From contig OZ024740.1 in assembly GCA_964016885.1 (NCBI GenBank), positions 412,238,001 through 412,302,000 of the forward strand: 64,000 bases of DNA. Reading direction: 5' to 3'. The notes below the pieces were generated by a model. It saw only the letters and a list, made by a program, of their open reading frames with translations, did no database searches and was not told the origin of the DNA. The position numbers were made by a program, and so were the translations under genes. The first letter of the stretch is position 1, and each line of letters opens with the position of its first letter. Shown piece after piece: positions 1 to 64,000 of this stretch. This DNA is from Eledone cirrhosa (Eukaryota).

Positions 1-3000
1 TGTTGGTGGTGATACTGGTGGCAGTGTTAGTGATGGTGATGCTGATGATGATGGTTATATTGTTGGTGGTGATACTGGTGGCAGTGTTAGTGATGGTGAT
101 GGTGTTGATGATGTTTATGTTGTTGGTGGTGATACTGGTGGCAGTGCTAGTGATGCTGATGCTTATGAAGAGGTTTATGTTGTTGGTGGTGATACTGGTG
201 GCAGTGTTAGTGATGGTGATGGTGTTGATGATGTTTATGTTGTTGGTGGTGATACTGGTGGCAGTGCTAGTGATGGTGATGCTTATGAAGAGGTTTATGT
301 TGTTGGTGGTGATACTGGTGGCAGTGTTAGTGATGGGGATGCTGTTGATGATGTTTAATTTGTTGGTGGAGATACTGGTGGCAGTGATGGTGATGGTGAT
401 GCTGTTGATGATGTTTATGTTGTTGGTGGTGATACTGGTGGCAGTGCTAATGATGGTGATGTTGCTGATGATGTTTATGTTGTTGGTGGTGATACTGGTG
501 GCAGTGCTAGTGATGGTGATGGTGTTGATGATGTTTATGTTGTTGGTGGTGATACTGGTGGCAGTGTTATTGATGTTGATGATGTTGATGATATTTATGT
601 TGTTGGTGGTGATACTGGTGGCAGTGTTACTGATGGTGATGCTGTTGATGATATTTATGTTGTTGCTGGTGATACTGGTGGGAGTGTTAGTGATGGTGAT
701 GCTGTTGATGTTTATGTTGTTGGTGGTGATACTGGTGGCTGTGTTAGTGATGCTGATGCTGATGATGATGTTTATGTTGCTGGTGGTGATACTGGTGGCA
801 GTGTTAGTGATGGTGATGCTGATGATGTTTATGTTGTTGGTGGTGATACTGGTGGCAGTGATAGTGATGGTGATGCTGTTGATGATGTTTATGTTGTTGG
901 TGGTGATACTGGTGGCAGTGTTAGTGATGGTGATGATGTTGATGATGTTTATGTTGGTGGTGGTGATACTGGTGGCAGTGTTAGTGATGGTGATGCTGAT
1001 GATGATGTTTATGTTGTTGGTGGTGATACTGGTGGCAGTGTTATTGATGGTGATGCTGTTGATGATGTTTATGTTGTTGGTGGTGATACTGGTGGCAGTG
1101 ATGGTGATGCTGATGATATTTATGTTATTGGTGGTGATACTGGTGGCAGTGCTAGTGATGGTGATGGTGATGAAGTTTATGTTGTTGGTGGTGATACTGG
1201 TGGCAGTGTTAGTGTTTGTGATGGTGTTGATGAAGTTTATGTTGTTGGTGGTGATACTGGTGGCAGTGTTAGTGTTTGTGATGGTGTTGATGAAGTTTAT
1301 GTTGTTGGTGGTGATTCTGGTGGCAGTGTTAGTGATGGTGATGCTGATGATGATGTTTATGTTGTTGGTGGTGATACTGGTGGCAGTGTTATTGATGGTG
1401 ATGCTGATGATGTTTATGTTGTTGGTGGTGATACTGGTGGCAGTGATGGTGATGCTGATGATATTTATGTTATTGGTGGTGATACTGGTGGCAGTGCTAG
1501 TGATGGTGATGGTGATGAAGTTTATGTTGTTGGTGGTGATACTGGTGGCAGTGTTAGTGTTTGTGATGGTGTTGATGAAGTTTATGTTGTTGGTGGTGAT
1601 ACTGGTGGCAGTGTTAGTGTTTGTGATGGTGTTGATGAAGTTTATGTTGTTGGTGGTGATACTGGTGGCAGTGTTAGTGTTTGTGATGGTATTGATGAAG
1701 TTTATGTTGTTGGTGGTGATACTGGTGGCAGTGTTAGTGTTTGTGATGGTGTTGATGAAGTTTATGTTGTTGGTAGTGATACTGCTGGCAGTGTTAATGT
1801 TTGTGATGGTGTTCATGAAGTTTATGTTGTTGGTGGTGATACTGGTGGCAGTGTTAGTGTTTGTGATGGTGTTGATGAAGTTTATGTTGTTGGTGTTATA
1901 CTAGTGGCAGTGTTAGTGTTTGTGATGGCGTTGATGAAGTTTATGTTGTTGGTGGTGATACTGGTGGCAGTGTTAGTGATAGTGATGGTGATGATGTTTA
2001 TGTTGTTGGTGGTGATACTGGTGGCAGTGATGGTGATGCTGATGATATTTATGTTGTTGGTGGTGATACTGGTGGCAGTGCTAGTGATGGTGATGGTGAT
2101 GAAGTTTATGTTGTTGGTGGTGATACTGGTGGCAGTGTTAGTGTTTGTGATGGTGTTGATGAAGTTTATGTTGTTGGTGGTGATACTGGTGGCAGTGTTA
2201 GTGTTTGTGATGGTGTTGATGAAGTTTATGTTGTTGGTGGTGATACTGGTGGCAGTGCTAGTGATGGTGATGGTGATGAAGTTTATTTTGTTGGTGGTGA
2301 TACTGGTGGCAGTGTTAGTGTTTGTGATGGTGTCGAAGAAGTTTATGTTGTTGGTGGTGATACTGGTGGCAGTGTTATTGTTTGTGATGGTGTTGATGAA
2401 GTTTATGTTGTTGGTGGTGATACTGGTGGCAGTGTTAGTGATGGTGATGCTGATGATGAAGTTTATGTTGTTGGCGGTGATACTGGTGGCAGTGCTAGAT
2501 GATGAAGCTGATGATGATAATTATGTTGTTGGTGGTGATACTGGTGGCAGTGTTAGTGATGGTGATGGTGATGGTGATGATGATGTTTATGTTGTTGGTG
2601 GTGATACTGGTGGCAGTGCTAGTGATGGTGATGGTGATGATGTTTATGTTGTTGGTGGTGATACTGGTGGCAGTGTTAGTGATGGTGATGGTGATAATGA
2701 TGTTTATGTTGTTGGTGGTGATACTGGTGGCAGTGTTAGTGATGGTGATTGTGATGATGTTTATGTTGTTGGTGGTGATACTGGTGGCAATGTTAGTGAT
2801 GGTGATGGTGATGATGATGTTTATGTTGTTGGTGGTGATACTGGTGGCAGTGTTAGTGATGGTGATGGTGATGATATTTATGTTGTTGGTGGTGATACTG
2901 GTGGCAGTGTTAGTGATGTTGATGGTGATGATGATGTTTATGATGTTGGTGGTGATACTGGTGGCAGTGTTAGTGATGGTGATGGTGATGATGTTTATGT

Positions 3001-6000
3001 TGTTGGTGGTTATACTGGTGGCCGTGTTAGTGATGGTGATGCTGATGATGATGTTTATGTTGTTGGTGGTGATACTGGTGGCAGTGTTAATGATGGTGAT
3101 GCTGATGATGATGTTTATGTTGTTGGTGGTGAAACTGGTGGTAGTGTTAGTGATGGTGATGCTGATGATGTTTATGTTGTTGGTGGTGATGCTGGTGGCA
3201 GTGCTAGTGATGGTGGTGCTGATGGTGTTGTTTATGTTGTTGATGGTGATACTGGTGGCAGTGTTAGTGATGGTGATGCTGATGATGATGTTTATGTTGT
3301 TGGTGGTGATACTGGTGGCAGTGCTAGATGATGATGCTGATGATGATAATTATGTTGTTTGTGGTGATACTAGTGGCAGTGTTAGGGATGGTGATGCTGA
3401 TGATGATGTTTATGTTGTTGGTGGTGATACTGGTAGCAGTTTTAATGATGGTGATGCTGTTCATGATGTTTATGTTGTTGGTGGTGATACTGGTGGCCGT
3501 GTTAGTGATGGTGATGCTGATGATGTTTATGTTGTTGGTGGTGATACTGGTGGCAGTGTTATTGATGGTGATGCTGATGATGATGTTTATGTTGTTGGTG
3601 GTGATACTGGTGGCAGTGCTAGTGATGGTGGTGCTGTTGATGGTGATGAAGTTTATGTTGTTGGTGGTGATACTGGTGGCAGTGTTAGTGATGGTGATGC
3701 TGTTGATGATATTTATGTTGTTGGTGGTGATACTGGTGGCAGTGTTAGTGATGGTGATGCTGATTATGTTTATGTTGTTGGTGGTGATACTGGTGGAGGT
3801 GCTAGTAATGGTGATGATGTTGATGATGTTTATGTTGTTGGTGGTGATACTGGTGGCAGTGTTAGTGATGGTGATGCTGATGATGATGTTTATGTTGTCG
3901 GTGGTGATACTGGTGGCAGTGTTATTGATGGTGATGCTGTTGATGATGTTTATGTTGTTGGTGCTGATACTGGTGGCAGTGTTAGTGATGGTGATGCTGA
4001 TGATGTTTATGTTGTTGGTGGTGATACTGGTGGCAGTGCTAGTGATGGTGATGCTGATGATGTTTATGTTGTTGGTGGTGATACTGGTGGCAGTGCTAGT
4101 GATGGTGATGCTGTTGATGATATTTATGTTGTTGGTGGTGGTACTGGTGGCAGTGTTAGTGATGGTGATGCTGATGATGCTATTTATGTTGTTGGTGGTG
4201 AAACTGGTGGCAGTGTTAGTGATGGTGATGCTAATGATGTTTATGTTGCTGGTGGTGATACTGGTGGCAGTGTTAGTGATGGTGATGCTGATGATGTTTA
4301 TATTGTTGGTGGTGATACTGGTGGCAGTGTTAGTGATGGTGATGGTGTTGATGATGTTTATGTTGTTGGTGGTGATACTGATGGCAGTGCTAGTGATACT
4401 GATGCTTATGATGTTTATGTTGTTGGTGGTGATACTGGTGGCAGTGATGGTGATGCTGATGATATTTATGTTATTGGTGGTGATACTGGTGGCAGTGCTA
4501 GTGATGGTGATGGTGATGAAGTTTATGTTGTTGGTGGTGATACTGGTGGCAGTGTTAGTGTTTGTGATGGTGTTGATGAAGTTTATGTTGTTGGTGGTGA
4601 TACTGGTGGCAGTGTTAGTGTTTGTGATGGTGTTGATGAAGTTTATGTTGTTGGTGGTGATACTGGTGGCAGTGTTAGTGTTTGTGATGGTGTTGATGAA
4701 GTTTATGTTGTTGGTGGTGATACTGGTGGCAGTGTTAGTGTTTGTGATGGTGTTGATGAAGTTTATGTTGTTGGTGGTGATACTGCTGGCAGTGTTAATG
4801 TTTGTGATGGTGTTCATGAAGTTTATGTTGTTGGTGGTGATACTGGTGGCAGGGTTAGTGTTTGTGATGGTGTTGGTGAAGTTTATGTTGTTGGTGGTGA
4901 TACTGGTGGCAGTGTTAGTGTTTGTGATGGTGTTGTTGAAGTTTATGTTGTTGGTGGTGATACTGGTGGCAGTGTTAGTGATAGTGATGGTGATGATGTT
5001 TATGTTGTTGGTGGTGATACTGGTGGCAGTGATGGTGATGCTGATGATATTTATGTTGTTGGTGGTGATACTGGTGGCAGTGCTAGTGATGGTGATGGTG
5101 ATGAAGTTTATGTTGTTGGTGGTGATACTGGTGGCAGTGTTAGTGTTTGTGATGGTGTTGATGAAGTTAATGTTGTTGGTGGTGATACTGGTGGCAGTAT
5201 TAGTGTTTGTGATGGTGTTGATGAAGTTTATGTTGTTGGTGGTGATACTGGTGGCAGTGTTAGTGTTTGTGATGGTGTTGATGAAGTTTATGTTGTTGGT
5301 GGTGATACTGGTGGCAGTGTTAGTGTTTGTGATGGTGTTGATGAAGTTTATGTTGTTGGTGGTGATACTGGTGGCAGTGCTAGTGATGGTGATGGTGATG
5401 AAGTTTATTTTGTTGGTGGTGATACTGGTGGCAGTGTTAGTGTTTGTGATGGTGTTGAAGAAGTTTATGTTGTTGGTGGTGATACCGGTGGCAGTGTTAT
5501 TGTTTGTGATGGTGTTGATGAAGTTTATGTTGTTGGTGGTGATACTGGTGGCAGTGTTAGTGATGGTGATGCTGATGATGAAGTTTATGTTGTTGGCGGT
5601 GATACTGGTGGCAGTGCTAGATGATGATGCTGATGATGATAATTATGTTGTTGGTGGTGATACTGGTGGCAGTGTTAGTGATGGTGATGGTGATGGTGAT
5701 GATGATGTTTATGTTGTTGGTGGTGATACTGGTGGCAGTGCTAGTGATGGTGATGGTGATGATGTTTATGTTGTTGGTGGTGATACTGGTGGCAGTGTTA
5801 GTGATGGTGATGGTGATGATGATGTTTATGTTGTTGGTGGTGATACTGGTGGCAGTGTTAGTGATGGTGATTGTGATGATGTTTATGTTGTTGGTGTTGA
5901 TACTGGTGGCAATGTTAGTGATGGTGATGGTGATGATGATGTTTATGTTGTTGGTGGTGATACTGGTGGCAGTGTTAGTGATGGTGATGGTGATGATATT

Positions 6001-9000
6001 TATGTTGTTGGTGGTGATACTGGTGGCAGTGTTAGTGATGTTGATGGTGATGATGATGTTTATGATGTTGGTGGTGATACTGGTGGCAGTGTTAGTGATG
6101 GTGATGGTGATGATGTTTATGTTGTTGGTGGTTATACTGGTGGCAGTGTTAGTGATGGTGATGCTGATGATGATGTTTATGTTGTTGGTGGTGATACTGG
6201 TGGCAGTGTTAATGATGGTGATGCTGATGATGATGTTTATGTTGTTGGTGGTGAAAATGGTGGTAGTGTTAGTGATGGTGATGCTGATGATGTTTATGTT
6301 GTTGGTGGTGATGCTGGTGGCAGTGCTAGTGATGGTGGTGCTGATGGTGATGTTTATGTTGTTGATGGTGATACTGGTGGCAGTGTTAGTGATGGTGATG
6401 CTGATGATGATGTTTATGTTGTTGGTGGTGATACTGGTGGCAGTGCTAGATGATGATGCTGATGATGATAATTATGTTGTTGGTGGTGATACTAGTGGCA
6501 GTGTTAGGGATGGTGATGCTGATGATGATGTTTATGTTGTTGGTGGTGATACTGGTAGCAGTGTTAATGATGGTGATGCTGTTCATGATGTTTATGTTGT
6601 TGGTGGTGATACTGGTGGCCGTGTTAGTGATGGTGATGCTGATGATGTTTATGTTGTTGGTGGTGATACTGGTGGCAGTGTTATTGATGGTGATGCTGAT
6701 GATGATGTTTATGTTGTTGGTGGTGATACTGGTGGCAGTGTTATTGATGGTGATGGTGATGCTGATGATGATGTTTATGTTGTTGGTGGTGATACTGGTG
6801 GCAGTGTTAGTGATGGTGATGGTGATTGTGATGATGATGTTTATGTTGTTGGTGGTGATACTGGCGGCAGTGTTAGTGATGGTGATGCTGATGATATTTA
6901 TGTTGTTGGTGGTGATACTGGTGGCAGTGCTAGTGATGGTGATGGCGTTGATGATGTTTATGTTGTTGGTGGTGATACTGGTGGCAGTGCTAGTGATGGT
7001 GATGGTGTTGATGATGTTTATGTTGTTGGTGGTGATTCTTGTGGCATTGTTAGTGATGGTGATGTTGTTGATGTTTATGTTGTTGGTGGTGATACTGGTG
7101 GCATTGTTAGTGATGGTGATGATGATGTTTATGTTGTTGGGAGTGATACTGGTGGCATTGTTAGTGCTGGTGATGCTGATGATGATGTTATGTTGTTGGT
7201 GGTGATACTGGTGGCAGTGTTAGTGCTGGTGATGCTGATGATGATGTTTATGTTGTTGGTGGTGATACTGGTGGCAGTGTTAGTGATGGTGATGTCGTTG
7301 ATGATGTTTATGTTGTTGGTGGTAATACTGGGGGCAGTGTTAGTGATGGTGATGGTGTTGATGATGTTTATGTTGTTGGTGGTTATACTGGTGGCAGTGC
7401 TAATGATGGTGATGTTGTTGATGATGTTTATGTTGTTGGTGGTGATACTGGCGGCAGTGCTATTGATGGTGATGGTGTTGATGATGTTTATGTTGTTGGT
7501 GGTGATACTGGTGGCAGTGTTAGTGATGGTGATGATGTTGATGGTGTTTATGTTGTTGGTGGTGATACTGGTGGCAGTGTTAGTGATGGTGATGCTGTTG
7601 ATGAAGTTTATATTGTTGGTGGTGATACTGGTGGCAGTGTTAGTGATTGTGATGGTGTTGATGATGTTTATGTTGTTGGTGGTGATACTGGTGGCAGTGT
7701 TAGTGATGGTGATGCTGTTGATGAAGTTTATATTGTTGGTGGTGATACTGGTGGCAGTGTTAGTGATGGTCATGCTGTTGATGATGTTTAATTTGTTGGT
7801 GGTGATACTGGTGGCAGTGTTAGTGATGGGGATGGTGTTGATGATGTTTATGTTGTTGGTGGTGATACTGGTGGCAGTGCTAGTGATGGTGGTGCTGTTG
7901 ATGGTGATGAAGTTTATGTTGTTGGTGGTGATACTGGTGGCAGTGTTACTGATGGTGATGCTGTTGATGATATTTATGTTGTTGGTGGTGATACTGGTGG
8001 CAGTGCTAGTGATGGTGGTGCTGTTGATGGTGATGAAGTTTATGTTGTTGGTGGTGATACTGGTGGCAGTGTTACTGATGGTGATGATGTTGATGATGTT
8101 TATGTTGTTGGTGGTGATACTGGTGGCAGTGTTAGTGATGGTGATGATGTTGATGGTGTTTATGTTGTTGGTGGTGATACTGGTGGCAGTGTTAGTGATG
8201 GTGATGATGTTGATGATATTTATGTTGTTGGTGGTGATACTGGTGGCAGTGTTATTGATGGTGGTGCTGTTGATGGTGATGAAGTTTATGTTGTTGGTGG
8301 TGATACTGGTGGCAGTGTTAGTGATTTTGATGCTGATGATGATGTTTATGTTGTTGGTGGTGATACTGGTGGCAGTGTTATTGATGGTGATGATGTTGAT
8401 GATGTTTATGTTGTTGGTGCTGATACTGGTGGCAGTGTTAATGATGGTGATACTGATGATGTTTATGTTGTTGGTGGTGATACTGGTGGCAGTGCTAGTG
8501 ATGGTGATGCTGATGATGTTTATGTTGTTGGTGGTGATACTGGTGGCAGTGCTAGTGATGGTGATGCTGTTGATGATATTTATGTTGTTGGTGGTGATAC
8601 TGGTGGCAGTGTTAGTGATGGTGATGCTGATGATGCTATTTATGTTGTTGGTGGTGAAACTGGTGGCAGTGTTAGTGATGGTGATGCTGATGATGATGTT
8701 TATGTTGCTGGAGGTGATACTGGTGGCAGTGTTAGTGATGGTGATGCTGATGATGTTTATGTTGTTGGTGGTGATACTGGTGGCAGTGCTAGTGATGGTG
8801 ATGCTGTTGATGATGTTTATGTTGTTGGTGGTGATACTGGTGGCAGTGTTAGTGATGGTGATGCTGTTGATGATATTTATGTTGTTGGTGGTGATACTGG
8901 TGGCAGTGTTATTGATGGTGATGTTGATGATGTTTATGTTGTTGGTGGTGCTACTGGTGGCAGTGTTAGTGATGGTGATGCTGATGATGATGTTTATGTT

Positions 9001-12000
9001 GTTGGTGGTGATACTGGTGGCAGTGTTATTGATGGTGATGCTGATGATGATGTTTATGTTGTTGGTGGTGATACTGGTGGCAGTGTTAGGGATGGTGATG
9101 CTGTTGGTGATGTTTATGTTGTTGGTGGTGATACTGGTGGCAGTGTTATTGATGGTGATGCTGATGATGATGTTTATGTTGTTGGTGGTGATACTGGTGG
9201 CAGTGTTATTGATGGTGATGCTGATGATGATGTTTATGTTGTTGGTGGTGGTACTGGTGGCAGTGTTAGTGATGGTGATGCTGTTGATGTTTATGTTGTT
9301 GGTCGTGATACTGGTGGCAGTGCTAGTGATGGTGATGCTGTTGATGATGTTTATGTTGTTGGTGGTGATACTGGTGGCAGTGTTAGTAATGGTGATGCTG
9401 ATGATGATGTTTATTTTGTTGGTGGTGATACTGGTGGCAGTGTTAGTGATGGTGATGGTGATGATGTTTATGTTGTTGGTGGTGATACTGGTGGCAGTGT
9501 TAGTGATAGCGATGCTGTTGATGATGTTTATGTTGTTGGTGGTGATACTGGTGGCAGTGCTAGTGATGATGATGCTGTTGATATTTATGTTGTGGGTGGT
9601 GATACTGGTGGCAGTGTTAGTGATGGTGATGCTGTTGATGATGTTTATGTTGTTGGTGGTGATACTGGTGGCAGTGTTAGTGATGGTGATGCTGATGATG
9701 ATGTTTATGTTGTTGGTGGTGATACTGGTGGCAGTGTTAGTGATGGTGATGCTGATGATGATGTTTATGTTGTTGATGGTCATACTGGTGCCAGTGCTAG
9801 TGATGGTGATGATGATGTTTATGTTGTTGGTGGTGATACTGGCGGCAGTGTTAGTGATGGTGATGCTATTGATGATGTTTATGTTGTTGGCGGTGATACT
9901 GGTGGCAATATTAGTGATGGTGATGGTGATGAAGTTTATGTTGTTGGTGGTGATACTGGTGGCAGTGTTAGTGTTTGTGATGGTGTTGATGAAGTTTATG
10001 TTGTTGGTGGTGATACTGGTGGCAGTGTTAGTGATTGTGATGGTGTTGATGAAGTTTATGTTGTTGGTGGTGATACTGGTGGCAGTGTTAGTGTTTGTGA
10101 TGGTGTTGATGAAGTTTATGTTGTTGGTGGTGATACTGGTGGCAGTGTTAGTGTTTGTGATGGTGTTGATGAAGTTTATGTTGTTGGTGGTGATACTGGT
10201 GGCAGTGTTAGTGTTTGTGATGGTGTTGATGAAGTTTATGTTGTTGGTGGTGATACTGGTGGCAGTGTTAGTGTTTGTGATGGTGTTGATGAAGTTTATG
10301 TTGTTGGTGGTGATACTGGTGTCAGTGCTAGTGATGGTGATGGTGATGAAGTTTATGTTGTTGGTGGTGATACTGGTGGCAGTGTTAGTGATAGTGATGG
10401 TGATGATGTTTATGTTGTTGGTGGTGATACTGGTGGCAGTGATGGTGATGCTGATGATATTTATGTTGTTGGTGGTGATACTGGTGGCAGTGCTAGTGAT
10501 GGTGATGGTGATGACGTTTATGTTGTTGGTGGTGATACTGGTGGCAGTGTTAGTGATGGTGATGGTGATGATATTTATGTTGTTGGTGGTGATACTGGTG
10601 GCAGTGTTAGTGATAGTGATTGTGATGATGATGTTTATGTTGTTGGTGGTGATACTGGTGGCAATGTTAGTGATGGTGATGGTGATGGTGATGTTTATGT
10701 TGTTGGTGGTGATACTGGTGGCAGTGCTAGATGATGATGGTGATGATGATGTTTATGTTGTTTGTGGTGATACTGGTGGCAGTGTTAGTGATGGTGGTGC
10801 TGTTGATGGTGATGAAGTTTATGTTGTTGGTGGTGATACTGGTGGCAGTGTTAGTGATGGTGATGCTGTTGATGATATTTATGTTGTTGGTGGTGATACT
10901 GGTGGCAGTGTTAGTGATGGTGATGCTGATTATGTTTATGTTGTTGGTGGTGATACTGGTGTCAGTGTTATTGATGGTGATGCTGATGATGATGTTTATG
11001 TTGTTGGTGGTGATACTGGTGGCAGTGTTAGGGATGGTGATGCTGTTGGTGATGTTTATGTTGTTGGTGGTGATACTGGTGGCAGTGTTATTGATGGTGA
11101 TGCTGATGATGATGTTTATGTTGTTGGTGGTGATACTGGTGGCAGTGTTATTGATGGTGATGCTGATGATGATGTTTATGTTGTTGGTGGTGGTACTGGT
11201 GGCAGTGTTAGTGATGGTGATGCTGTTGATGTTTATGTTGTTGGTGGTGATACTGGTGGCAGTGCTAGTGATGATGATGCTGTTGATATTTATGTTGTGG
11301 GTGGTGATACTGGTGGCAGTGTTAGTGATGGTGATGCTGTTGATGATGTTTATGTTGTTGGTGGTGATACTGGTGGCAGTGTTAGTGATGGTGATGCTGA
11401 TGATGATGTTTATGTTGTTGGTGGTGATACTGGTGGCAGTGTTAGTGTTGGTGATGCTGTTGATGATGTTTATGTTGTTGATGGTGATACTGGTGCCAGT
11501 GCTAGTGATGGTGATGATGATGTTTATGTTGTTGGTGGTGATACTGGCGGCAGTGTTAGTGATGGTGATGCTATTGATGATGTTTATGTTGTTGGCGGTG
11601 ATACTGGTGGCAGTGCTAGTGATGGTGATGCTGCAGATGATATTTATGTTGTTGGTGGTGATACTGGTGGCAATATTAGTGATGGTGATGGTGATGATGT
11701 TTATGTTGTTGGTGGTGATACTGGTGGCAGTGATGGTGATGCTGATGATATTTATGTTATTGGTGGTGATACTGGTGGCAGTGCTAGTGATGGTGATGGT
11801 GATGAAGTTTATGTTGTTGGTGGTGATACTGGTGGCAGTGTTAGTGTTTGTGATGGTGTTGATGAAGTTTATGTTGTTGGTGGTGATACTGGTGGCAGTG
11901 TTAGTGTTTGTGATGGTGTTGATGAAGTTTATGTTGTTGGTGGTGATACTGGTGGCAGTGTTAGTGATTGTGATGGTGTTGATGAAGTTTATGTTGTTGG

Positions 12001-13148
12001 TGGTGATACTGGTGGCAGTGTTAGTGTTTGTGATGGTGTTGATGAAGTTTATGTTGTTGGTGGTGATACTGGTGGCAGTGTTAGTGTTTGTGATGGTGTT
12101 GATGAAGTTTATGTTGTTGGTGGTGATACTGGTGGCAGTGTTAGTGTTTGTGATGGTGTTGATGAAGTTTATGTTGTTGGTGGTGATACTGGTGGCAGTG
12201 TTAGTGTTTGTGATGGTGTTGATGAAGTTTATGTTGTTGGTGGTGATACTGGTGTCAGTGCTAGTGATGGTGATGGTGATGAAGTTTATGTTGTTGGTGG
12301 TTATACTGGTGGCAGTGTTAGTGTTTGTGATGGTGTTGATGAAGTTTATGTTGTTGTTGGTGATACTGGTGGCAGTGTTAGTGTTTGTGATGGTGTTGAT
12401 GAAGTTTATGTTGTTGGTGGTGATACTGGTGGCAGTGTTAGTGATAGTGATGGTGATGATGTTTATGTTGTTGGTGGTGATACTGGTGGCAGTGATGGTG
12501 ATGCTGATGATTTTTATGTTGTTGGTGGTGATACTGGTGGCAGTGCTAGTGATGGTGATGGTGATGAAGTTTATGTTGTTGGTGGTGATACTGGTGGCAG
12601 TGTTAGTGATGGTGATGGTGATGATGTTTATGTTGTTGGTGGTGATACTGGTGGCAGTGTTAGTGATAGTGATGGTGATGATGATGTTTATGTTGTTGGT
12701 GGTGATACTGGTGGCAATGTTAGTGATGGTGATGGTGATGATGATGTTTATGTTGTTGGTGGTGATACTGGTGGCAGTGCTAGCTGATGATGGTGATGAT
12801 GATGTTTATGTTGTTGGTGGTGATACTGGTGGCAGTGTTAGTGATGGTGATGGTGATGATGTTTATGTTGTTGGTGGTTATACTGGTGGCAGTGTTAGTG
12901 ATGGTGATGGTGATGAAGTTTATGTTGTTGGTGGTGATACTGGTGGCAGTGCTAGATGATGATGCTGATGATGATAATTATGTTGTTGGTGGTGATACTG
13001 GTGGCAGTGTTAGTGATGGTGATGCTGATGATGATGCTTATGTTGTTGGTGGTGATACTGGTGGCAGTGTTAGTGATGGTGATGCTGATGATGATATTTA
13101 TGTTGTTGGTGGTGATACTGGTGGCAGTGTTAGTGATGCTGATGATGT
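1..13148. repeat. G/T-rich minisatellite array, 57-60 bp unit (consensus ~ tttatgttgttggtggtgatactggtggcagtgttagtgatggtgatgctgatgatgatg); runs off the window start
   Basis: About 220 tandem units, with the + strand very C-poor. Sporadic 1-2 nt indels (e.g. ~1900, ~2497, ~3326, ~7188, ~10730) switch frames, so the MLLVVILVAV / VYVVGGDTGG / TNTATSITTN ORFs are repeat artefacts. Confidence 0.95.
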
Positions 13149-13409
13149 CCATAGTGGTGGTTGTGCAGTGATGTTGATAGAAGTGATAGGAAAGTTGATG
13201 ATTATGATGTTTGTGATGATAGTTTGGTGGAGATTATGTTGATGATGTTGTTGTTGATGATATTGGTGTAACTGTTCTACAAGCTGCAATCGATACACCA
13301 CCTCGCAATGTTAATGGTGATCATACTTTCACTAGAGTTGCAGTCGGGAAACATATGACTCACTCTGTTAACAGCTGATTGACATGAATCTCAGAAAACA
13401 TAAGCATGC

Positions 13410-13842
13410 ACACAGTCACACGCACAAGCAGTCAATCACCCTTGTATATTCACATCCACACATACACGAACAGACACACACACACACTCACACAGAAGCA
13501 GTCAATCACCCTTGTACATTCACATCCACGCATACACGCACCGACACACACACTCACACCGAAGCAGTCAGTCACCCTTGTACATTCACACGCACGCATA
13601 CATGCACAGACGCACGCACACATAGAGGCAGTCAATCACCCTTATACAGTCACACCCTCTCACACATACACAAGCAGTCAAACACCCTTGTACATTCACA
13701 CGCACACACACATACACACACACGAACAGTCAATCACCCTTGTACATTCACACGCACACACACATACACACGTAGTCAATCACCCTTGTACAGTCACACG
13801 CACACGAGCAGTCAATCACCTGAGTATAGTCACACGCACACA

Positions 13843-13877
<35 letters not shown>

Positions 13878-14090
13878 GCAGTCAATCACCCGAGTATAGT
13901 CACACGCAAACACACATACACACAAGCAGTCAATCACCCTTGTGCAGTCACACGCATACACGCACACACAAGTAGTCTATCGCCCCTGTAGTCATACGCA
14001 CACTCACACACACTCAAAAGCTGTCAATCACACGCACACACACACAGGCACAACCATAAACACACACACAGAAACACACACATACTCACA
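13410..14090. repeat. Compound minisatellite: gcagtcaatcacccttgtacattcacac core alternating with (CA)n
   Basis: The core recurs about 11 times at 30-70 bp spacing (e.g. 13428, 13498, 13564, 13628, 13675). Confidence 0.85.
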
Positions 14091-14570
14091 TATTCACGTA
14101 TATTTAAACAAAGCATCTTCCTGAACACTTTCATGGTGATAATATGTTGAAATTCTCGGGGAAAGTGTGGGAGATGATACTATTGAAAGTGAAGTTCCTT
14201 TACTTTCATAGTAAGTAGAGTAGTTGATAAAGGATGAGTGGTGGAGTGACGAGGCAGAAAGATAGTATCTGCTTTATTTGTTTACTTGTAGAGCTTGTTT
14301 TAGTCAATAAGAATCAAAGCCGAGCTGGAGTACCGTTTTATATTTCTTGTAAGAAAGAAACAGTAAAACCTCCATGATTAAAAAATGTGTAATGAAAAAA
14401 GAAGATAATTTTTTTAAAAGGAGTAGAAAATAGATTAGAATAACACAGAACGAAGAAAAAAGTAAAATAGGTGAAGAGATAACATATTGACACACACACA
14501 ACCCGCACATAGACACATATACATTGGTGTCTGTTCGTACGTGAGCGTATCTACTATCGGTTTCTCTCTC

Positions 14571-14670
<100 letters not shown>

Positions 14671-14719
14671 GTATAGGATTATCCAAGATGTATGGTATCC
14701 ATGGTATCCATGGTATACC

Positions 14720-15164
14720 CGCTACCCACAACAAAGAATGTAACTGCCATCTACCTGAAAGATGTCCATTGAAGAATGAATGCCTAAAGTCCAACATTGT
14801 TTACCAATGCCCGGTTGAATCGAACGACCAGAAATGGTATTATATCGGATCTACCACCACCTCGTTTAAATCTCGCTGGTACCGTCATCGATTCTCAATC
14901 AAACATCCTAATCACCGTTTTGTGACCACGCTCGCCAACAAGACCTGGCAACTCCGTGAACGCAACCAACAGTTTACCTTAAAATGGGATATACTTTCCA
15001 GCGCAAGTGCATATCGTAGTGGATTGAAGTACTGCAGGTTATGTAACCTTGAACTCTTTTACATATTAAAATCCAAAAACAAACTACATAACGATATAAT
15101 TGAACGATCATTATACTGCAACCACAAACTAAAAGCTAAATTCTCTCACTATAAAATAACTTAA
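14720..15164 (+). pseudogene. PLE GIY-YIG endonuclease domain (C-terminal fragment of the RT-EN ORF)
   Basis: IVY/YIG motifs, FK.R...H, C..C..E. The upstream part of ORF 14487..15164 is translated (TA)n. Confidence 0.85.
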
Positions 15165-15719
15165 CATTCGAACCCGTAACTATAACATCGCTTTCTAGCT
15201 AACCACCTTCTCTTCCCCCACACTACAAGACAATACACTGCTTATCACTATAAATGGTAACTCAGTGCAATTCGCAGATTACTACTACAAACCCAAAGTT
15301 CACTCACCGCATAAACTTCGTCTGACCCCTCTCTACCTCTCTCTCTACATCCATTACACTCTCTCTCTCTCGCCTTTGGCCTACCTCCCACTCCATATCT
15401 ATGAACCTGCCCTCTGGGGCAATAAATAATTCAGACCTTAACTGGCAAGGGCGGTGCCCCAGCATGGCCTCAGCCGGATGGCTGAAGCAGGTAAAAGAGT
15501 AAAAGAGTATCAACGCATCTCTCTAAAAGTAACCAGTATAATAAAACCCCTTCCATAACATTTTGATTAAGATATCTACAAACCACTCTCTCCTACTTCT
15601 CCAACCCCTGCATATCTTTCTCTCTCTCTCCCTCTCCCCTACTTTTCTCTCTTCCTTTTCTACTCTATCTTCTCCAACAACCCCACTTAAGGGTATTTAC
15701 ATTGTACATTTTACCATTC

Positions 15720-15831
15720 TGCTCTGAGGATACAGTGGTCACAGCATTGGATATTTGAGTTCTGCAAATAGTTGTAAATTTGCACATAGCATAACTAGGC
15801 TGTAGTACCACCGTGGAAACATTTGTAAGCA
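15720..15831 (+). ncRNA. Type I hammerhead ribozyme with ~85-nt expanded stem II
   Basis: tgct-CTGAGGA-(tac.gtggt.acagc...tgcaaat/atttgca...gctgt.accac.gtg)-GAAA-c-attt-g-TA-agca. Stem I is tgct/agca. Predicted cleavage is after A15827. Confidence 0.75.
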
Positions 15832-15881
15832 CACGGAATAAATTACCTTTTTATGATGTCTACCTGTTATTATTCATTCTT

Positions 15882-16013
<132 letters not shown>

Positions 16014-16187
16014 AGAAGATGAAGTTGGTAATAGCACGGGAGATATGTTTAAGGGTCTGTTTTTCTTTTTTGATTCGTCAAATGACATTATTGAAAATAT
16101 AGTGTTATTAAAAAGATAGCATTATTAAAAAAAGAGGGACAATTCTTTTTTTGAAATTTTTTTATGGAGTATATAAAGTGTTTGGAA

Positions 16188-16230
16188 AAATTACCGGTTT
16201 CGATGTATTAAAATCCATCTTGTCAAATTC
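16188..16230 (-). ncRNA. Minimal type I hammerhead, U3:A8 core variant
   Basis: Minus strand: gaat-TTGACAA-gatg-gattttaata-catc-GAAA-ccgg-TA-attt. Stem III is the palindrome ACCGGT. Confidence 0.75.
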
Positions 16231-16611
16231 AGTGAAAAAAGTTGATTAAAAAGGGAGTAAAAAAGTGTGTAAAATTAAAATCAAAAACGTATGCTTTAGC
16301 AAAATTTCTTCCATCATGCCTTCTGAAAAGTTGGCATGGAATGAGGCCAAGTGGTTTTGTTTAATCTAGTGGTCAATAGTTCAAAAGGAGATAGGGGGTT
16401 GTAGGGGCTGACTACTGCTGTAGGAGCTGACTATTGTGGTAGGTTGGTATGTGTGCATACCCACACACACATACACACACAAACACATGTATAGAGAGAG
16501 TGTGAGGGTGTATATACAACAGTACACACATGTGAGTGTGTGCGTATATGTATTCATAAGTCGTATGCGTATATGTGTGTGGGGTTGTTGTGCGTGTGTA
16601 TTTTTACAGTT

Positions 16612-17460
16612 TGTCTGTTAAAGTTATTTTGTAGAGGGGAATTAAGAAAAGTTCTTTTCTCTTCAAAATTCAGAAGATTGGCAAAAGTTAAGAGATGAAA
16701 TCCAAAGGATTTCCAGAATCCAAAAATTAAAAAATTAAAAATTAAAGATTAAAGAAGTTAAGAGAGTCAAGAGAACTCTTCCAAAAAACTTCAAAAGATA
16801 CTTTTCAAAAGAAACCTTAAGAAGCCTTTCTCACAAAAAAAATCATTCTTTAGAAGAAATTTTTAAAAGATCTTAAAAAATATTTTCAAAAAACGAGACA
16901 CAGTGCGTGTATATATAAACGTGAATGAGTAAATAAATAAATATATACACATAGGGAATTAAGTAACATTTTTTTCTACAAAATTCCGAAAATTGTGTGT
17001 GTGTGCTTTTACAATATGTCTGTTAAAGTTACTTCTGTAGAGTGGAACAAAGAAAAAATTCTTCTCTCTCCAAAATTCAGGGAATTGGCAAAAGTTAAGA
17101 GCTGAAATCCAAAGGATTCGCAGAATCCAAGAATTTAAAAAGTAAAGGAGTTAAGAGAGTTAAGAGGACTCTTCCAAAAAATCAAATCAAACGCAAAAGG
17201 AACCCTTCAAAAGAAGCATTAAAGAAACTCTCTCTCCAAAAAATCATTCTTAAAAGAGAAATTCTTAAAAGATCCTAAAAATTATTTCCAAAATCGAGAC
17301 ACAGCGCGTGCACATATATAAATGAATGAGTAAATAGATAACTATATGCATAAATATATACATACAGAGGGCATTAAGTAACATTTTGTTTCCCACAAAA
17401 TTCCGAAAATTGCCGAAAGTTAAAGGCAAAGGATTCTCAGAATCCAAAAGTTTAAAAATT
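16612..17460. repeat. Diverged ~405 bp tandem duplication inside the PLE 3' UTR
   Basis: tgtctgttaaagtta...aaaattcag...ttggcaaaagttaagag starts at ~16612 and again at ~17017. Confidence 0.75.
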
Positions 17461-17526
17461 AGAAAATTATTTTTTAGTGCGCGCGTGTGTGTGTGTGTGG
17501 GGGGGGGGGGGGGCTAATGAGGGTGA

Positions 17527-19786
17527 TTAAATATTTAGTTTTGGTTTAAATTTATTAATAAATATTTTTTCCTTATTTATTCTTTGTTGTTGAGTGAAAG
17601 AATCGGAGCTCTTGTAAACGGGGAAGATTTTAAAGTTGGGGAGAGTCATTCCTGTACAATCTGCAATGTGGCTGCTTAAGGCTATTTTCCTTGTGATTGC
17701 GTCTCGGATTTGTTGGCGATGGATGGTCATTATTTTGCGTAATGATACACCCATCTGCCCTATATAGTTATGTTGACAACCACCACATGTGATTACATAG
17801 ATTAGGTTCTCCGAGTTGCAAGTGAAGTTGTATTTCACTGTGAAAGTTTGGCCATCTTTGAACGTGAAATTTTGCCCTTCAATTAAGTGTAGGCATGTCC
17901 CACAGTTCGTTCTTCCGCATTTTGTTACCATAAGGTTGGAGATAGGTTTGTGTATCTTTGTTTGTGTGAGGATGTGTTTTAGTGATTTTGGTTGCCTTTT
18001 GCTTTTGATGATCTTGTGTGTTTCTAGAATCTTTTTCATTTTTCATCTTTAAATAGAATGGGGAGGTTTTTGTGTAAGAGGACGATATTTTGGTGTTTCT
18101 GGGTTTGAACGTGAATACATATGGTAAGGTATTGTTTGTGGTGTCGTGTTTTGGGTTGTTGGGTTGATGAACAATTGCGTATTTTGCTTTCTCTATACCG
18201 TTATTAATTATGTTAAGTGGGAAGGCTCTTAAGGTGAGTGTGTTTTTGAGTTCCTTTAGTCTTTGTTCCGGTTTAGCTAGGTCTGATACTATAGTGCATA
18301 TACGTTTGGCTAAATTGAGAGGGATGTTAAGTTTTGTATGTTTTGGGTGATTTGATGTGAATAGGAGGTACTGTTTGGAGTCCGTGTGTAATAGATGTCT
18401 GTCTCTATTTTTCCATCTGTTTTTAGAATGAGAATATCCAGGAAGGCTAATTCCTTGGAGTTCGATTCCATTGTGAATTGTATATTATTGTTAATGTTGT
18501 TAATCATATTCTTGAAAAGGGTGAGTGTGTTTGTGTTTTCCTGCCAAAGAATGAAGCAATCGTCGAGGTATCTCTTCCAGTTGTTTTTGAGATGTGTAAG
18601 GAAAAAGTCTCCGAATAATAGAAGGGTTTGGTTGTAGAGTTGTTGTTCGTTGAAACCCATGACTAAGTTGGCGGATGTGGAGGCTACCTTTGTGCCCATT
18701 GCAGTTCCTGAGATTTGTCGGTATGTTGAGTCCTTGAAAGTAAAGAAATTATTCTGTAAGATAAATTGGAGTCCATCAATAATGAAGTTTTTGTTGATGC
18801 GTGTTGGTATTTCAGATTGTTGAGTGTCTAGCCAAAACTGGATTGCTGCTATTCCATGGTTATGGGTATGTTAATGTAGAGATTTATTACGTCAAAGGAG
18901 ACTAGAATAGTGCTTTCACTTACTGTTTTGGGTAGGTGGTTCAGCATATCCAGGTCATCTCGTATGTAGCTTTGTATATGTTTTAGAAAGGGCTTCAGTA
19001 GGATGTCCAGGAAGTTGCTAATTCTGTGGGTTTCACATGCAGGGCCTGCTATAATTGGGCTCAGTGGTCTGAGTCTTCTAGTAGTGTTAATTGTATGTAT
19101 TTATTAGTTGAGGTGTCCCATGCATTGCTTATGCGTTTACATTTATGTATCTTCGGTAAGCCGTAAAAGGCACTTGTATTACATTTGAAATGGCTTATGT
19201 ATTCAAATTCCTTTGTGGTTAGGCTACTGCGGTATTTGTGCAGTAATGGTAGGAGGTTCCCCATAGTTTTTGTTTGTTTGTAGTTTGCTGTTTTTTCGTA
19301 GTATCTGTTGTCAACTAAGATTTTGAGTGCCAGGTCTCTATAGTAATCAATGTCCATAATGACTACAGTGCTCCATTTATCATCTTCTTTGATGGTTATT
19401 TCAGTGTGGTTTCGCAGTGTGAATAATTCTTTCCATTCGTGTTTGGAGAGGTTCGATTTCATGTGTTTATTTATGATTTGTTCATAGAGACAGTTGATGG
19501 TGCGTTCGCAGTAGATGTCCAGTGCTGTGTTCCTCCCTTTCTGTGGGCAGAAATCACTTTTGTTTCTGATTATTGATTCGTCTTCATTATTGCTGTCATT
19601 AGAGAAGTATTCTATTAATCTGAGTTTTAGGCAGAATTCCATGATGTCATCTTTCATTTCGGGGAAGTTAGATTTTTGTGGTGTGGGTGTAGATTTCAGT
19701 CCCTTACTTAATATATTAATTTGTGTGTTGGTTAGTGATACTTTTGAAAGGGTAATTATCTTCGGCTTCTCATGAGTGGGAGCCAA
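17527..19786 (-). pseudogene. PLE reverse transcriptase + GIY-YIG ORF with frameshifts
   Basis: ORF pieces 19061..19786, 18310..18699 and 17527..18039 are colinear parts of one RT-thumb-Zn linker-EN protein. Confidence 0.9.
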
Positions 19787-22019
19787 CGGGTGTCCTGGTA
19801 TTTCAGTCCTGTTCCTAAAAAAGGAATGTTGTGTTGGTCGTAATTGTAGCCTGCTTATCTGTTTTGTATGGGTCTGTAGTTAGTTTTTAAATAAGAGTTA
19901 ATGTGGTGATGGGGGTGGTATCTGTTGTAGTTGTTATTGTGTAAGGGTTCTGTTGCGGGTTCATGTGGTCTGGGTGGGTTCCTTCTAGGATGCAAATAAA
20001 TATCCATTAAATTCCAATGAGTTTGTTACAGCCATCTACCTATCTACATATATATCTATTTACGGACAGTTATTTTCATTTGGGCTTCGCTTATTTAGTG
20101 TTAATTGATCTTGTACAGAGATAGATATATTGGTAAATACATAACTATAGATGGTGTGTGAGTGAGACAGCTGTGTAAGCAAATAAATGATGGAGAAGAG
20201 AACGTAAAGCAGAGTAGAAAATAGTTAAGAGTATCAGATGTAAGGTAAGAAGATTGAGCTGAATTGAACTTAAAGATAGCTATAACATGAGATAAAACTT
20301 GTTTAGGGATAGTGTAGATTTCACATTTTACTTTTCGTTTAGGTAATGAATTTGGGAAGATATAGTGTGTGTAACCGATGTAGAAATTGAAAGTTACGAT
20401 AAGATAGGATTATTTGGGGAAATAATGAAATGCGGTGTGGTAAATAAATTCAAAATTAGAATAACATAAACGTTGCAATGGACTACGAGACGTCTTGCTG
20501 CATAATTAGTGGTTAGTTGCTAGTAGCGAGAATTGATGGTGATATAAAGATAAGAAACAGAAATAATAAAAGTAATGGTCAGGAAATTATTAGATGAATG
20601 AAGGAAATACGTAAGGAAAGAATGAATAAACAAACATTAGTTATAAACGAATGATTTGTAAATGGAAATTTTGGAATGAAAACGAATTCTGACATATGAC
20701 AACTGTAAGGACGAAACAAATAAATAGCAATCGAAGCAAAATATGTTAAATTCGTTGTTATCGTTGTTGTTTTAGATGCTGCTTTGACTGTTTAGATGAC
20801 AGCGCATGACTTAGACGTTAGAGTTTCAGTCTCACGATCATAAATACCTGAGGTGCCTCGGAGCACACTGCTCGTTGTCTTAGAGCAAGACATGTTAGTT
20901 GCCACTGCACCAGTTTATTCAGCTGCAAAACAGTGTTGCAACGAGGCTGGTACCAAGCTGCATGGAGATGCAATCACTGGTTTATGCATAATGGTTGTAA
21001 ACGATATGACCAGCCACTACTGGCTGAGGACATTTCCATTTCTTTAACGTTTTAGCCCTAAATAAGCGTTAATTTTAGAAACAAGTGATAAAAGTTATTC
21101 CCGCACTAATAATCAATATAGTAATTATTATCCAAAGTGTTTTCTTTTTAGAAGAAGACGGCGTATGGATATGAAGATGTTCTATGATGCAGCCGGATCG
21201 GGAAATGTTGAGTTATAATTATGGTAGTGAAACTGAAAATTCCTCTCACTATTGTGAGGAATACAATGGCAGAGTGTATTTGTCTAATACTTAATCTCAT
21301 TATGTCATCATTTACCGGATTATATTCAAAGGATAAATTTGTCTATAATTTTACCGAATATGCAAAACCACCGTTTTTGATATTAGTCAAATATTAAAAT
21401 GATAGATGATAAATAAATAAAAATACAAATGTGATTACTATTTGAGAGATGAGCGACAAAAGATAGGTTTGATAATTGATGATGATATATCAAGAGAAAT
21501 TGTCTGATTAAAATGTTACATAATTCCATGTTTCGGCCTCAATCCCGCCTCGCAATGTCTTCTTTAGCTACAGGTTGACTACTGCATTGTAGTGGGACAT
21601 TTCGTAGATGGAAACTGCAGACGTTCGACCTACATATTGATACACACACACACACACATCTGTGTTTTTGTGTCAGTGTATATGAGTGTGTTTTATTGCC
21701 ATTGTTTATATCTAGCGACATAGTAGCTCTACAAAAACTGTTCGATAAGATAAGTATCAGATAAGATAAAAGTAACATGTCTGCTGCCAAGCGACTGTCT
21801 CAAATAATTAAAGAAATAAATCAAATGAAACAAAATTAAACGAGAAATGGATTGAACCTTAATATTGTAAAGATGTGAAACGAAAAGGAACGACAGAAAA
21901 GCATACAGAAGTAGCGAATATGTTGTTGTTGTGACAGCTCACACCTAATCAGGTTTAGCTGACCTCCTCCAAGGTATATCTAGTTGGAGGTGTCTTGGGT
22001 GATTTAATGATAGGGATCC

Positions 22020-22273
<254 letters not shown>

Positions 22274-22327
22274 CATACATACATACATACATACATACAT
22301 ACATACATACATACATACATACATACA

Positions 22328-22936
22328 TGGTGGCTGCCAACTCGTTTTAGAGTACGGCCACTACTTTATATCCATGTAGGAGAACCCCTGCCGATGCGCT
22401 GAGCGAGTGTGACTTTTTAGTCCAGCCAGCGACTTGAAAACTTTGGTACAAATACAACACTTGTGACAATTATTGACACATAGTGCTGGGCCCATGGTAC
22501 CATGTGATGACAAGGGCAGGGAGATCTCCAGATATAAAGCAATGCCTGTGCCGTGAAGCTTTTGTAGTGAGCAAAGGCACTGCACAAAGCCAGTCCCACT
22601 CTCTTAACCAAGATGATATTTACCAGAAAGAAGAACAAGTCAACATCGTTGGATACCACCAGAGTTGCAGGTGTTATATCAGAGTTTTCCTTCTCCTAGA
22701 ATTCTGCCTTGACAAAGCCTAAGGGGTCATCTCTCCCGGTGATTTTGGATGGCCATTGACACTTAATAGATCCTTTGCCCTATGACAGGTTTTGTTTTTA
22801 GTCCTGTAGGATGTCCAAAGTCACCCTCCTCACCAAGAAATCTTGGTGGGGTTGCCAGTTTAGTCGCCAACGACCCGACCATGAGACAGGTTGTACTGGG
22901 ATACATGTTACCAGTAGCACCAACTGGTGATCTGAC
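22328..22936 (-). mobile_element. Non-autonomous, internally deleted RTE-like retroposon, copy 1, with (ATGT)n tail
   Basis: An RTE-like 5' UTR (gaaggaaaactctgatataa) is joined to a 3' end encoding CxxCxKVFKSLAGLKSHTRSAH, and the element ends in (ATGT)n. Confidence 0.6.
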
Positions 22937-23013
22937 ATACATACATACATACATACATACATACATACATACATACATACATACATACATACATACATAC
23001 ATACATACATACA

Positions 23014-23613
23014 TGGTGGCTGCCAACACGTTTTCGAGTACGGCCACTACTTTATATCCATGTAGGAGAACCCCTACCAATGCGCTGAACGAGTGACTTT
23101 TTAGTCCAGCCAGTGACTTGAAAACTCTGGTACAAACACTACACTTGTGACAATTATTGACTCATAGTGCATTGCCTTTGGTACCATGTGACAAGTGCAG
23201 AGAGATCTCCAGATATAAAGCAATGCCTGTGCCGTGAAGCTTTTATAGTGAGCAAAGACACTGCACAAAGCCAGTCCCACTCTCTTAACCAAGATGATAT
23301 TTACCAAAAGGAAGAACAAGTCAACATCATTGGATACCATCAGGGTTGCAGGTGTTATATCAGAGTTTTCCTTCTCCTAGAATTCTGCCTTGACAAAGGC
23401 TAAGGGGTCATCTCTCCCAGTGATTTTGGATTGCCATTGACTCTTAAGAGCTCCTTTGCCCTTTGACAGGTTTTGTTTTTAGTCCTGCAGGATGTCCAAA
23501 GTCACCCTCCTCACCAAGAAACCTTGGTGGGGTTGCCAGTTTAGTCGCCAACGACCCGTCCATGAGACAGGTTGTACTGGGATACATGTTACCAGTAGCA
23601 CCAAGTGGTGACC

Positions 23614-23617
<4 letters not shown>
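23014..23617 (-). mobile_element. Non-autonomous RTE-like retroposon, copy 2
   Basis: Closely similar copy of 22328-22936, separated from it only by (ACAT)n. Confidence 0.6.
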
Positions 23618-23699
<82 letters not shown>

Positions 23700-23707
<8 letters not shown>

Positions 23708-24305
23708 ATACTTTGGGAGGGTCATGCTGCCAATAAGAAACACACGCACCAGTTGCTTTCACTTCAATTTATTATAATAAATTTATAATAAATTTATAAA
23801 TTTATAAATTTTTGGTTCGTTGGTTGGTTCCACAACCAGATAGTTGTTTATATATTGTCATAGTTCTTTCGTCACACACTCTGTGACCTCTTCAGTGACT
23901 GGGGATTCCTTTCTTTGTTTCTGTGCCTCTCCTTTGTTCTGTCCTACGCCATTTTGTTTCTGTGTGTGTGTTGTGTGCTCAGTCTGCACATGCGCCACAT
24001 CCGGGTGTCTGTGTGTGTTTATGTTCATTTATTTATTTGTTTATTTACATGTTACTGGTTGGTTGTTTGTTCTATGTGTGTGTGTGTTTTCATTTTGTCC
24101 TTAATTGTAAGTTGTGATGTTGCTGTTCCACTCATATTTTCTATTTAATTTTGGTTGTAATTCTTTTATGTTTATTGCCTCTGTAATTTGTCTAAACATT
24201 GCGTCTTTTCTGTGTGTAGATTCTATTATTTCTATGTTCTCTAATTTACCCTTGTGTTCTATTTTAGCATGTTGGTAACATGTCCCTCCCAAAGTATAAC
24301 AATAT
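23700..24305 (-). mobile_element. PLE 3' fragment (GIY-YIG C-terminus + 3' UTR) with short inverted terminal copy
   Basis: H...EH...RQITEAINIKELQPKLNRKYEW. The ends atattgttatactttgggagg and cctcccaaagtataacaatat are inverted. A related copy lies at ~60560-60910. Confidence 0.7.
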
Positions 24306-24357
24306 CGGTTTCAACACACGATTTCAGATAAAGAATCTTGCTAAACAAATTCAGGAA

Positions 24358-24403
<46 letters not shown>

Positions 24404-24409
24404 TTTTAC

Positions 24410-24463
<54 letters not shown>

Positions 24464-24471
24464 TTTTACTC

Positions 24472-24578
<107 letters not shown>

Positions 24579-24819
24579 ATATATGTATATATATATATAT
24601 ATTTGGAGGCCATTTCTCTATGTGTGTGGGTGTATGTATGTGTATGTGTGTGTGTGTGTATGTGTGTGCATGTGGATGTATGTATGTGTATGTATTGTGT
24701 GTGTGTGTATGTATGTGTGTATCTGGATGTATGCGTATGTGTATATATATCTGTGTGTGTATATATATGTGTGTGTATGTGTATATATGTGTGTGTGTGT
24801 GTGTGTGTATATGTGTATG

Positions 24820-24880
<61 letters not shown>

Positions 24881-25033
24881 ATGTATGTATCTGGATGTAT
24901 GTGTATGTATATGTATGTGTGTGTGTGTATATATATATGTGTGTGTATGTGTATATATGTGTGTGTGTGTATGTGTGTGTGTGTATGTATATGTATGTGT
25001 GTGTATGTATGTGTGTATATGTATATATATGTG

Positions 25034-25066
<33 letters not shown>

Positions 25067-25455
25067 GTGTGTGTATATGTATGTATATGTATATGTATGT
25101 GTGTGTGGATGAGGGTATCTGTGTATGTATAGGTGTAAGTGCACTAAATCCCTATCTATCACTCTCCCCTCTCCTACCGACCACAGGGAGATATATGTAT
25201 GTATATTGCTTCCACCCCCTCACTGACCAGCAGCTGGCCATCTGGCCATTGCTAAATCTGACCTTTATAAAATAACCCCCCCCCCAAAAAAAAATAACTC
25301 CTCATTCACTACTAGAAAGGCACACAGCAGTCAACTTGCTGCTACCAAGATGAAAACTTCTATGAAATCCCACATTGAATTTTATACTTGAATTTTCAAA
25401 TCTTAAATTTTAACTCTTCTTATTATTAATTTTATTAATTTTCTTAATATTAATC

Positions 25456-25503
25456 AACATTTGAAAAGATGGCTTTTGCAGACCCATCGAAACCGGTCAT
25501 TTT
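25456..25503 (+). ncRNA. Minimal type I hammerhead, U3:A8 core variant, in a solo pLTR-like fragment (~25130-25620)
   Basis: aacat-TTGAAAA-gatgg-cttttgcagac-ccatc-GAAA-ccgg-TC-atttt. Stem I is weak (one mismatch). Confidence 0.65.
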
Positions 25504-25643
25504 TTATACCGTTTATTATTTCCTTACCTTATAAAATTATATGTTTTTTCACAAAAAAGTATTCTGTCTCTTACATATTCCATGTGCCATTACCAACCTC
25601 AATTTTCTCTCTCTCTCTCTCTATATGTATATATATATATATG

Positions 25644-25748
<105 letters not shown>

Positions 25749-25755
25749 GTATATA

Positions 25756-25797
<42 letters not shown>

Positions 25798-25883
25798 GAT
25801 ATATGTCTATATATATATATATGTATATATATATAAGTATATATATATGTGTAAGTATATATATATATATGTATATATATATG

Positions 25884-26037
<154 letters not shown>

Positions 26038-26154
26038 TATATACATATATATATATATATACATATATATATCATAGTATAATAACACTTTCAAGGATTT
26101 ACAGCAGTCCAGCCTCCTATTATTTTATTTCATTTATATATATATATATAAAAA

Positions 26155-26788
26155 GAATGAATAATAACAGGTAGACATCATAAAAAGGTAATTTATTCCG
26201 TGTGCTTACAAATGTTTCCACGGTGGTACTACAGCCTAGTTATGCTATGTGCAAATTACAACTATTTGCAGAACTCAAATATCCAATGCTGTGACCACTG
26301 TATCCTCAGAGCAGATGCTTAAAATGTAGAATGTAAATACCCTTAAGTGGGGTTGTTGGAGAAGATAGAGAAGAAAAGGAATAGAGAAAAGTAGGGGAGA
26401 GGGAGAGAGAGAGAAAGATATGCAGGGGTTGGAGAAATAGGAGAGAGTGGTTTGTAGATATCTTAATCAAAATGTTATGGTAGGGGTTTTATTATACTGG
26501 TTACTTTTGGAGAGATGGGTTGATAGTTAAGGTCTGAATTATTTATTGCCCCAGAGGGCAGGTTCATAGATGTGGAGAGGGAGGTAGGCCAAAGGCGAGA
26601 GAGAGAGAGTGTAATGGATGTAGAGAGAGAGGTACAGAGGGGACAGACGAAGTCTATGTGGTGAGTGAACTTTGGGTTCGTAGTAGTAATCTGCGAATTG
26701 CAGTGAGTTACCATTTAGAGTGATAAGCAGTGTATTGTCTTGTAGTGTGGGGGAAGAGAAGGTGGTTAGCTAGAAAGCGATATTATAG

Positions 26789-26791
<3 letters not shown>
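26155..26791 (-). mobile_element. Solo pLTR/3' UTR copy of the element at 14690-15880, in inverted orientation
   Basis: Reverse complement of ~15177-15880 with an internal deletion of ~75 bp, flanked by (TA)n. Confidence 0.9.
26203..26313 (-). ncRNA. Type I hammerhead with expanded stem II (copy of 15720-15831)
   Basis: Core CTGAGGA/GAAA/GTA and all helices are retained. Confidence 0.75.
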
Positions 26792-26851
<60 letters not shown>

Positions 26852-26863
26852 TATATGTATATA

Positions 26864-26939
<76 letters not shown>

Positions 26940-26951
26940 TATATGTATATA

Positions 26952-27021
<70 letters not shown>

Positions 27022-27022
27022 T

Positions 27023-27061
<39 letters not shown>

Positions 27062-27068
27062 TATATAC

Positions 27069-27113
<45 letters not shown>

Positions 27114-27174
27114 TATACATATATATATATATATACATATATACACATATATATATACATATATATATATATAC

Positions 27175-27225
<51 letters not shown>

Positions 27226-27287
27226 CATATATAGACATATATAGACATATATAGACATATAGCCCCAATTCTAACCACCCTAAGTCT

Positions 27288-28667
27288 ATGATAAACTCTA
27301 TAATAAAGGGCGTTTCTAATAGGATGTCCACACTATCTAAGGACATAGGAACTTTTAATGAACATGCGGAGTACTACAATAATGCCCTAGCAAATTCAGG
27401 TCACTCTAGTAAAATAAATTATAATAATAGTAACTTTAGAAAGTCTCCGCTTACTCTTAATAATAATAACATTATATCACATAACATGGCCATGAATGGG
27501 AGTAGCAAACATAGTAACCGTAGAACTTATATAGGAGTATCTGAACCCACCCATAAGTTATCCCACCGGACTCGTAATAACAAATATAATACCTCTAAGA
27601 GACAAGTCGAGCCCCCTGCGCGCTCACGCATTGGTGTTGGTTTGGCTGGATCTTATTCTAGTAATGTTGCTCCTATTGATCCTATCATTGGCCTTAATCC
27701 TCTTGTAGGGATTCTGGACAACAGCGGATCTACTAGAGGTAGAAACTATAATAAGCATAATGAAATTATGGCTGATTCTATGAATGTGGCTTCAACTATT
27801 CCCGATAGTAACCCTAGTCTCGACGGTGAGACATTTGATAGAGGTAGGGTCGATAAGAATAAAAATAAAAATAGAAGGCGATTGAATACTTATTTCAACC
27901 CGCCATATAATCAGGATGTATCAACTAATATCCCTAGGTCTTTCTTCACTATCTTGGAGAAAAATTTCCCCCCTTCTCACAAATACCATAGTATTTTTAA
28001 TAAAAATGTTATTAAACTCTCATTCTCTACCACCCCTAATATTAGTTCTCATTTAGCTAGCACGAATAATAGGAAAATTAGGGATGGATTCTCCTCTCTA
28101 CATACTACTAGTCTGAATGCATCGGACAATGCTTTACCACCAGAACAGTCCTTATCTAATAGAGGTCCTACGTGCAATACATCACCACTCGAGTCAACCA
28201 ATAACACCCGGAAGTGCAATTGTAGAGTGACTGCTAACTGCCCTCTAAACGGTAACTGCCTTTCTAAGAACATTGTCTATGCTTGCGAGGTTATAACTAA
28301 TTCCTCTAAAAGAACGTATATAGGATCTACTTCAAACACTTTTAAGACTTGGTTTAACTCTCATATCTCTAACTTCAAACATGTTAGGTTTAAGAACTCT
28401 ACCTCTCTAGCGCATTATATCTGGGATCTTAAGGGAGCTTATATACCATATAGCCTTAACTGGAGTTTAGTAGCACGATCTAACCACCTTTCTGCACATA
28501 GTAAGTTTTGTAATCTCTGTATACTTGAGACACACTCTATTATTTTCTCTAGCGTATCCTTACTGAATAGAAAGTCTGAGATATTCTCTTCTTGCCCCCA
28601 TGCCATTTCTAATTCTTATTTTTATTATAAACCCAAATGTTCAAGTAGTACAAATTGTACCCATTAG
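27288..28667 (+). pseudogene. PLE RT thumb + GIY-YIG endonuclease (open frame, RT core missing)
   Basis: [39 protein letters not shown]...CPLNGNCL..NIVY.C...YIGST..FK, CNLC..E, LLNRKSEIFSSCPH. Confidence 0.9.
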
Positions 28668-30197
28668 CAGATATATTCCATTACTTAGTTTTTTGTTTGA
28701 GTTCTTTTGTTTGCCAACATTAATGTTATCATTGGTTTTTGATGACTCTTCATTCTAGCTCTCATAATCATTTGGCCACTGTACCATATCTATGTCTTCA
28801 CTATTACACCTTGTTAGTATACATAAGATTACACACTTTACGCCACTTACGTTATTCTATTATTATCTTTATATTTTTTTATTATTATTAACTTTAATTT
28901 TAATTTTAATATTATTTTTATTTTTATTTTTAATTCTATTTTTATTTCTAAGTCTATTCTGATTTATCTATCGACACCCCCCTTCTCCCCCCTCCCCTTC
29001 CCCCCATGCACACATAAACTTATTGTCAACCCCTCCAGATTGAATATGATTATATTTAACCCCCCCCCCTCTTTTATGCTCCGGTCTATTATTTATTATA
29101 GTATATCGAATATATTTTATGCCACTTCGCACCCTCCATATATTTTGTCAATTCTGTCCCCATTAGCCTACCTTAACTCTACTTAAGTCAGTTTTTTAGA
29201 TATCGTTGCGTATATGATAGTGTAATTTTATTCCTTTTTGTAAACATTTGTAATGATACATTAAAGTTTATATACTTTAATGACTTAAACTACAGCTAAT
29301 ATTATACTACCTTATTGGACGGGTTCGATATGTTTAATATTAATTTATCAGATAGGGTTTGGAGTCATTTAAAATGATCGCTTTCCTTGGTGTTTACCTA
29401 ATTTCTTAATGCACGCGAGGCCTAAATGTGTATACTTTTGCTTTTGTTTTGTAATTTCCGGTTGATTGTATTTATTTGTTTTATTCTATATTCTATTTAC
29501 TATTCACTGTCTGGCTTCGCTTACTCATCCACACATGTCTGTCTACTAACCTTGTAATTATAAGTATTTATATATTTTATGCCAATTTTAAAATATATTA
29601 CATTATGATATAGATCCTTATTACTTACCGTTCATTATATATAACATTGTGATATTTAAACTTTATATATCATGTAAGATGTCTGGATTTTTTTATATTG
29701 TAATATCTAACATTATGATATTTAGACTTTACATATCATGTTAGATGTCTGTATATTTTTTTCTGTAACATCATATCTTTTCTGTAACATCACAATTTTT
29801 CCCTGTACCATTATAGTTTTTTTGAGTATTATATTATATGATTTATATTTCCTCATTTATTATGTAACCCAGTATGAATCAATTTGTGTATATATTGTTT
29901 ATGGTACTTGTTAACATAATGTTAACATTTTATCATTGTATTTCATTGTGACATCTATATTGTTTCTGTAAATTAACCGGGGATTATCTATTCTACTTTA
30001 TTATATTGTATTGAATTATATAATTTTGTTGTTTATTATTTGTTATATGTGTTTCTTGTAATTATATCATATTATTGCCTCATGTATATTGGGTAGATGT
30101 ATTAGTTTTATTTTCACTATTACCATGCTTATTTTTAATATTCAAACTTCTAATAGGGCTTAATTTCTGTGTAATAGAACATAGATATGTGTATTGT

Positions 30198-30235
<38 letters not shown>

Positions 30236-30574
30236 CACATATATACATGTATATATTGTACCTTTTGATTTTTAATTTGGAATTTTAATGTTGGTATAAA
30301 TATATTATTATTATAATGTATTATATTGTGTTATATATAATTCCTGCTCTATATAACCAAATTTGTTTAGATTTAGATTGGTGGCTTTGGACTATATTTG
30401 TAATATGGTTCTTAATGTTATCTACATCCTTAGTTATTATATATTTTTATTATTTTTATCTTTATTTTCATTTTTATTATCGTATATCTTTGTAAGACAT
30501 TAGTGTATGTACACTCCATATTCTTCAGAGTTTCTGGCTTGTATCTGCCGATATTACCTCTTGTTGTTTTGATT

Positions 30575-30612
30575 GCCCTGATGAGTCCTTAATAGGACGA
30601 AACATTGTCGGC
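30575..30612 (+). ncRNA. Canonical minimal type I hammerhead ribozyme
   Basis: gcc-CTGATGA-gtcc-ttaata-ggac-GAAA-c-att-g-TC-ggc. Confidence 0.9.
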
Positions 30613-30707
30613 TAAAAAAAACTTTTGATGTATTAAAGGATTCTTTGTTTTACTCTTAATAATATATATATATATATATATGAATATGTATATATATATA
30701 TGTATGT

Positions 30708-30748
<41 letters not shown>

Positions 30749-30782
30749 TATATATGTATATGTATATATATATATGTATATA

Positions 30783-30827
<45 letters not shown>

Positions 30828-30880
30828 TTATATGTCTATATATGTCTATATATGTCTATATATGTATATATATATGTATA

Positions 30881-30955
<75 letters not shown>

Positions 30956-31024
30956 TATGAAGAGAGAAGAAACATTTAGATATAATTAGTAATAAAATGT
31001 ATCATACCTAAACTGTTCCTAAAT

Positions 31025-31112
31025 TCCTCGACTACGTAGTTTCGTGGCATAAACAAAAACAATATATCAAAGATATAGAGTCCTTGCGAGGTCTGCCGAC
31101 TTATCAAGAGGA
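31025..31112 (-). ncRNA. Type I hammerhead, U3:A8 variant with expanded stem II (unit 1)
   Basis: Minus strand: tcctc-TTGATAA-gt(c)ggca...tgccac-GAAA-ctacgtag-TC-gagga. Stem III is the palindrome ACTACGTAGT. Confidence 0.8.
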
Positions 31113-31615
31113 TACCTCATTTTACTAGTCTCAAGAACGCGTCTATACGACGTGAGAAAGAATCCCAAAAGGCGGAGGGGGAGATAGTCATGCGATATAA
31201 CGGTCGAGAAACAGAGCTAAGCCTCTTATAACCACGAAGAAAATACCACGGAGGCGGAGGGGGTATTCATATCGAGGCCGCAGAAGAGGTAGTGAAGAAG
31301 GCGAGAAGTATGAGTAATGGAAGCTTTCCAGTTGTCCCCACACTTCAAAGATTGCTCGACCAGAGGGAGTTATTAATATATTTAGAAACACACAGATACA
31401 TGCGGACACACACATATATACATGAGTGCATCCGCACCCAACTGTGAGTTAAGGGTGCCAACTTCACCGATGTTGCTCAATGAATGACTGGGACAGACCA
31501 ATTCAGTTTGAACTAGACTGAACCAGTATCAGAGTTAAAAATACATTATGAAGAGAGAAGAAACATTTAGATATAATTAGTAATAAAATGTATCATACCT
31601 AAACTGTTCCTAAAT

Positions 31616-31703
31616 TCCTCGACTACGTAGTTTCGTGGCATAAACAAAAACAATATATCAAAGATATAGAGTCCTTGCGAGGTCTGCCGACTTATCAAGA
31701 GGA
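31616..31703 (-). ncRNA. Type I hammerhead, U3:A8 variant (unit 2)
   Basis: Same sequence as 31025-31112. Confidence 0.8.
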
Positions 31704-32206
31704 TACCTCATTTTACTAGTCTCAAGAACGCGTCTATACGACGTGAGAAAGAATCCCAAAAGGCGGAGGGGGAGATAGTCATGCGATATAACGGTCGAGA
31801 AACAGAGCTAAGCCTCTTATAACCACGAAGAAAATACCACGGAGGCGGAGGGGGTATTCATATCGAGGCCGCAGAAGAGGTAGTGAAGAAGGCGAGAAGT
31901 ATGAGTAATGGAAGCTTTCCAGTTGTCCCCACACTTCAAAGATTGCTCGACCAGAGGGAGTTATTAATATATTTAGAAACACACAGATACATGCGGACAC
32001 ACACATATATACATGAGTGCATCCGCACCCAACTGTGAGTTAAGGGTGCCAACTTCACCGATGTTGCTCAATGAATGACTGGGACAGACCAATTCAGTTT
32101 GAACTAGACTGAACCAGTATCAGAGTTAAAAATACATTATGAAGAGAGAAGAAACATTTAGATATAATTAGTAATAAAATGTATCATACCTAAACTGTTC
32201 CTAAAT

Positions 32207-32294
32207 TCCTCGACTACGTAGTTTCGTGGCATAAACAAAAACAATATATCAAAGATATAGAGTCCTTGCGAGGTCTGCCGACTTATCAAGAGGA
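32207..32294 (-). ncRNA. Type I hammerhead, U3:A8 variant (unit 3)
   Basis: Same sequence as 31025-31112. Confidence 0.8.
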
Positions 32295-32657
32295 TACCTC
32301 ATTTTACTAGTCTCAAGAACGCGTCTATACGACGTGAGAAAGAATCCCAAAAGGCGGAGGGGGAGATAGTCATGCGATATAACGGTCGAGAAACAGAGCT
32401 AAGCCTCTTATAACCACGAAGAAAATACCACGGAGGCGGAGGGGGTATTCATATCGAGGCCGCAGAAGAGGTAGTGAAGAAGGCGAGAAGTATGAGTAAT
32501 GGAAGCTTTCCAGTTGTCCCCACACTTCAAAGATTGCTCGACCAGAGGGAGTTATTAATATATTTAGAAACACACAGATACATGCGGACACACACATATA
32601 TACATGAGTGCATCCGCACCCAACTGTGAGTTAAGGGTGCCAACTTCACCGATGTTG

Positions 32658-32720
<63 letters not shown>

Positions 32721-33698
32721 GTGTGTATATATATATATATAAATGAAATAAAATAACAGGAGACTGGACTGGTGTAAATCCTTGAAATGATTATTATACT
32801 ATGATCATTTCAATGACCGCGTTCCATATGAATCCGGTGATATCATCAGGTATTGGAATATAACAAAGGAATATGTAAAAATCAGAGACAGAGACAGAGA
32901 GGACGTCTGACCAACTAGCTTCTCGGCCAGTCGCCCTCAAAGTGTTGGCAACTGAAGCTACTAATGAATATCTGGTGAGGGGTCGAATGCGTATAATGCA
33001 CCACCACCACTCCGTCAAAGAAGAAGGGGAAGAAAGAAAGAGAGGGAGAAAGAAGTGTAGTTTAAGGGTCATACTACATTCATGCTAGAAAATGCCGCGA
33101 AAAAATGCTACCGCAAAGAATCTATAATGGGTGTCTGTATGGTCTAATGTGTGAACCGAAGATTGGAACGTTAAACTTATGTTGCGAGTTATAGGATGAA
33201 TTTAAATTAAATGATAAATATTAAATTGCAAAATGATAAATTGAAAAATAAGTTATTAGACAATTAAAGATTAAGTTAGCGAGATTTATTTATTTAATGA
33301 AGTTACGGAGAGTGTCTTATATGAAAAATGTTATCTCGATAAGATATTAGGATGGGATATAGAGTAAAGATTTCTATTGGAGTCCCCCCCCCCCCAAAAA
33401 AAAAAACAAGGCCTTGTCAGCTTCATCTCCCCCTGTTTGCTGAAATTAAAGTAAGTGAGTCTGTCACTACTCTAAAACAATAGCATAAGGTCTTCGAAAT
33501 GCTTTTAATTAAGCATACAGTGTATTGCAAAATACACTATATATACATTCATATATATATATAGCTATTTCAGAGCACAAATTCTAATTTTCAATTTCTG
33601 CTAGACCGGCAACCGCTCTGTATAATCAGTTCCTGATTATTTACTAGAATTCTATAAGAACCAAACATCCATGATTTCAGCAAACAGGAGGAGTAGTT

Positions 33699-33743
33699 GG
33701 CGTTGATAAGCATGAATAAATGCGAAACATGGCCTTGTCAGCT
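33699..33743 (+). ncRNA. Type I hammerhead, U3:A8 variant (320-bp array, copy 1)
   Basis: ggcg-TTGATAA-gcat-gaataa-atgc-GAAA-catggccttg-TC-agct. There is a mismatch at the base of stem I. Confidence 0.7.
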
Positions 33744-34017
33744 TTATCTCCCCCTGTTTGCTGAAATTAAAGTAAGTGAGTCTGTCACTACTCTAAAACA
33801 ATAGCATAAGGTCTTCGAAATGCTTTTAATTAAGCATACATTGTATTGCAAAATACACTATATATACATTCATATATATATAGCTATTTCAGAGCGCAAA
33901 TTCTAATTTTCAATTTCTGCTTGACCGGCAACCGCTCTGTATAATCAGTTCCTGATTATTTACTAGAATTCTATAAGAACCAAACATCCATGATTTCAGC
34001 AAACAGGAAGTGTAGTT

Positions 34018-34062
34018 GGCTTTGATAAGCATCAATAAATGCGAAACAAGGCTTTGTCAGCT
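34018..34062 (+). ncRNA. Type I hammerhead, U3:A8 variant (copy 2)
   Basis: ggct-TTGATAA-gcat-caataa-atgc-GAAA-caa-ggct-ttg-TC-agct. Confidence 0.85.
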
Positions 34063-34336
34063 TTATCCCCTCCTGTTTGCTGAAATTAAAGTAAGTGAGT
34101 TTGTCACTACTCTAAAACAATAGCATAAGGTATTCGAAATGCTTTAATTAAGCATACAGTGTATTGTAAAAAGACACTATATATACATTCATATATATAT
34201 AGCTATTTCAGAGCACAAATTCTAATTTTCAATTTCTGCTTGACCGGCAACCGCTCTGTATAATCAGTTCCTGATTATTTACTAGAATTCTATAAGAACC
34301 AAACATCCATGATATCAGCAAACAGGAGGAGTAGTT

Positions 34337-34381
34337 GGCTTTGATAAGCATCAATAAATGTGAAACAAGGCCTTGTCAGCT
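34337..34381 (+). ncRNA. Type I hammerhead, U3:A8 variant (copy 3)
   Basis: ggct-TTGATAA-gcat-caataa-atgt-GAAA-caaggccttg-TC-agct. Stem III is the palindrome ACAAGGCCTTGT. Confidence 0.8.
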
Positions 34382-34538
34382 TTATCTCCCCCTGTTTGCT
34401 GAAATTAAAGAAAGTGAGTCTGTCACTACTCTAAAACAATAGCATAAGGTCTTCGAAATGCTTTTAATTAAGCATACAGTGTATTGCAAAATACACTATA
34501 TATACAAACATATATATATAGCTATTTCAGAGCACAAA

Positions 34539-34624
<86 letters not shown>

Positions 34625-34689
34625 TGTGGTGGAACACTGGAGGGAAATATCAGTAGTGGTAGAGCACTCAGTCCAAGGGACTAGTTAGG

Positions 34690-34941
<252 letters not shown>

Positions 34942-35140
34942 TATATATATATACACATATATATAAATACATAATCGGAGAAAGCTAATAGCCATACTCC
35001 GGCCAAATTCCAACTCACTCAACAAACATTAGGAAATACCTGAGTATATTCCTAATTAAACGTTCGGGGTGCTAACTAATTGTATTGTGTGGAAAATTGG
35101 CTGTATCATTTCATATGAGATATATCAAATACATCTCTTC

Positions 35141-35224
<84 letters not shown>

Positions 35225-36051
35225 AAAGATAAATGGAAATGGATTCTGGAAATGGTGTAGGAAATGAAATAATATTTAATGAAAGATAGAAAGCAGGTAT
35301 TAAGGAAATACCAGATGATGTTAAGAACAAGAAAAGAAATATAAATATGGACTGTAATAAGGAATGAACAAAATATGGATTATAATAAGGAAAGAAAAAA
35401 TATGGAATATAATAGGGAATGAAAAGATGAATAAATGGATGAAGAGAAGATAGCAACAGAGAGTGAAAGCGGATTGAAAGGAAGAAAGAGGGAAAGAAAG
35501 GAAGACAAAAGAAACCAAGACAAATGTTAAGGAATCAAAGATAGATAGAAATACATTAATGAAGCAGTTATACATAAAAATGGACCAACAGGAGCATACA
35601 TAAATATGAAAGAATTAAAATAAGAAACGAAGAAATGAGTGAGAAAATGAAAGACAAAATGCAGAAGTAAGAACAGAAAGAAGGGAAGGAAGAAGGAGGA
35701 ACAGAAGGACACACATGAATGAAAAGCAGGTAAGAATAAGCATATAATCAGATTGTCACAAAGCTTCACGTGAGAGTTTGGTCTAAAAAGTAAATGTGAT
35801 CGAACAGACGACAATAAATTTACTGGGAAATATATTGCATTAATTCTTTTTAAATATAGTTGGTGGCATAACCTGTAAAGATGAAAAGAAATGTTAATAA
35901 CGAGGTGAGATTTGATCGCAGAAACTAAAGGAAAGGAATCTATTACTATAATATGATTAATTCAATATTGTGTTTTCGTATTTTTAATTGATATGTGAAC
36001 TACACTAAATAAGAAGGAAAAGGAAGATTCAAATAAAAAATCATACAAATA

Positions 36052-36165
36052 TGTGAGCTCTGCCGTCGGGGTCAAACGTTTTTCTATTACCCACTCTACT
36101 ACACTAAGTATTGAGTACTCTGGTGCGTTATGGTCCATCTGGTTCCTTACCACACCTCCTTCGTT
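36052..36165 (+). mobile_element. pLTR 3'-end fragment (same family as 51279-51463 and 62697-62932)
   Basis: Shared ctaagtattgagtactctggtgcgttatggtccatctggttccttaccac followed by (TA)n. Confidence 0.7.
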
Positions 36166-36534
36166 ATATATATAAATATCAGATATTCAAAACAACGAAC
36201 AGCGGAGGACGCGTTTCGCACCTTTCCGACAGACAACCTTTCCCCCACCCCGGAAAAAAAACCCAGTTGATGGATGTGAATCCGAAATATATAGGGACAA
36301 TTAAATCTCTCCCATCTCTCGTGTTGTTATTCTTATTTTATCCTTTATGCTCTTTCCTTCATTCCTCTACACGTCTTATACACGCCACACATCTCAACGT
36401 ACACCCATTTACATCTCTCTCTCCACCACCGGATATTGTTAGCCGGAGATTTACCCATTTGCATTGTCGAGGCTTCCAAACGACTTAAATTAAAATATAT
36501 ATATATATATATATTATATTAAATACATATATAC

Positions 36535-42610
<6,076 letters not shown>

Positions 42611-42679
42611 GTATATATGTACTTAATATAATATATATATATATATATATATATTAATTTAAGTCGTTTGGAAGCCTCG

Positions 42680-42760
<81 letters not shown>

Positions 42761-42781
42761 TATATATATACATACATATAT

Positions 42782-42831
42782 AGTTTCAGAAGATCCCGTT
42801 AAGGGTGAAAGCAGCGATTCTTGCTTAAATT
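42782..42831 (+). ncRNA. Degenerate hammerhead (core CAGAAGA, likely inactive) in a pLTR fragment of the 45121-45320 family
   Basis: agttt-CAGAAGA-tccc-gttaa-gggt-GAAA-gca...tgc-TT-aaatt. Confidence 0.55.
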
Positions 42832-42952
42832 TTAATCTGTTATTTTAATAAATATTTGCTCTACGGTATATATTGGATATATATTTATCCTCATCCAGCC
42901 CTCTTTGGATTTTAGTCTTCAAATTTATTATTATTTCTATATATATATATAT

Positions 42953-43788
42953 ATATGAATAAAAATAGACAAGGGGTAAAATGTCGTCATCAGTAGTCTG
43001 CTGATTATCGTTAGTATTTCGACGCATTAAAGACTAGATACCTAAAATCAGTGCGAGCGATAACTCAATTAAGTTATCGGGCAGTGGGAAAACAGAGGGA
43101 AGGAAGCAAACACATGGTGGTATGCAACGTAAAGAGAGGGAAGTAGAGACAAGTCAATGAATCCTGTGGGCTTAAGTCCGACAAATCAAATTGACGAGGA
43201 GAAAGAGACACGCCCGAGCCGCGAGAAGATTGAGAGAGGAAAGAAATTCAAGCAGGTCAGACGGCAGGAAGTGAGAGAGGAGGAGAAGCAGAGAAGGAGT
43301 GAGTGAAAGTGGGAGGAAGGGGCCAGCAGAGAGTGGGTGTCCCGCAGCGGGAGTTGAGGAAGGCAAGAGGTGAAGGAGAGAGAAAAGGGTGATAGCAGTA
43401 AAGTGACAGAAAAAATACGAACCACAGCGAAGTGAAAAAATATGTGAATGAAGAATGGCGTGCTGCGTTGTTGCGAACATGAACATATGAATAAACATAG
43501 ACAAGTGGTAAAATGTCCTCATCAGTTGTCTGATGATTATCGTTGGTATTTGGACGCATTAAAGACTGGATACCTAAAATCAGTGCGAGCGATACCTCAA
43601 TTAAGTTATCGGGCAGTGGGAAAACAGAGGGAAGGAAGCAAACGCATGGTGGTATGCAACGTAAGGAGAGGGAAGTAGAGACAAGTCAATGAATCCTGTG
43701 GGCTTAAGTCCGACAAATCAAATTGACGAGGAGAAATAGACATGTCCGAGCCTCGAGAAGATTGAGAGAGGAAAGAAATTCAAGCAGG

Positions 43789-43790
<2 letters not shown>
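42953..43790. repeat. 532-bp tandem duplication (1.6 units) between (TA)n tracts
   Basis: 42953-43258 recurs at 43485-43790. Confidence 0.85.
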
Positions 43791-43842
<52 letters not shown>

Positions 43843-44453
43843 GGGGGAGATATGGGATAACGAAGTTTCATTCCAAAATGTTTTTTCTTTAATTTTTTAA
43901 TATTACACGTTTCACAGAGGTTTGCTTCGAGATACACAGACACACAAAACACACACACACAGACGCACATACACACACACACAGAGACACACAAACACAA
44001 ACACAAACACAGACACATGCACAGACACATGGAAAAGTTTTGATTTAAATCCAAATGTCTCATCAGCAGATCCACTGTGGCATCTTTTCTATCACAATGT
44101 TAAAAATATCGAGCCAATATTCTGTGAAACATATGTCAGGTATGATACTTTATAAAATACTTTAATTTGAAACCTCCTTATTACATACATAATATGTAAA
44201 AACTGCAGATATCAATCATACAACACACAACAAGAGATGTTAAACATCGTTGATTTCACGCTGTACATGTAATAGCATCGAGTGCTCATATTCGTTTCAC
44301 TTTCAATAATCAACAAAAATTACTGAATAACCTACATATATATAAAAACATTCTAATGCAGAAATGCCTAAGGACAGGCTCTACATAAAATTTCAATATA
44401 AAGATGAATCTCACAGTTTGAATATGGTGAGCGGCAAACGCAAACGAAACGAG

Positions 44454-44600
44454 ATTTGGCAGTATCGGTAGAGAGTCTAACGCCATGCTTTGCAGCACAG
44501 AGTTATGACCCATTATAGTCTAAGTTCAAATCCCGCTGTGATTTGCCTTTCATCCTTACGGGGTCGATAAAATAAAGTGCCAGTAATACATTGGGATAAT
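44454..44600 (+). mobile_element. tRNA-derived SINE (Meta-domain-like)
   Basis: ttggcagtatcggtagag...aagttcaaatcccgc...ttgcctttcatccttacggggtcgataaaataaagtgccag. Confidence 0.75.
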
Positions 44601-44984
44601 TGCTGCCCTATTAGAAACAATTGTAATTATACTTATAATTTTGAAAGAAGAACACCATTTAGAGGATTTCACTTTATAGAAGGCAATTGAAGAAATAACT
44701 CTCTTAGTATTGACTCATTCAAGGTCTTTGAAACATTTTAAAAGAATCCAATATAGGTGTATGTGCGGGGGAGGGGACTTGTATATCAACCAGATTCGTT
44801 ATTGCAACAGACATATTTCGATCTTATTAGACTACAGTCAGGTAAAAAACAGTCATTATGCAAGTTATTCAACTTAGGTAAAGAAATAGGAAATGAGCCA
44901 GGATTATCAGGCAGGATTATTATTGCCACAGTTCTATGTTTGAAGATTTCGTTAAAATTTAAATGTTAATATGCTACCTCCATA

Positions 44985-45022
<38 letters not shown>

Positions 45023-45120
45023 ATATATTCACACCTGCAATCAGAAACGTTGTACAGCAGAACCGGCGACACACATCCCAGGTATGCGTTTATTAAATCC
45101 CAACCTATATATATATATAT

Positions 45121-45259
45121 ATTTATTAAAATAACAGATTAAAGTTTAAGCAAGGAATCGCTGCTTTCACCCTTAACGGGATCTTCAGAAACTGAAGATC
45201 CCGTTAAGGGTGAAAGCAGCGATTCTTTGCTTAAACTTTAATCTGTTATTTTAATAAAT
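45121..45259. mobile_element. Near-perfect palindrome (68-bp arms, 3-nt loop) of a pLTR end; complete HHR on the minus strand (45143-45193)
   Basis: The hinge is ...atcttcag-aaa-ctgaagat.... Minus strand: agttt-CTGAAGA-tccc-gttaa-gggt-GAAA-gca-gcgattcct-tgc-TT-aaact. Confidence 0.85.
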
Positions 45260-45329
45260 ATTTGCTCTACGGTTCTTATATATGTGATATATATATTTAT
45301 CCTTATCTCTTTATTATTATTACTATATA

Positions 45330-45485
<156 letters not shown>

Positions 45486-45926
45486 TATACAGGTTGGGAT
45501 TTATTAAACACAGACCTGCGATGCGTGTTGCCGGTGCTGCTGTACAACGTTTCTGATTGCAGGTGTAAATATCGATATCACCTTAGGTTGGGAATATCTC
45601 TGTGGGTGATTCGGCATCTACAACAGAGAAAACAGAGTGACTAGGTTCCCACACATCGATATAGGTAACGAAACACTTGCGCAACTCCACAATCATAGGT
45701 GTGCCTGATGTTGATATTCCGGCCACCTCTGCGCGTCAGAACGGCATGAAATTCGATGAATATGGAGTTGTGGCCCCATCCAAATTATTGTGCAATGTGC
45801 AGCATTCACCTTTTTCTTGACCCAGTTTCACACACATAAATACGACGTGCACAGATAGACACATTCACGCATTCCCACATACACATTAATATTCAGATAT
45901 ATACGTACGTATGACTATGACAGATG

Positions 45927-45999
<73 letters not shown>

Positions 46000-46151
46000 C
46001 AAGATGTATGGTAGGTCGTATGTGAATCGCGATGATCACGTCTGACCTACCAAATATGCGACGGTAGCTAGTTAAGCTCTATGCGTATAAGCAGAGCAGA
46101 AATATTAATGAAAAAGAACAAAGAACTATTATGACATTATAACAAGTTTAT

Positions 46152-46198
46152 TGCCGACAGCCGTTTCGTCCGACCATATGGTGGGACTTTTCAAGGCA
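46152..46198 (-). ncRNA. Type I hammerhead, U3:A8 variant
   Basis: Minus strand: tgcc-TTGAAAA-gtcc-c-accatatggt-c-ggac-GAAA-c-ggct-g-TC-ggca. Confidence 0.85.
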
Positions 46199-48848
46199 TA
46201 TAACATGTGATTGTAAGTTCATTATTTACATCAACGTATCACTTAAGACTAGCAGTTTGAAATTGTGGTATACATCAGCAGCTCCGCTTGTATATTTGGG
46301 GTCTATATTCTAAGGGGGCTCTTTTATATTAGTTGTCGGAATTGTAAAAGGGGTCGGTTATGGGGAGTTAAGAGAATTTGAAAATGTCCTGAGAGTCAGG
46401 GATTGAAGGTTAAAAATTAGATAATTTATAATTTACGTATTAAAAGTAAAAGACTTGGGATCACGTAGAAGCACCTTAAAAATCCCTCAATAAGTGCATA
46501 AAGCTTACAAGCCCCAATAAATTTAACACACAAGAAGAGATTAAGAGACTAATAAAAAAAAAACAATGAAGATATAAAGTTTCCCTAAAAACTATAAAGT
46601 TTCCCAAGAAGTTCCCTCGAGAGAAAAAAATTTCTTTCGAAAGAAAAACTTTCTTCCCCAGAGATCTCGTTAAAAATTTTCAGAAAATTTACGAAGTTTT
46701 GATAATCCCTACTAAGTTGATAGAAACTAATCAATTAAAGGTTAATTCAAAAAGCCTTCAATAAACCCCTCAGAAAAGGCCCCTTTAATATTTTTAATAG
46801 GAACCTCCTCCGAGAGACCCTTCGAAGAATTAAAATTTTAGAGAGCCTTTAAGGATGTATATAAACGAATTGGGGAAAATTATAAATTAAAAGTTAAAAA
46901 TTACGGTATTTGGGATATCCGAGGAATTTTCAAAGGGCTGGTTCAACAGATACAACTTAGGTATAATAGATAAAATAATTTAAGTAATTTAAGTAATTTA
47001 ATTAGGGAGCAATTCAAAGAGCTTATCAAGTTGGGCAAGATTAAAGAAAATTATAAGTAAGAAAATACATAAGCAAAAATATAATAATTATAAAATGTAT
47101 TTTTAAAAGACAATAATTATAAAATGTATTTTTAAGAAGGTATAAGGTAGCTTCAGTAATCTAATAATGTACTATCAAAAAATTATTATAAAATTATCAC
47201 AAAATTATTATAAAATTATTATATAATTATTACAAAATTATCATAAAACTATTGATACAGGATTTAAAAAAAAAAAAAATTACAATAAAATTATTGATAC
47301 AGGATTAACAAAGACATAATAATATATTCCTGCCTAATTAACAAAAAATCAATAAACAATTAACAGTTAAGCAAAATTAGCTCAGGGATATCCCGCTCTC
47401 GGATACTTTACACCCATACAGCATCACATATGATTAACAAAGACATAATGGTATACTCCTGCCTAATTAACAAACAATCAATTAACAATTGATAGTCAAG
47501 AAAATGTACTCAGGTATATCCCCCGCACGGATACTTTACACACATACAGCAGGATAATTAATACAGGTGACCTTGTGGGCGCGATATCCATTATGCGTAT
47601 GTAGTCATCTGCATAGCTCCAGGCACATTTGGTCTTGTTTAAAAGTTCAGAGTTCACGAATCAACTGGGATTCACTATCAGCTGCGTGGACTCTCTGGGA
47701 GATGTACCTGTGGATCAAATAGCTAGTGGTTGCTGGGTGTGGTCCGTTCGATCTTTTAGTTTCGGGGATTGCACGTTGCCGGTTCTTAATCCAAGGTCTC
47801 GCTGCATAGGATGTTTTGGTTTACATGCTATATTGGTAAAAAAACCAGTGTGGATTTGACTGGGGTGGTATACTACGAACTCCAAGCACACACACGACTG
47901 GTCAAATGCGAAGGGCTGTCCCCTCTTTGTTTGTTGTAGGGGTCAGTTCCAGCTTAGATGTTGGTCGTGTTATCCATATTGCGTCAGCCATGCATATTCA
48001 AGACAGGTCTGTATATATTTCCAGGTATGGTCCGGCGTCTACGCTATCCAAAGGGTCTCTCTTGTGTTATTTTCAGGTTCGTTTGTCATCTCCCGGTTAA
48101 GACTGCGCATGCTTCGGTGAATCTCATGCATGGAATCTTGGGGTATCATATTACACGGGGTGACTAGCAGAAAATATATATTCCATGCCATCGCGCACGC
48201 GCTGGCCTGTGGCTACGACCGTGTCCAGTCTCGGGTAGTAGCAGACAGCAGGTAGACCAGCTAGACACATCCCTGCTCAAGGGGCACAACCCCTAACTTA
48301 TCGAGTGGTCAGACATCAAGGGAGTCAGCTCTCCAAGCCCATTAAGTCAACCGTGGTAATATACAAAAAAATCACTATTAATAAAGAACTAACTCAACAA
48401 GAACTACTAATACTAAAGAAGAACTCAAAAGAAGTGAGTGGGGGAGAATGGGGAGGGGCATCTATTTGGGCGGGGGTTTATTAGGGGAGGAGGGGGGTTT
48501 GATTGGTTATAGGCAGGGAGCGGCCGCCATATTGGGTGTTCTGTTACTGTTTCCTTGGGCAAGTTCCCGTATTTGTTGACATACATCTCCGACGGCACCT
48601 CCCCAGATTAGTCAACGTGGGTCCAGGCACTCACAATTTCCCACACCGCAGGCATCATCTGCCCGCAGGGTGCCCAGCAACAATGCTGCCACCAATCCCA
48701 GGTTGGCAATAGGGACACAGGGTCGACTGTTCCTCACCAGAGTCCCCATCGGCAATCGGGGAGCCGAGGATTCAATGCGTCCGGGGTTACTAAAGAGCAC
48801 CCTATTCGCCAGCGGGGCAGTCATGTGCGGGACAGGGTGGGGTCAGGG

Positions 48849-49700
48849 CTATGTGTCTGCTCTGAAGAAAAAGAAAGAGCTAAGTATAGTGTGGGGGCAG
48901 GACGAGAAGATTTCTGATCTCCCGTTGAGCAAGTTGAGTCCTGAGAATACTATGGCATGAGATTCAGTTAGGCACAGGCTACAAAACCTGCTCAACGAGC
49001 TTTATGGAGGAGCTTTAGTAAGGCATCTCCAGCTTAGTGTGTAGGAGTTTTTTGTTTGTTTTAAGTTATGTATGTGCCCCGCTAACGACGTGGTATTTTT
49101 AAGCTTCTCATATCGGAAGCTATGCTGGTGGGCGTTGAATCTCATCTTGAACTGGTTAGCGGTTGATCCCACATACGTCTTATTATACGTGTCTGTGGTT
49201 ACGTTACATGCATATACTACGTTCCTAATAAGGCAGTGTCCAGCTAGTGGGCATTTGCCCTTCCGTCTGCAATTACACTTTCTAATAGGGTCATGCTTCT
49301 CAATCAGGGGTGCATGTCCCTCCAAGCGGCCGCGGGGCTGCCTAGTGGGACCGGTTTTATTGCCTGTTATCCCCTGGGTCTTTCACTCAGTGGGTTGGTC
49401 CCGTGTTGTCGTGTGTACTGGCGTGGTTCACTATTTCGGATGGCCTTAAGTCCCTCTTTAATCTTACTCTTATTGGTCTTAGCTAGGTGTGAGGCCAGAT
49501 TAGGGTTTGTTGAGTACGATAGTTTGATAGTATTCTTATTGATGACACTACCGTACCTACTACCTGGGGGGGGGGGGGGAAGTTCCTATCTATTAAAGAG
49601 AAAAAAGATTTGGGGAGGTCTGTAGTAACATTAGAGTTGAAGGGCGGGTTAAAGAAGGTACTATCACGTCTTCTATTCCTTCCACTGCGTTTCTTATCCC
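48849..49700 (-). pseudogene. PLE linker + GIY-YIG, disrupted
   Basis: A premature TAA at 49002 and frameshifts (poly-G 49566-49578). Translation continues SSLSRFCSLCLTE...LLNGRSEIFSSCPH. Confidence 0.85.
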
Positions 49701-49780
49701 TATGCTGCTTACCCTCCCTTCATCTATATTATTACGGGTTCTACCAGGTGTGGTTGCTGGGCTCCCAGTGGTATGTGTTG

Positions 49781-49965
49781 AAAAAAAGATGAAATCGAAA
49801 ATGCAACTGGAGTCTTATTTTTAAAAAAAGTATATATATTTATTTGGTTCATTTACCGGTTTCAGAGTTCTTCTGCTTTTCAAAAGTAGAGTTGAGATGC
49901 AGGGTCTGTGTTTTTTTTCCCATTTGGTTGGTCTTTGAATGTTACTTGTTTTATATGGGAAAATG
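49781..49965 (-). mobile_element. Diverged pLTR fragment of the 61498-62619 family, with degenerate U3:A8 HHR
   Basis: Matches ~61503-61685. The HHR remnant at ~49850-49887 has broken stems I and II. Confidence 0.7.
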
Positions 49966-49974
49966 TGGTTAGAC

Positions 49975-50006
<32 letters not shown>

Positions 50007-50184
50007 GAATAATGAATCGAAACATCAATTATTTAAACAATTTGTGTTCCACAAAAAACAAGCTCAATAGACAATATCTAGAGACATAACAACAAAATGA
50101 AAAAGCTATATGAATATAGATATATGTTTCTTTCTCTCTATATATACATAAATCATTTTCATTTGGGTTATATATATATATATA

Positions 50185-51278
<1,094 letters not shown>

Positions 51279-51463
51279 ATAGGAAAATGTTTGACCCCGA
51301 TGACAGAGCTCAAGCCATTCCAACGACTATTTCTGGACTCGTCGAAACGGGTTGAGCTCTGCCTTCGGGGACAAACATTTTCCTATTACCCACTCTACTA
51401 CCCTAAGTATTGAGTACTGTGGTGCGTTATGGTCCATCTGGTTCCTTACCACACCTCCTTCGT
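51279..51463. mobile_element. Fold-back pLTR end containing the 3' half of an HHR
   Basis: Inverted arms ~51279-51327 and 51341-51386, followed by the family-specific tail. Confidence 0.7.
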
Positions 51464-51479
51464 TATATATATATATATA

Positions 51480-51660
51480 TTTAATATAGAAAGGCTTCTA
51501 CAGGACTAGAACTGTTTCATTCGGGAGAAATCATCAGGAAGCTGGCCGAATGAAACAGATCTAGTCCTGTAGAAGCCTTTCTATATTAAATAGTTATACT
51601 CTGCTTTGTATTGAGTACCGTAGTTACCGTGGTTACCCCCGATTGAACCCGGGATAAACT
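51480..51660. mobile_element. Fold-back pLTR end; complete HHR on the minus strand (51494-51542)
   Basis: Arms are 51480-51524 and 51546-51590. Minus strand: gcttc-CTGATGA-tttc-tccc-gaat-GAAA-cag-ttctagtc-ctg-TA-gaagc. Confidence 0.8.
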
Positions 51661-51791
51661 TATATATATATATATATACTTAAGGTAAACATTGATGCAA
51701 TTCAACGTAGTTTTTCCACATAGGAGTGACGGAGTATATACCGAATAAGAAAGCGAAGTAATTTCAGATGTTAAAGTCCTTTAATAATAAT

Positions 51792-51866
51792 GCTGTGATA
51801 CATATTTCAATGACAACAGTGGCCACAGGGTTCGGTGCGCCCAGTGCTGTGACATCATCAGACAGC
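51792..51866 (-). ncRNA. Type I hammerhead candidate with ~46-nt stem II
   Basis: Minus strand: gctgt-CTGATGA-tgtcacag...ctgttgtcatt-GAAA-tatgta-TC-acagc. The base of stem II is irregular. Confidence 0.6.
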
Positions 51867-51921
51867 TTGTTACATACGAAGGTTATATTTCCGAGACAAT
51901 CCAAATTGAATCGATATGGGA

Positions 51922-51977
<56 letters not shown>

Positions 51978-52191
51978 CTTATATACGTGGTTAAAACCTA
52001 ACAAGTTTAATTGACCAGCGTGTATATTGTTTCATTTTAAGATGACCACCCTTTGCACTTTTGGGGACAGTGTGTATATTCTTCTTTGAGAGAACTGCTG
52101 GATTCTAATCTACAAGTCTCTTCTTAGCGCTGAGGTAGACCATCACCATTCTGCTAATGTCGATATAATTCTTATATCGTTATTGACTGGG

Positions 52192-52319
52192 CATCCACTG
52201 ATGAGTTTATAAGGGCCCGCTTGTGTATAAAACTATGGATTATATACAAGTTTCTACATAACCTGGAAATTATTTATCCCAAATTGTAGAAATCTTATAA
52301 CGAAACGGCCGTCTGGATG
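52192..52319 (+). ncRNA. Type I hammerhead with ~97-nt branched stem II
   Basis: catcca-CTGATGA-gtttataag...cttataac-GAAA-c-ggcc-g-TC-tggatg. Two internal hairpins are present, and stem III is the palindrome ACGGCCGT. Confidence 0.85.
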
Positions 52320-52483
52320 AAATGAGATATTTATTTAATAATGTCTCATATAAAATAATACAACCAATTATCCACGAAACACTGATTTGGGATACTAAAT
52401 TGGTATAATACTTAAGTATATCCTAATGTTTGTTAAGTGTGATGGAGTTGGTCGGAGTATTGCTTAAGGCTTTCTCTTTATGT

Positions 52484-52526
<43 letters not shown>

Positions 52527-52612
52527 GTAGGTCCCGGGTTGAGTCGGGGATAACCACAGTAAGTAAGGTACTCAATACATGGCAGAGTAAATTTTTTTTA
52601 TTTTATGGAAGG

Positions 52613-52663
52613 AGCTTCTACAGGACTAGTATTGTTTCATTCGGATGAAATCTTCAGGAAGCT
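52613..52663 (-). ncRNA. Type I hammerhead in 3' pLTR
   Basis: Minus strand: agcttc-CTGAAGA-tttc-atcc-gaat-GAAA-ca-atactagtcc-tg-TA-gaagct. Confidence 0.8.
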
Positions 52664-53184
52664 GGGTGTCATATTAAGTTCTGGTATTTATATATTTAGG
52701 TAGTGGTAAGTGAGGGGTGGTGGAGGGGGGGGGGGGGTATTTAGGTACACAGGACCACTTCATGGCACAGGCCGTTTTTTCTTTGGGGAGTGGTCAATTA
52801 GCCAGGGTGCTTTTTTGAAATAAATAAATAAGTAAAAAAATAAATAAATGAATAAATAGATAAAAGAATAAATAAATAAAATAAATAAAAAAATAAATAA
52901 AAATAAATAAATAAAAACCCCAAGAATAGTAATTCAACCGATATATAGTAGGGAAGTTTAGGTGGGTTGGTAATAGAAATTAAACATTTAACAAGACCGA
53001 ATCATGGCACAGACTGGGGTGAGTGGTCAAGTTAACATACAAGCCACAGGTGGCCAGAGTGTTATAGTAGGATGGAAAGAGTAAAATATATTTACATACT
53101 CACAACCACATACAAAACCACTTACACACACATATATATATATATACACACACATATTTAAACACTTACACACATATATATACC

Positions 53185-53216
<32 letters not shown>

Positions 53217-53482
53217 TATATGTGTGTGTGTGTGCACACCTACACATTCACACACATATACATATATATACACACACATATATATATATATATACACACA
53301 CACACATATGTGTGCGTATACACATACACACACACACACATATACATATACACACACACACATACATACATACACATGTATACATATATACACAAGGAAA
53401 ACCCAAACAAACAAATATACACACACACACGCACGCATACACATACACACACATATATATCTACACATACACACGTGCGCAT

Positions 53483-53521
<39 letters not shown>

Positions 53522-53526
53522 TATGT

Positions 53527-53566
<40 letters not shown>

Positions 53567-53725
53567 CTACATGTACGTATGTCTCTCTCGTGTAAACTAT
53601 ACTATACATACATACATATGCACATACATATGCACACACATACATACACACACACACACAAACACATACATTCACACATATATATACATATATACACATA
53701 CACACACACATACATATAAAAACTC

Positions 53726-53756
<31 letters not shown>

Positions 53757-53771
53757 TATACCCATACACAC

Positions 53772-53840
<69 letters not shown>

Positions 53841-54599
53841 ATTATATATATATATATACATACATATATACATATATATACACATATACATACACACACA
53901 TACACATTTACAAGCAAACACGCATACATACACATACATACATACAAATAAGTACACATAAACGCATATGCACAAACATGCACTCGTTCGCACTCATACA
54001 TGTGTCTATAGTATAAAGGTAGTGGGACAAATTTTAATTTTAAATTTTAAATTTTAAACTGGGCCTGATAGAGGATAAAATAATTAATTACTATTTATTA
54101 TTTATTACTTACTATTTACCATTCACTATTCGTTACCTATCTTTTATCCCCTATCTATTCATTACCTAATCATTCACTCATAAATTAATAAATAAATGAA
54201 TGAGTTAACTAACAAACAAACAAACAAACAAACAGATAAACAAATAAACCAGTAAATAAGTAAATAAATAAACAAATAAATAAATAAATTTATAAATAAA
54301 TAAATAAGTAAGTAAAGTAACTAAATAAATAAATAAATAAATATACAGTTAAATAGATAAATAAATAATGAACGTGTGCGTGCAGAAGTTCATAACTGCG
54401 CGTATGCAAACATGAGCAGGTATATACGTGAATTAGTGTGTGTGGCCACGGAACTTTACTCAGAGGCATACAACACAATATATAAGACCTGGAGGGGAGG
54501 AAAGAAGGTAATAATGAGAGATAGAGGGGAGGAAAGAGGGTAATAATGAGAGATGGAGGGACGGAAATGGGATGAGGGGGGGTCAGTCGGGGGGGGAGG

Positions 54600-56510
54600 G
54601 GGGCTGTAGTTTTTGTAATTTGCATAGTTCTTGTGCATGCAATTAGCGGAGTGTTCCGAGATCTTGTTGAGGAGAGGGCCTTTGGCGAATAGAATCTCAT
54701 AGCTCTCGGAGATACAGAGGTCACAGCAATTATAGCTTCTCGTGTATGATCGCTCTCTCTGGAGTAGTCTCCATTGGGTCTTGAAGGGGATGGAGTTCCT
54801 TTTTAGGTGCCAGATGTGGGCGGCGAGTGTAGTTTGGTTAGATTTTTCTGGGCGCCGGAACGAATGTGTGTGGGCGTACCAGGGAGTCTTAAAACTATTA
54901 GAAGTCATCCCGATGTACGAGTTTCTTTTTTCATCGGGGCCTGAGAGTACATCGCATATATACACGAGATCTTTTTTTAGACAGTTGTTGTTGAGAGGGC
55001 AGATCGTCTTATCAGGGCAATTGCAGTTGCTATCGGTTGCTGGATGGGCTTCAGAAAAAGTAGACTTATTTAGCTTCTTGATGTTGTTGTTGGCTAAGTT
55101 TCTAGCTAGATTAGGTGTGGTAGAGTAAGAGAGTCTAATGGTATTCTTATTAAGGATAGTATAGTACCTATGTTGGGTGGGGAAGTGTTTTTGTAAGAGA
55201 GTGAAGAAAATTTTAGCTACAGGTGTTGAAACTTCTCGGTTGAAGGGGGGGGGGGGGGGTTGTACCAGCTAATGTGCCTTCGCCTATTCTTCCTGGGTGG
55301 GTGTGGGGCTATAGTAAGATAGGTGATCTTATCTCTAAAGCCGCTGCGGGCCAGGGCCTCGTTGTAATAGGGGGCTGCTGCTCTAAAGATATCTTCATTG
55401 GCGGCGAGGCTAGATATCCTAATAGAGACACTTTTTACTAGGTTGTCTAATATATATTTGGGGTGGTTAGAATTAACGTCTATATATCTAAGGGATTCAT
55501 TAGGTTTGTGGTACGGGTAGTAAAGGGAAGTTTCTAAGTCGAGGGTAACGTCTAGGAAGTTAGCTTTAGTTAAGTTCGAATCTAAGGTAATCCTAAGGCC
55601 TAAGTTTTTAAAGAAGGTGTAAAGGTTTTTCCTGAACCCATCCGTCGTCCTGGGGTTGATTTTGTGGAGGGCAAAGAGGCCGTCATCTCGGTAGAGACCG
55701 CCGGAGAGGCCTGTGAAGAGGGTCTTCAACCTGTGGAGGATGAACAGACCCACAAGGTCACTAATTTCGGCTGAGTCGCTAGCACCCATGCTAACGTCGA
55801 AGGGGGTCTCACATTTTTTGTTGATCCAGTGGGATCTGTCATGGTAAAGAAAAGTCTTACGTTCATGAAGGATCACTTCCTGCTCGGCTTCCGTAATAGT
55901 GGTTAAGTTCCTGGCGAAGTTAATCGCGTCAATCAGCAGGCTCTCTGATATGGAGGCGTAGTAATCCTCGATGTCTAGCTGCAGGAAGCGGGTGTTGCTT
56001 TTGTCGGGAAAGTCCCGGAACCATGTGATTGCCTCTGATGTCCTATTCCAGAGTGGGAGGGGTGAGGCAGCACGTAGTCTAGGTAGAATCCTGTCCAGTC
56101 TCTTCTTACTGACGAATCCTATGTCAGACTTGGTCGGGTTAATTAGCCGGACCGACAGTTTATTGTCGAAGTTGTTCTTGTGGTCTTTCAGGGTGAAGTG
56201 TGGGGACTTTACCCTCAGAGGTTCTGTCCGGTCTTCCAGTGTAAGGGAAGTGGCGATCTTCTTTCCGGCTATGTTTGTTTCAGTCAAAGTAGTGTCATCA
56301 ACATTTTTGTACTTTGCTGTGATGGCATTATCCGCAAGCTTGTTGTAGGTGTCGGGAATAACCGCATAAGTGTTTTTAGTTTTGTCTGAAGGGACGTGGA
56401 GGTACGGGGAACTTTTCATTTTCAGATGTTTCTCCTTTAAGTCCGTATGGAAAGGTATGTTGACCTTCCTGAATTTAATATTTTTGATCATTTGAAAAAG
56501 GTCTTCTTCA
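54600..56510 (-). pseudogene. PLE RT + GIY-YIG ORF, 5'-truncated, frameshift at poly-G 55244-55259
   Basis: RLINPTKSDIG, LQLDIEDYYASISE, MGASDSAEISDLVG, GLYRDDGL, FLDVTLDL, WYNPP, CNC..CPLNNNCL, YIGMT..FK, CDLC..E. Confidence 0.92.
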
Positions 56511-56856
56511 CCCCAGTCTGTGCCATGACTCGGTCTTGTTAAATGTTTAATTTCTATTACCAACCCACCTAAATTTCCCTACTATATATCTGTTGAATTA
56601 CTATTCTTGGGGTTTTTATTTATTTATTTTTATTTATTTTTTTATTTATTTCATTTATTTATTCTTTTATCTATTTATTCATTTATTTATTTATTTATTT
56701 ATTTCAAAAAAGCACCCTGGCTAATTAACCACTCCCCAAAGAAAAAACGGCCTGTGCCATGAAGTGGTCCTGTGTACCTAAATACCATCCCCCCTTCCAC
56801 CACCCCTCCCTTACCACTACCTAAATGTATAAATACCAGAACTTAATATGACACCC

Positions 56857-56907
56857 AGCTTCCTGAAGATTCCATCTGAATGAAACAGTACTAGTCCTGT
56901 AGAAGCT
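56857..56907 (+). ncRNA. Type I hammerhead in inverted pLTR
   Basis: agcttc-CTGAAGA-ttcc-atct-gaat-GAAA-cag-tactagtc-ctg-TA-gaagct. Confidence 0.75.
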
Positions 56908-57040
56908 CTTTCTATAACATAAAAAATAAAAATATATATATTTATATATATACGTAGGTCCCGGGTTGAGTCGGGGATAACCACAGTAAGTAAGGTACTC
57001 AATACATGGCAGAGTAAATTTTTTTATATTTTATAGAAGG

Positions 57041-57091
57041 AGCTTCTACAGGACTAGTACTGTTTCATTCAGATGAAATCTTCAGGAAGCT
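57041..57091 (-). ncRNA. Type I hammerhead in upstream pLTR
   Basis: Minus strand: agcttc-CTGAAGA-tttc-atct-gaat-GAAA-cag-tactagtc-ctg-TA-gaagct. Confidence 0.82.
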
Positions 57092-57176
57092 GGGTGTCAT
57101 ATGAAGATGTCATCTGAATGAAACAGTACTAGTCCTGTAGAAGGTCCTTCTATAAAATATTAAAAAAAAAAATATT

Positions 57177-57259
<83 letters not shown>

Positions 57260-57282
57260 GTATATATATATATATATAGATA

Positions 57283-57360
<78 letters not shown>

Positions 57361-57884
57361 GAGAGCAAAAAAATGGATCGGGTGGGAGATCTATAAAATG
57401 CATCGTATTTAAATGCGTCAAGCAATAATACGATAATGCATTTGTGGGTGGGTAGAAAAGTGACTTTCAAGATAATCAACTAAAACTAGAAGGTTTTCAA
57501 ATGCACAAAAAAGTAACGAAGAAGAAAAGGAAAGCAAAAAATTAACAACAACACAAAAAAAATGAATAAAGAATGAAAAGAGATAGTAACAACGCAAAGA
57601 AAGGAAGAAAAGAATAGAGCAGGAAATAGACTGGGGAGTGGGAGAGGTTACAGAGACTGCGGATTGGAATAATGTAATTAAAGGCAGTGAGAGAGAAAAA
57701 GGTACCAGGCTAGATGTGATTGGCGAGAAAAAGTTAGGGAAAATAATGAGAAAATAATGGGTGGGGGAGTTAAGTGGGAAATGATTAAACTGTAATGGAG
57801 CATAGAGCGGTTTACAGTGATGTGGGTGATATACATGTATTTCTTGTATATTTTGGTGTATCTTTATGTTCGAATAATTGTTTC

Positions 57885-58065
57885 TACTATTGGCACAAGG
57901 CCAGAAATTATCCCAGTGCATTACTGGTACTTTATTTTATCGACCCGGTAAGGATGAAAGGGAAAGTTAACCTCGGTGGGATGTGAACTTAGACCACAAA
58001 GGGGCGTAACTCTATGCTGCAAAGCATGGTGTCCAACCCTCTACCGATACTGCCAATCCTCCACA
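57885..58065 (-). mobile_element. tRNA-derived SINE (Meta-domain-like)
   Basis: Same family as 59185-59795 (actggtactttattttatcgaccc.gtaaggatgaaagg). Confidence 0.8.
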
Positions 58066-58984
58066 AACTATAATGGAGGATAGAAAGGTTTACGTTGATG
58101 TGAGTTATATACATATACTTCTTGTATATTTCGGTGTATCTTTATGTTCGAATAATAGAATGAACTCTATAGATAATGAACACAACCATAAGGGTATGGT
58201 TCGAACGTGGATGAGCCAACTCCCACCGTCATTGCCTCTATCTCTCTCGCCCTCCCATCTCTCTGTATGTTGAGTAAATGGGGTCCTACGTACTGGCCTT
58301 TCCACAGCCCTGGCGGACAGAATGGAGAAGGCGGTTCCCCGAGGGATGATAATTCTGGATGAGAATTTGTATAACGTATAACTATATTTGTCATTAGTAC
58401 GACTGTGTGGTTAAAGCATTTGCTTCACATACACATGATTCTAGGTCCTGTCTCTCAACATCGAATATTGCATTCTATTATAACCACACGTTGATGGAAG
58501 TCTGGTGAGAGTAATTTGATAGGAATCCTAAGAAGTCTGAAATATACATTTATACATGTTTACGTGCGTGTGCCTGTGCAGGTGTGTATATGTATTTACA
58601 CGCTATGAATTTGCCTGTTCAAATGTTTAGGTTTGTGCCTGTGTCAGTGTTTATTTCTATTTTTCTTAAATTAGCGATTCTAAAATATGACATCGATAAC
58701 ATAATAAAAAAACTAGGAGATATAAGTAGTGGAATCAGTATGACAGACTAAAATACATTTAAGTTGGTACCACAGTATCACCGTACACTAATGAGTGACA
58801 GAGGCAAAAGAATAAGTATTTACTATACCGAATTCTTATTATTGAATGGCATCATAAACTACACCAAGCTCAGCAACACAGATTCAGAACGTCACATCAA
58901 GATCACATAAAAATACAAGGAAAGGATGTTTTCAACTAAATTGCCAGTTCTATTAAATCTTATACCAAAACAAATCAAGAACAA

Positions 58985-59169
58985 ATATGGAAACATGGAA
59001 AATTAAAGCAGAAACAATACCTATAATAATAGGTGCTCTAAGAATGATAAAAAAACACAAAGACAAATACATAGACAAAACCACAGGACTTACGAATATA
59101 TACAGCATACAAAAGATACCTCTACTAGGCACTGCACACATATTAGGAAAAGCACTATCAATACAATAG
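58985..59169 (+). pseudogene. C-terminal fragment of an R4-like (restriction-like endonuclease) non-LTR retrotransposon
   Basis: IPIIIGALRMIKK...IQKIPLLGTAHILGKAL resembles the P..IGALG...QK..LLGTA.ILR..L C-terminus of that group. Confidence 0.65.
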
Positions 59170-59184
59170 AAACGACATCAGCAA

Positions 59185-59795
59185 GGCACAAGGCCAGCAA
59201 ATACCCAGTCCATTACTGGTACTTTATTTTATCGACCCCGTAAGGATGAAAGGCAAAGTTGATCTCGGCGGGATTTAAGATCAGAATGGAAAGGGCCGTA
59301 ACTCTATGCATCAAAGCATGACGTCCGACCCTCTACCGATACTGCCAATCCACCAATGATTTCTAGTATAGGCACACGGCCAGCAATTTAGGGGGAGGGG
59401 AAAGTCGATTAAATCGACCAAGAGCATTACAGGTGCTTTATTTTATCGACTCCGTAAAGATGAAAAGCAAAGCTAACCTCAGCGGGATTTGAACTCAGAA
59501 CGTAAAGGGCCACAACTCTAAGCCACGCAGTATGATTCCCGACGCTCTACCAATTCTGCCAATCCACCGCCCTTATAACAATGGTTTCTTATATAGGCAC
59601 AAGGCCAGCAATTTTGGGGGAGGGGAAAGTCGATTAAATCGAACCCTGTACGTTACTGATGCTTTATTTTATCGACCCCGTAAGGATGAAAGGCAAAGTT
59701 AACCTCGGTGGGATTTGAACTTAGACAGTAAAGGACCGTAACTCTATACAGAAAAACATGGTGTCCGACTCTACCGATACTGCCAATCCACCGCC
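59185..59795 (-). mobile_element. Head-to-tail trimer of a tRNA-derived SINE
   Basis: Three diverged ~170-215 bp copies. The minus strand starts ggcggtggattggcagtatcggtagag and has B box gagttcaaatccc. Confidence 0.85.
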
Positions 59796-60559
59796 CTGAC
59801 ATTACCTATAATAATAATAAGATTAGAACTCATGGCCTATTAAATTATATGCACTCATAATAAGTGGTAGAGTTAAATAAATTGCATATAGTGGATAATT
59901 ATAGTAATAGGCAATAAATACAAGTACACAGATTCATAAATTATTAACGGAAGTAGGTGGTAGTTGATATTAAGATAGCAGGAAAAACAGATATTCTCAT
60001 AAAGCCTTGATAAGCAGAATGTACTCTTTTAAGAAAACCCCCTGCATCGTTAGAAAATGTATAGTCTGTAGCTTAAGCCTACAGATTAACTCTAAAGCTA
60101 GGAACGTGGTGTATATATGAGATGCACGGAGGGACAGTGTGAGAATGAGACACGCCATACATAGGTTAGGCTGACCGTAGCATAGGAAAAAGAATCAAAG
60201 AACGCCGGAGAGATATCCAAGACGAGAAAAACCTCATAAAAAGTCCCCCATCATGGTATAATGGAACATGCGAGCTCACTAGAGAAAATGGAGATATAGA
60301 TCATACCTACACACAAAACAAACACAAGGCTTCGACGAATAACTGAAGCAACAAATACAAACGAACTCCGAACAAAACTGAAAAGAAAGCACAAGTTGAA
60401 TAGTAACCACGCCACACCGTAGCAACTAAGGACAACGTAATGTCACACAAGAACAACATTGATAAGATAAACGATCCATTTCACACACAAGCACAGACAC
60501 ACACAGAACAAGTAACCAGCTAGTGACAAGTAAGAAAGAAAGAAACGATATAAATAAAT

Positions 60560-60910
60560 GAATAGATTTATAAACAAACAAATATATTTTTTAAAAACAA
60601 CACACAATCAAACATACACACCCACACACAAACACACAGGGATATAACGCACGCACAGACCATATACACAGCTAATAAAAAACAAAATGTCATGAGACAG
60701 AACAAAGGAAATAAATAAATAACAACAAAAGTAGTCAATGAGAACGTCACGGAATGTGTGACGAAAGAGCTTTGGCAATCAACAACTAAACAACCATTCG
60801 GTTATTAAACTAACCGACTGGGAAAATATGATAATAAATTGAAGTGAAACTCAGCAGATGCGTGTGTTATTTTTTATTGGCAGCATGACCCTCGCAATAT
60901 ATTACAATAT
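60560..60910 (+). mobile_element. Diverged PLE 3' UTR related to 23700-24100
   Basis: Shared gtgtgacgaaaga and ttgaagtgaaa...tgcgtgtg...ttattggcagcatgaccctc. Confidence 0.6.
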
Positions 60911-61004
60911 TTGTTTAGATATTGTTATATTCTCAGATAAGAACTGCTGCAAAACATAGAAAAACTAAGTAACTAAGTATATATATTTCTTTATTTATCT
61001 ATTG

Positions 61005-61129
<125 letters not shown>

Positions 61130-61369
61130 TAAATCTACTAAAATATACGGTAGTATCCAATCCATATGAAGAACTCAAAGTAATTCAAATATCATGAAAA
61201 GAGAAGATGCATTCAAAACTTTCCTCAGATAGTTTGTAATATTTTTTACATAGATCTATATGATATACATACCAACACACACATATATATCCTAGAAACG
61301 ATCGTAAAATGATGATTTTTTTAATATAAGGAACTTGTTCTTTGTTTTTATTCACTGTTTTTATTAATT

Positions 61370-61501
<132 letters not shown>

Positions 61502-61572
61502 AAGAAAAAGAGATGAAATCGAAAATGCAACTGGAGTCTTATCTTTTAAAAAATATATATATTTATTTGGTT

Positions 61573-61610
61573 CCTTTACCGGTTTCGCAGTTCTTCTGCT
61601 TTTCAAAAGG
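61573..61610 (-). ncRNA. Minimal type I hammerhead, U3:A8 variant (left arm)
   Basis: Minus strand: cctt-TTGAAAA-gcag-aagaa-ctgc-GAAA-ccgg-TA-aagg. Confidence 0.85.
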
Positions 61611-62505
61611 TGAGTTGAGATGGAGGGTCTGTGGTTTTTCTCACATCTGGTTGGTCTCTGAATGTTACTTGTTTTATATGGAAAAAGAAGCTCGAAATGC
61701 CAGGTTTTTCGAGAAGTAATTTGATTGGTTTGTCAATAATTATAATAAATTTCGCGCCAGTTCGCGTTACAATAGTTCTTCAAATAAGAGGGGGGGGTTG
61801 TCACATGTTGTTTTTTCATATATGAGTGTTTGAATTTCTTTTTACTTGAAAAAAGGGGCTCACGAAGGCTTTTTTTTTCGTTGGTTATAAATGAAAGTAT
61901 GGCTGTCACGTGAACAAGTTTTCATTAACTTTTCGTGCCCTTATTTGGAAATCCATTCTGTAGCCTTTTTAGAGAATGTTATGATAAGTGAAAGATAATG
62001 GTCAAGAGAAAGGGATGGGAGAATTGTTCTGGTTCGGTGAATATGGTTAGTTCACCCCAGCGAACTAACCATATTCACCAAACCAGAACAATTCTACCAT
62101 CCCTTTCTCTTGACCATTATCTTTCACTTATCATAAAATTCTCTAAAAAGGCTACAGAATGGATTTCCAAATAAGGGCACGAAAAGTTAATGAAAACTTG
62201 TTCACGTGACAGCCATAATTTCATTTATAACCAAACAAAAAAAGCCTTCGTGAGCCCCTTTTTTCAAGTAAAAAGAAATTCAAACACTCATATATGAAAA
62301 AACAACCTGTGACAACCCCCCCCCCCTCTTATTTGAAGAACTATTATAACGCGAACTGGCGCGAGATTTATTATAATTATTGACAAACCAATCAAATTAC
62401 TTCTCGAAAAACCTGGCATTTCGAGCCACTTTTTCCATATAAAACAAGTAACATTCAGAGACCAACCAGATGTGAGAAAAACCACAGACCCTCCATCTCA
62501 ACTCA

Positions 62506-62543
62506 CCTTTTGAAAAGCAGAAGAACTGCGAAACCGGTAAAGG
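62506..62543 (+). ncRNA. Minimal type I hammerhead, U3:A8 variant (right arm)
   Basis: cctt-TTGAAAA-gcag-aagaa-ctgc-GAAA-ccgg-TA-aagg. Confidence 0.85.
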
Positions 62544-62696
62544 AACCAAATAAATATATATATTTTCTAAAATAATAAGACTCCAGTTGCATTTTCGATT
62601 TCATCTCTTTTTCTTTATACTTTCACTCGTGTAGGACACCGGTTATTTTTCATTTTGTAAAAAAAACCTCACTTTCTAATATATATATATATATAT

Positions 62697-62932
62697 ATAG
62701 GAAAAAGTATGACCCCGACGGCAGAAATCAAGCCGTTTCGACTGCTATTTCTCGACTAAATTAGAGTTTTTATCCAGACTAAACACTCTAATTTAGTCCA
62801 GAAATAGCCGTTGAAACGGCTTGATCTCTGCCGTCGGGGGTCATACTTTTTCCTATTTCCTTCTATACTACCCTAAGTATTGAGTACTCTGGTGCGTTAG
62901 GGTCCATCTGGTTCCTTACCACAATTCCTTTG
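62697..62932. mobile_element. Fold-back pLTR end containing the 3' half of an HHR
   Basis: Arms are 62697-62767 and 62785-62856. HHR 3' half: GAAA-cggc-ttgatctct-gccg-TC-gggg. Confidence 0.75.
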
Positions 62933-62956
62933 TTATATATATATATATATATATAT

Positions 62957-63480
62957 AATTTAGTTAAAGGATTATTTAATGTTTGTTTGTTTTGCTCATC
63001 AATTTTTATAGTTCTGGTATCTCGAATTAGTACCATAGAACAACAATTATATTATAGACACCCTATATATTTCTATGGGTACTTAGTACTCAGTCAGATA
63101 TTTACCTCATTTTTATATATTCTCCAATCTATGTAGAGAAAAAATTCGTTGTTGCTTACTGCTATTTTTTTAGCAGCCAAGCCATCAACAAGTCTGTAAT
63201 ATTCCCGCTTTCACTAGCGGCCGGTTCACGTGTGGGTCACTTTAACGGCCATAACTCATATGAGCTGGTAGTTGGCATTATATTTGCAGACCGTGTGACG
63301 TATGTCCTATAGAAAGGAAATAGCTATCTGATGAAATGTACTTTCCGTTGTAAATTCTCTGAATTTCCAATCTTTTGTAAATGGAAACCGCCGGTAATAG
63401 CATTATGAACAGGTAAATAATTTAAATCATTTTTTAATTTATTTAAAGGATTATTTAATGTTTGTTTGTTCTGCTCATCA

Positions 63481-63489
<9 letters not shown>
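62957..63489 (+). mobile_element. 479-bp non-coding unit with ~55-bp terminal redundancy and one HHR, between (TA)n tracts
   Basis: aaaggattatttaatgtttgtttgtt.tgctcatcaatttttata occurs at 62966 and 63445. Confidence 0.7.
63323..63401 (+). ncRNA. Type I hammerhead with ~49-nt stem II
   Basis: gctat-CTGATGA-aatgtac...gtaaatg-GAAA-ccg-c-cgg-TA-atagc. Stem II has mismatches. Confidence 0.7.
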
Positions 63490-63536
<47 letters not shown>

Positions 63537-63540
<4 letters not shown>

Positions 63541-64000
63541 CAACATGGCAATTCCTTGTAACTTAGCCAGAAGTATCTGCACAATAGTTTCAGATAAATA
63601 TGCATGCTACACACGACTAGAACAATTAAAAAACACACTTATCAGCAGAAACTACCCTCCATCCCTAATCAACAATGGATTCCAACATGCCCTAAACCTC
63701 GACATCCAGAAACTCAGAAACCCCAAACCCAGGAAAGAACCGCAACAGAAAACTCTACCATACATCTCCACACACAACCCCCTCAACAATGAGGCATTCG
63801 ACACCATCCTCCAGAACATTCATTTACTAAAAAGAAACCCAAGAATGAACAAAATCCAACAAACCCTCACAATGAACCCTACAGTAACAAATTTTTGAAG
63901 GCTCAACTCTGCCATATGCATAAATCTAATAGAAGGTTCAACATTCCATTTTAAACAAGGACAACCTTTCACAGTTAAACACAACTTTACATGTGCATCT
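63537..64000 (+). pseudogene. Neptune-like PLE fragment (RT thumb/linker), 5'-truncated; runs off the window end
   Basis: IPCNLARSICTIVSD...RLEQLKNTLISRNYP...LPYISTHNP is homologous to the thumb regions at ~18.1-18.3 kb and ~39.3-39.6 kb. Confidence 0.85.

Follow-up and report, generated by a model that had tools for sequence, protein, structure and literature searches.

A candidate non-LTR retrozyme family with Penelope-type insertion ends in the cephalopod Eledone cirrhosa

The window analysed here, a 64,000-nucleotide stretch of the Eledone cirrhosa genome (contig OZ024740.1, positions 412,238,001 to 412,302,000), contains a short tandem array of hammerhead-bearing units ending in a (TA)n tract, which raises the question of what kind of element the array represents and from what form of template such units were copied into the genome. 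An initial annotation, made from the letters of the window, had proposed a retrozyme with a non-canonical ribozyme core that a (TA)n-targeting Penelope-like element (PLE) had integrated, using a circular or multimeric template. This proposal is supported by genome-wide dispersal, covariation, ends of the PLE type and the lack of any attached PLE frame at the loci searched, and the family to which the array belongs, termed family A here, is probably a non-LTR retrozyme copied by Penelope enzymes via a single-monomer, likely circular, template primed at two sites.

Metazoan non-LTR retrozymes of coral, mussel and axolotl (PMC7229834; Li, Clavereau and Pollet 2026) are built of the same non-coding tandem units of 150-450 bp, likewise with one type I hammerhead per unit, a self-paired monomer and co-existing PLEs, and mobilisation by PLEs via circles has been proposed there as well. 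Family A, whose RNA and cleavage are predicted from DNA, differs by its U3-A8 core and cephalopod host, and the accessible text of those papers describes neither fixed 3' ends at two sites nor head-to-head twins nor a single haplotype for each insertion. In the accessible portions of prior papers, copying of circles by Penelope enzymes in animal retrozymes is proposed, not demonstrated, and how the tail and the inverted repeat of PLEs arise is likewise unsettled there. To this the families described below contribute sequence-level evidence, namely a near-strict rule of one tail and one tail-less end per insertion and clonal multi-turn arms. Alongside an intact candidate enzyme from the same genome, they supply a putative 310-320 nt template whose priming sites are mapped, which makes the mechanism accessible to the PLE assay already established in vitro. 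What gives the array its significance is the mechanistic footprint common to the family group rather than the decayed copy in the window. In the literature covered, which includes few subscription papers, neither a retrozyme from a cephalopod nor an analysis of haplotypes or twin ends was found; the supplement of PMC7229834 (model in Fig. S9), outside the text consulted, may bear on this.

The window array and its hammerhead motifs

TRF delimits a tandem array at 33404-34545 on the plus strand, with a period of 319, 3.6 copies and 95% matches, corresponding to 3.58 units of family A. GUC triplets end at C33418, C33739, C34058 and C34377, hence the spacing of 321/319/319 and the approximately 3.5 head-to-tail units that had been annotated hold, with units of 319-321 bp. 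With unit numbering starting at the base after the cut, the 5'-truncated array begins inside stem III with a partial hammerhead (33404..33418, the stem III half plus GUC), about 15 nt before a cut site as had been noted, and continues with monomer 1 (33419..33739, 321 nt from cut site to cut site), monomer 2 (33740..34058, 319 nt, the reference unit with position 1 at 33740), monomer 3 (34059..34377, 319 nt) and a terminal partial unit (34378..34520) that reaches position 143, the tail-less end site of the family. A further 25 nt (34521..34545) form the 'tail' between the two family end sites, and the copy thus stops mid-unit at position 168, the 'tail' site, by the (TA)41 target tract (34544-34624) lying directly 3' of the array, again in line with the annotation. 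Unit junctions are seamless, with 0 bases gained or lost, GC content of the monomer is about one third, LTRs are absent and the longest stop-free frame spans 48 codons, so that the units are indeed non-coding.

A motif scan identified three complete type I hammerhead motifs on the plus strand with the core UUGAUAA at 33703, 34022 and 34341, each composed of a 4-bp stem I, UUGAUAA, stem II GCAU/AUGC, GAAA and a palindromic stem III. All elements that define a type I hammerhead (N3-U-G-A-N-N8-A, GAAA, UH, the 3-8 pair and three stems) are present in the predicted motifs, whose core departs from CUGAUGA by the double change at positions 3 and 8 (U3-A8). The first motif (33699..33743), with one mismatch in stem I and one in stem III, is probably impaired; the second (34018..34062) has a G-U in stem III and a predicted cut after C34058; the third (34337..34381) has a perfect stem III palindrome, a G-U at the stem II base and a predicted cut after C34377. 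The claim of one type I hammerhead per unit therefore stands for these three motifs but not for the first site at 33418, of which just the stem III half is present, and the claimed palindrome is perfect at sites 33418 and 34377 only, being broken by a mismatch at 33739 and a G-U at 34058. Since searches of the window units against Rfam returned no family at threshold, with only sub-threshold HH9 matches (18.7 bits, cut-off 52), the hammerhead call rests on motif and covariation.

The U3-A8 core, correctly noticed as non-canonical, is common in this genome and had already been reported for Schistosoma PLE hammerheads (PMC4209133), this 2014 paper, in the parts consulted, being the single mention found of U3-A8 in relation to activity. 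The minimal PLE hammerheads in the accessible text of that paper share the type I topology, the U3-A8 variant, a palindromic stem III and a short stem I; they cleave as dimers, which for the window family is predicted, and differ from it with respect to the 12-nt stem III palindrome, the 4-bp stem II, the ORF-less unit and the switching between U3-A8 and C3-G8. The self-cleavage activity predicted for the window copy is doubtful, since just one out of nine predicted Xenopus retrozymes cleaved in vitro according to the accessible part of a 2026 preprint (10.64898/2026.07.22.740005). Additional hammerhead motifs, two of them with a U3-A8 core, lie near PLE remnants at 16226 (-), 30578 (+) and 46194 (-).

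Judged by its sequence, the window copy is an older, partly decayed member of family A, about 2% decayed, since each complete ribozyme carries at least one weakening change and 4-10 positions per unit deviate from the family consensus. Its four units have 159C>A in common, an allele found in 8 of 79 loci, and their remaining substitutions are private, which fits a single template followed by independent decay.

Only the tail-primed arm of family A is present in the window. Across a C12-A8 junction (33384..33403), the 5' end of the array lies head-to-head with the tail-less 3' arm of another TA-ending PLE-type family (32742-33386, minus strand; 2,389 candidates), itself a truncated element, so that the locus looks like a mixed twin with one tail-less end and one tail end. 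However, this partner arm differs by 4.5% from its own consensus, as compared to about 2% for the array units, and may thus be an older neighbour. Such a mixed-family twin is the only case among 35 unpartnered arms of family A, whose 5' flanks revealed no recurrent partner family, and no sequencing reads bridging the array 5' junction were found. On the other side, a short inverted twin of another TA-associated family, also seen at L025, L039, L118, L136 and L146, adjoins the TA tract of the array at 34625-34829.

Monomer fold and covariation

The monomer folds with z = -4.8, with none of 100 shuffles equally good. Each of the eight helices named in the initial annotation consists of exactly complementary strands that are found in the units, apart from a single break each in the second and third of the three full units checked; the 15-bp closing helix of monomer 2 is formed by arms at 33753..33767 and 33993..34007 (plus strand). 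That almost the whole monomer can pair was overstated, as the circular minimum free energy (MFE) structure is branched and has 58-63% of its bases paired.

The covariation sought as a check on these helices is found in an alignment of 32 units, to which about five lineages contribute. Both sides change in 25 of 77 predicted pairs, including the C3-G8/U3-A8 exchange, and 91.6% of cells pair in comparison with 32-44% when partners are slid as a control, a shuffle test that ignores relatedness. By RNAalifold, 22 of 51 pairs covary. Covarying pairs are found in the closing helix (9/14), stem II (4/4) and stem I (3/4), and the 3-8 pair is U-A in 17 units and C-G in 14. In the sister family B, introduced below, two helices are misaligned and the ataatcag helix is lost or replaced.

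Stem III is informative with respect to how cleavage might proceed. Its inner pair (columns 147/150) covaries, though unable to close a hairpin, and the 12-mer has 0 kcal/mol alone and -19.5 kcal/mol as a duplex, which favours a model of double-hammerhead cleavage through the palindromic stem III; in family B this stem is a 6-nt palindrome. Dimer cleavage of minimal hammerheads is described in the accessible parts of PMC4209133 and PMC6765202. The active hammerhead fold is not the MFE in any window copy; instead, the MFE of family A contains an alternative 7-bp helix over the start of the core, of which 6-7 pairs are kept in 86 of 93 motifs, and this helix may conceivably hold a lone monomer inactive.

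Hammerhead viroids are about 300 nt long and self-paired, with a ribozyme predicted to be blocked in the monomer. Family A is therefore viroid-like as a structure and in no other sense, being genome-encoded, presumably spread by reverse transcription and represented, with its relatives, by thousands of genomic DNA copies. Given the features assessable from sequence, it qualifies as a non-LTR retrozyme and is neither a viroid nor an autonomous PLE, its unit lacking the ORF with RT and GIY-YIG that marks autonomous EN+ PLEs.

Dispersal, end sites and the candidate enzyme

The dispersal anticipated for these arrays is evident from 1,684 exact 23-mer matches to family A on many chromosomes, with 0 for the reversed control. 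In keeping with a cephalopod host, the 3.0-Gb genome carries molluscan haemocyanin genes with seven successive units, a number typical of octopods and Nautilus, and one unit scores highest, among single-stretch PDB matches, with the squid and octopus proteins 4yd9_C and 1js8_A. A sample of 79 non-redundant loci was assembled from the best full-monomer matches, an 81-nt query, 19 of the first exact matches and long-array stretches, with seven redundant or duplicated loci (L024, L030, L073, L074, L078, L079 and L112) excluded. Family B, a sister family of 310-312 bp with a canonical core and 17,530 exact matches, consists of near-identical units in arrays of up to about 37 units (L095-L110, L235-L242) and was, on this evidence, probably active recently, whereas family C is an older sister family of about 316 bp, also with a canonical core (2,400 candidates; L134-L163). 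Consensus identity to the subfamily of the window is 90-92% for A2 and A3, 76% for C and 60% for B, and the sister families switch between U3-A8 and C3-G8 cores. A few long arrays of family A (L111-L113 and L132), from 17 to over 25 units in length, have a higher-order organisation, and variants common to subsets of units in L111, L113 and L132 indicate that DNA-level, satellite-like amplification also occurs. One family A copy (L023:1881) abuts TTAGGG-type telomeric repeats with its 5' end.

The phase of the arrays had been expected to vary, which is not so at the 3' end, where it is fixed at two sites. Among 140 segments of family A, 57 end at positions 139-144 and another 57 at 166-175, together 114, and TA is found next to 48 and 56 of these ends, respectively, while the 5' ends are scattered. 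The two sites (~143 and ~168) are 25 nt apart, family C uses the same two, and a check for target-site duplication placed the ends in (TA)n. Family A forms 54 head-to-head inverted junctions, of which 36 have both outer ends intact and 18 with an interrupted end were left out of the end pairing. In 35 of the 36 intact twins one end of each kind is present, the remaining one having two long ends and none two short ends. In family B, leaving out L237/238 with one end in an assembly gap, all 18 intact twins combine one end at 140 with another at 164-171. Most twin junctions join unrelated unit positions with 0-7 nt of overlap, and some are palindromic or lie in closing-helix arms.

A one-sided tail, an inverted 5'-truncated partner and a microsatellite target are the hallmarks of PLE-mobilised insertions in the accessible text of PMC8557442 and PMC3846280, and all are found here; read from these sequences, the end pattern of the families is the Penelope 'tail' footprint. 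For one PLE it was shown in vitro that the tail is bounded by two internal RT start sites, which are used without strand preference, and that hammerhead cleavage is not needed for insertion (PMC11167929, accessible portion). Going by what is accessible of these three papers, EN+ PLEs resemble the present families in being 5'-truncated, in having an inverted partner that is itself truncated at the 5' end, in their microsatellite targets, and in a tail confined to one end, two internal RT start sites (predicted for the families) and a hammerhead 125-145 nt upstream of the first end. They differ in that the family is without an ORF, its tail measures 25-28 nt instead of 30-40, its arms are multiple turns of one small unit and its sequence does not match the tested PLE ends.

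Autonomous PLEs coexist in the genome, with intact 777-aa RT-EN frames at many loci. A young one, which provides the candidate enzyme, has overlapping 427-aa and 777-aa frames, an RVT_1 match and many intact copies (L224-L231), is also present in the window at 25461 (+) and 17527-19879 (-), and is putatively of the Neptune/Nematis type by its cysteine linker, judged by eye. It carries a U3-A8 hammerhead, targets (TA)n and leaves the same two-end footprint with a 37-nt tail. When units of families A, B and C were compared with the ends of two out of many PLE families (60 loci), no likeness to either was detectable, the matches listed being TA-rich stretches and one ordinary A copy only. A driver was also sought with a motif taken from run X7 (3.3-kb contig), which gave 0 genome matches, and a lead at L103/L114 was discarded as family C with no PLE frame. 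Searches with three PLE proteins at 95 loci revealed no contiguous PLE frame, so that these copies are not simply pLTRs attached to an RT-encoding PLE, the reading that would have told against a retrozyme. A PLE protein match lies nearby in 12 of the 95 loci: overlapping on the opposite strand at L034, 70 bp off on the opposite strand at L067, 206 bp off across an assembly gap at L110, and at least 246 bp off at the others. Elsewhere in the window, a 1.1-kb inverted twin with another PLE-type end (61498-62619) has a tail on one arm and U3-A8 hammerheads at 61606 (-) and 62510 (+).

Haplotypes, the template and rival explanations

The form of the template can be approached through variation among units. 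In family B, 13 haplotypes occur in 15 multi-unit loci (163 units), and all units of a locus, in both arms, carry the haplotype of that locus, with 11 unfixed variants that are all singletons. Unit pairs are identical in 592 of 650 comparisons within arms, 580 of 622 between arms and 243 of 12,258 between loci, with mean differences of 0.12, 0.08 and 4.5, respectively. Seven of the 15 loci were picked for carrying one variant and the unselected set gave the same outcome; one variant likewise forms unbroken runs at loci among its first 100 matches. In family A, with 10 loci set aside as long, duplicated or complex, the two arms agree in a common minor allele in 344 of 421 cases and units of the same arm in 110 of 169, as compared to 0.25 between loci, and rare-allele sharing is 8-17%. 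Thus, one haplotype per insertion is clear in B and weaker but present in A. Taken alone, one haplotype per locus fits one circle, sibling monomers or a homogeneous multimer alike. A one-monomer bottleneck is nevertheless needed at most cycles, since copying of linear multimers would leave new mutations in single units, and a circle is the simplest form of template, given the seamless unit junctions, which in family B are without added or lost bases in arrays of up to 35 units.

According to the proposed mechanism, the tandem array would be transcribed and, with stem III too weak alone, neighbouring hammerheads would cut as a double hammerhead via the palindrome to release 319-nt monomers, a lone monomer being kept inactive by the alternative 7-bp helix. 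A host ligase would then close the monomer into a circle, as RtcB of the host did in vitro with the monomers of axolotl and mussel (PMC7229834, text in part). The PLE protein with RT and GIY-YIG would cut both strands of (TA)n, upon which a single circle, or two sibling circles, would be primed internally by one 3'-OH at ~168 and by the second at ~143. Each RT would run for 0.3 to more than 10 turns, and short homology, frequently within the stem III palindrome or the arms of the closing helix, would serve to join the two cDNA ends. The circle-template route is a stated hypothesis in PMC4209133 and PMC7229834, while the 2026 preprint commits itself to no mechanism and points to local amplification (10.64898/2026.07.22.740005), as far as the accessible parts of these sources go.

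The alternatives concern the template and the second arm. The reverse transcriptase of a PLE might jump end to end between cleaved, linear sibling monomers of one precursor, which also predicts one haplotype per locus given a homogeneous parent array, and 5' truncations of family A are in fact enriched near the ribozyme and closing helix (26 at 1-20, 18 at 301-319 and 15 at 241-260, of 140). This enrichment is however inflated by the choice of loci with full monomers and by helix-arm annealing, the junctions in the window and in B arrays of up to 35 units are seamless, and retrozyme RNA of coral, mussel and axolotl is largely circular (PMC7229834, accessible text); we consider such jumping unlikely. 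A slightly smaller likelihood still attaches to a linear multimer transcribed from homogeneous master arrays and left uncleaved as the template, for which the ribozyme would be incidental to mobility. Unprocessed RNA is the main substrate for the Anolis PLE (PMC11167929, accessible text) and homogeneous parents yield homogeneous daughters, but diversity within loci should then approach that between loci, contrary to the 0.08-0.12 versus 4.5 differences observed, and locus-private variants are fixed in both arms. Moreover, the ribozyme helices are preserved by compensatory change, and fixed B variants hardly alter the folding energy (mean +0.02 versus +1.85 kcal/mol for singletons; p = 0.04, small sample).

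That a single priming event was followed by fold-back of the cDNA, as in the self-priming model proposed for rotifer PLEs (PMC3846280, in its accessible part), would account for identical haplotypes in both arms and for the junctions that are palindromic or lie in closing-helix arms. It predicts, on the other hand, a tail arm at least as long as the tail-less arm, yet the latter exceeds the tail arm in 19 of the 35 A twins and in 7 of the 18 B twins, and most junctions join unrelated positions. Since either arm can be the longer, two priming events are favoured, and a fold-back origin of the second arm is quite improbable and was rejected, as was a plain satellite. Least probable of all is that ordinary PLE pLTR stumps were amplified in place into minisatellites by unequal crossing-over, as proposed in the accessible part of the 2026 preprint (10.64898/2026.07.22.740005). 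The ends are PLE-like and a few long A arrays (L113, L111) have higher-order structure, so this may apply to the few long arrays. As a general explanation it is refuted by the absence of attached PLE frames at the 95 loci searched, by the closed structure of the unit, in which a helix borders the ribozyme, by opposed arms that are both multi-unit with one haplotype and by window units that carry only private mutations.

Copying of a single, probably circular monomer from two priming sites can be extended into a more specific model, which is plausible and held tentatively, with clearly less assurance than the core proposal. It would involve a dimeric Penelope enzyme carrying out two simultaneous rolling-circle copyings on one circle or on two siblings held by the palindrome, successive waves C, A and B, selection on the fold, and recurrent mutation or recombination at the RNA stage. 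The last is suggested by reticulate haplotypes in family B, all four allele combinations being found at 7 of 15 site pairs. With a view to possible RNA editing, A>G changes were counted; they account for 10 of 49 locus-shared and 44 of 404 private changes in family A and for 6 of 16 fixed variants in B, a pattern that tolerance of wobble pairs would equally predict. If this model is true, each insertion is a clone of one RNA molecule, and the genome preserves wave after wave (C, then A, then B) of an RNA of viroid size whose fold was under selection.

Two other repeats were observed in the window. A 591-bp tandem at 30945-32661 (2.9 copies, 99-100% identical, (TA)n-flanked), with no hammerhead by motif scan or Rfam and related pieces in L113 and L032, is possibly a ribozyme-less element or one with an unusual ribozyme. 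Positions 1-13144 are occupied by a 60-bp minisatellite of about 223 copies with a strong G/T skew.
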